Shown here piece by piece: positions 1-30,424 of a stretch of DNA of 30,424 nucleotides (within the stretch, counting starts at the first letter, position 1; the number at the start of each line of letters is the position of its first letter). The notes beneath the pieces are model-generated. The model had not been told where the DNA came from. It saw nothing but the letters and a program-made list of their open reading frames with translations, and made no database searches. Source of the stretch: a virus (Duplodnaviria; Caudoviricetes); the IMG/VR virus record IMGVR_UViG_3300020045_005324, positions 1 to 30,424 of that record; one strand, given 5' to 3'. Both the position numbers and the translations under genes were made by a program.

Positions 1-49
1 ATTATTGTCGAGTAGTTTTCCGTGATTTCCCATATCCTCTCATTTTTAC

Positions 50-70
50 GGCCCTTCGGGGCCTTTTTTT
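50..70 (+). terminator. Intrinsic terminator-like hairpin
   Basis: GGCCC-TTCG-GGGCC stem-loop followed by a T-run. Confidence 0.65.
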
Positions 71-121
71 ATACCAGAGACGTGCATCAATTCAGGGATT
101 TGAATTATTTTGTTTATTTCC

Positions 122-150
122 TTGACATAATAATAGTATTTTGGTATATT
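122..150 (+). promoter_or_regulatory. sigma70-type promoter
   Basis: TTGACA-17 nt-TATATT upstream of the ORF at 197. Confidence 0.7.
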
Positions 151-196
151 TAAATTGTGGGTGGGGAAAAAATAAAATAAAAACGGGAGAAAGATT

Positions 197-370
197 ATGA
201 AGATCAAAAATATCAATGAAAATTTCGGAGATTCCATCGAGTTTGATAGCGTTGAGGAAATGGAAGCCACTGTTGAGGCTTGCGGGTATGAGCTTCCTGC
301 GGACGGGCTGCTGGAAGGCCGGGATTTTGAAAATGTTGGAATCAAAAGCGAGGAGTGCGAGAGCAAATGA
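197..370 (+). CDS. Small acidic hypothetical protein (57 aa, MKIKNINENFGDSIEF...)
   Basis: Read by eye, not in the ORF track. GGGAG SD upstream; stop overlaps the next ATG (ATGA). Confidence 0.7.
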   Translation: MKIKNINENFGDSIEFDSVEEMEATVEACGYELPADGLLEGRDFENVGIKSEECESK

Positions 371-552
371 CCGCCGCCAAGGGCCGTGCCGGGCGGCCCA
401 GAATGGACCCGGCAAAGAAAATGCGGCATCTAAGCGCCACGGTAACACCCGAAACATCGGCGGCTATCGAGGCCGCCAGACTGCCTGGTGAAACCATCGG
501 GCGCGTGATAGACAGGGCTGTTGAGGCCCTGAAGGAGCGGGGAAAAATATGA
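367..552 (+). CDS. Putative ribbon-helix-helix DNA-binding protein
   Basis: AGRP motif, then beta-strand (LSATV) and two helices; ATGA coupling at both ends. Confidence 0.6.
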   Translation: MTAAKGRAGRPRMDPAKKMRHLSATVTPETSAAIEAARLPGETIGRVIDRAVEALKERGKI

Positions 553-770
553 AAAAGTTTAATTTCTAAAATTGGAAATATACCTGGTTGGATGAAGAAA
601 AAACCCGCCTGTCTGTTCAGGCTCTCGTTCCGGCAATCGACGAGGACGGAATTGACCAAACCCGCTGGCCAAAAGACGACCAGGTATCAGAGTGGGTGGG
701 GAAGCCGGTAAAACTCTTTGACGCTGGCGATGCCAATGATTTTCCCGAGGCCATTTACGACGCGAGATGA
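549..770 (+). pseudogene. Hypothetical protein interrupted by one in-frame TAA (567-569)
   Basis: Coupled ATG at 549 is in frame with ORF 588..770: MKKFNF*NWKYTWLDEEK... Confidence 0.5.
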
Positions 771-821
771 GGAGCACTCACCCCTTCGGGGGGATGCTGA
801 TTTTCAAAGGGAGAAGGGAAA

Positions 822-1016
822 ATGAAAGAAAGAAAAAAGCATGTCGGAGATATTGGTCGGAAAACCGGATATGACGTATGGATTTTTGGAGAATGCTCAT
901 GGCACCGCACGGAAGCGGGGGCCAGGAAAAAAGCTGCCGAGGCTCGAAACCGATGCTCAAATATTCAAATAGTCAGCTGTTCCTCGGGAAATTTAATCGG
1001 AGGGAGGCCGGAATAG
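822..1016 (+). CDS. Hypothetical protein
   Basis: Purine-rich SD (AAGGGA) before the ATG; same strand as neighbours. Confidence 0.5.
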   Translation: MKERKKHVGDIGRKTGYDVWIFGECSWHRTEAGARKKAAEARNRCSNIQIVSCSSGNLIGGRPE

Positions 1017-1023
1017 GAAACGC

Positions 1024-1053
1024 TTGACAATAATCATACAATTATAGTATTAT
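1024..1053 (+). promoter_or_regulatory. sigma70-type promoter
   Basis: TTGACA-18 nt-TATTAT followed by an AGGAGG SD. Confidence 0.55.
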
Positions 1054-1072
1054 AGTTCAGGAGGAGCGAAAC

Positions 1073-1216
1073 ATGAAAAAAATTATCCTGATGTCGGTGG
1101 TGCAGGTGCCCACCGGGTTAAAGAATCGCCTGAAAAGTCTTGCCGCAAAGCAGGGCAAGACAATGCAGGGGATTGTCGAAAAGCTCATCAAGAGGTATAT
1201 CGATGGCAAAATCTGA
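1073..1216 (+). CDS. Arc/ParG-like ribbon-helix-helix protein (47 aa)
   Basis: Read by eye: MKKIILMSVVQVPTGLKNRLKSLAAKQGKTMQGIVEKLIKRYIDGKI; strong SD. Confidence 0.7.
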   Translation: MKKIILMSVVQVPTGLKNRLKSLAAKQGKTMQGIVEKLIKRYIDGKI

Positions 1217-1331
1217 TATTCCAGACAGCCCCATCCCCGAGGAAAACGACCATTGCCCTTGCGGCTGGCTCCTGGACGATGACGGCTGCTGTCCGAAGTG
1301 CAAAGCCGAATGGGAGGCCGACAACCGATGA
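1203..1331 (+). CDS. Small Cys-rich (Zn-ribbon-like) protein
   Basis: CPCG...CPKC; ATG at 1203 overlaps the previous gene. Confidence 0.55.
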   Translation: MAKSDIPDSPIPEENDHCPCGWLLDDDGCCPKCKAEWEADNR

Positions 1332-1477
1332 CAACCGCAAATTGGGAAACCATAGCGCAAATCTGTCAAAGAACCGGCCTTGGCCTTGATGCCGTTCTGG
1401 CCGGGATCGCGCTGGAGCATCGGGCGGGGAAAAATGTGTTCAAAATCGAAGGCAAAAATACAATGTGGAAGAAATAA
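1328..1477 (+). CDS. Hypothetical protein running into the compositional junction
   Basis: ATGA-coupled ORF MTTANWETIAQIC...GKNTMWKK. Confidence 0.45.
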   Translation: MTTANWETIAQICQRTGLGLDAVLAGIALEHRAGKNVFKIEGKNTMWKK

Positions 1478-1683
1478 ATGGATTACCAGCTGAAACAATT
1501 GTAATTGCAGAGCCAAAACAATTGATCTTTGGAACTGGTTTGTTAGCAGATCACAACGAAGTTAGATTGGTTGATCAAGACGACACAATGTTAAACGGTA
1601 AAATCATTGGAACAATGGTTTACAATGCTGGAGTTCAGTATTACAACGGTGCTGAAATAGTTTGGGCTAGACCAATAGCATAG
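1465..1683 (+). CDS. C-terminal fragment of major capsid protein (5'-truncated)
   Basis: NGLP..TIV..E..LIFGTGLL.DHNEV...M.YNAGVQY resembles Bacteroidota phage capsid C-termini; followed by a terminator-like hairpin and structural genes. Confidence 0.7.
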   Translation: MEEINGLPAETIVIAEPKQLIFGTGLLADHNEVRLVDQDDTMLNGKIIGTMVYNAGVQYYNGAEIVWARPIA

Positions 1684-1701
1684 TTAAACAAAACAAGTAA
1701 C

Positions 1702-1725
1702 AAAGGCGGTTTAGTTACCGCCTTT
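1702..1725 (+). terminator. Hairpin after capsid gene
   Basis: AAAGGCGGT / ACCGCCTTT perfect inverted repeat. Confidence 0.7.
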
Positions 1726-1742
1726 AATCTAAATATATAATT

Positions 1743-2252
1743 ATGGCTTGTGATTTAACAGCAGGAAGAGCGAAAGTTTGTAAACAAGGCTTAGGAGGTT
1801 TAGGAAAACTTTACCTTTTTAACTTTGTAGAAGATCCGTTTACAGTATTGGCAGGAGTTGCAACCGCAATCAATCCATTGCTTACAACGGTATTTGAATA
1901 TGAATTGGAAGGTGACGGTAATAGTGTTTCTGAAAGTGAAGTGCCTGATAGAAATACAGGAACAACAGTAAACACTCAAACAAGTACTTTTGTCTTAAAG
2001 AAAATTGATGCGGTTACGTCCGCTCAAATGAATCTATTAGCCTATGGATTTCCTATGGCAGTTGTAAAAGATAGAAACGGAATTTATCATGCAATCGGAA
2101 TTGATGATGGAATTGATTTTACAGTGGTTCAATCTACAGGGGGCGCAAAAGCTGAACTAAACGGATATACATTGACCGGAGTTTCTACTTCTGGAAGTTT
2201 ATCGCCTAAATTAGATACAGCAACTATTGCGGCATTTTTGGCTTTGGTTTAA
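1743..2252 (+). CDS. Virion structural protein, putative tail-tube-like
   Basis: MACDLTAGR..CK..LGG N-terminus typical of the gene after the capsid in Bacteroidota phages; beta-rich; flanked by hairpins. Confidence 0.6.
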   Translation: MACDLTAGRAKVCKQGLGGLGKLYLFNFVEDPFTVLAGVATAINPLLTTVFEYELEGDGNSVSESEVPDRNTGTTVNTQTSTFVLKKIDAVTSAQMNLLAYGFPMAVVKDRNGIYHAIGIDDGIDFTVVQSTGGAKAELNGYTLTGVSTSGSLSPKLDTATIAAFLALV

Positions 2253-2276
2253 TACTTTTTGATTAGTAATTTTTTT

Positions 2277-2308
2277 TAAAACCCTATTTGTAACAAAATA
2301 GGGTTTTA
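2277..2308 (+). terminator. Intrinsic terminator
   Basis: TAAAACCCTATTT / AAATAGGGTTTTA inverted repeat, T-rich tail. Confidence 0.7.
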
Positions 2309-2321
2309 TTTGTTTAATAGT

Positions 2322-2627
2322 ATGATACATTTATTGCCTATAAATACAACACACGAATTTAATTTTATACCTAGATTCATTCCTAGTAGTGAATTGATAT
2401 TACAATTGTATAAAGAGGAAACGCAACAATTTCAAACAGTTGATAATTTGTATGTTTACGCAAATGGATTAGCAACTATAACATTTGATTTAAATGTATT
2501 TGAAAATGATAAATTTCAAGTTAAAATATTACAAGGTACTGATGTTATTTATAGAGACAAAATATTTGTAACATCACAAAATACGCAGGAATTTAAAGCA
2601 ACAAAAGACCATTACTATTATGAGTAA
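2322..2627 (+). CDS. Hypothetical structural-module protein
   Basis: ATG at 2322 preferred over TTG 2310; overlaps the portal start. Confidence 0.65.
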   Translation: MIHLLPINTTHEFNFIPRFIPSSELILQLYKEETQQFQTVDNLYVYANGLATITFDLNVFENDKFQVKILQGTDVIYRDKIFVTSQNTQEFKATKDHYYYE

Positions 2628-4239
2628 CGATGTAAGACTATTACAATTAAGCAATTATGTACGTCCAAAGTTAGAGGAAAACAAATCTAAGAATTGGGTA
2701 TTGAACGGTAAAAATAATTCGTTTTATCAGTACGTAATAGATCGTTTTAATGGTTCTCCAACCAATGCGGCAATTATTGATAGTTATTCTAATTTAATTT
2801 ATGGCAACGGCTTACGTTCAAAAAATAACAATACAAGTGCTTGGATTAATTTTGTGTCAATATTAAGACCAAAAGAGGTTCGTAAAATAGTTTCAGATTT
2901 TGAATTATTTGGCGAGGCATCATTTCAAGTTATCAAAGCAAAAGATCGTAAAAAATTAGGCGCAATTTATCATATTCCAAAACAACAAATTGTTCCATCT
3001 TTAGAGAATGAAGAAGGCGTAATAGAAGGATATTGGCATTCAAAAGATTGGAGTAATACTCAAAAATACCCACCAGTTTATTATCCTGCTTTTGGAACTT
3101 CAAAAGAAGAGATTGAGATTTACTGTATTAAGCCATATAAAGCCGGTAAAAACTATTTTAGTGATCCTGATTATTTAAGTGCGTTGCCTTATGCTGAAAT
3201 GGAAGAGGAATTGGCAAACTTTTATATTAATTCTATTAAAAAAGGATTAAGTGCTGGATGTATTATTCAAGTGCCTGACGGAGACACATTGACGCCTGAA
3301 GAAAAAGAAGAATTTGAAAAAAAGATAACTCAAAAAATGACAGGCTCGCCAAATGCAATGAGTTTTATTTTAGATTTTTACGGAGGAGACAAGCCTATAA
3401 CCGTTGTTGAATTTCCTGTAAATCAAAAGCAACATCAACAATGGGAGTATTTAACAGGTGAAAGTCGTCAGCAAATAATGACAGGGCATAAGGTTGTATC
3501 TCCAAAACTATTTGGAATTATGTCAGACGGTGGATTCGGAAATAATGCAAATGAACTTGACGAAGCCGAAGCGCAATTAATGAAGCGAGTTATACAGCCA
3601 AAACAAACGCCAATTACAGAAGCATTCGAAGAGGTTATTAATTTCTACGGTATTATGTTAGATTTATATTTTGCGCCTTTAACAGAGCCTAAAACAGTTC
3701 AGTTACATTCACATGACGAAAAAAAAAAGATTGATTTAGATTTGTATGGCGAAGATGAAAATCTTGAAGATTACGAATTAATAGAAGTTAAAGCGGTTGA
3801 TTATGAAGAAGAAAAACGATTAGGATTAATTGAACTATCTACCGGAACAGCTAAGCCACTGCAAAAATCAAGATATGATTTGTTTGATACCATTACAAGA
3901 TATCGATATGCAGGTGATTTAAGCGGAGAAAGACAATTTTGCAAAGATATGTTATCTGTTAAAAAGATATATCGTATTGAAGACATTGAATTAATGAATA
4001 GTTTGCCGGTAAATAGTGGTTTTGGACCAGAAGGAGCAGCAACTTACGACATTTTAAAATATAAAGGCGGTGTAAATTGTCATCATTATTGGGAAAAACT
4101 GACTTATAAACGTAAAAATAAAAGCATAAAAGTAGATCCAAAGTCACCAATAGCAATTGATAAAAGCAATAAACAACCGGCAAAAGGATTAGCAGGAATT
4201 GAGCCTATAAACATGCCGAATCGAGGCGCATTAAAATAA
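2620..4239 (+). CDS. Portal protein with C-terminal Cys/His (MuF-like) extension
   Basis: SPTNAAII, D.ELFG.A, YF..PDY..AL, I..GH.V.SP.LFGI, I.P.Q motifs resemble phage portals; extra domain with RQFC...GGVNCHHYW. Confidence 0.75.
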   Translation: MSNDVRLLQLSNYVRPKLEENKSKNWVLNGKNNSFYQYVIDRFNGSPTNAAIIDSYSNLIYGNGLRSKNNNTSAWINFVSILRPKEVRKIVSDFELFGEASFQVIKAKDRKKLGAIYHIPKQQIVPSLENEEGVIEGYWHSKDWSNTQKYPPVYYPAFGTSKEEIEIYCIKPYKAGKNYFSDPDYLSALPYAEMEEELANFYINSIKKGLSAGCIIQVPDGDTLTPEEKEEFEKKITQKMTGSPNAMSFILDFYGGDKPITVVEFPVNQKQHQQWEYLTGESRQQIMTGHKVVSPKLFGIMSDGGFGNNANELDEAEAQLMKRVIQPKQTPITEAFEEVINFYGIMLDLYFAPLTEPKTVQLHSHDEKKKIDLDLYGEDENLEDYELIEVKAVDYEEEKRLGLIELSTGTAKPLQKSRYDLFDTITRYRYAGDLSGERQFCKDMLSVKKIYRIEDIELMNSLPVNSGFGPEGAATYDILKYKGGVNCHHYWEKLTYKRKNKSIKVDPKSPIAIDKSNKQPAKGLAGIEPINMPNRGALK

Positions 4240-4243
4240 TATT

Positions 4244-4735
4244 ATGGCAGAATTATTATTCATAACACCCGAAGAAATGACATTTTCCACTATTTTAAGT
4301 GGAAATACTGACACGGATAAGTATTTATTTTGTATTGCAGATGCTCAAATATCAGTAATTGAACCGTTGTTAGGTTCTTTATTGTACGATAAAATAAAAA
4401 GCGATATTGAAGGCGTTGGATTAGCTGGTTTATATCTTGAATTATACACTGATTTTGTAAAGCCAATTACTAAAAATGAAGCAATAGCACAATACATAGA
4501 AATAGCGTCTTATATCGTAGACAATGCGGGCGTATATAAACATACTGGCGATAAAATAGAAGTAGTTGACAAAAACGAAGCGCAATATTTAGCAGGAAAG
4601 TATCACAATTTAGCACAAATGTATATCGGACGTTTTAATAAATGGATTTGCAAAAACACAATTGAAGAGTATAAAGTTTGTCAGGATGAAGTGAACGCTC
4701 AAAAAGTTAAAACTAGTTTTGGATGGAAATTGTAA
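4244..4735 (+). CDS. Putative head-tail adaptor
   Basis: Helical 163-aa protein right after the portal; AQ...I.PLLG..LY motif. Confidence 0.55.
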   Translation: MAELLFITPEEMTFSTILSGNTDTDKYLFCIADAQISVIEPLLGSLLYDKIKSDIEGVGLAGLYLELYTDFVKPITKNEAIAQYIEIASYIVDNAGVYKHTGDKIEVVDKNEAQYLAGKYHNLAQMYIGRFNKWICKNTIEEYKVCQDEVNAQKVKTSFGWKL

Positions 4736-5295
4736 ACGGATATAATCGAAAGTGCAAAGATGGTTTAGCCGGAGTTAAAAAGATATGGCTTTGTAAGTAT
4801 CAAAAATACAATCGAAGCCAAATTATAATAGATAGTAATTATCTAGTAACGTTTCCTGACACTTTTATTTATTCGTTTCATTCTGTTGAGCCTAGCTCAT
4901 TAAATGAAACACAAGAACAAAACGAAGGCGGTAAATTTTACAATCAAAGTATATCATTAGTTTTTAAAGGTGCGGACGCTTTTGAATTAGAATTGTTAAA
5001 CTATTTAAATTATAGAATTTTAATACTAGATAACAATGATTTATATCGAATTTTAGGACTATACAACGGATTAGAAAGTAGTGGTATTACATACGATACA
5101 GGACAATCAAAAAATAGTTTAAACGGGTTTAAAATATCATTTATAGGGCGTGAAGAAAAAGGAAGTTTCTTTATTGAAAATTTATTAGATTCTGGATTTA
5201 TAGAATCAAATCCTTTTGAATTTAATCTTTTATTTGAAAATAATAATTTCTTTTTATTAGAAAACAACGACAATTTAATTACGCAAAATGGCTAA
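4723..5295 (+). CDS. Structural protein, paralog of 1743..2252
   Basis: Shares CK.GL.G..K..L, D.N..Y...G...G and TG..K..LNG motifs. Confidence 0.65.
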   Translation: MEIVNGYNRKCKDGLAGVKKIWLCKYQKYNRSQIIIDSNYLVTFPDTFIYSFHSVEPSSLNETQEQNEGGKFYNQSISLVFKGADAFELELLNYLNYRILILDNNDLYRILGLYNGLESSGITYDTGQSKNSLNGFKISFIGREEKGSFFIENLLDSGFIESNPFEFNLLFENNNFFLLENNDNLITQNG

Positions 5296-5800
5296 TAGAA
5301 AATTAACAGTATTACCAGAATTTACAGCTATTTCAGATGATGATTTAGGATATATAGTTGATGTATCTGACACAAGTGAAAGCCCAAACGGGACAAGTAA
5401 AAAAGTAAAATATTTAAGATTAAAGGCTTTTTTAAAACCTTATTTCGATACATTATATGAAGCGAAACTTTTATTTGTACCAGAAAATAGAGATAACAAA
5501 CAAAACTCATTGACGGTTGATGGAACAGCTACTAAGTACCCAACAGTAGACGCGGTTAATGCTGCAATAATTGGATTTACAACTCAAGTAACATGTTTAC
5601 GTTTCGCAGGACTTGGACAAAACTACACAATACCAACAGGCGCAATAGCAGTAAACGCGCACATCGACGGTTATATTCAATATTTAGAACAGTTAGGATT
5701 CGAAAGCGATTTAAATACATTTACTCAAACAGATAACATAGTGACTTTTAATACTACAATCGAAAGCGGCTCACAAATTTTAATTCAATATTACTTATGA
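5288..5800 (+). CDS. Putative tail/fibre-associated protein
   Basis: N-terminal K.T.LP...DD...IVDVSD...TSKK motif and a KYPTV.AV segment seen in fibre proteins. Confidence 0.55.
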   Translation: MANRKLTVLPEFTAISDDDLGYIVDVSDTSESPNGTSKKVKYLRLKAFLKPYFDTLYEAKLLFVPENRDNKQNSLTVDGTATKYPTVDAVNAAIIGFTTQVTCLRFAGLGQNYTIPTGAIAVNAHIDGYIQYLEQLGFESDLNTFTQTDNIVTFNTTIESGSQILIQYYL

Positions 5801-7455
5801 AAAAAATACTTTTATTTTTATTGCCATTTTTTGCAATGGCTCAAAACCCAACTAATTTTCCTTATGGGATTAAGAACGCAGTTGCGCCAACGGTTACAAC
5901 ACCTACTTATTTTGTAACGCAAGAAGCTAATGGAATACATAATAAAACAGCTAGTGCGTTAATTGCTAAAATAACTGATTTAGACAAGAAACAAGACCTT
6001 TCCACCGGATTAATTAAAAATGGTGCAATTTCCATAAATGCAGACCCGACAAAATATAATATTAGTGCAGGTATTGGAGTAATCACAAATTATGACAATC
6101 CAGAAATACCAACATGTACAATCGTTAATTTTGCTGCAACAACAGGTAAAACTCCTACTTATTTGACAAGCGGCAATATTACTTATGTAGCGATAAATTC
6201 AAGTGGGGTAATAGTTGAACAAGCCACAGCATTTACAACGTCTCAAAGGCGTGATTTAATTATTTTAGGTGCAGTTATACATAGCAATCTTACAACAATA
6301 AACGTTGTAAACAATATTAGTGCCCCAACTAATGCGGACACAAACCAATTACATGACTTAATGTCATACATTGGCGCGTTAAATTTAACAGGAAATAAAT
6401 ATACTGCAAACGGTGCTAATTTAAGTTTAGATAAAAGCGCTGGAATCATATTCAAACCGGGTGTAAACTTTGCTAACGATTGGAAAAAGCCACACGAATT
6501 AGATGAGGCTTTACAAACATTATTGACTTTTAGATATAGAACACAAACAGGCGTTGAAGGCTCAGACGTAACCGTTTTAAATCCAGCTTTATATGATTTA
6601 GCTGGTGTTTTAACTACTGTTCCATCCAATAAATTCACCATCCAAACTGTAACAATGTTTCAAACTGGATTGACTAGGATTCAATACGGACAAAACATTT
6701 ACAATTCCCTTGCCGAAGCAGAAAACGCGATATTAACACGTGCTTTTGTAGTTGAAAGCAATATCGCAATGAATGGAATTACTCGCGCTTACATCATCTT
6801 ACGTAATTCAACAACTTCACTACAAAATGTAAGTGATGCAAAAATAATTGAAGCCCAAAAATTTGGAGGTGTTGCAAGTGGAGGCGTTGCCTTGACTGAC
6901 ACGGCAATTATTGCGGCTTTGGGGTATACTCCGGCAAATGATATTGATGTTGTTCACAAAACAGGCACTGAAATAATAACTGGTGAAAAAAGTTTCACGA
7001 CTGGAATTGAGGTTTACGATTCTGTTTTAACTGATGAAAACGTTTCTATTTTACCGGGAGAAATTAGAATATCAAAATATGCAATTGAAGACCCTGCAAT
7101 CATAAAAGCTGACAATTTAACAGATGCTAGGACGTTCCAATTACCAGACGAAAGCGGAACGGTTGCATTGAAAAATTTAACCGTTCGTAAAATATCAACA
7201 AATACAACGCTTGCAGATAGTGATAACGGAAAAATAATTCTATTAACAGCGAGCGCGACTATAACGCTTCCAAACGGACTAATGAATGGTTTTAACTGTT
7301 CTTTTTCAACATTAGCTGGTGTTACGCTTACTTATTCATTAGGCGGGTCAGTTGTATTATTAAACAATTTAGGAACAACAATGGCAGAAAAATTAAGCCA
7401 TACTATTGTAAATACAGGGGTTGCGAACGAATATTTAACAGCCGGTTCATTATGA
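5797..7455 (+). CDS. Tail-fibre-like protein with predicted signal peptide
   Basis: ALGYTPAN, VVHKTG.E.ITG.K.F and LPD.SGTVAL fibre motifs; N-terminus MKKILLFLLPFFAMA|Q. Confidence 0.6.
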   Translation: MKKILLFLLPFFAMAQNPTNFPYGIKNAVAPTVTTPTYFVTQEANGIHNKTASALIAKITDLDKKQDLSTGLIKNGAISINADPTKYNISAGIGVITNYDNPEIPTCTIVNFAATTGKTPTYLTSGNITYVAINSSGVIVEQATAFTTSQRRDLIILGAVIHSNLTTINVVNNISAPTNADTNQLHDLMSYIGALNLTGNKYTANGANLSLDKSAGIIFKPGVNFANDWKKPHELDEALQTLLTFRYRTQTGVEGSDVTVLNPALYDLAGVLTTVPSNKFTIQTVTMFQTGLTRIQYGQNIYNSLAEAENAILTRAFVVESNIAMNGITRAYIILRNSTTSLQNVSDAKIIEAQKFGGVASGGVALTDTAIIAALGYTPANDIDVVHKTGTEIITGEKSFTTGIEVYDSVLTDENVSILPGEIRISKYAIEDPAIIKADNLTDARTFQLPDESGTVALKNLTVRKISTNTTLADSDNGKIILLTASATITLPNGLMNGFNCSFSTLAGVTLTYSLGGSVVLLNNLGTTMAEKLSHTIVNTGVANEYLTAGSL

Positions 7456-9179
7456 GAAAAATACTTATACTACTATTATTTGTAAACATTGCCAGCGCGC
7501 AATATAATTTATTTGCAAGACAAAATTTTGCTTATAAATCGGTTTCAAACGGTACGAATACTGAAATTGGGGGGATTGCTTCGACAATTTCAACACCCGC
7601 ATTATTAGCCGCTAAACTTGGAATTTTAGAAAGTAGAATTACAAACTTCTCTATTGTTGGAAGTGATGTTAAGTGTAAAATTACTGGTAGTTATGTAATT
7701 CCGGCCAGCGCTTTCTATATCAATTCTTCTATCACTTATTATCTTGATTATGGAAATTTAGTAAGCGATATACAAGATCAAGCATTTTTTCAAACCGCTA
7801 ATTTCACATATGGTATTTTTGGGGGAATAACTACACTAACAGGGGCTTACATTTTTAGAGACGAAATAAATCCTCAAAGAAGTATGTTTATTGAGATGAA
7901 ATCATTAACAGCCATAACAAATGTTGCTTTTTACTCTTTAAATACCATAAAACTTACTTTGTACGCACCTTTACTGACGTCAATAGGCGCAAATGTACTA
8001 AACAACGATGTGTTTTTATCAATTGCAAAAACGCAGTTGTTTTATGTAAACCCTTTTCTTCAAACTTCTAATTCAGGTGGTGTTGAGGGAGACATAGCGT
8101 ATACGGCTAGTTTAGGTACGTCAATTCGCTACGTTACAAATATGACAGCTCCTAGTCAAATAACTGATTTAAGTGCAGGGACAATTTATAACACGGCAAT
8201 ACAATTGAATTTTACGCCTCCAAGCAGTACAAATACAATTGACTATTATGAATGCTGGGCTAATGGGGTTAAGAAAAATAACATTACTTCATCTGGGCAG
8301 CACATTAACGGCTTAACGGCAAACTCTTCACAAAATATAGTAGTTTATGCGGTTGATATATTTTACAATAAATCAGTTGTAAGCAACGTCTTAAATGTTT
8401 CTACCACACTAACAAATCCAACTGATTCTGACGCTTCGGCATATATAACAGCTTCGTCAAATTCTACGTATTCAACGGCTATAAACGATTTATTTTGCGG
8501 CTTAAAAGGAGCTAATTTATATCAAAAAATACAAGCATTTTACCCATTTTTAGGCACGACATCAACGCAACACAAGTGGAACGCGAAAAATCCACTAGAT
8601 ACTGACGCAGCGTTTAGACTAGTATTTACCGGAGCAGCCACATTTTCAAATTCAGGCTATCAGACAGATGGAGCGTCATACGCTAATACTTACTTTGTAA
8701 CTAGCACGAATCAAACTTTAAATAGTAACGGCCTGACAATTACTTCAGGGACAAATAATTCAGTTACAACCAATACCGCAGATATAGGTAATTATAATAA
8801 TGGAAATCAATCATCTTCCGTCTCTGTAAAATATAATGTTAGCAATCAATCCAAAACTGGTTTGAATAGTTGGGATTCCTCAGCGATAACTGCCGGAGCC
8901 ACAAATTCACAAGGTATTTTTACAGGAACTAAAACAGCTACATCAACTCATAAGCTTTTTAAAAACGGAAGCGTAATAGCCACTGGCACAGGTGGTGGAG
9001 CTTTATCTACTTTAAATGTATGGATAGGGGCTATGAATCTAAATGGAAGCGCTTACGGAAACTCAAAACAACGTATACAATTTACAGCAATGCATGAAGG
9101 ATTAAGCGATACAGAAGTAGTAACATTTCACACAATTATAGACGCATTCGAAACGGCCTTAGGGCGCAAAACTTGGTAA
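7452..9179 (+). CDS. Multidomain adhesin/receptor-binding-like protein (signal peptide, BspA-like repeats, FN3, LamG-like)
   Basis: ASA|Q signal peptide; I...AF repeats; FN3 pattern APSQITDL...L.FTPP...Y...GLT.N....V.AVD; beta-sandwich-like C-terminus. Confidence 0.6.
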   Translation: MRKILILLLFVNIASAQYNLFARQNFAYKSVSNGTNTEIGGIASTISTPALLAAKLGILESRITNFSIVGSDVKCKITGSYVIPASAFYINSSITYYLDYGNLVSDIQDQAFFQTANFTYGIFGGITTLTGAYIFRDEINPQRSMFIEMKSLTAITNVAFYSLNTIKLTLYAPLLTSIGANVLNNDVFLSIAKTQLFYVNPFLQTSNSGGVEGDIAYTASLGTSIRYVTNMTAPSQITDLSAGTIYNTAIQLNFTPPSSTNTIDYYECWANGVKKNNITSSGQHINGLTANSSQNIVVYAVDIFYNKSVVSNVLNVSTTLTNPTDSDASAYITASSNSTYSTAINDLFCGLKGANLYQKIQAFYPFLGTTSTQHKWNAKNPLDTDAAFRLVFTGAATFSNSGYQTDGASYANTYFVTSTNQTLNSNGLTITSGTNNSVTTNTADIGNYNNGNQSSSVSVKYNVSNQSKTGLNSWDSSAITAGATNSQGIFTGTKTATSTHKLFKNGSVIATGTGGGALSTLNVWIGAMNLNGSAYGNSKQRIQFTAMHEGLSDTEVVTFHTIIDAFETALGRKTW

Positions 9180-9180
9180 C

Positions 9181-9429
9181 ATGATAAAAATACAACCTAT
9201 CCCACTTGGGATTCCAGAACAAAACGGCACTCAATTGCTAGTAGGTGTCACAATTTCAAACACGCAGGACAAAACATGTGCATTAAATTGGAGAATTTTA
9301 ACCGATGACTTCAAAGACCTTGCAACCGGTGTCATTCAATTAACAGAGGAACAGTATTCTAAATGGGGAGACGATAACACTTATTTAGAAGAAATTACAT
9401 TAGAAACTTTAAAACTAAATAGATTATGA
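9181..9429 (+). CDS. Small tail-associated hypothetical protein
   Basis: Follows the fibre genes; Y..WG.DN.Y motif. Confidence 0.55.
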   Translation: MIKIQPIPLGIPEQNGTQLLVGVTISNTQDKTCALNWRILTDDFKDLATGVIQLTEEQYSKWGDDNTYLEEITLETLKLNRL

Positions 9430-9662
9430 AAGATTGGAAAACAACATTAGCAGGATTGCTTACTGGATTGCCATTTGCAATTGATTCACTTATTCAGGCT
9501 TATACGGCCGGGTATTTTACAGATAAAACGGGATGGACTTTGTTTGGTTCGTTGGCTTGGATTCTAGTAACCGCATTGGTTAAGGATTCGAAGAAAATTG
9601 AACCTAAAAACATCACAGCATCAGATAACGAATTAATTGGCGATAGACCAAATGACCGTTAA
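9426..9662 (+). CDS. Holin-like membrane protein
   Basis: MKDWKTT..G start, two hydrophobic segments ending in KD; lysis region. Confidence 0.55.
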   Translation: MKDWKTTLAGLLTGLPFAIDSLIQAYTAGYFTDKTGWTLFGSLAWILVTALVKDSKKIEPKNITASDNELIGDRPNDR

Positions 9663-9951
9663 TAAATTATTATGGGTAGCTACGATTATTTCGCTAGCTA
9701 CCTTTCAATTATGGCATTATTTACCAAAAGGCAGTTTCTACATTGGTATAGCTGTATTTTTTATGATAATTTCAACGGTTATTTTCATACAAAATAGCAA
9801 ATTATTCATTTCTTTTTTCTTACTTTGTATAGCGGCTAATAATTTGTTAGACGAATTATTTTTTGAACCGACAATTTACGGGCTAAATGAAATTTTATTT
9901 ACTCTAATTATACCTATTTTGTATTATGCCAGAAAGATTTGCAAACAATGA
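9652..9951 (+). CDS. Multi-pass membrane protein
   Basis: About four hydrophobic segments; ATG 9652 preferred over TTG 9637. Confidence 0.55.
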   Translation: MTVNKLLWVATIISLATFQLWHYLPKGSFYIGIAVFFMIISTVIFIQNSKLFISFFLLCIAANNLLDELFFEPTIYGLNEILFTLIIPILYYARKICKQ

Positions 9952-10279
9952 ATTTTATATTTTTTTAACGAAAATTATCTTTCCCGCTTTTTTGGCTGTA
10001 GGTGTAAAAATAGCAATCGAAATGAAAAAAAATAAAACTAAAATAACATTTTTCAACGTGTTTGCTTCAATGCTTATAGGGGTAACTGGGGCTTATTTAT
10101 CAAGTGATTTAGTAATGAAAAATTGTTCGCCTGAAAATGTACCTATAATTATTGCGTTAGTAGCTATAACATCAGAAAAAATAGGGGATTTTATTATTTA
10201 CAAATTGAATGTTGATTTATTTTTAATGGCAATTATTGACGGATTTTTTGATACAATTTTAAAAATTAGAAGAAAATGA
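9926..10279 (+). CDS. Putative holin
   Basis: About three TM segments, basic C-terminus, coupled to the endolysin. Confidence 0.6.
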   Translation: MPERFANNEFYIFLTKIIFPAFLAVGVKIAIEMKKNKTKITFFNVFASMLIGVTGAYLSSDLVMKNCSPENVPIIIALVAITSEKIGDFIIYKLNVDLFLMAIIDGFFDTILKIRRK

Positions 10280-10713
10280 TACTAGACGAAAAAGGATATG
10301 CAGCACTTCATAACCGAGAGGGATTGAAGTTAAAGCCTTATTTAGATACTAAAGGAGTTCCAACTATTGCAATGGGTAATACTTACTACGCTAACGGCAA
10401 AAAAGTAACTATGCAGGACAAGCCATTAACTTTAATTGAGGCTAAGAATCTATCTAAAATAACAGCAGATAGTTTTGCGCTTAATGTTAGTAGATTGGTT
10501 AAATCAAAACTAAATCAAAATCAATTTAATGCTTTAGTTTCGATTGCCTATAATATTGGAATTAATGGATTTTCAAATAGTACCATTTTAAGACTTGTAA
10601 ATGAAAATCCAAGCAATCACAACATAGCGGCTGCAATTATGATGTGGGTAAAAGATATAGAGCTATTAGGCAGAAGATGTAGCGAAGTAATGCAATATTT
10701 CGGTAAACTTTAA
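10276..10713 (+). CDS. Endolysin, GH24 phage lysozyme
   Basis: EG.KLKPYLD..GVPTI (E-8x-D-5x-T triad), LNQNQFNALVS..YNIG, L.RR..E. Confidence 0.92.
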   Translation: MILDEKGYAALHNREGLKLKPYLDTKGVPTIAMGNTYYANGKKVTMQDKPLTLIEAKNLSKITADSFALNVSRLVKSKLNQNQFNALVSIAYNIGINGFSNSTILRLVNENPSNHNIAAAIMMWVKDIELLGRRCSEVMQYFGKL

Positions 10714-10717
10714 TTTT

Positions 10718-10789
10718 ATGATCCGAAAACACACTCTTGAAACTTCTATAATTTTAGCGATATTAATAATTATTTATATTGTTTCTTAA
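10718..10789 (+). CDS. Possible 23-aa hydrophobic peptide
   Basis: MIRKHTLETSIILAILIIIYIVS starts 4 nt after the endolysin stop. Confidence 0.35.
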   Translation: MIRKHTLETSIILAILIIIYIVS

Positions 10790-10876
10790 TAAAATAAGTT
10801 GTATGTTTACAGTCACGAAGAAATTAACTAAAACATTAGAACTTATGAAGTAGCTATCTTTAAATTCAGAAAAACT

Positions 10877-10906
10877 AAACCCGATACTTTTTGTATAGGG
10901 TTTTTT
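10877..10906 (+). terminator. Intrinsic terminator
   Basis: AAACCCGATAC / GTATAGGGTTT imperfect stem followed by a T-run. Confidence 0.55.
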
Positions 10907-10924
10907 ATTATCTTTGAAATAAAA

Positions 10925-11314
10925 ATGAAAAACTTATTAATATTCCTATCGCTATTCCTGATTAGCTGCGGAGGAACACGAAATACTGACACGCAACAGC
11001 TCGAAAACATTGTTATTAAGAATGAATATAAACAAGGTGAAAAGATAGTATTGGGAAATTCTTTTATTTACCGTCCTTTTGACAATTCAAAGCCAATGAT
11101 TTTAGGCGGAAAGAAGTTTGAAAATGCGATTATTTCAAATGATAAAAGTACGGTTATTGAAAAGTGGAAAACTAGAGATATTTTAAAAACGATTACAATT
11201 GAAAAAATAAAGAAAACTAAAAAAACCGATAATACATTACTATACATCGGTTTATTTTTGGTTTTAATTATTGGTGTGCTGGCTTGGTTTAAGTTGCCTA
11301 GTTTTAGGGTTTAG
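10925..11314 (+). CDS. Lipoprotein with C-terminal TM helix, putative unimolecular spanin
   Basis: Lipobox LISC; C-terminal TM LLYIGLFLVLIIGVLAW; downstream of endolysin; TATCTTTG promoter motif at 10909-10916. Confidence 0.7.
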   Translation: MKNLLIFLSLFLISCGGTRNTDTQQLENIVIKNEYKQGEKIVLGNSFIYRPFDNSKPMILGGKKFENAIISNDKSTVIEKWKTRDILKTITIEKIKKTKKTDNTLLYIGLFLVLIIGVLAWFKLPSFRV

Positions 11315-11795
11315 TGATTAATAATAATGTCTTTACAGCTTCAATTCCATTTTTGGTAACACTATAGACCTGACTATTGAATCTTTTGTAATTCTCCATT
11401 AATCCAAGCGAAACTAATTTTTCACATCTTTCGTGTTTTTCACTGTATGAACTATAATTTCTATAAAATTCATCAGGGCAATAATCTCCTATTCTTACGC
11501 CTAAAGAATGCGTTAAATGATTTATTTCTTTTTCTGATAAATCATTAAGAAGTTCGCTTTTTTCTTGACTGTATAAATCTCTTTCAGGAAACCTTCTAGT
11601 TTTAATATGTTGTTTCAACTCCCAAAAAGTATAAGATTCATCATTTGTACATTTTTCTTTAACAGCTTCTTTTTGATTTTTACCATAGATAACTTCAAAT
11701 TGTTTATCATCCTGCCACATATAATGATTGTATGCATCAATAAAGAAATCTGGAAATATGCATTTGTATGCTTTTAATTCTAAAGTCTTTTTCAT
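11304..11795 (-). CDS. Hypothetical protein (possible winged-helix C-terminus)
   Basis: Coupled to the upstream gene; LVSLGLM...Y.VT..G pattern. Confidence 0.65.
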   Translation of the reverse strand: MKKTLELKAYKCIFPDFFIDAYNHYMWQDDKQFEVIYGKNQKEAVKEKCTNDESYTFWELKQHIKTRRFPERDLYSQEKSELLNDLSEKEINHLTHSLGVRIGDYCPDEFYRNYSSYSEKHERCEKLVSLGLMENYKRFNSQVYSVTKNGIEAVKTLLLITKP

Positions 11796-12241
11796 AATAC
11801 AAATTTAATATAAAATTGCGAATTGTAAACATAATCTTGACCATCGTAAAACTCCGCATCTCCGCGTTTGTCATAAGATCCGAGTAAACCAATACCGAAT
11901 TTATCTGTAAAATGATACTCAATAGCACCTTCAACGGCTAATAACGGATAAGTTGCGGCTCGATTAATAACTCCTAATTTAACACCTGCTTTATAATTCC
12001 ATCGGTTAAACGACACATTGTAGCCTATACCGGATGATGTCTCTAAATAACCGTCCTTTAACGCTGCATAATGAATTTGCGGACGAATATAAATGTGATT
12101 GCTAAATTCTGCTTGAAATTCAATTCCTGCATACAAAATATGCTTTTGAAATATCACGTTATCGGTTACGATTTGAATTGAATAACGGTCTTGTGCGTTT
12201 GATATTACTGTAAAAAGCAATAGTAATAATAGTTTTTTCAT
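11792..12241 (-). CDS. Small outer-membrane beta-barrel protein (moron)
   Basis: Signal peptide SNA|Q, about 8 amphipathic beta-strands, aromatic C-terminal strand FYIKFVL. Confidence 0.7.
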   Translation of the reverse strand: MKKLLLLLLFTVISNAQDRYSIQIVTDNVIFQKHILYAGIEFQAEFSNHIYIRPQIHYAALKDGYLETSSGIGYNVSFNRWNYKAGVKLGVINRAATYPLLAVEGAIEYHFTDKFGIGLLGSYDKRGDAEFYDGQDYVYNSQFYIKFVL

Positions 12242-12243
12242 AA

Positions 12244-12429
12244 TTAAAATGGTATTTTAAATTTTTGTTGTTTCGGAATTAGTTCCTGATATTCTAGTTT
12301 TATTTTTTCACTTATTGCATCACGAATAAATTTACCTACACCTATGTTATATGACTTCATTTTTTGAAGTGTTTTATGTTGCGTTTCTGAAATACGAATA
12401 ACCTTTGTTTTTGTTAGTATTTTAGCCAT
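12244..12429 (-). CDS. RHH/CopG-like small DNA-binding protein
   Basis: KVIRIS strand, two helices, V..FIR.AI.EK; alternative start at 12441. Confidence 0.65.
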   Translation of the reverse strand: MAKILTKTKVIRISETQHKTLQKMKSYNIGVGKFIRDAISEKIKLEYQELIPKQQKFKIPF

Positions 12430-12449
12430 TTTGTAATACATTTTTAGCG

Positions 12450-12473
12450 GTTAGCAAGTAGTTATCAGCAACC
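12450..12473 (+). mobile_element. attI-like recombination site (array boundary)
   Basis: GTTATCAGCA core (12461-12470) with no hairpin to its left; second GTTAGC at 12450. Confidence 0.4.
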
Positions 12474-12483
12474 GTTGGAGTCA

Positions 12484-12693
12484 CTAAGCATTATGTTCAA
12501 TTTTATTTGTTAAAATCTCGGCATAACCCCCTCTTGGAGACCAAACTGTATTCCCTTTTTTTTCAAGCATAAATGTTTCTGTAAAATGTCCGAAAACTAC
12601 ATTTTCCATTTCCACAACCGCGCCAAATTCAGTTATTACGGTTTCTGCATTTTTAAAATATTCCCTTACTTCTTTCAATGTTGGTGATCCCAT
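12484..12693 (-). CDS. Hypothetical protein, cassette 1 cargo
   Basis: Single ORF bracketed by GTTATCAGCA ... TGCTGATAAC. Confidence 0.7.
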   Translation of the reverse strand: MGSPTLKEVREYFKNAETVITEFGAVVEMENVVFGHFTETFMLEKKGNTVWSPRGGYAEILTNKIEHNA

Positions 12694-12736
12694 TTTATTT
12701 ATAATTTAAATTGTTAAAAAATCGTGTTTAGTGGTA

Positions 12737-12871
12737 TGCTGATAACAGCGGTTTTGAGCTATTGCCGTATTAGGCTTTGGTTATTATTGTTTTGTGTTTA
12801 TCGTATTGCCGCCGTCGGTAAAACGTTCTTGTACTTTCTCGGCAACATCACAAAGCCGCGAGACGTCATGC
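12737..12871 (+). repeat. attC-like imperfect palindrome 1
   Basis: TGCTGATAAC; GCGGTTTTG/CAAAGCCGC; TTGCCG/CGGCAA; GTCATGC. Confidence 0.7.
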
Positions 12872-12877
12872 CTAATA

Positions 12878-13045
12878 CTACGATTGCAAATCAGATTGAA
12901 GTAATTTTATCTTATCGTTTATTAAATTACCTTGTTTTTGCATAAAATCTTTTGTATAAAAATCTGAATATTTTTCAAATTCTTCTGATTGCTCTTTCTG
13001 CACACGTATAAGCCTTTCTATTTTTAATTTTATTTTATTTTCCAT
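12878..13045 (-). CDS. Hypothetical coiled-coil protein, cassette 2 cargo (55 aa, MENKIK...)
   Basis: ATG 13045 after an A-rich leader; the longer track ORF runs through the palindrome. Confidence 0.65.
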   Translation of the reverse strand: MENKIKLKIERLIRVQKEQSEEFEKYSDFYTKDFMQKQGNLINDKIKLLQSDLQS

Positions 13046-13080
13046 TTTTTTATCGTTAATATTTACTTTTGCCGTACTAG

Positions 13081-13157
13081 GCATAACAACAGCTACAAGC
13101 CAGCAGCCAAAATCTCGCTTATACATAGGCTGCCGTCGTGTAGCAACTCCGTTATGC
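13081..13157 (+). repeat. attC-like imperfect palindrome 2
   Basis: GCATAAC; GCTACA/TGTAGC; GCAGCC/GGCTGC; GTTATGC. Confidence 0.7.
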
Positions 13158-13173
13158 GTCAGCTTCGAGCAAC

Positions 13174-13719
13174 TTATTTAATTTTTACCCTAACCTCATA
13201 CCCGTCACCTACTATTTTATAACTTCTAATATTTAATTCTTTTGCAACTTCTATACTCCATTCAATTGATCCGTGAACATCGTTATTCATTCGATGCGAC
13301 ATAGTAGATTGTCTTACTTTTGTTTTTTCGCAATACTCTTTTTGAGTAATTTTTGCTTTTTCTAATACTGTTTTTATTGGATTGTCATAAAGATTTTCAC
13401 TAAAAACACGCTCTTTTTTATATGCGCAATCAACTCTACTTGGTATTGCTGAATTAAATAAAATGTGATTTTCATTATAAAATAAAATGTGAAATCTTTC
13501 TCTTTCAAAAGCTATTTGTGGCAAACATTTTTCTAATATTTCAAAAATATGATTGTCAAAACCATATTTTTTTATCGATATAGAAAGATTTTTATTAGAA
13601 GATATGCACTTTTTATGGTTTTCAAATCTTTTTTCAATATCAAAACTTTTACCAATATATATTTCTCCTATTGGATTTGTGATTTTATAAACTCCACAAA
13701 CTTTATTAAATTTACTCAT
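13174..13719 (-). CDS. GIY-YIG endonuclease domain fused to an XRE-like HTH
   Basis: GVYKITN...IYIGKS..I.KR..H...E.E...N; C-terminal LEKAKITQKEYCEKTKVRQSTMSHRMN. Confidence 0.8.
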   Translation of the reverse strand: MSKFNKVCGVYKITNPIGEIYIGKSFDIEKRFENHKKCISSNKNLSISIKKYGFDNHIFEILEKCLPQIAFERERFHILFYNENHILFNSAIPSRVDCAYKKERVFSENLYDNPIKTVLEKAKITQKEYCEKTKVRQSTMSHRMNNDVHGSIEWSIEVAKELNIRSYKIVGDGYEVRVKIK

Positions 13720-13838
13720 ATTTTTTTTGGTTTTAATTTCTTAATATATTCTCTAACTTCTAAAATTCTACACGGATGACACATTATATTGTATCTTTTT
13801 CTACCTGTAGCTGGCCTGCCTTTTGCTTTTTTGTTCAT
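13716..13838 (-). CDS. Small basic DNA-binding peptide (40 aa, MNKKAKGRPATGRKRY...)
   Basis: Read by eye; first ORF after the leftward promoter; ATGA-coupled to the GIY-YIG gene. Confidence 0.6.
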   Translation of the reverse strand: MNKKAKGRPATGRKRYNIMCHPCRILEVREYIKKLKPKKI

Positions 13839-13858
13839 TTGTTTTAGTTTTACAAAAG

Positions 13859-13961
13859 CAAAGATAGTTAATTATGTAATATAAAACACAAACGTGTGTA
13901 ATTTAGAATTAATATAAATTAGTATAGTGTGTAATTTGTATTGTTTTTTATATTACTTTTA
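13859..13961. promoter_or_regulatory. Divergent promoter region with operator-like repeats
   Basis: Minus-strand TATCTTTG (13859-13866); plus-strand TACTTTTA (13954-13961); GTGTGTAATTT at 13894 and 13927; 19-bp near-palindrome at 13901. Confidence 0.65.
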
Positions 13962-13990
13962 CACCATAGAAATTTAAAACAAAAACAACT

Positions 13991-14401
13991 ATGAGACCAA
14001 TCGCAATGAAATGCACACAGGAACAATTTGATAGCATCAAGGATAAAATAGAAGCTTCAAATATAGAGAGCTTTGTAAAATATCCTTATGTATGTAATTT
14101 TTATTATAATAAAAAAGAACTTGTTACAAATACTGGAATTCCTTATAAACTAATGGAAAAACACGAGGTATACGAAACATTCGACGCAAACATATTTTTA
14201 CAAGCGTGTGATATTGAAGCAGAGAAAGTTTGGAAGGGAAGTGAATTGCAAATAGATTGGGGCAACGGATGGTTAGATTGTAGAGACGATGTTGAATACC
14301 GGCTTAAACCAAAACCAAACTATCAAAAAGAAATCGAAGCTTTGCAACAAAAAGCTAAAGAAAACGGAATGAACGTAATAATTAATTTTGAAAAGATATG
14401 A
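13991..14401 (+). CDS. Hypothetical early protein
   Basis: First ORF of the rightward operon; EYRLKP motif. Confidence 0.7.
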   Translation: MRPIAMKCTQEQFDSIKDKIEASNIESFVKYPYVCNFYYNKKELVTNTGIPYKLMEKHEVYETFDANIFLQACDIEAEKVWKGSELQIDWGNGWLDCRDDVEYRLKPKPNYQKEIEALQQKAKENGMNVIINFEKI

Positions 14402-14511
14402 GTAATACAGAAAGATTTTACGCTTGGATGCGTGACACTATAAAAAATAAATACGTAAATGTTCCGGAATTAATGATACCGACATTAAGAAAAATAGCTT
14501 TAAATAAATAG
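14398..14511 (+). CDS. Small hypothetical protein (37 aa, MSNTERFYAWM...)
   Basis: Read by eye; ATGA coupling; fills the gap between genes. Confidence 0.55.
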   Translation: MSNTERFYAWMRDTIKNKYVNVPELMIPTLRKIALNK

Positions 14512-14516
14512 AAATT

Positions 14517-14768
14517 ATGAAAACAATATACAACACTTACGTAGCGATGGAATCGCAGGAACAATGCGATAGAATGAAACAATTATGTATTGATAATGGA
14601 TTGCCGATTTGGAATAATAGTACGGCTTTTGTTTTTTGCATTGAACAAAATGTGTTTATGATGACTTCAAAAGAATTTTTTATTTGTATAATTACAGATA
14701 AAGAAAAAAAGGAATATTTAAAAATAACCGAATCAGAATTTATCGAACTTTTAAAAACTACAAAATGA
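14517..14768 (+). CDS. Hypothetical protein
   Basis: Operon packing. Confidence 0.7.
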   Translation: MKTIYNTYVAMESQEQCDRMKQLCIDNGLPIWNNSTAFVFCIEQNVFMMTSKEFFICIITDKEKKEYLKITESEFIELLKTTK

Positions 14769-14980
14769 ATCCAGACGACTACATCCAAGGAACATTCAGA
14801 AATGACAATCCAACAAACATCGAAGAAATAGAATGCGAGCCACAAACAGAACTTGAAGCACAACAAGAATGGAATCAAGAACTGCTATCTAAAATAAACA
14901 AAACAAAAGCAATTATTTTAGAATTTGAAACATCTCCAAATATGGTATTAATACAATTAAAAAAACTTTATAAATTATGA
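14765..14980 (+). CDS. Hypothetical protein
   Basis: ATGA coupling. Confidence 0.65.
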   Translation: MNPDDYIQGTFRNDNPTNIEEIECEPQTELEAQQEWNQELLSKINKTKAIILEFETSPNMVLIQLKKLYKL

Positions 14981-15159
14981 TTCTGCTAGCCACGTTAATA
15001 CTTTCAATATTCCTGTTTTTAGCCTTAATTGCGCTATATATTTCCTTTGAAATAGGAATGGAACTCAACGAAGAAAACGAAGCGTTACACGAATGTTTAG
15101 AGGAGTTGGAAAAAGAAATAAAATATTACATCAATGAAAACAATAAGTCAAATAGCTAA
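14977..15159 (+). CDS. Membrane-anchored coiled-coil protein
   Basis: N-terminal TM segment, acidic helix. Confidence 0.6.
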   Translation: MILLATLILSIFLFLALIALYISFEIGMELNEENEALHECLEELEKEIKYYINENNKSNS

Positions 15160-15403
15160 AGAGGCAGGGGTAACTTATAGAGATGTTTATTCTATAATTA
15201 TTGCAAATAGAATAACCCCGGTAAGTTATAAGGAGCATGAAAGATATAGATTATACGCTCAAATACAAATAGATTTAATTCATAAAGTACTATATTTTGA
15301 ACGTAAATGTAATGTAGTTATTTTAGAAAGCTCAATGAATAAAAAAGAAGCACCGGATTACGACTCATTTAGAAAATTTAAAAAAGAAACTTATACAAGA
15401 TGA
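15134..15403 (+). CDS. HTH DNA-binding protein
   Basis: TISQIAKEAGVTYRDV at the N-terminus. Confidence 0.65.
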   Translation: MKTISQIAKEAGVTYRDVYSIIIANRITPVSYKEHERYRLYAQIQIDLIHKVLYFERKCNVVILESSMNKKEAPDYDSFRKFKKETYTR

Positions 15404-16236
15404 AAAAAGCACAAATATTTAATAATCATTTTCAGAATTTTAAAACTTATGCAATTCCAAAAGCGCAATTAATTATTGCCGATATTCCTTATAATCTTGG
15501 AAATAATGCATATGCTTCTAATCCTGCATGGTACAAAGACGGAGATAATTCAAACGGAGAAAGCGCATTGGCTGGAAAAAGTTTTTTTGATACGGACGAA
15601 GATTTTAGGCCTGCTGAATTTATGCACTTTTGCTCAACTATGCTTAAACCTGAAAAGAAAACGGTAAAAGTTGAAGGTGAAGCAAGGCAAAAAGGAGACA
15701 GCCCTTGTATGATTGTATTTTGCGCATTTGACCAACAAATGGATTTGATACAATTAGCAAAAAGATACGGTCTTAACAACTACATAAATTTAGTTTTTCG
15801 TAAAAACTTTTCTGCACAAGTTTTAAAAGCAAATATGAAAGTTGTAGGAAATTGTGAATATGCGCTTATATTTTATCGTGAAAAATTACCAAAGTTCAGA
15901 AATAAAGGCAAAATGATTTTTAATTGTATGGATTGGCCTAGAGATAATGAAAGTGAAAAAATTCACCCAACACAAAAGCCTGTACAGTTATTAAAAAGAT
16001 TAATCGAAATTTTTACAGACGAGGGCGATGTAGTTATTGATCCTTGTTGCGGAAGTGGTTCGACATTAATTGCTGCACAAGAATTAAAAAGAAAGGGTTT
16101 TGGATTTGAAATAAAAAAACCGTTTCATAAAGCTGCTGAAAATTGGATAAATGAGGAATATCAAAAATTAAGTGATATTGAAGAATTTGGATTTGCAAAA
16201 ACATTAATTAATAAAACACATTCAACACTATTTTAA
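15400..16236 (+). CDS. DNA methyltransferase (N6-A/N4-C, beta class)
   Basis: DIPY catalytic motif precedes HPTQKP and DPCCGSGST SAM-binding motif. Confidence 0.9.
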   Translation: MKKAQIFNNHFQNFKTYAIPKAQLIIADIPYNLGNNAYASNPAWYKDGDNSNGESALAGKSFFDTDEDFRPAEFMHFCSTMLKPEKKTVKVEGEARQKGDSPCMIVFCAFDQQMDLIQLAKRYGLNNYINLVFRKNFSAQVLKANMKVVGNCEYALIFYREKLPKFRNKGKMIFNCMDWPRDNESEKIHPTQKPVQLLKRLIEIFTDEGDVVIDPCCGSGSTLIAAQELKRKGFGFEIKKPFHKAAENWINEEYQKLSDIEEFGFAKTLINKTHSTLF

Positions 16237-16237
16237 G

Positions 16238-16486
16238 ATGAACAAAAAGCAAAAAATAAACATGCATAAATTCTATGCGATAATGTCACTTTTACAGGAT
16301 AATTTAGACGATCTAAAAGTAACAACACCACGAATGCAATTCTTAAAAGACAATCTTAGCGAGTTTTGCGAAATACTGAACAATGAATGTGCTAATACGT
16401 ACACAATTCAAAAGACTACTTATTTTGTTGAAATGACAAATAAAATTGATACGATTGTTAGAAAATATTTTAATCCAGAGATGTAA
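16238..16486 (+). CDS. Hypothetical protein
   Basis: Operon packing. Confidence 0.7.
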   Translation: MNKKQKINMHKFYAIMSLLQDNLDDLKVTTPRMQFLKDNLSEFCEILNNECANTYTIQKTTYFVEMTNKIDTIVRKYFNPEM

Positions 16487-16536
16487 TTTAATTTAATTCT
16501 AAATACTTTTATCACTACATTTACAAAACGTTAAAC

Positions 16537-16618
16537 GGATTTGGTCAGAAATCCTAAACTAAAAAATCATTGATTCCCTTCTGACCTTACGACTGACCTC
16601 GTATGTTGTTGGAAGGGA
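16537..16618 (+). ncRNA. Structured 5' leader, kissing-loop copy A
   Basis: GGATTT[GGTCAG]AAATCC and TCCCTTC..TACGA[CTGACC]TCGTA..GAAGGGA; TACATTTA promoter-like motif at 16516. Confidence 0.7.
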
Positions 16619-16637
16619 TTTTTAAATTTTAGGAATT

Positions 16638-17171
16638 ATGAAGGAAACAGAAATTGACAGTATGAAATATCGAAAATCTACGCATTTAGCGGGTATCGAT
16701 GTTGATGCAATTGTTACTGATAAAGGCAATTGTATTTTAACGATTAAAGAAGCGTATTACGATACAAATGTTGATGTATCAGGAAACAAAACAAATGGTT
16801 ATTTTATAGAATTTGTAGAAGATGTTAAGCCAATGGTGGCTAATTCTGGAAATCGTAAAATAATAAACGACATCGTAAAAGAAAAACTTGGATGCACTGC
16901 TGCAGAAAGTAGAATGTTACCAAATTGGAAAGGGTTACAAATTGACTTATATTTTGATCCAAGCATTAAAATGATGGGTAAGGTTACTGGAGGAATTAAA
17001 GTTAAGCCAGTTGTTAAAATGGTTATTAGTGACGTGAACGCATTAGCTATTTTAAATGCTTCAGCTACTATTGCGGAACTTCAAACTAATTGGGGTAAAT
17101 TAAACGCAAATGAAAAGAATTTACCAACTGCAATGGCTTTAAAAGAAAAACTTAAAACTGATTTAAAATAG
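16638..17171 (+). CDS. Putative ssDNA-annealing/recombination protein
   Basis: Positional inference (upstream of exonuclease and SSB-like gene); helical C-terminal EL...W..L tail. Confidence 0.5.
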   Translation: MKETEIDSMKYRKSTHLAGIDVDAIVTDKGNCILTIKEAYYDTNVDVSGNKTNGYFIEFVEDVKPMVANSGNRKIINDIVKEKLGCTAAESRMLPNWKGLQIDLYFDPSIKMMGKVTGGIKVKPVVKMVISDVNALAILNASATIAELQTNWGKLNANEKNLPTAMALKEKLKTDLK

Positions 17172-17196
17172 AAATAATATTCGTATATTTACTGTA

Positions 17197-17266
17197 AATC
17201 CGCCAAGATTAAGAACTTAACAATTCCCTTTCTTTTATCACTTGGCGGTATAATTGAAGGGGAATT
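17197..17266 (+). ncRNA. Structured 5' leader, kissing-loop copy B
   Basis: AATC[CGCCAA]GATT and AATTCCCTTTC..AC[TTGGCG]GT..GAAGGGGAATT; TATATTTA at 17184. Confidence 0.65.
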
Positions 17267-17274
17267 TACTTTTT

Positions 17275-17976
17275 ATGATAGGAATTTATAAAATTACAAG
17301 TCCGTCAAATCGCGTTTATATTGGACAAAGCATTGATATTGAAAAAAGACTTATGTACTATAAAAACGGACATTCAAAACAACAAGTTAGATTATTTAAT
17401 TCATTAAAAAAATATGGATTTAGCAATCATAAGTTTGAAGTATTATGTGAATGCGAAACGTCAGAACTAAATGAAAAAGAAAGATATTTTCAAGACTTGT
17501 TTAATTGTGTTGAAACTGGATTAAACTGTAAGCTGACAAAAAGTATCGATAGAAAAGGATCGTTAAGTAAAGAAACGAAGCTAAAAATGTCAATTATCAG
17601 AAAAGGTAAAAAGCAATCTTCAGAAACTTGTTTAAAAAAATCTAAAAATATGACTGGAAATAAAAATCCAATGTTTGGTAAGTTTGGAGAATTAAACCCA
17701 TTTTTTGGCAAAAAGCACACAAAAGAAAGTTTAAATAAGATGTCTCCTTTTAAAAAAGGACATAAAATATGTTTAGGTAGAATTTTATCTAACGAAACAA
17801 AAAATAAGATGGGGGTCAGTAAGCGTAAAAAAGTAATAAATACAGACACAAACGAAATACACATATCTGCTAAATCTTTATCAAAAGAAATAGGAATGAA
17901 TTATAATACCTTAAGAAATCAATTAAACGGATCTCATGAAAATAAAACAAAATATAAATACTATGAAAATAATTAA
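17275..17976 (+). CDS. Free-standing GIY-YIG homing endonuclease with NUMOD3-like repeats
   Basis: MIGIYKITSPS.RVYIGQS; S.ETK.KMS and NP.FGKKH repeats; ATG 17275. Confidence 0.9.
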   Translation: MIGIYKITSPSNRVYIGQSIDIEKRLMYYKNGHSKQQVRLFNSLKKYGFSNHKFEVLCECETSELNEKERYFQDLFNCVETGLNCKLTKSIDRKGSLSKETKLKMSIIRKGKKQSSETCLKKSKNMTGNKNPMFGKFGELNPFFGKKHTKESLNKMSPFKKGHKICLGRILSNETKNKMGVSKRKKVINTDTNEIHISAKSLSKEIGMNYNTLRNQLNGSHENKTKYKYYENN

Positions 17977-18664
17977 CGTCGAACAGGGAACTGATGAATG
18001 GCTGTATATTAGATGGGCTAAAATTGGCGGCACAAGGTCAAGTGGGTTGTTTGTAAAATCAGACACATTATTAGAAGAAATATTATCTGAATTGGTAGAG
18101 GATTTTAATGTTTCAGATAACTATATTTCTTTTGAAATGATGCAAGGCAAAGAAAAAGAGCCAGAGGCACGCAAAGCTTTGAATGCTTATTTAGGAATCG
18201 AACTTAAAGAAGTTGGATGGCTGCAATGTGAAGAAATACCGTTGTTAGGCATTTCACCTGATGGGATAACAGAATGCGAAACAATAAGCGCTGAAATTAA
18301 ATGTCCTGCTGCAAAAAAACATTTAAAAACTATATTATCAAATGAAATTCCAAGCGATAATATACACCAATGCCTTCATTATTTTACGGTTAATCCTAAA
18401 TTAGAAAAGCATTACTTTTGTAGTTACAGACCAGAGAATAATTTCAAGTCTATTTTTGTAAAAGAATTAAATATAGATAGTTTAATTGATTTAGGCATAA
18501 CTTATAAGGGCAAAATTAAAGAGGATAGGGGGTTAGGAATTAAAGATTATGTTTGTGAAATTAAAGACATTCGAACCATAAAAGAATGGGTTAAATTAGC
18601 TAAATCAAATGCTAAAGAATTACAAATACAAATAGACGAAAAAATAGAACAATTAAAATTTTAA
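17963..18664 (+). CDS. YqaJ/lambda-exonuclease family protein
   Basis: QGT.EW...R, G...E..AR, SPDG, EIKCP, Q....F; ATG 17963 preferred. Confidence 0.9.
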   Translation: MKIINVEQGTDEWLYIRWAKIGGTRSSGLFVKSDTLLEEILSELVEDFNVSDNYISFEMMQGKEKEPEARKALNAYLGIELKEVGWLQCEEIPLLGISPDGITECETISAEIKCPAAKKHLKTILSNEIPSDNIHQCLHYFTVNPKLEKHYFCSYRPENNFKSIFVKELNIDSLIDLGITYKGKIKEDRGLGIKDYVCEIKDIRTIKEWVKLAKSNAKELQIQIDEKIEQLKF

Positions 18665-18668
18665 AATT

Positions 18669-18938
18669 ATGGAAATCACAGGAAAAATTAAATTTATCGA
18701 TGTCACAAAAGAAGTAGGATCGAACAACTTCAAAAAGCGTGACTTAGTAGTTATCACAGACGAGTCTTACCCACAACACATTTTAATCCAATTTGTAAAA
18801 GATAAATGTGAACTACTTGACAAATATGCAGTTGGTCAGGACGTAACGATTGGTATAAATTTACGGGGTAATGAGTGGCAAAACCCACAAGGTGAAACCG
18901 TTTATTTCAATACTATTCAAGGTTGGAGTATTAAATAA
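18669..18938 (+). CDS. DUF3127 OB-fold (SSB-like) protein
   Basis: MEITGKI...FKKR.LV..TDE.YPQ.I..QF..DK...INLRG.EW...YFNTIQGW. Confidence 0.85.
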   Translation: MEITGKIKFIDVTKEVGSNNFKKRDLVVITDESYPQHILIQFVKDKCELLDKYAVGQDVTIGINLRGNEWQNPQGETVYFNTIQGWSIK

Positions 18939-18942
18939 AAAT

Positions 18943-18977
18943 AAAAAGCACGTGATTAATTTTGCGTGCTATTTTTT
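18943..18977 (+). terminator. Intrinsic terminator
   Basis: AGCACGT / GCGTGCT stem followed by a T-run. Confidence 0.55.
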
Positions 18978-19010
18978 ATTTAAAAATAATTAAACTTAAA
19001 CAAAAAAAAT

Positions 19011-20231
19011 ATGTCAAATCAAAGAAAAAGTTCACAATGGAATTGTTATGATGACAAAATTACAAAAATATTAAACGAAAATAATGAAATAGAGGCAATA
19101 GAAGTAGTAAAAAAATTAGGGGTAAATACAGAAAGAAAGCAGTTTTCAAGATATATAAAAAGGAATAAAAGCCGATTATTAGATACAAATGAAGGGATTT
19201 ATGACGCTTGCGAAAGCATAAATGTAGATTTTACGTCAGCTAAAAACCTTTGGATAAAAACAAAAAACAAAGATGGTAGTGGGGTAAGCGGTTTTGTTGT
19301 AAATCCAAATTACGTTCCGCAAGTTGAAGAAGATAAAATTGTTAAAGAAATTGACTTTTTGTCTATATTTAAGGATAAAGTTGAGCCTATATTTTTAGGC
19401 TTGGAAAGTAACCGATCAAGTCAAGCTTTATTTGACAGATTGGTAATTACTGACATTCACATAGGAATGGATGTAAATAAAGATGGGTACGCTCTATATG
19501 ACGGAGAGTGGAACGAGAAGGTTTTGTTCGAAAGACTTAGAGAATTAATTAAACACACACTTGAAAATAAGAAATCAAATATGCTATTAATTCACGAATT
19601 AGGAGACTATGTTGACGGATGGGACGGAGAAACGACAAGAGGAGGTCATAAACTTCCGCAGAACATGGATAACCAAGAAATGTTTGATGTAGGATTGAAA
19701 TTCAAGATTGCATTAGTAGATAATTTAGTTAAGCACTTTGACAAGATACAATTCGTTAATATATGTAATGACAATCACGCGGGTAGTTTTGGGTATATAG
19801 TTAACAGCGCATTTAAAGCCTATATAGAGCTTAAATATCCGAATAAAATAGAGGTAATTAACCAACGAAAATTCATTGACCATTACATAGTTAAAAACCG
19901 TTGTTTCATATTGACACATGGAAAAGACGATAAGAGTTTAAAATTTGGATTTAAGCCTATTTTAGATTCACCACAAATAGAAAAAATAAAGAATTACATT
20001 GATGAATACAAATTATATAAATACCAAATAGAATTTAGTAAAGGAGATTCGCACCAGTTAATGTTTGATTTTACAAGTAGTACCGCGTTTGAATATCAGA
20101 ATTTTGGAGCGTTTAGTTTACCGTCAGATTGGGTTAAAACTAACTTTAAAAATACATTAAGTTGTTTTACGCATTTCAATTATTTTGAAAATCAAAAGGG
20201 AATAAATAATTATATTTTTAAGAAAATGTAA
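19011..20231 (+). CDS. Calcineurin-like metallophosphoesterase
   Basis: DIHIG, LGD.VDG, NDNH, THG, GDSH motifs. Confidence 0.8.
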   Translation: MSNQRKSSQWNCYDDKITKILNENNEIEAIEVVKKLGVNTERKQFSRYIKRNKSRLLDTNEGIYDACESINVDFTSAKNLWIKTKNKDGSGVSGFVVNPNYVPQVEEDKIVKEIDFLSIFKDKVEPIFLGLESNRSSQALFDRLVITDIHIGMDVNKDGYALYDGEWNEKVLFERLRELIKHTLENKKSNMLLIHELGDYVDGWDGETTRGGHKLPQNMDNQEMFDVGLKFKIALVDNLVKHFDKIQFVNICNDNHAGSFGYIVNSAFKAYIELKYPNKIEVINQRKFIDHYIVKNRCFILTHGKDDKSLKFGFKPILDSPQIEKIKNYIDEYKLYKYQIEFSKGDSHQLMFDFTSSTAFEYQNFGAFSLPSDWVKTNFKNTLSCFTHFNYFENQKGINNYIFKKM

Positions 20232-20243
20232 CAAAATAATATT

Positions 20244-20453
20244 ATGGGAGATATAACAAAATGTACCGGAATTAATTGCAAGGTTAAAGAGTCTTGTAAT
20301 AGGTTTTTAGATAAGCCTAACGAATTTAGACAATCATATTTTACAGAACCTCCACTTGATGGAAATGGAGATTGTGAAATGTATTGGGGAGTATCTCAAG
20401 AAAGTATTTTTAACTATTTAAAAAAAATAACAAATGGCAAAAGTAACGATTGA
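20244..20453 (+). CDS. Small Cys-rich phage protein
   Basis: DITKC.G..C..K..C.RF...QSYF...C..Y. Confidence 0.7.
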   Translation: MGDITKCTGINCKVKESCNRFLDKPNEFRQSYFTEPPLDGNGDCEMYWGVSQESIFNYLKKITNGKSND

Positions 20454-20667
20454 ATTTGATTTAGATAAAGATAATGATTTAAGAGATTATAATCTTTTTA
20501 ATAATTCTAATGGAATGTATAATTCTTTATTTGAAATATCTAAAAACCTAAAAAAGAAAGTAGAATTCCAGATAGAAGAAGATGATAACGGAGCTTTAGA
20601 TTTAGTTTTTAATATTATTTCTGAAATTCTTGAAGAAAATAATGTAATAATAGATAGATTAGAATAA
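20434..20667 (+). CDS. Hypothetical protein
   Basis: Operon packing. Confidence 0.7.
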   Translation: MAKVTIEFDLDKDNDLRDYNLFNNSNGMYNSLFEISKNLKKKVEFQIEEDDNGALDLVFNIISEILEENNVIIDRLE

Positions 20668-20684
20668 ATTTTTGTATATTTGCT

Positions 20685-20768
20685 TATCTTATTGGTGGAG
20701 CACTAAGATACTGAAAGAAATTTTTAAAAAGCCTTACGATGCGGAACTCCACTTCCAATTCGTAGGGC
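20685..20768 (+). ncRNA. Structured 5' leader, kissing-loop copy C
   Basis: TATCTTA.TG[GTGGAG]CA.TAAGATA and GCCTTACGA..GGAA[CTCCAC]TTCC..TCGTAGGGC; consensus TATATTTG promoter at 20675. Confidence 0.75.
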
Positions 20769-20779
20769 ATTTTTATTTT

Positions 20780-22324
20780 ATGAAAAAAACACTTTACCCA
20801 CATCAAAAAGAATTTCTTGACGAAATACTTTTAAAAATTAAAGAAGTAGATTCTGTTTGTTGCCAGTTAAGTACTGGAGGAGGAAAAACTGTAGTATTTA
20901 CAGAACTGGTTAAAATATTAGATTCAAAGACTTTAATTTTAGTTGATAGTATTGATCTTGTAAATCAAACTTTTGATACTTTTAAAAAACAAGGGTTGGA
21001 CGTTGGTTGTATTTTGGCAGGTAATACAAAAATACCAGAAAACAAAATAATTGTTGCAATGGTAAAAAGCCTATGGAACAGACGTAAAAAAATGCCTTTG
21101 TTTCAATATTGTATCATTGATGAATGCCATATTTGGGAGTTCAATAAACTATTTAAATTTTTGCCAAACTGTAAACGAATTGGATTTACAGCCACTCCAG
21201 TAAGATTGAAACGAAATAAAGTAGATTACGAATATAGCGAAGTTGAAACAATGTCACAATGGTATGATGATATTGTATGTGGCAAACCTATAAGTTGGTT
21301 AATGGAACACGGCTATCTTATTCCAGAAAAAAACGAATACATTGATTTTGATAGTTCCGGATTAAAAACAGATGCAAGTGGAGAATTTACAGCATCAAGT
21401 TTAAAAGAAGTATTTCAAAGTGAAACTTATAAAAATGCACTTCGCAAAACTTTTGATAAATTATGCGACGGTAAAAAGACATTACTTTTTACGTCGTCAA
21501 CTGAAACGAATGCTATTTATGCAGAATTATTTAAGGATAAAAATGTTAAAACTTATGATTCGGTAAACAATAATCCAAACGAGCGTGATGATATTGTAGA
21601 ATGGTTTAGAACTACGCCAGACGCACTTTTGATTAATACCGGATGTTTCACAAAGGGTTTTGATGTTTGCGATGTTGAGGTTATTTTAATGGCTCGAGCA
21701 ACTAAAAGCCTTTCTTTATGGATTCAAATTGCTGGGCGTGGCGCGCGTAAAACTTCAAAAATAGAAAAGCCTTATTTTTTATTAATCGATGGAGGGAATA
21801 ATAATGAAGAGCACGGAATTTTTAGTTTTGATAGGGATTGGAAAAAAATATTTTTTGACAAGCAAAGGAAATCATATTTAAAAGATATTTACGAATGTGA
21901 GGAATGTGGTTTTAATTTTGAGAAAAAAGAAAAAGTTTGTCCAAATTGCGGGTGTGAAATTCCAGAAAAAGAACCCCCGGAAGAACAGGAACAAAAGGAG
22001 TTTGTAATTAAAGGACAAAAAAATAAAATATTACCTCCTACTTTAGATTTAGAATTTCACATTATTAAGGGTCATTCTAAATTTGAAACATTAAAGATTT
22101 TAAGAATGAAGTGGATTACTTTTTTATGTAAATTAGACCTCCCATTTAATGACTTTCTATGGCACGAAAATAAAGGCAATTTCCAAATGAGATTTAATAA
22201 ATTTTTAAGGCCGTTATTTTTTAAAATATTAGGATCAATTTTGAAAGATGGAAAACACACAAAATACAATACCGTTTGCGAAAAAATATTAATCGATACT
22301 AAAAAGAAAAAATATGAAATTTAG
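20780..22324 (+). CDS. SF2 DEAD/DEAH-box helicase with Zn ribbon
   Basis: TGGGKT, DECH, TATP, GFD, Q..GRG.R, CEEC..CPNC; ATG 20780. Confidence 0.92.
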   Translation: MKKTLYPHQKEFLDEILLKIKEVDSVCCQLSTGGGKTVVFTELVKILDSKTLILVDSIDLVNQTFDTFKKQGLDVGCILAGNTKIPENKIIVAMVKSLWNRRKKMPLFQYCIIDECHIWEFNKLFKFLPNCKRIGFTATPVRLKRNKVDYEYSEVETMSQWYDDIVCGKPISWLMEHGYLIPEKNEYIDFDSSGLKTDASGEFTASSLKEVFQSETYKNALRKTFDKLCDGKKTLLFTSSTETNAIYAELFKDKNVKTYDSVNNNPNERDDIVEWFRTTPDALLINTGCFTKGFDVCDVEVILMARATKSLSLWIQIAGRGARKTSKIEKPYFLLIDGGNNNEEHGIFSFDRDWKKIFFDKQRKSYLKDIYECEECGFNFEKKEKVCPNCGCEIPEKEPPEEQEQKEFVIKGQKNKILPPTLDLEFHIIKGHSKFETLKILRMKWITFLCKLDLPFNDFLWHENKGNFQMRFNKFLRPLFFKILGSILKDGKHTKYNTVCEKILIDTKKKKYEI

Positions 22325-24485
22325 CTTTTACCAAAATATAAAAGACCTCAACAAAACTGATATTGATTTAGAAAATTATATTGATATTGTTAAAAACGGG
22401 AAATATCAGGATTTAGTTTTAACAGCTAGATCAGTTAAAAAAGACGTTCAGAAATACAAAGAACTCAAAAACCAAATGCCAGTTATAACGGGTTCGGCAG
22501 TTATGAACCAAGGCAGTAAAAATGCTTCAAATATTTTAGAGTTGAATGGTTTAATTGTAGTTGATATTGATGACGATGTAGATTTACAATTGTTAAATAA
22601 AATTAATGAGGATAAATATACTTTTGTTTCTCATCGTTCTTTTGGAGGTGATGGGCTTTGTGTATTTATAAAAATTAATCCTAACAAATTTTTAGAATCT
22701 TTTAACGAAATTGGACAATATTACTGGGACACCTTCAATATTATGATTGATCAAAGTTGTAAAAATAAAAACCGTTTGCGTTTTTTATCTTATGACCCGT
22801 ATATTTTTCAAAATGAAAAAGCGGTTAAATTTATTGCAAAAACAAAAGAAAAAAAGATAGTAAAGAAAGATTTTATTTTTGTTAAGGATGATTTTAGTCA
22901 AATTATAGATAAATTAAAAGGAATTGATCTTTGCCAAGATGACTATAAAAGATATTGCGACATTGGTTTTGCAATAGGCTCAAAGTTTGGTGATTCTGGA
23001 TTAAATTATTTTAAGGCAATTTGTCAAAATGGATCTAAATATGTAGAAAAAGATATTGAAAAACATTATAAAAACTTTTGCAAAGGTGGAAATATTACAA
23101 TAGGTACATTTTATCATTACGTAAAAATCGAAGGAATAGAAGTTTATTCTGAGCTTACAAAGAAAACTATTGCTACTGTGGCAATGCAAAAAACACAGGG
23201 CACACCTACAATTGAAAGTGTAAAAAAACATATTACTGAGGTTTTAAAATTAGAAACCCCAACAGATGAATTAATTTTAGATATTATTAATTCAAAGATT
23301 GATTTACAAGTTGAGAGCGAAGAAACCGAAGTAAATCAATTAAAAAACTTTATTCACGAAAATTACAACCCATACAGGGATTCAATCACTAATGAAATTT
23401 TTATAAACGATAAAATTTTAGATGACATAAAATTAAATTCAATTTACTTTTCTGCTAAAAACTGCCTTGATTTTAACGTGAATAAATCAGACGTTCGCGA
23501 TATGATAAACAGCGAGGCAACTCAGGTTATTAATCCATTAAATGAATTTTTCAGCAATAAAGAGTTTGAAACTGGAAATATCGAAAAATATGCAGATTGC
23601 ATTTATCCAAATTCAGATTATAATCGTTGGGCTTTTAAAAAGTGGCTTATTGGTTCAGTTCATAATTGGATTAGTCCACACCACGAAACAAAAGTAAGCC
23701 CATTGACACTTGTTCTTTGTGGACAAAAACAAGGTACCGGAAAGACTTCTTTTTTTAGAAACTTATTGCCAAAAGATTTAAGAAAATATCTAATTGAGCA
23801 CCGAATTGATGCAAAAGATAAAGACAGTATTTACAATCTTGTAAAGGGACTTTTAGTGTTAGATGATGAATTTGGAGGTTTAGCCACAAAAGATGTGAAA
23901 GACTTCAAAAAAATAGCCGATGCAAACCAAATTGACATACGCTTGCCTTATTCCGCTTTTTATTCAAAAATGAAACGTAAAGCCTCTTTATGTGGAACAA
24001 GTAATGAGCGTGATGTTTTAAAAGATGTTACCGGAAATAGACGTATTTTACCTATTAACGTTGAAAGTATCGATTATGATCGAATGATAAAAATTAATAC
24101 GGATGATCTTTGGCGAGAAGTTTTTGATTTGTACCGTAAAGATTTTGATTGGAAAATATATAGTAGTGAAGATATTGAATATTTAAAAAGCAATACGTCG
24201 TTTAACCTTGAAGTTATGCCAGTAGAAGAGGTATTTTTTGATACCTACTCTTTGGAAGAAAACGGAAAGCACACCGAGGAACAAATTTTAAACCAAGGGC
24301 AAATTTTACACAAGTTAAATGCGGTAATGTCTTTTAATATTTCAAAATATGATGTTAAGGATATACTTACAAAAAACAAAATAATTTACAAATCTTATAA
24401 AAGAAATGGAAAAGTAGTTTTCGGTTTAAAATTATTTTGCGAACCTGTATTTAATCAAAATGTAAGTAATGAACCACCTTTTTAG
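22314..24485 (+). CDS. Primase-helicase (BT4734/VirE N-terminal, PriCT-2, VirE/VapE ATPase)
   Basis: DID, S..G.G, R.RF.SYDP; GQKQGTGKTSF Walker A; LDDE Walker B; TGNRR. Confidence 0.88.
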   Translation: MKFSFYQNIKDLNKTDIDLENYIDIVKNGKYQDLVLTARSVKKDVQKYKELKNQMPVITGSAVMNQGSKNASNILELNGLIVVDIDDDVDLQLLNKINEDKYTFVSHRSFGGDGLCVFIKINPNKFLESFNEIGQYYWDTFNIMIDQSCKNKNRLRFLSYDPYIFQNEKAVKFIAKTKEKKIVKKDFIFVKDDFSQIIDKLKGIDLCQDDYKRYCDIGFAIGSKFGDSGLNYFKAICQNGSKYVEKDIEKHYKNFCKGGNITIGTFYHYVKIEGIEVYSELTKKTIATVAMQKTQGTPTIESVKKHITEVLKLETPTDELILDIINSKIDLQVESEETEVNQLKNFIHENYNPYRDSITNEIFINDKILDDIKLNSIYFSAKNCLDFNVNKSDVRDMINSEATQVINPLNEFFSNKEFETGNIEKYADCIYPNSDYNRWAFKKWLIGSVHNWISPHHETKVSPLTLVLCGQKQGTGKTSFFRNLLPKDLRKYLIEHRIDAKDKDSIYNLVKGLLVLDDEFGGLATKDVKDFKKIADANQIDIRLPYSAFYSKMKRKASLCGTSNERDVLKDVTGNRRILPINVESIDYDRMIKINTDDLWREVFDLYRKDFDWKIYSSEDIEYLKSNTSFNLEVMPVEEVFFDTYSLEENGKHTEEQILNQGQILHKLNAVMSFNISKYDVKDILTKNKIIYKSYKRNGKVVFGLKLFCEPVFNQNVSNEPPF

Positions 24486-24490
24486 CCGAA

Positions 24491-24700
24491 AAGGTAATAA
24501 GGTAAGAAAAAGGTAATAAAAAAATATTACCTCCTAAGCCAAATGACAATAAGACTTAAACCCAAAGGTAATAAGGTAAGGTAAATTTATTATAAACTTC
24601 TACAAATAATTTAATTTTACATATATTACGCATATTATGAATTTTTATATTTTTTCTAAACTCTTTTAAAATAAAAATATTACCCCTAAAAACATTACCT
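24491..24700. repeat. Putative replication origin with AGGTAA iterons
   Basis: Six direct AGGTAA and three inverted TTACC(T/C) copies around an AT-rich core, right after the primase-helicase. Confidence 0.7.
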
Positions 24701-25033
24701 ATGACAGAATCACAATTACAACAAAAAATGATAATTTGGTTTAAAAACGAATACCAAATTAATGGCAAAGGTTTAATTTTTGCAGTTCCAAACGGTGGAT
24801 CTAGAAATATTCTCGAGGCCAAAAATTTAAAACTTACCGGGCAAATGGCTGGGGTTTCGGATTTGATTATTTTACTAAATAATAAATGCATTTTTATTGA
24901 GGTAAAAGTCGAAAAAGGAATCCAAAGCGAAGTACAAAAAGTATTTGAAAATAAAGTTTCTTTACTTGGATTTGATTATTATTTAGTTAGAAGTTTGGAA
25001 GAATTTAAAAATATAGTAAATGATAATTTGTAA
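24701..25033 (+). CDS. VRR-NUC domain nuclease
   Basis: E..LQ, PNGG.R, G...GVSDL, FIEVK...G.QS..Q. Confidence 0.9.
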   Translation: MTESQLQQKMIIWFKNEYQINGKGLIFAVPNGGSRNILEAKNLKLTGQMAGVSDLIILLNNKCIFIEVKVEKGIQSEVQKVFENKVSLLGFDYYLVRSLEEFKNIVNDNL

Positions 25034-25205
25034 ACATTGCCAAAAAAGTTGTAAAAAAGGATCGTTACCTAAATGCGACCAATATAAACCCATTGCATCA
25101 CGCCCAGAACAATTAAAAATAGAAATTAAAGAAGCTTTTAAGATTGGGGATTATGAGAAAGGGAAGGAATTACAGGAGGAGTTGTTTAGAATGAATATGT
25201 ATTAA
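25020..25205 (+). CDS. Small Cys-rich protein with UVR-like C-terminus
   Basis: CKHCQKSC...C; EA....DYE...EL. Confidence 0.6.
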   Translation: MIICKHCQKSCKKGSLPKCDQYKPIASRPEQLKIEIKEAFKIGDYEKGKELQEELFRMNMY

Positions 25206-25262
25206 GTCCTAAACGGTCTTTTATATTGAAATTAGTTGTATCTTTGAAGAAAAATAGAAATT

Positions 25263-25564
25263 ATGAAAACACTTTATAGATATTCAGAAGAATGTCATTT
25301 TGAAGATTATTCCGAAAGCACTAGATTAACCGTTTTAGAATATACGGTTATCAAAGAAACTAAATGTGGTTTCTTTATTAGAAAAAACCAACTAAAAAAC
25401 AGATTTGTTTTGAAAGGCAGCAATGGCAAAAGATTCGCTTACGAAGACAAAAAAACGCACTACATAGTTTTATTTTAAGAAAGAAACGTCAAATATTAAT
25501 CAATGGATATATGATTGAAAAAGCTAAACACGCTTTAGAAATTGCTGAAAAAATAAAACTATGA
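25263..25564 (+). pseudogene. Hypothetical protein frameshifted in an A-run near 25449-25455
   Basis: Adding one A extends the frame (NALHSFILRKKRQ...) to a TGA coupled to the next ATG; TATCTTTG promoter at 25239. Confidence 0.6.
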
Positions 25565-25755
25565 CAACAAACCAAACCACACTAAAACTCCTAATCCAAA
25601 AATCAGGGCTTACAAAGAAAGATTATATGTCAAAACATAATCTACTACAAAGGACATTAGATCGTTGGTTAAACGGCACTAGAATTATATCATTGCAGCG
25701 TTTGGAACAGTTGGCTAAAGAGGATGGATTAATTATAAAAATAGAAGTGATATGA
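25561..25755 (+). CDS. XRE-family HTH protein
   Basis: SGLTKKDY...L.QRTLDRWLNG.R. Confidence 0.7.
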   Translation: MTTNQTTLKLLIQKSGLTKKDYMSKHNLLQRTLDRWLNGTRIISLQRLEQLAKEDGLIIKIEVI

Positions 25756-25937
25756 AATCAGGATATTTAATAGCGTATTTCAATAATGTTTTTAGTTTTC
25801 AAGATGATTATATGTTTTTAAGAATTATAAATAATACAGAAACCAATGAGGTGCATTGTGTTTGGTGGCATAAAGACGATTATAAGCATAATGGAACTAT
25901 TGGACAGTGGAGAGTTAAATCTATAAAAATACAATAA
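25752..25937 (+). CDS. Hypothetical protein
   Basis: ATGA coupling. Confidence 0.6.
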   Translation: MKSGYLIAYFNNVFSFQDDYMFLRIINNTETNEVHCVWWHKDDYKHNGTIGQWRVKSIKIQ

Positions 25938-25938
25938 A

Positions 25939-26418
25939 ATGAAACTAACAAAGAAATTTATTAAAGAAAATGCGGGAATTACTTTGAAAGAAGTATTTCC
26001 AGAGGTGTTTGAAACTGAATTAGTGGATGGAAGATGGTATAAATATAATAATACATTATTTAATTATCAAAAAAATGGCAACGTTTATGGTTTTTTAAGA
26101 GGTGTTTGGAAAAATGATAATAATTGGTTTTGGAATAGTAGTATTGGAGTAGAACCAGCCACACCACAAGAAATTAAAGACGCTTTAGAAAAAGAATCGG
26201 TTAGGAGAGGGTTTAAGAATGGTAATTATAAATGTTTGGATATGCCGCAAATTACTGAAAATAAAGTAGAAAATAATTTCTTCTTTGAAAATAATGGATT
26301 ATGGCACGGAAATAAAGGACGTGCGAATTTGGTATTTAAAAATGGAATCTGGGCTAAAATTATCCCAACAATCACAAAACAAGAAGCTGAGGAACGTTTA
26401 GGAATGAAAATTATTTAA
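25939..26418 (+). CDS. Hypothetical protein
   Basis: Operon packing; ITKQEAEERLG C-terminal motif. Confidence 0.7.
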   Translation: MKLTKKFIKENAGITLKEVFPEVFETELVDGRWYKYNNTLFNYQKNGNVYGFLRGVWKNDNNWFWNSSIGVEPATPQEIKDALEKESVRRGFKNGNYKCLDMPQITENKVENNFFFENNGLWHGNKGRANLVFKNGIWAKIIPTITKQEAEERLGMKII

Positions 26419-26420
26419 TT

Positions 26421-26630
26421 ATGGAAGCGAAAGAAAAAGCATTAGAATTGGCAAATAAAATGTATTACGTTCACGGGAAAATAGATTCAGATATGGCAAT
26501 TCAATGTGCTTTAATAGCAGTTGGTGAAATGATTGAATTTCACGGAAATTATTGTAGCGAATGTCAAGACGACCAAGATAAAAAGCTACAATATTTATTA
26601 GAAGTAAAACAAGAAATTGAAAAATTATGA
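26421..26630 (+). CDS. Hypothetical protein
   Basis: KEKA.EL...CALIAV.E...EVKQEIEKL pattern. Confidence 0.7.
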   Translation: MEAKEKALELANKMYYVHGKIDSDMAIQCALIAVGEMIEFHGNYCSECQDDQDKKLQYLLEVKQEIEKL

Positions 26631-26830
26631 AAACATACTTAACAGCCTTACAAGCCATCGACAACACTGATGGCTTGTTAAAACAATTCATTGGTCAAAA
26701 TATTATAGCAAATAATTGGCAATAAGCAGAAGAAATATGCAATGTATCATTTCAATTTTTTACCGTATTAGGAGAAAAAATATGTGAATACAACGAAAAT
26801 ATGGAGATAGTTGATGTTAGTTTGAATTAA
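26627..26830 (+). pseudogene. Hypothetical protein with one in-frame TAA (26723-26725)
   Basis: MKTYLTALQAID...NNWQ*AEEIC...VSLN; coupled start, frame stays open after the stop. Confidence 0.55.
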
Positions 26831-26848
26831 TTTTGTAAATTTGGACTT

Positions 26849-27076
26849 ATGGCATATATTAAATTTTTAGAAATAAAAGATACGGGCAAAACAAAGGTTT
26901 TTTCAATTGAGTCTAATGACGGGTATATTTTAGGTTTTATATCTTGGTATTCTGGATGGAGAAGATATGTTTTTAAACCAAGCAACGAAACTATATTTGA
27001 TGCTAAATGTTTAGAAGAAATTGTTTTGTTTATAAATGAATTGATGACTAACCGAAAAAGCAATGGCACTAACTGA
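26849..27076 (+). CDS. Hypothetical protein
   Basis: LG.I.WY..WRRY.F.P motif; TAAATTTG promoter-like motif at 26836. Confidence 0.7.
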   Translation: MAYIKFLEIKDTGKTKVFSIESNDGYILGFISWYSGWRRYVFKPSNETIFDAKCLEEIVLFINELMTNRKSNGTN

Positions 27077-27590
27077 AAAACAAGAGGCATTTTGTCAAGC
27101 GTATATTGAAAACAGCAATAAAAATGAAGCATATAGAATCGCTTATGATGCTGATTCAATGGGCGCAAATTCTGTTAATGTAGCTGCTCAGGAGTTGTTT
27201 AAAAACCCTATTATTACCCTACGAATAGAAGAATTACAAAACGAAATAAAAGAACGTAATAAAATAAGGATTGATGATGTTTTATCAGTTCTTACTGATA
27301 TGATAAAATTCGATATATCAGAGCTTTACGATGAAAACGACAATCTTAAATCTATTCACGATATACCAAAACAACACAGGCAAATGATTACTTCTATGAA
27401 ATCTGATCATTTATATGGTGGAAAAGAAATAATTGGCGAAACAAAAGAAATTAAAACATTAAACAAACTCGATGTTATTGAAAAGTTTATGAAACACTTA
27501 GGCGGATATGAAAAAGATAATTCACAGAAGAAACCAGAGCCTTTATCATCAATAAACGTTAGAATAATCGAAAATAACGATGACGAGTAA
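27063..27590 (+). CDS. terS: Terminase small subunit
   Basis: LTEKQEAFCQAYI......AYR.AY; directly upstream of TerL. Confidence 0.9.
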   Translation: MALTEKQEAFCQAYIENSNKNEAYRIAYDADSMGANSVNVAAQELFKNPIITLRIEELQNEIKERNKIRIDDVLSVLTDMIKFDISELYDENDNLKSIHDIPKQHRQMITSMKSDHLYGGKEIIGETKEIKTLNKLDVIEKFMKHLGGYEKDNSQKKPEPLSSINVRIIENNDDE

Positions 27591-28983
27591 TTCAATTGAT
27601 TTTTTAGCCACAAAAGTATTTAAAGATATTTGGACAGCTTCACAATCTGGAAATTATAAGTTAATAGTTGAAGAGGGAAGTTCAAGAAGCTCTAAAACAT
27701 GGAGCAACTTCCAAAATTTATTCCTTGATTTATTTGAAAACCCATTAACAACATGCACAATTCTAAGAGACACGCAAAAATCTTGCCGTGAAATTGTTGA
27801 AATAGATTGGGTTAAATGGCTTTCTGATCCAATGGGTAGAAAAAAAGAATTAGAAAATAAAAAAATAACCGTTATTGAGTTTGACGCTTACTTGAAAAAA
27901 GAAAGTCTTTTAAAATACTTCTTAAGAAATAAAACCAATCACACTTGGACATTTTTACACAATAACTCATTTATTAGATTTACCGGGCTAGATGATGAAG
28001 ACGATGCTATGGGCATGACTCAAGATATATGTTGGATAAACGAACCATATAAGTTTTCTCACGAAGTTTATAAACAATTATCTCAAAGAACATCAAAATA
28101 TATTTTATTCGATTGGAATCCAAAACAAACACATTGGGTAAATGAGGAAAAGCGTAAAGAAAATACAATTACTTTATTTTCTACATTTGAAGACAACCCA
28201 TTTTGTCCAATAGAATCAAAAATACAAATACAATCTTATCAACCAGTTGAGCAATGCGATGTTGTTTTAAAAGATATTTTAAGTACTTTAGAGTGCAAAA
28301 ATTATGATGTTGATGTAAATATAAAAGACTTCACAAAAAGACAGATAAACGAAATTAATCGGTGTATTTACAATGAATCAATAAATAGCGCGTCTTTATA
28401 TCATTGGCTAGTTTTTGGTCGTGGTTTGAAGTCTGAAAAACCAAATCGAATATTCAAAGGATGGAAAACGTTATCAAATGCAGACTTTGAGAAATTGCCA
28501 TATCAATCATATTACGGACTTGACTTTGGATTAAGTGCTCCAACCGCTTTGGTAGAAATGAAATTTGATGGAGATGAGAATTACTTCTTTAAAGAACGAT
28601 TATATAAACCTTTAAACGATATTAAAGGCAGTCTGTCGGACGAATTTGAGAGTTTGGGAATACCAAAATACGTTCAAATTATTTGTGATAGCGGAAATGA
28701 ATTAAACAAAGAGGAATCACGTAAACTTAAAAATTCAGGTTACAACGTAATTAATGCTAAAAAAGGAAGTGGATCTATTTCAGCTGGAATTGAAACAATG
28801 CAAAAAAGTAAAATTCATTATACCAAGGAATCTTTAAATATCGAATTAGAATATGAACAATATTCCTGGAAAATATGGCAAGGAATACAAATGGATATGC
28901 CAGAAGAGAATGGAGACGACCACTCACTCGATGCCGCAAAATACGTTATTTCTTGGTTTGTTAAAGTTTTTCGTTTAAGTTAA
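27580..28983 (+). CDS. terL: Terminase large subunit (PBSX-like)
   Basis: EGSSRSSKT Walker A, WINE Walker B, DWNP, STF.DNPF, GLDFG, DDH.LDA.KY. Confidence 0.93.
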   Translation: MTSNSIDFLATKVFKDIWTASQSGNYKLIVEEGSSRSSKTWSNFQNLFLDLFENPLTTCTILRDTQKSCREIVEIDWVKWLSDPMGRKKELENKKITVIEFDAYLKKESLLKYFLRNKTNHTWTFLHNNSFIRFTGLDDEDDAMGMTQDICWINEPYKFSHEVYKQLSQRTSKYILFDWNPKQTHWVNEEKRKENTITLFSTFEDNPFCPIESKIQIQSYQPVEQCDVVLKDILSTLECKNYDVDVNIKDFTKRQINEINRCIYNESINSASLYHWLVFGRGLKSEKPNRIFKGWKTLSNADFEKLPYQSYYGLDFGLSAPTALVEMKFDGDENYFFKERLYKPLNDIKGSLSDEFESLGIPKYVQIICDSGNELNKEESRKLKNSGYNVINAKKGSGSISAGIETMQKSKIHYTKESLNIELEYEQYSWKIWQGIQMDMPEENGDDHSLDAAKYVISWFVKVFRLS

Positions 28984-28994
28984 ATAAAAATTAC

Positions 28995-29002
28995 TATATT
29001 TG
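28995..29002 (+). promoter_or_regulatory. Bacteroidota -7 promoter element
   Basis: TATATTTG matches TAnnTTTG upstream of the portal gene. Confidence 0.55.
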
Positions 29003-29035
29003 CTTTAATTATTAATGTTGTGAAACATCGATTAT

Positions 29036-30214
29036 ATGGGATTATTTGGATTATGGGGTAAAAGCGTTAATGTGGAGAGAGACCGCACTGGTGCTTTTAC
29101 CTATTCTTTTTTAGATCAGGATGGTTTTACAAATTCTACAAAGTATTTAGAATTATCTTTAACAAACCCTGTGTTAATTGCTATAATTGCTTTGCGTTCA
29201 AAAATATACTCTCAAATGAAAATTACTCATTTGAACAGCGCGGGTAAACCAATTGAAAACAGCGAGATAATTAAATTATTCAAACAACCTAATTATTTTC
29301 AATCACAAGAAGATTTTTTCTTCCAGCAAATGTGGTTTTTAAGTGCAGCAGGAACAAATTACACTTACAAAGTTGATGCTTTAAATTCCACAAAAGCAAT
29401 ATTCAATCTTATTCCTTCTGAAATAGATTTAAATAATACTGAGAAAGTTAAGTCTTTTATATATACAAAAGCTGAATTAAAAGCGTATGGAGACAAGAAA
29501 ATTATCTATAAATTAGACGGTCAAACATTCGAAATCAAACTAAAAGATATTATTCCAACTTATGACCTTGCCAATGGATTAGCCTTAAATTCATTAATGA
29601 GTTCTCCTTCGCGTTTAAAAGGAATTTCTAAAACAATTGAAAACATCGAAGAAAATTTACTATCTAAAAATGTAAATTTAAAGATGAGCCAAAAATATCT
29701 TATGGCAAGTCAAGGCGATGGAAACGAAGCGCAAATTCAAGATACTGACCGTAAAGATATATTCTCTAAAATTGCCAAAAAATCATTATTAATTACAAAT
29801 GCAAATATCAAAGCTCAACATTTAGTGAGTGATATGAAAAGATTGTATTTAGACGAGCAATTTTCTAGTGATGCTTTAACATGTTTAAATGCTTTTGATA
29901 TGTCTAAGGATGTTTTGAATTATTTCAGCAATGGATCAAGTACATACGAGAATAAAGAAAAGGCAATGTTAGATTATGTGCAAAACAGCATCCAAACAGA
30001 CGCTAATAACACAATGAACAGTTTTGCCAGTGCTTTTGGATTAATTGATAAAGACGAGTCGTTGGTTGCTACTTATAATCATTTGCCAGTTATGCAATTA
30101 GTAATGAAAACTAAAATAGAAACATTGGCAGCATATCAAGCTACTTTAATTTACGAAACACAGGAAGAACAAAAACGATTTAGTAATAATTTTAAATTAA
30201 TATTAGGATTATGA
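29036..30214 (+). CDS. Portal protein (HK97-like)
   Basis: Directly after TerL; L.KQPNYFQS..DF, G.NY.Y, S.SRL, STYENKE motifs. Confidence 0.85.
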   Translation: MGLFGLWGKSVNVERDRTGAFTYSFLDQDGFTNSTKYLELSLTNPVLIAIIALRSKIYSQMKITHLNSAGKPIENSEIIKLFKQPNYFQSQEDFFFQQMWFLSAAGTNYTYKVDALNSTKAIFNLIPSEIDLNNTEKVKSFIYTKAELKAYGDKKIIYKLDGQTFEIKLKDIIPTYDLANGLALNSLMSSPSRLKGISKTIENIEENLLSKNVNLKMSQKYLMASQGDGNEAQIQDTDRKDIFSKIAKKSLLITNANIKAQHLVSDMKRLYLDEQFSSDALTCLNAFDMSKDVLNYFSNGSSTYENKEKAMLDYVQNSIQTDANNTMNSFASAFGLIDKDESLVATYNHLPVMQLVMKTKIETLAAYQATLIYETQEEQKRFSNNFKLILGL

Positions 30215-30339
30215 GCCGATACATTAACTATAGAAGTGATTTTACTAAAGAAGTAAAAAATACTGAATTAACTCAGGCACAAATTGAGAAATTAAAATCA
30301 GATAAAGAAAAACAAATGCCTAAAATTATCAAAAAATGA
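30211..30339 (+). CDS. Small hypothetical protein (42 aa)
   Basis: Read by eye; ATGA-coupled on both sides. Confidence 0.55.
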   Translation: MSRYINYRSDFTKEVKNTELTQAQIEKLKSDKEKQMPKIIKK

Positions 30340-30424
30340 TAAAAGTATTAGAGTTTCCAAATAAAGAGTTTTCCACACAAGAAGAACTTTTCAAAGCATT
30401 AAAAGATAATAAAAAAGAATTAAT
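30336..30424 (+). CDS. N-terminus of putative prohead protease/head protein (partial)
   Basis: MIKVLEFPNKEFSTQEELFKALKDNK..., open to the window end; product inferred from position. Confidence 0.45.
   Translation, partial: MIKVLEFPNKEFSTQEELFKALKDNKKEL

What the first reader, a model, noticed from the sequence alone, without database searches (positions are those of the whole stretch)
12450..13164. Integron-like gene-cassette array without an integrase in a Bacteroidota phage
Seen: two GC-rich imperfect palindromes (12737-12871 and 13081-13157) with ..TAAC and GT(T/C)A.. ends alternate with single short ORFs. Each cassette's own ends are complementary: GTTATCAGCA (12461) with TGCTGATAAC (12737), 10/10; GTCATGCCTAATAC (12865) with GTACTAGGCATAAC (13074), 12/14. 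This is the pattern expected if each unit was a circle integrated at G|TT. The palindrome bodies differ in sequence and length but share architecture, as attC sites do. ORFs point toward the attI-like end and would be read from the promoter at 13866. No integrase is in the window. Inference: the phage acquires and shuffles accessory genes with a host or trans-acting recombinase. From memory, the palindromes may correspond to the Rfam Flavo-1 motif, which would then be DNA recombination sites rather than RNAs. The GTC variant at 12865 may have immobilised one site.
Basis: partly seen in the sequence, partly recalled or inferred. Interest (0 to 1): 0.82.

Follow-up and report, generated by a model that had tools for sequence, protein, structure and literature searches.

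The report
Integron-like cassette array in Flavobacterium phage
Two small genes of this phage sit in swappable DNA units bounded by hairpin-forming sites; related phages gain, lose and reorder such units exactly at these sites, likely using a borrowed recombinase that differs from the known integron enzyme, which points to an overlooked gene-shuffling system of Bacteroidota and their viruses.

Summary
Confirmed. The window holds an attI-like site (G|TT at 12461), two cassettes (12462-12865, 12866-13151) with self-complementary ends, and the stub of a third. One 10/10 match alone is chance-level, but the family evidence is strong. There are 190 such sites on one strand against 6 on the other and 2 in shuffles (85 sequences). 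Own ends pair in 84% of 164 units against 6% at random. In cultured Flavobacterium phages without a recombinase hit, indels end at GTT, and one 439-bp unit moved intact to the attI-like site. The same sites follow a 347-aa tyrosine recombinase in Flavobacterium chromosomes (15 of 20 loci; controls 1 of 20) and precede a 267-aa one in other phages. The host enzyme lacks the IntI-specific insertion, and both fall below the IntI model cut-off. The site geometry is non-canonical, so this works like an integron but is not a classical one. Flavo-1 is rejected, and immobilisation by GTC is unsupported. Both window cassettes share their ends with cassettes carrying unrelated genes, a possible trace of cassette genesis. 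I found no description in print, apart from one member site inside a published phage CALIN. This scan has noted the system before in other genomes.

The parts
12244..12441 (-). 65-aa gene (start may be 12429), fixed downstream neighbour of the array; ribbon-helix-helix-like by prediction; occupies the slot held by the recombinase in phages that have one
   Evidence: phrog_25647; 80 viral loci; model with two helices, pLDDT 73.5 (the RHH label is my reading); recombinase slot
12437..12467 (+). attI-like docking site: conserved block, L-like box 12449-12455, 5-nt spacer, crossover G|TT at 12461/12462
   Evidence: located in 71 of 80 relatives, conserved up to GTTA and variable after it
12462..12865 (+). 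cassette 1 (404 bp): 10-bp self-complementary ends, 69-aa ORF, long hairpin site
   Evidence: ends shared with the 418-bp cassette core of L022, which carries an unrelated ORF
12484..12693 (-). cassette 1 ORF, 69 aa, own ATG, no family
   Evidence: only itself found in the protein search
12743..12868 (+). attC-like site 1 (126 nt, long class); R' reads GTC instead of GTT
   Evidence: circle form folds at -22.7 (bottom) against -20.5 (top) kcal/mol
12866..13151 (+). cassette 2 (286 bp): 12/14 self-complementary ends, ORF, short hairpin site
   Evidence: ends shared with cassettes of L005, L008, L027, L036 and L050, which carry unrelated ORFs
12878..13045 (-). cassette 2 ORF, 55 aa from its own ATG (82 aa if read from the ATG at 13126 inside site 2); stop at cassette positions 14-16
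   Evidence: only itself found
13084..13154 (+). attC-like site 2 (71 nt, short class)
   Evidence: z -3.5 on the minus strand; homologue in L043 flanked by other cassettes
13151..13173 (+). stub of a third cassette: a start sequence used by cassettes in L025, L044, L040 and L020, with no matching end here
13174..13719 (-). GIY-YIG homing endonuclease gene whose stop abuts the stub
13859..13892 (-). candidate Bacteroidota-type promoter (consensus recalled) pointing through the array
   Evidence: only match in the window, but 4.7 expected by chance; lies in the divergent intergenic gap

Best explanation
This is a short array of mobile gene cassettes behind an attI-like docking site, likely excised and reinserted at G|TT by a tyrosine recombinase that lacks the IntI insertion and is likely supplied by the Flavobacterium host. 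Shown: cassette boundaries, self-complementary ends (10 bp, a conserved A/C mismatch, then about 4 bp), junctions at G|TT in relatives, exact movement of a unit to the attI-like site in recombinase-less phages, and linkage of the same sites to a 347-aa host and a 267-aa phage recombinase. Inferred: the bottom strand folds into the substrate; cassettes leave as circles; the host enzyme does the work; cassettes are transcribed from the promoter near 13860 towards attI, so new arrivals land last before the 65-aa gene. Each gene is self-contained, with its start inside or just after its own site and its stop often at the cassette edge. The array would give the phage a way to sample accessory genes, often DNA methyltransferases in relatives; the two cargo genes here have no known relatives.
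For: 190 sites on one strand, 6 on the other and 2 in shuffles, in 85 sequences. Own-end run of 7 or more in 84% of 164 units, against 8% for the next cassette's start and 6% for random pairs. In 16 cultured phages, 78 of 86 breakpoint ends lie within -6..+12 of a detected GTT, and 6 more at GTTA of sites the detector missed. A 439-bp unit is identical at an internal position in lillamy9-6 and at the attI-like site in lillamy9-7, with all junctions exact; neither genome gave a hit to the host recombinase. Distinct units: 9, 8, 5 from the attI end and 2, 2, 3 from the far end. Host: 57 sites, all downstream and on the strand of the recombinase, in 15 of 20 loci; controls 1 site in 20 loci. A host cassette has both 20-nt ends identical to those of a phage cassette from this group. 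Bottom strand more stable in 142 of 146 phage and 49 of 49 host circle forms.
Against: No recombination, circle or transcript was observed. The host is inferred from relatives. The window-type attI differs from both the host and the recombinase-phage versions at positions -7/-6. 5 of 20 host recombinase loci showed no site. This phage has no exact empty or filled twin, its third cassette is broken, and a complete close relative (G065) has no site at this locus. One search had no positive control. The fold asymmetry has no shuffled control and may reflect base skew. Breakpoint pairs are not independent.
Confidence: 0.62

Rival explanations
1. Same cassette system, but the working enzyme is the 267-aa recombinase of a co-infecting phage or prophage; this lineage lost its own copy from the slot now held by the 65-aa gene.
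For: In 80 viral loci, 123 sites lie upstream of the recombinase on the opposite strand against 12 elsewhere and 3 in shuffles. Their cassette genes are reversed as here (66 of 78), and the first GTT lies near the start codon in 21 loci. The array-linked phage enzymes group apart from the host ones (13 rows, SH-aLRT 99, quick tree).
Against: Needs co-infection, whereas the host enzyme is common (25 of the 30 best hits, one per genome among 61 searched, are 341-385-aa members). The attI of those phages is a strictly conserved AT-only motif unlike the one here.
Confidence: 0.18
2. The cassettes are real, but the array in this phage is a frozen relic, now changed only by decay and by homologous exchange between phages.
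For: No recombinase; broken third cassette; rare GTC (3 of 603 detections, redundant loci included); orphan cargo.
Against: Relatives carry different first cassettes at the same conserved site. Recombinase-less cultured phages show an exact move to attI. GTC in one partner is tolerated by IntI1.
Confidence: 0.13
3. The palindromes are regulatory RNA or REP-like repeats, and modules are swapped by the phage's own homologous recombination (a YqaJ exonuclease is in the window).
For: Long sites often hold an in-frame ATG (53 of 123); one terminator-like hit lies in site 2, at chance level; YqaJ at 17936-18664.
Against: Does not explain why ends pair within a unit but not within a site, why breakpoints sit at GTT, the move to attI on a few bases of homology, or the tight linkage to tyrosine recombinases. 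No Rfam family matches.
Confidence: 0.06

Closest known systems
Integrons (IntI, attI, attC cassettes)
   Same: G|TT crossover; cassette ends complementary in the circle; chimeric sites in the array; insertion at a fixed site beside a tyrosine recombinase; strand-biased folding; more variation near attI.
   Different: The host recombinase lacks the IntI-specific insertion, and host and phage enzymes score below TIGR02249. R' is GTTRRRY in only 4 of 160; end pairing runs to about 15 bp with a fixed mismatch; the right arm is about 4 nt longer next to the core. Phage genes point towards attI. In the host the array lies 3' of the recombinase on the same strand.
Phage CALINs of Qi et al. 2023 (PMC9892861)
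   Same: Integrase-less arrays in virulent phages, with methyltransferase cargo. Their P12002L_attC1 is a member of this site family.
   Different: They treated the sites as ordinary attC for IntI1; P12002L_attC1 was the one of six that failed. The sections I read name no Bacteroidota-specific site family, cognate recombinase or reversed genes.
Rfam Flavo-1 (RF01705)
   Same: A repeat of Bacteroidota.
   Different: No match; different sequence.
XerA-like tyrosine recombinases (NF040815)
   Same: Best profile for both the host (220.7 bits, cut-off 220) and the phage enzymes (168-192 bits); best solved relatives are archaeal XerA.
   Different: Here they sit beside cassette arrays; XerC/D-like controls do not.

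Membership tests
Classical integron | IntI gene next to the array | tested here: not met
   No PF00589 hit in G000 (81% complete) or in the array-bearing relative G068 (97%)
Classical integron | Associated recombinase carries the IntI-specific insertion / passes the integron-integrase model | tested here: not met
   Host enzyme 200 bits, phage enzymes 150-155, cut-off 265; against IntI4 (2a3v) a 22-residue gap in the host enzyme faces 64 residues
Classical integron | attI-type fixed site where cassettes enter at G|TT | tested here: met
   exact move to that site in lillamy9-7
Classical integron | Cassette ends complementary within a cassette, chimeric within a site | tested here: met
Classical integron | Canonical attC: GTTRRRY core and near-equal arms | tested here: not met
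   GTTRRRY in 4 of 160; arm offset +4 is commonest (124 of 190); the aadA7 control has net offset 0 by inspection
Classical integron | Cassette ORFs on the top strand, attC at their 3' end | tested here: not met
   148 of 160 on the bottom strand, nearly all from phage loci; host arrays do follow the rule, 42 of 50
Classical integron | Folded bottom strand is the recombined substrate | tested here: inconclusive
   Predicted folding favours the bottom strand; recombination not testable
CALIN (IntegronFinder definition) | At least two hits to the attC covariance model without intI | not testable with these tools
   The attC model is not held; two sites and no intI are present by my own detection
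Flavo-1 RNA motif | Match to RF01705 | tested here: not met

The most novel reading that the evidence does not exclude
A second integron lineage, run by XerA-like recombinases without the IntI insertion on hairpin sites of different geometry, is shared by Bacteroidota chromosomes and their lytic phages. Lytic phages hijack it to reorder anti-restriction genes, and cassette shells are reloaded with unrelated genes, so the unsolved step of cassette creation can be watched and tested here.
Probability: 0.35. Interest if true: 0.9.

Novelty: new variant of a known kind. Interest (0 to 1): 0.74.

Why it matters
Standard surveys define integrons by the IntI-specific domain and dismiss other recombinases near attC sites (PMC4889954, passages), and they report few integrons in Bacteroidetes (PMC9024848, passages). 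If this holds, a large phylum and its phages run an integron-type system that those tools miss, and hairpin-site recombination would not need the IntI insertion. Cultured phages and hosts exist in which a cassette methyltransferase may set host range (PMC7077304, passages), so it can be tested at once. Shared shells with unrelated cargo give a handle on how cassettes are made. This window is itself a small, ordinary member of the system.

Tried and rejected
Flavo-1 or any Rfam family: no hit. My idea that GTT keeps a fixed reading frame, so that shuffling makes in-frame fusions: rejected, because all three frames occur and the loop ATG belongs to the cassette's own gene. GTC as an immobilising change: unsupported. 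Relatives of the two cargo proteins: only weak partial tblastn hits and only themselves in the protein search at similar lengths; longer or shorter forms were not searched. A single host recombinase query against viral contigs found nothing; the alignment query did. No recombinase in the fetched viral loci of this group. An end partner for the third cassette: none better than 8/10 in 13160-16000. Sigma-70 promoter and terminator scans were at chance level. Whole cassettes shared between host and phage arrays: none, only two partial hits. Sequencing runs: none was listed. The 65-aa protein has no convincing solved relative, and I ran no fold search on its model. The recombinase tree is a quick tree without an IntI row, so I draw no order of events from it.

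Full report
Context. The window is a 30.4-kb linear virus record rated 81% complete, with terminase, portal, lysozyme, helicase and primase genes. Its nearest named matches around the finding are Flavobacterium and Polaribacter phages, so a Flavobacteriaceae host is inferred. The finding lies in a leftward block, 11304-13838, between late genes and a divergent early block.

Observation. On their own they are weak: five 10/10 GTT..AAC pairs occur in the window and shuffles give 2.4; site 1 folds no better than shuffles, though site 2 does. Rfam gives nothing, Flavo-1 included; the Flavo-1 rows in the supplement of PMC2864571 (passages seen) are a different repeat.

The family. I fetched the best 80 of 120 viral stretches that encode the 65-aa gene next to the array. 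Upstream of that gene the DNA is conserved up to a GTTA and then differs from phage to phage; the site was located in 71 of 80. A detector for TAAC-arm-loop-arm-GTT sites found 190 on one strand, 6 on the other and 2 in shuffles, over 85 sequences and 603 kb; in the anchored loci all but 2 lay upstream of that gene. Lengths cluster near 120-131 and 70-90 nt. In 164 distinct units, the start pairs with the unit's own end for 7 or more bases in 84%, with the end of the site it sits beside in 8% (161 units), and at random in 6%. Pairing runs 10 bases, breaks at base 11 (A opposite C in 95 of 102) and resumes for about four. This is the chimeric-site signature described for integron arrays (PMC4889954, passages). 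For later counts I kept 160 units with at least 8/10 own-end matches, a few from MAG loci. In 148 of these the long ORF is on the bottom strand; stops fall at -16 (39) or -4 (34) from the cassette edge; 53 of 123 long sites and 0 of 37 short sites hold an in-frame ATG. Of 127 cargo ORFs, 16 are DNA-modifying enzymes, 6 carry the phage domain PF09643, 4 have other families and 101 have none.

Movement. In 16 cultured phages of Flavobacterium LMO6/LMO9, the arrays are different orders of a shared set of units behind one invariant attI-like site. Of 86 non-redundant breakpoint ends, 78 lie within -6..+12 of a detected GTT, 6 at GTTA of sites the detector missed (read by eye) and 2 inside an arm; the pairs are not independent. 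A 439-bp unit is identical in lillamy9-6, where it is internal, and in lillamy9-7, where it is first. Moving it in silico reproduces lillamy9-7 for 5,778 bases from the locus start, and the vacated junction is exact. Two other pairs differ by 439 and 506 bp with only 6-7 shared bases around GTT. Variation is highest at the attI end (9, 8, 5 distinct units against 2, 2, 3). The two lillamy genomes and three other array-bearing phages gave no hit to the host recombinase (0 of 5, no positive control). The paper that isolated these phages has no occurrence of 'integron' in its main text, and links plating efficiency to a methyltransferase (PMC7077304, passages; supplements not read).

The enzyme. 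In 61 genomes of the genus of a Flavobacterium MAG, 25 of the 30 best PF13495 hits are 341-385-aa tyrosine recombinases. I fetched long flanks for 20 such loci (19 of those 30, chosen for contig length, plus one more) and for 20 lower-scoring XerC/D-like loci. The first set holds 57 sites, all downstream and on the gene's strand, in 15 of 20 loci; the controls hold 1. In 9 of the 15 the first cassette starts 103-156 bases after the stop codon. Host genes mostly face the classical way (42 of 50, four copies of one duplicated unit included), and 8 are reversed as in phages. The enzyme scores below the integron-integrase cut-off and lacks the stretch that IntI4 has between its residues 181 and 246. 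The best 80 of 558 viral hits are mostly 260-279 aa (70 of 80), with 123 sites upstream on the opposite strand, 12 elsewhere and 3 in shuffles; 45 of 80 loci have a site, and many of the rest have little upstream DNA. Three of these proteins also score below the IntI cut-off. Their layout is cassettes, attI, recombinase, in one direction of transcription. In the window the 65-aa gene stands in that last slot. The three attI types share T(-9), A(-8), A(-4) and A(-1) but differ elsewhere.

This array. It consists of attI-like 12437-12467, cassette 1 (12462-12865), cassette 2 (12866-13151), and a stub 13151-13173 that matches cassette starts elsewhere but has no end here and abuts a GIY-YIG gene. 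Both cargo proteins are orphans. Cassette 1 shares both ends with a cassette of L022, and cassette 2 with cassettes of five other phages, yet blastp finds no similarity among their main ORFs. Across the set, 21 of 25 pairs with at least 18/20 identity at both ends have unrelated middles. One host cassette has both 20-nt ends identical to a phage cassette's. The 163-aa gene at 11304-11795 is free here and in L115 but is cassette cargo in L005. How shells take new cargo is unexplained; conversion between shells is as possible as a dedicated loading step. GTC at 12865 looks like a private change, since the five shell relatives have GTT; with IntI1 the same change in one partner is neutral (PMC2811028, abstract and section 15).

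Mechanism. Shown: boundaries, end pairing, exact junctions, movement to attI, linkage to two related recombinases. Inferred: excision as circles from the folded bottom strand (favoured in 142 of 146 phage and 49 of 49 host circle forms, no shuffled control), action of the host enzyme in trans, and transcription from 13859-13892 (a single match to a recalled consensus, not significant). I put about 0.93 on these being recombinase-made cassettes and 0.62 on the whole account with the host enzyme.

Comparison and novelty. It works like an integron but fails the membership tests on the IntI insertion, the GTTRRRY core (4 of 160), arm geometry and gene direction. The closest report is Qi et al. 2023 (PMC9892861; part 2 of the text, section 3.4, passages and part 1 of the supplement seen). 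Their P12002L_attC1 is found by my detector and was the one site of six that IntI1 did not recombine. Their attC2 is not found by it and appears to be a half-site at the array's end (my reading). PMC8138268 (passages) notes that the insertion is not fully conserved in its integron-like subgroup. PMC13700133 (passages) found no integron in a Flavobacterium genome with IntegronFinder; I did not test that genome. PMC8618304 (passages) lists Bacteroidota among integron-bearing phyla. Nine literature searches (listings only for papers not named above) showed no description of this system; the library lacks most subscription papers. This scan has recorded the system in other genomes; those notes were leads, not support.

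Verdict. A real feature, a new variant of a known kind, interest 0.74. The system is surprising and testable in cultured phages; this window is a modest member of it.

Noticed in passing
L025, L047, L052, L053 (about 460 bases before the 65-aa gene match): A GIY-YIG gene sits between the attI-like site and the 65-aa gene, with about the first 12 codons of that gene duplicated on both sides of it.
   Followed up: partly
window 11304-11795; L005, L115: The same 163-aa gene is cassette cargo in L005 but site-free here and in L115: a snapshot of capture into, or escape from, a cassette.
   Followed up: partly
L022, L048, L052 (far end of the array): The last GTT is followed directly by promoter-like DNA, suggesting that the empty platform is promoter, attI, 65-aa gene.
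   Followed up: partly
window 13084-13154; L043, L036, L008: The same hairpin body occurs behind different cassette ends and the same end in front of different bodies, as if exchange also occurs at the left AAC.
   Followed up: no
L160 (G033): A host array holds four copies of one 407-bp cassette core at separate positions.
   Followed up: no
window 2620-4239 and 29036-30214: Two portal-like genes in one genome.
   Followed up: no
window 1-2000: GC 0.43-0.48 against about 0.30 elsewhere, with mostly short ORFs; possible mis-join or foreign DNA.
   Followed up: no
NZ_CP041688.1 16035-17075 (hit H106): A Chryseobacterium plasmid carries a full-length, 70% identical copy of the host recombinase; its flanks were not examined.
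   Followed up: no

What the first reader, a model, noticed from the sequence alone, without database searches (positions are those of the whole stretch)
16516..16640. Kissing-loop leader RNA, copy A (before the putative annealing protein)
Seen: promoter-like TACATTTA, then hairpin GGATTT-[GGTCAG]-AAATCC, an A-rich linker, and a long hairpin TCCCTTC...TACGA-[CTGACC]-TCGTA...GAAGGGA ending about 20 nt before the ATG. The two 6-nt loops are exact complements. A second CTGACC at 16581 offers an alternative pairing, which suggests a possible conformational switch.
Basis: seen in the sequence. Interest (0 to 1): 0.75.

Follow-up and report, generated by a model that had tools for sequence, protein, structure and literature searches.

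The report
Kissing-loop terminator leader in Bacteroidota phage
In front of a likely DNA-recombination gene of this phage lies a predicted promoter and a predicted two-hairpin leader RNA whose loops are exact complements; related phages keep the match with many different letters, so the loops likely pair and likely act as an uncatalogued RNA-only gate on a predicted transcription-stop hairpin.

Summary
Confirmed. At 16516-16623 lie a Bacteroidota -7-like box, hairpin 1 (loop GGUCAG), an A-rich linker, and a long hairpin 2 (loop CUGACC) followed by a U-run, 19 nt before an ATG. The window holds two more copies with other matching loops: B at 17184 (GIY-YIG nuclease) and C at 20675 (helicase).

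In relatives, hairpin 1 covaries. The slot before the helicase carries the element in 25 of 30 loci, with 10 different loop pairs; three loop pairs also occur in swapped order. The second CTGACC is a plausible antiterminator partner, but only in this loop family: 19 of 20 against 0 of 24.

Best reading: a portable promoter plus kiss-gated attenuator for early genes. No RNA data were available, so termination and the direction of control are inferred. No Rfam family matches. It resembles pT181 attenuators and the P4 CI RNA but lacks a separate antisense gene and a third site. "Annealing protein" is unproven. This scan noted the same design earlier on other genomes.

The parts
16516..16523 (+). 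-7-like promoter box of copy A (TAnnTTTG consensus, last base A); predicted start of transcription 16528
   Evidence: the box lies at -12 to -5 in Flavobacterium (PMC9723704, passages); 12 of 18 aligned relatives have the full consensus at this place; no TTTG -33 motif seen
16537..16554 (+). Hairpin 1, 6-bp stem
   Evidence: all cells paired, 4 of 6 pairs with two-sided changes in 18 sequences
16543..16548 (+). Seed loop GGUCAG
   Evidence: invariant in 18 of 18 aligned copies while the stem changes
16555..16574 (+). A-rich linker, long enough to let the two loops meet within one molecule
   Evidence: about 84 A needed against about 132 A available for this geometry (rough estimate on L006, same lengths)
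16579..16586 (+). Second site (site 1) in the 5' arm of hairpin 2; can form 8 bp with the seed and the 3' arm of hairpin 1; candidate antiterminator partner
16575..16618 (+). Hairpin 2: 11-bp G/C-based lower stem, interior loop, 5-bp apical stem; predicted intrinsic terminator hairpin
16593..16598 (+). Apical loop CUGACC, exact complement of the seed
16619..16623 (+). U-run after hairpin 2
   Evidence: family-wide tail statistics
16638..17171 (+). 177-aa protein, phrog_21613 (unknown function); beta-rich N-terminal domain with weak similarity to DNA-binding folds; sits in the slot next to the YqaJ exonuclease and SSB
17184..17274 (+). Copy B: -7-like box, hairpin 1 17197-17210 (loop CGCCAA), hairpin 2 17222-17266 (loop UUGGCG), U-rich tail
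17275..17976 (+). GIY-YIG/NUMOD3 homing endonuclease gene behind copy B (233 aa from the ATG)
20675..20779 (+). Copy C: consensus -7 box, hairpin 1 (seed GUGGAG 20695-20700), hairpin 2 (loop CUCCAC 20747-20752), U-rich tail
20780..22324 (+). SF2 helicase gene behind copy C (514 aa)

Best explanation
The stretch is a predicted promoter followed by a predicted two-hairpin leader RNA with complementary loops, one of a family of portable cassettes in front of early genes of Bacteroidota phages; the loops likely pair, and that pairing likely decides whether the second hairpin stops transcription before the gene. Shown: the anatomy, the covariation of stems and loops, three copies with different loop codes in this genome, and presence or absence in front of orthologous genes. 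Inferred steps: (1) host RNA polymerase starts near 16528 and hairpin 1 folds first, exposing the seed; (2) a free seed pairs inside the growing RNA, in this family first with site 1, which takes away part of the terminator's 5' arm, so polymerase can read through; (3) a seed held in a loop-loop kiss leaves site 1 free, the terminator zips up, and a short RNA of about 95 nt is released; (4) most likely the kissing loop can also come from short leaders released earlier, which would give a burst of expression after DNA entry followed by shut-off, each loop code acting alone. Step 4 is the weakest.
For: HP1 covariation: 21 cells with two-sided changes against 4.8 +/- 1.8 in shuffles, 0 of 500 (18 sequences). 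Loop pair covaries between families: 25 of 30 helicase loci carry the element with 10 different seed pairs, while 5' and 3' halves from different families reach the same threshold in 6 of 492 cross pairs. Three seed pairs also occur in swapped order: L467/L441, L447/L462, L440/L461. A scan blind to hairpins and tail finds exactly 3 sites in the window, all on the + strand directly before genes and all with hairpin 2 and a U-tail. Tail in 33 elements chosen without a tail criterion: mean 5.4 T in the first 8 nt, 32 of 33 with 4 or more, against 2.8 T in the 8 nt before the hairpin. The + strand folds better than the - strand in 36 of 44. Hairpin 1 starts within -1 to +2 of the predicted +1 in 30 of 40. 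Site 1: 140 of 140 cells pair, with G.U-type changes only; 19 of 20 family members beat arm shuffles; it dominates prefixes 16587-16611 and gives way to the terminator from 16617. The three window codes are orthogonal: cognate -10.1 to -14.6, non-cognate -5.2 to +0.5 kcal/mol. Precedent for kissing-triggered termination: pT181 (PMC4878617, passages). Precedent for a leader-derived RNA acting on its own transcript: P4 CI and IsrK (PMC4825925, passages).
Against: No transcript ends, starts or probing data support any step. The simple terminator scan did not list hairpin 2, and the window's tail is only five U then AAA. Bacteroidota regions before start codons are AT-rich anyway, and hairpin 2 ends only 8-27 nt before the ATG in 40 of 42 cases, so control of translation is open. 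Within the GGUCAG family the kissing helix never varies, which says nothing by itself, and site 1 shows no two-sided change, with an uninformative shuffle control, 500 of 500. Site 1 is absent from 24 of 24 elements of other families, so step 2 must work otherwise there. A released leader would tend to kiss itself, which would hide the loop that step 4 needs. The folding is equilibrium-only and cannot model the kiss. The box in copy A deviates from consensus at its last base. Linker length did not track hairpin length in the full set, rho -0.10, n=19.
Confidence: 0.58

Rival explanations
1. The kiss is a fixed cis structure that compacts the 5' end and tunes mRNA stability or ribosome access; hairpin 2 does not terminate and the U-run is just part of an AT-rich translation start region.
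For: Hairpin 2 ends 8-27 nt before the ATG in 40 of 42 elements. Intramolecular kissing is geometrically possible in 17 of 19 family representatives. Free drift of the loop letters and swapped order fit a pairing that only has to work in cis. The terminator scan is negative.
Against: The T-rich tail is directional and starts right at the G/C-closed stem base. The cassette carries its own promoter-like box. A second seed-binding site is conserved in the GGUCAG family, which a fixed structure would not need.
Confidence: 0.2
2. The main product is the short terminated RNA, which acts in trans as a lock-and-key immunity or exclusion RNA against incoming related phages or mobile nuclease genes that carry the same loop code, like c4 of P1 or CI of P4.
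For: At least 10 loop codes at one orthologous slot. Elements sharing a locus had different codes in every case seen: the window, Freya_1, L007, L012, L440, L441, L442, L451 (one duplicate count is the same element twice). Copy B travels with the homing endonuclease gene. P4 precedent (PMC4825925, passages).
Against: No third pairing site downstream: 2 of 40, and 0 of 18 in this family. No other target of 9 nt or more in the window. No C4 match in Rfam. No integrase seen among 33 proteins scanned (record about 81% complete), and neither pattern was found in 401 Flavobacterium genomes searched, so a lysogen making the RNA is not evident. Codes are inherited with the slot, so their difference within a genome is weak evidence.
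Confidence: 0.12
3. The folded leader is a binding site for a protein: RNA polymerase (put-like antiterminator) or the downstream DNA-binding protein (autogenous control as for T4 gene 32, recalled).
For: Two hairpins directly after an early promoter, as for HK022 put (PMC9378689, passages). Copy A and several relatives precede genes of the recombination module.
Against: put depends on specific bases and on two adjacent stems gripping the beta' zinc-binding domain; here the stems are 14-37 nt apart and nearly every base varies between families. The same GGUCAG leader precedes five different proteins, and the same 177-aa gene has leader A, leader B or none.
Confidence: 0.07
4. The loop match is chance or a DNA-level repeat without RNA function.
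For: 12 of 40 shuffles give some loop-loop hit when composition is ignored. Single-sequence shuffle tests are weak, 4 of 25 below p 0.02. Loop complementarity is strand-symmetric.
Against: Covariation of stems and of loop pairs across families, G.U pairs that favour the + strand, and a fixed position between a promoter-like box and a start codon.
Confidence: 0.03

Closest known systems
Antisense-RNA transcription attenuators of the pT181 type
   Same: A 5' sensing hairpin, a kissing interaction, an antiterminator tied to that hairpin, and an intrinsic terminator; hairpins with interior loops (PMC4878617, passages).
   Different: pT181 uses a separate, fully complementary antisense RNA from the opposite strand. 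Here the complementary loop is the tip of the terminator hairpin itself, the match is 6-9 nt, and no antisense promoter box is enriched (4 of 40 against 9 of 60 background windows).
Phage P4 CI RNA with seqA/seqC; P1/P7 c4 antisense RNA (Rfam RF01695)
   Same: A short RNA from the promoter-proximal leader carries a sequence complementary to the 5' end of its own transcript, in front of early phage genes (PMC4825925, passages).
   Different: No Rfam match; no downstream third site; two hairpins in about 95 nt, with the terminator inside the element. That CI and c4 are larger processed cloverleaf RNAs and that P4 termination is Rho-dependent is recalled, not read here, apart from the processing of CI.
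IsrK of Gifsy-1
   Same: A terminated short isoform and a read-through isoform from one promoter; the short one can act on the long one (PMC4825925, passages).
   Different: IsrK activates translation through a long pairing with a downstream uORF. No such downstream complement is seen here.
HK022 put RNA
   Same: Two stem-loops right after an early phage promoter, acting without a phage protein (PMC9378689, passages).
   Different: put binds RNA polymerase through specific bases and suppresses termination; here sequence is free, the loops are complementary, and hairpin 2 is itself terminator-like.

Membership tests
Any Rfam 15 family (incl. C4, c4-2, Flavo-1, Bacteroidales-1) | Covariance-model score at or above the gathering threshold | tested here: not met
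   0 matches in the window and in 18 related loci; 5 weak unrelated matches far below threshold at E up to 10
P4 CI / P1 c4 leader-derived antisense systems | Sequence in a loop complementary to a site at the 5' end of the same transcript | tested here: met
P4 CI / P1 c4 leader-derived antisense systems | Second target downstream of the antisense RNA (seqC; a2/b2) | tested here: not met
   exact hexamer within 300 nt downstream in 2 of 40 elements, 0 of 18 of this family
P4 CI / P1 c4 leader-derived antisense systems | Processed stable RNA that acts in trans and confers immunity | not testable with these tools
   needs RNA data and a phage-host system
pT181-type antisense attenuator | Intrinsic terminator hairpin with U-tract between promoter and gene | tested here: inconclusive
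   family tails average 5.4 T in 8 nt; the simple terminator scan does not list it; no 3'-end data
pT181-type antisense attenuator | Antiterminator pairing between the 5' hairpin and the terminator stem | tested here: met
   met for the GGUCAG family, 19 of 20, by prediction only; not seen in 24 of 24 other elements
pT181-type antisense attenuator | Separate antisense RNA from a convergent promoter | tested here: not met
   antisense TAnnTTTG within 200 nt in 4 of 40 against 9 of 60 background windows; 15 of 40 against 28 of 60 with the A variant; other promoter types not covered
HK022 put | Two adjacent stems with conserved bases | tested here: not met
   linkers of 14-37 nt in correctly parsed elements and free sequence between families
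HK022 put | Binding to the RNA polymerase beta' zinc-binding domain and processive antitermination | not testable with these tools
   needs biochemistry
Single-strand annealing proteins (for the 177-aa product) | Sequence or fold match to RecT, Erf, Sak or Sak4 | tested here: inconclusive
   no Pfam or PDB sequence hit; best fold match over the beta domain is PrgE, Z 5.2, rmsd 4.9, 94 residues; gene position next to the YqaJ exonuclease fits

The most novel reading that the evidence does not exclude
A protein-free, self-contained timer and self/non-self code for phage early genes: each cassette makes its own short RNA whose terminator tip kisses the 5' hairpin of later transcripts and shuts them off, and phages run several orthogonal loop codes in one genome and swap them between genes and lineages.
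Probability: 0.3. Interest if true: 0.85.

Novelty: new variant of a known kind. Interest (0 to 1): 0.7.

Why it matters
Transcription control in phages of Bacteroidota is poorly described. This is a compact, uncatalogued RNA family that sits at the head of replication, recombination and nuclease genes, three times in this genome and twice in the cultured Polaribacter phage Freya_1; a B-type copy also lies in cultured Flavobacterium elemo phages, so it can be tested now. If the kiss gates the terminator, it is an attenuator that needs no ligand, leader peptide, protein or separate antisense gene, and nature supplies more than ten orthogonal loop codes, something that was hard to engineer for pT181 (PMC4878617). 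It also corrects gene starts: ORF callers run upstream into copies B and C.

Tried and rejected
RNA evidence: no RNA holder was listed for window 15000-22500, so no reads were laid; this is no evidence either way.

Searches that gave little: the loop-blind pattern on genome contigs was too loose; none of 120 rows reached p<0.02 and they were treated as noise (the middle of the output was cut). The first A-type pattern was mostly chance: 4 convincing elements among 7 rows kept of 120. Copy A has no match among cultured phages. The A and B patterns were not found in 401 Flavobacterium genomes searched (positive controls 92, 93); exact patterns would miss other loop codes.

Linker-versus-hairpin length: no correlation over 19 representatives (rho -0.10, p 0.68); rho 0.52, p 0.04 after dropping 3 mis-parsed rows. 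That is post hoc and not used as support.

Rows dropped before counts: of 49 parsed elements, 2 were dropped as a GC-rich locus and an antisense reading, 3 as mis-parsed (44 left), and 4 more lacked 200 nt of downstream DNA (40 left).

Protein: no PDB sequence hit; no Foldseek hit at E<=0.001 in PDB; the wide fold search was filled by the C-terminal helices.

Literature: ten searches listed no paper describing this family. The library lacks most subscription papers, and I read no supplements; the motif lists of Weinberg 2017 (PMC5737381) and the structured-5'-UTR table of PMC9723704 may bear on novelty. No covariance model was built.

Full report
Setting. The window is a 30.4-kb linear virus record, estimated 81% complete, with portal, terminase, endolysin, helicase, primase, YqaJ exonuclease, SSB and two GIY-YIG nucleases. 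A named homolog of the gene behind the finding is from Flavobacterium, and copy B matches cultured Polaribacter and Flavobacterium phages, so the host is most likely a flavobacterium (inference).

Observation. All parts are present as described. RNAfold returns hairpin 1 and the long hairpin 2 with both loops open, z about -3. A strict scan finds this as the only perfect loop-loop site in the window; 12 of 40 shuffles give some hit and 0 of 40 give one with G/C-rich loops. The Flavobacterium sigma-A box TAnnTTTG lies at -12 to -5 (PMC9723704, passages; consensus also in PMC7366714, passages). That puts the predicted start at 16528, 9 nt before hairpin 1. Rfam has no match in the window or in 18 related loci.

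More copies in the window. A scan asking only for a -7-like box, a G/C-rich word near the predicted 5' end and its complement 35-95 nt on finds three sites, all on the + strand and all directly before genes: A at 16516, B at 17184 (GIY-YIG/NUMOD3 nuclease) and C at 20675 (helicase). Each has a long second hairpin and a U-rich tail, neither of which was asked for. The same scan finds two in Polaribacter phage Freya_1. The three window codes pair well with themselves (-10.1 to -14.6 kcal/mol) and poorly with each other (-5.2 to +0.5).

The GGUCAG family. 22 distinct copies, the window's included, precede three protein types: 177 aa, 172 aa (a distant relative) and 71 aa. Two more precede a 213-aa unknown protein and a Sak4-like AAA protein. 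Most came from patterns blind to the loops: 15 of 25 distinct viral rows and 8 of 12 metagenome rows were this family, 3 and 1 had other matching loops, and 7 and 3 had none. In 18 aligned copies hairpin 1 is fully paired with two-sided changes at 4 of 6 pairs; over the whole structure 21 cells change on both sides against 4.8 +/- 1.8 in shuffles (0 of 500; this control ignores relatedness). The six kissing pairs never vary here.

The loop pairing covaries between families. Before the orthologous helicase gene, 25 of 30 loci carry the element, with 10 different seed pairs. One further locus has an A/U-richer pair below the threshold, one is truncated and three have none. Halves from different families match in 6 of 492 cross pairs. 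Three pairs occur in both orders, with the seed of one element being the terminator loop of another: L467/L441, L447/L462, L440/L461. This is the strongest evidence that the pairing, not the letters, is selected. The + strand folds better in 36 of 44 elements, as expected for RNA with G.U pairs.

It is a portable cassette. Of 18 relatives of the 177-aa gene, 3 have the A leader, 2 the B leader and 13 none (the script flagged 4 and missed L012, which searches show). L005 (B) and L006 (A) share the DNA upstream of the box and the last bases before the ATG but differ in between. Copy B appears together with the nuclease gene in L010 and is absent where the exonuclease follows directly. The element is therefore not specific to the 177-aa gene. 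That protein remains unassigned: 592 homologs, a confident model (mean pLDDT 83), and only weak fold matches such as PrgE, Z 5.2, rmsd 4.9 over 94 residues. That PrgE is an OB-fold protein is recalled.

Hairpin 2 looks like a terminator. In 33 elements chosen without a tail criterion, the 8 nt after the outermost G-C pair hold 5.4 T on average (32 of 33 have 4 or more), against 2.8 T just before the hairpin. Against this, the simple terminator scan does not list it, probably because of the interior loop; the window's tail has five U; and the hairpin ends 8-27 nt before the ATG in 40 of 42 cases, so it could act on translation.

The second CTGACC. It can form 8 bp with the seed and the 3' arm of hairpin 1 and overlaps the terminator's 5' arm. 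In 18 aligned copies all 140 cells pair and all changes are G.U-compatible, with no two-sided change. It beats arm shuffles in 19 of 20 members of this family and in 0 of 24 elements of other families. In equilibrium prefix folding, hairpin 1 holds to 16584, the seed/site-1 helix dominates from 16587 to 16611, and hairpin 1 plus the full terminator win from 16617 (-25.9 against -12.9 kcal/mol); the kiss itself is not modelled.

Mechanism. I commit to a kiss-gated attenuator (0.58). A free seed pairs inside the nascent RNA and hinders the terminator; a seed held by a kissing loop lets it form. The loop may come in cis or from short leaders released earlier, which would turn the gene on at entry and off later. 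The linker is long enough for a cis kiss in 17 of 19 representatives; self-kissing of released leaders is the main difficulty for the trans step. Rivals are a fixed structure acting on translation or stability (0.20), an immunity RNA against related elements (0.12), a protein-binding site (0.07) and chance (0.03).

Comparison. It works most like the pT181 attenuator (PMC4878617, passages) and the leader-derived RNAs of P4 and Gifsy-1 (PMC4825925, passages), but is a member of neither: no enriched antisense box (4 of 40 against 9 of 60) and no third site (2 of 40), and no Rfam match. It differs from HK022 put in spacing and sequence freedom (PMC9378689, passages). Passages of Weinberg 2010 (PMC2864571) and Weinberg 2017 (PMC5737381) showed no such motif and no use of the word kissing in their main texts; their supplements were not read. 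Ten literature searches listed no description. Exact A and B patterns were not found in 401 Flavobacterium genomes searched.

Earlier notes. I logged my reading before any look-up (which returned nothing by sequence). A word search then showed eight unchecked notes of this scan that describe the same design on other genomes. They agree with this report but are not independent evidence, and I did not examine their loci.

Verdict. A real, conserved, uncatalogued RNA element; new variant of antisense-type attenuation; function inferred, not shown. Interest 0.70.

Noticed in passing
window 20672-20779: The 550-aa helicase ORF called from a TTG at 20672 runs through copy C; relatives of about 514 aa point to the ATG at 20780 as the true start. 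Likewise the nuclease ORF from TTG 17254 most likely starts at ATG 17275.
   Followed up: yes
window 13534-13659 and 17317-17445: The two longest inverted repeats (80-85% complementary) are the coding starts of two paralogous GIY-YIG genes on opposite strands; only the rightward one has a kissing leader.
   Followed up: partly
window 13716-13838 (- strand): A small basic leftward ORF of about 40 codons, read by eye, follows a consensus -7 box and overlaps the start of the GIY-YIG gene; it may be a small DNA-binding regulator at the divergent promoter region.
   Followed up: no
window 14977-16637 versus L002-L004: In three close relatives the gene matching window 14765-14980 abuts the 177-aa gene directly, so a block of about 1.7 kb with a DNA methyltransferase and leader A is extra in the window.
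   Followed up: partly
window 24490-24596: Short GGTAA-rich repeats after the primase gene (family D14); similar repeats appear in L451, L462 and L463. Possible replication origin.
   Followed up: no
window 18947-18970: An ordinary intrinsic-terminator-like hairpin after the SSB gene closes the unit that starts at leader A.
   Followed up: no
L443:93, L444:3451, L446:8209, L467:9651: Elements with long linkers (26-30 nt) carry an extra small hairpin in the linker, which brings the single-stranded length back to 14-17 nt.
   Followed up: partly
L146, L153, L214, L219, L222: B-code elements in which the seed has no hairpin 1 stem, suggesting that a single-stranded seed can also work.
   Followed up: no
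L441:854-1495, L442:130-963, L278:1021-1539: Leader A stays while the gene behind it is exchanged among different recombination-module proteins, including a Sak4-like ATPase.
   Followed up: partly
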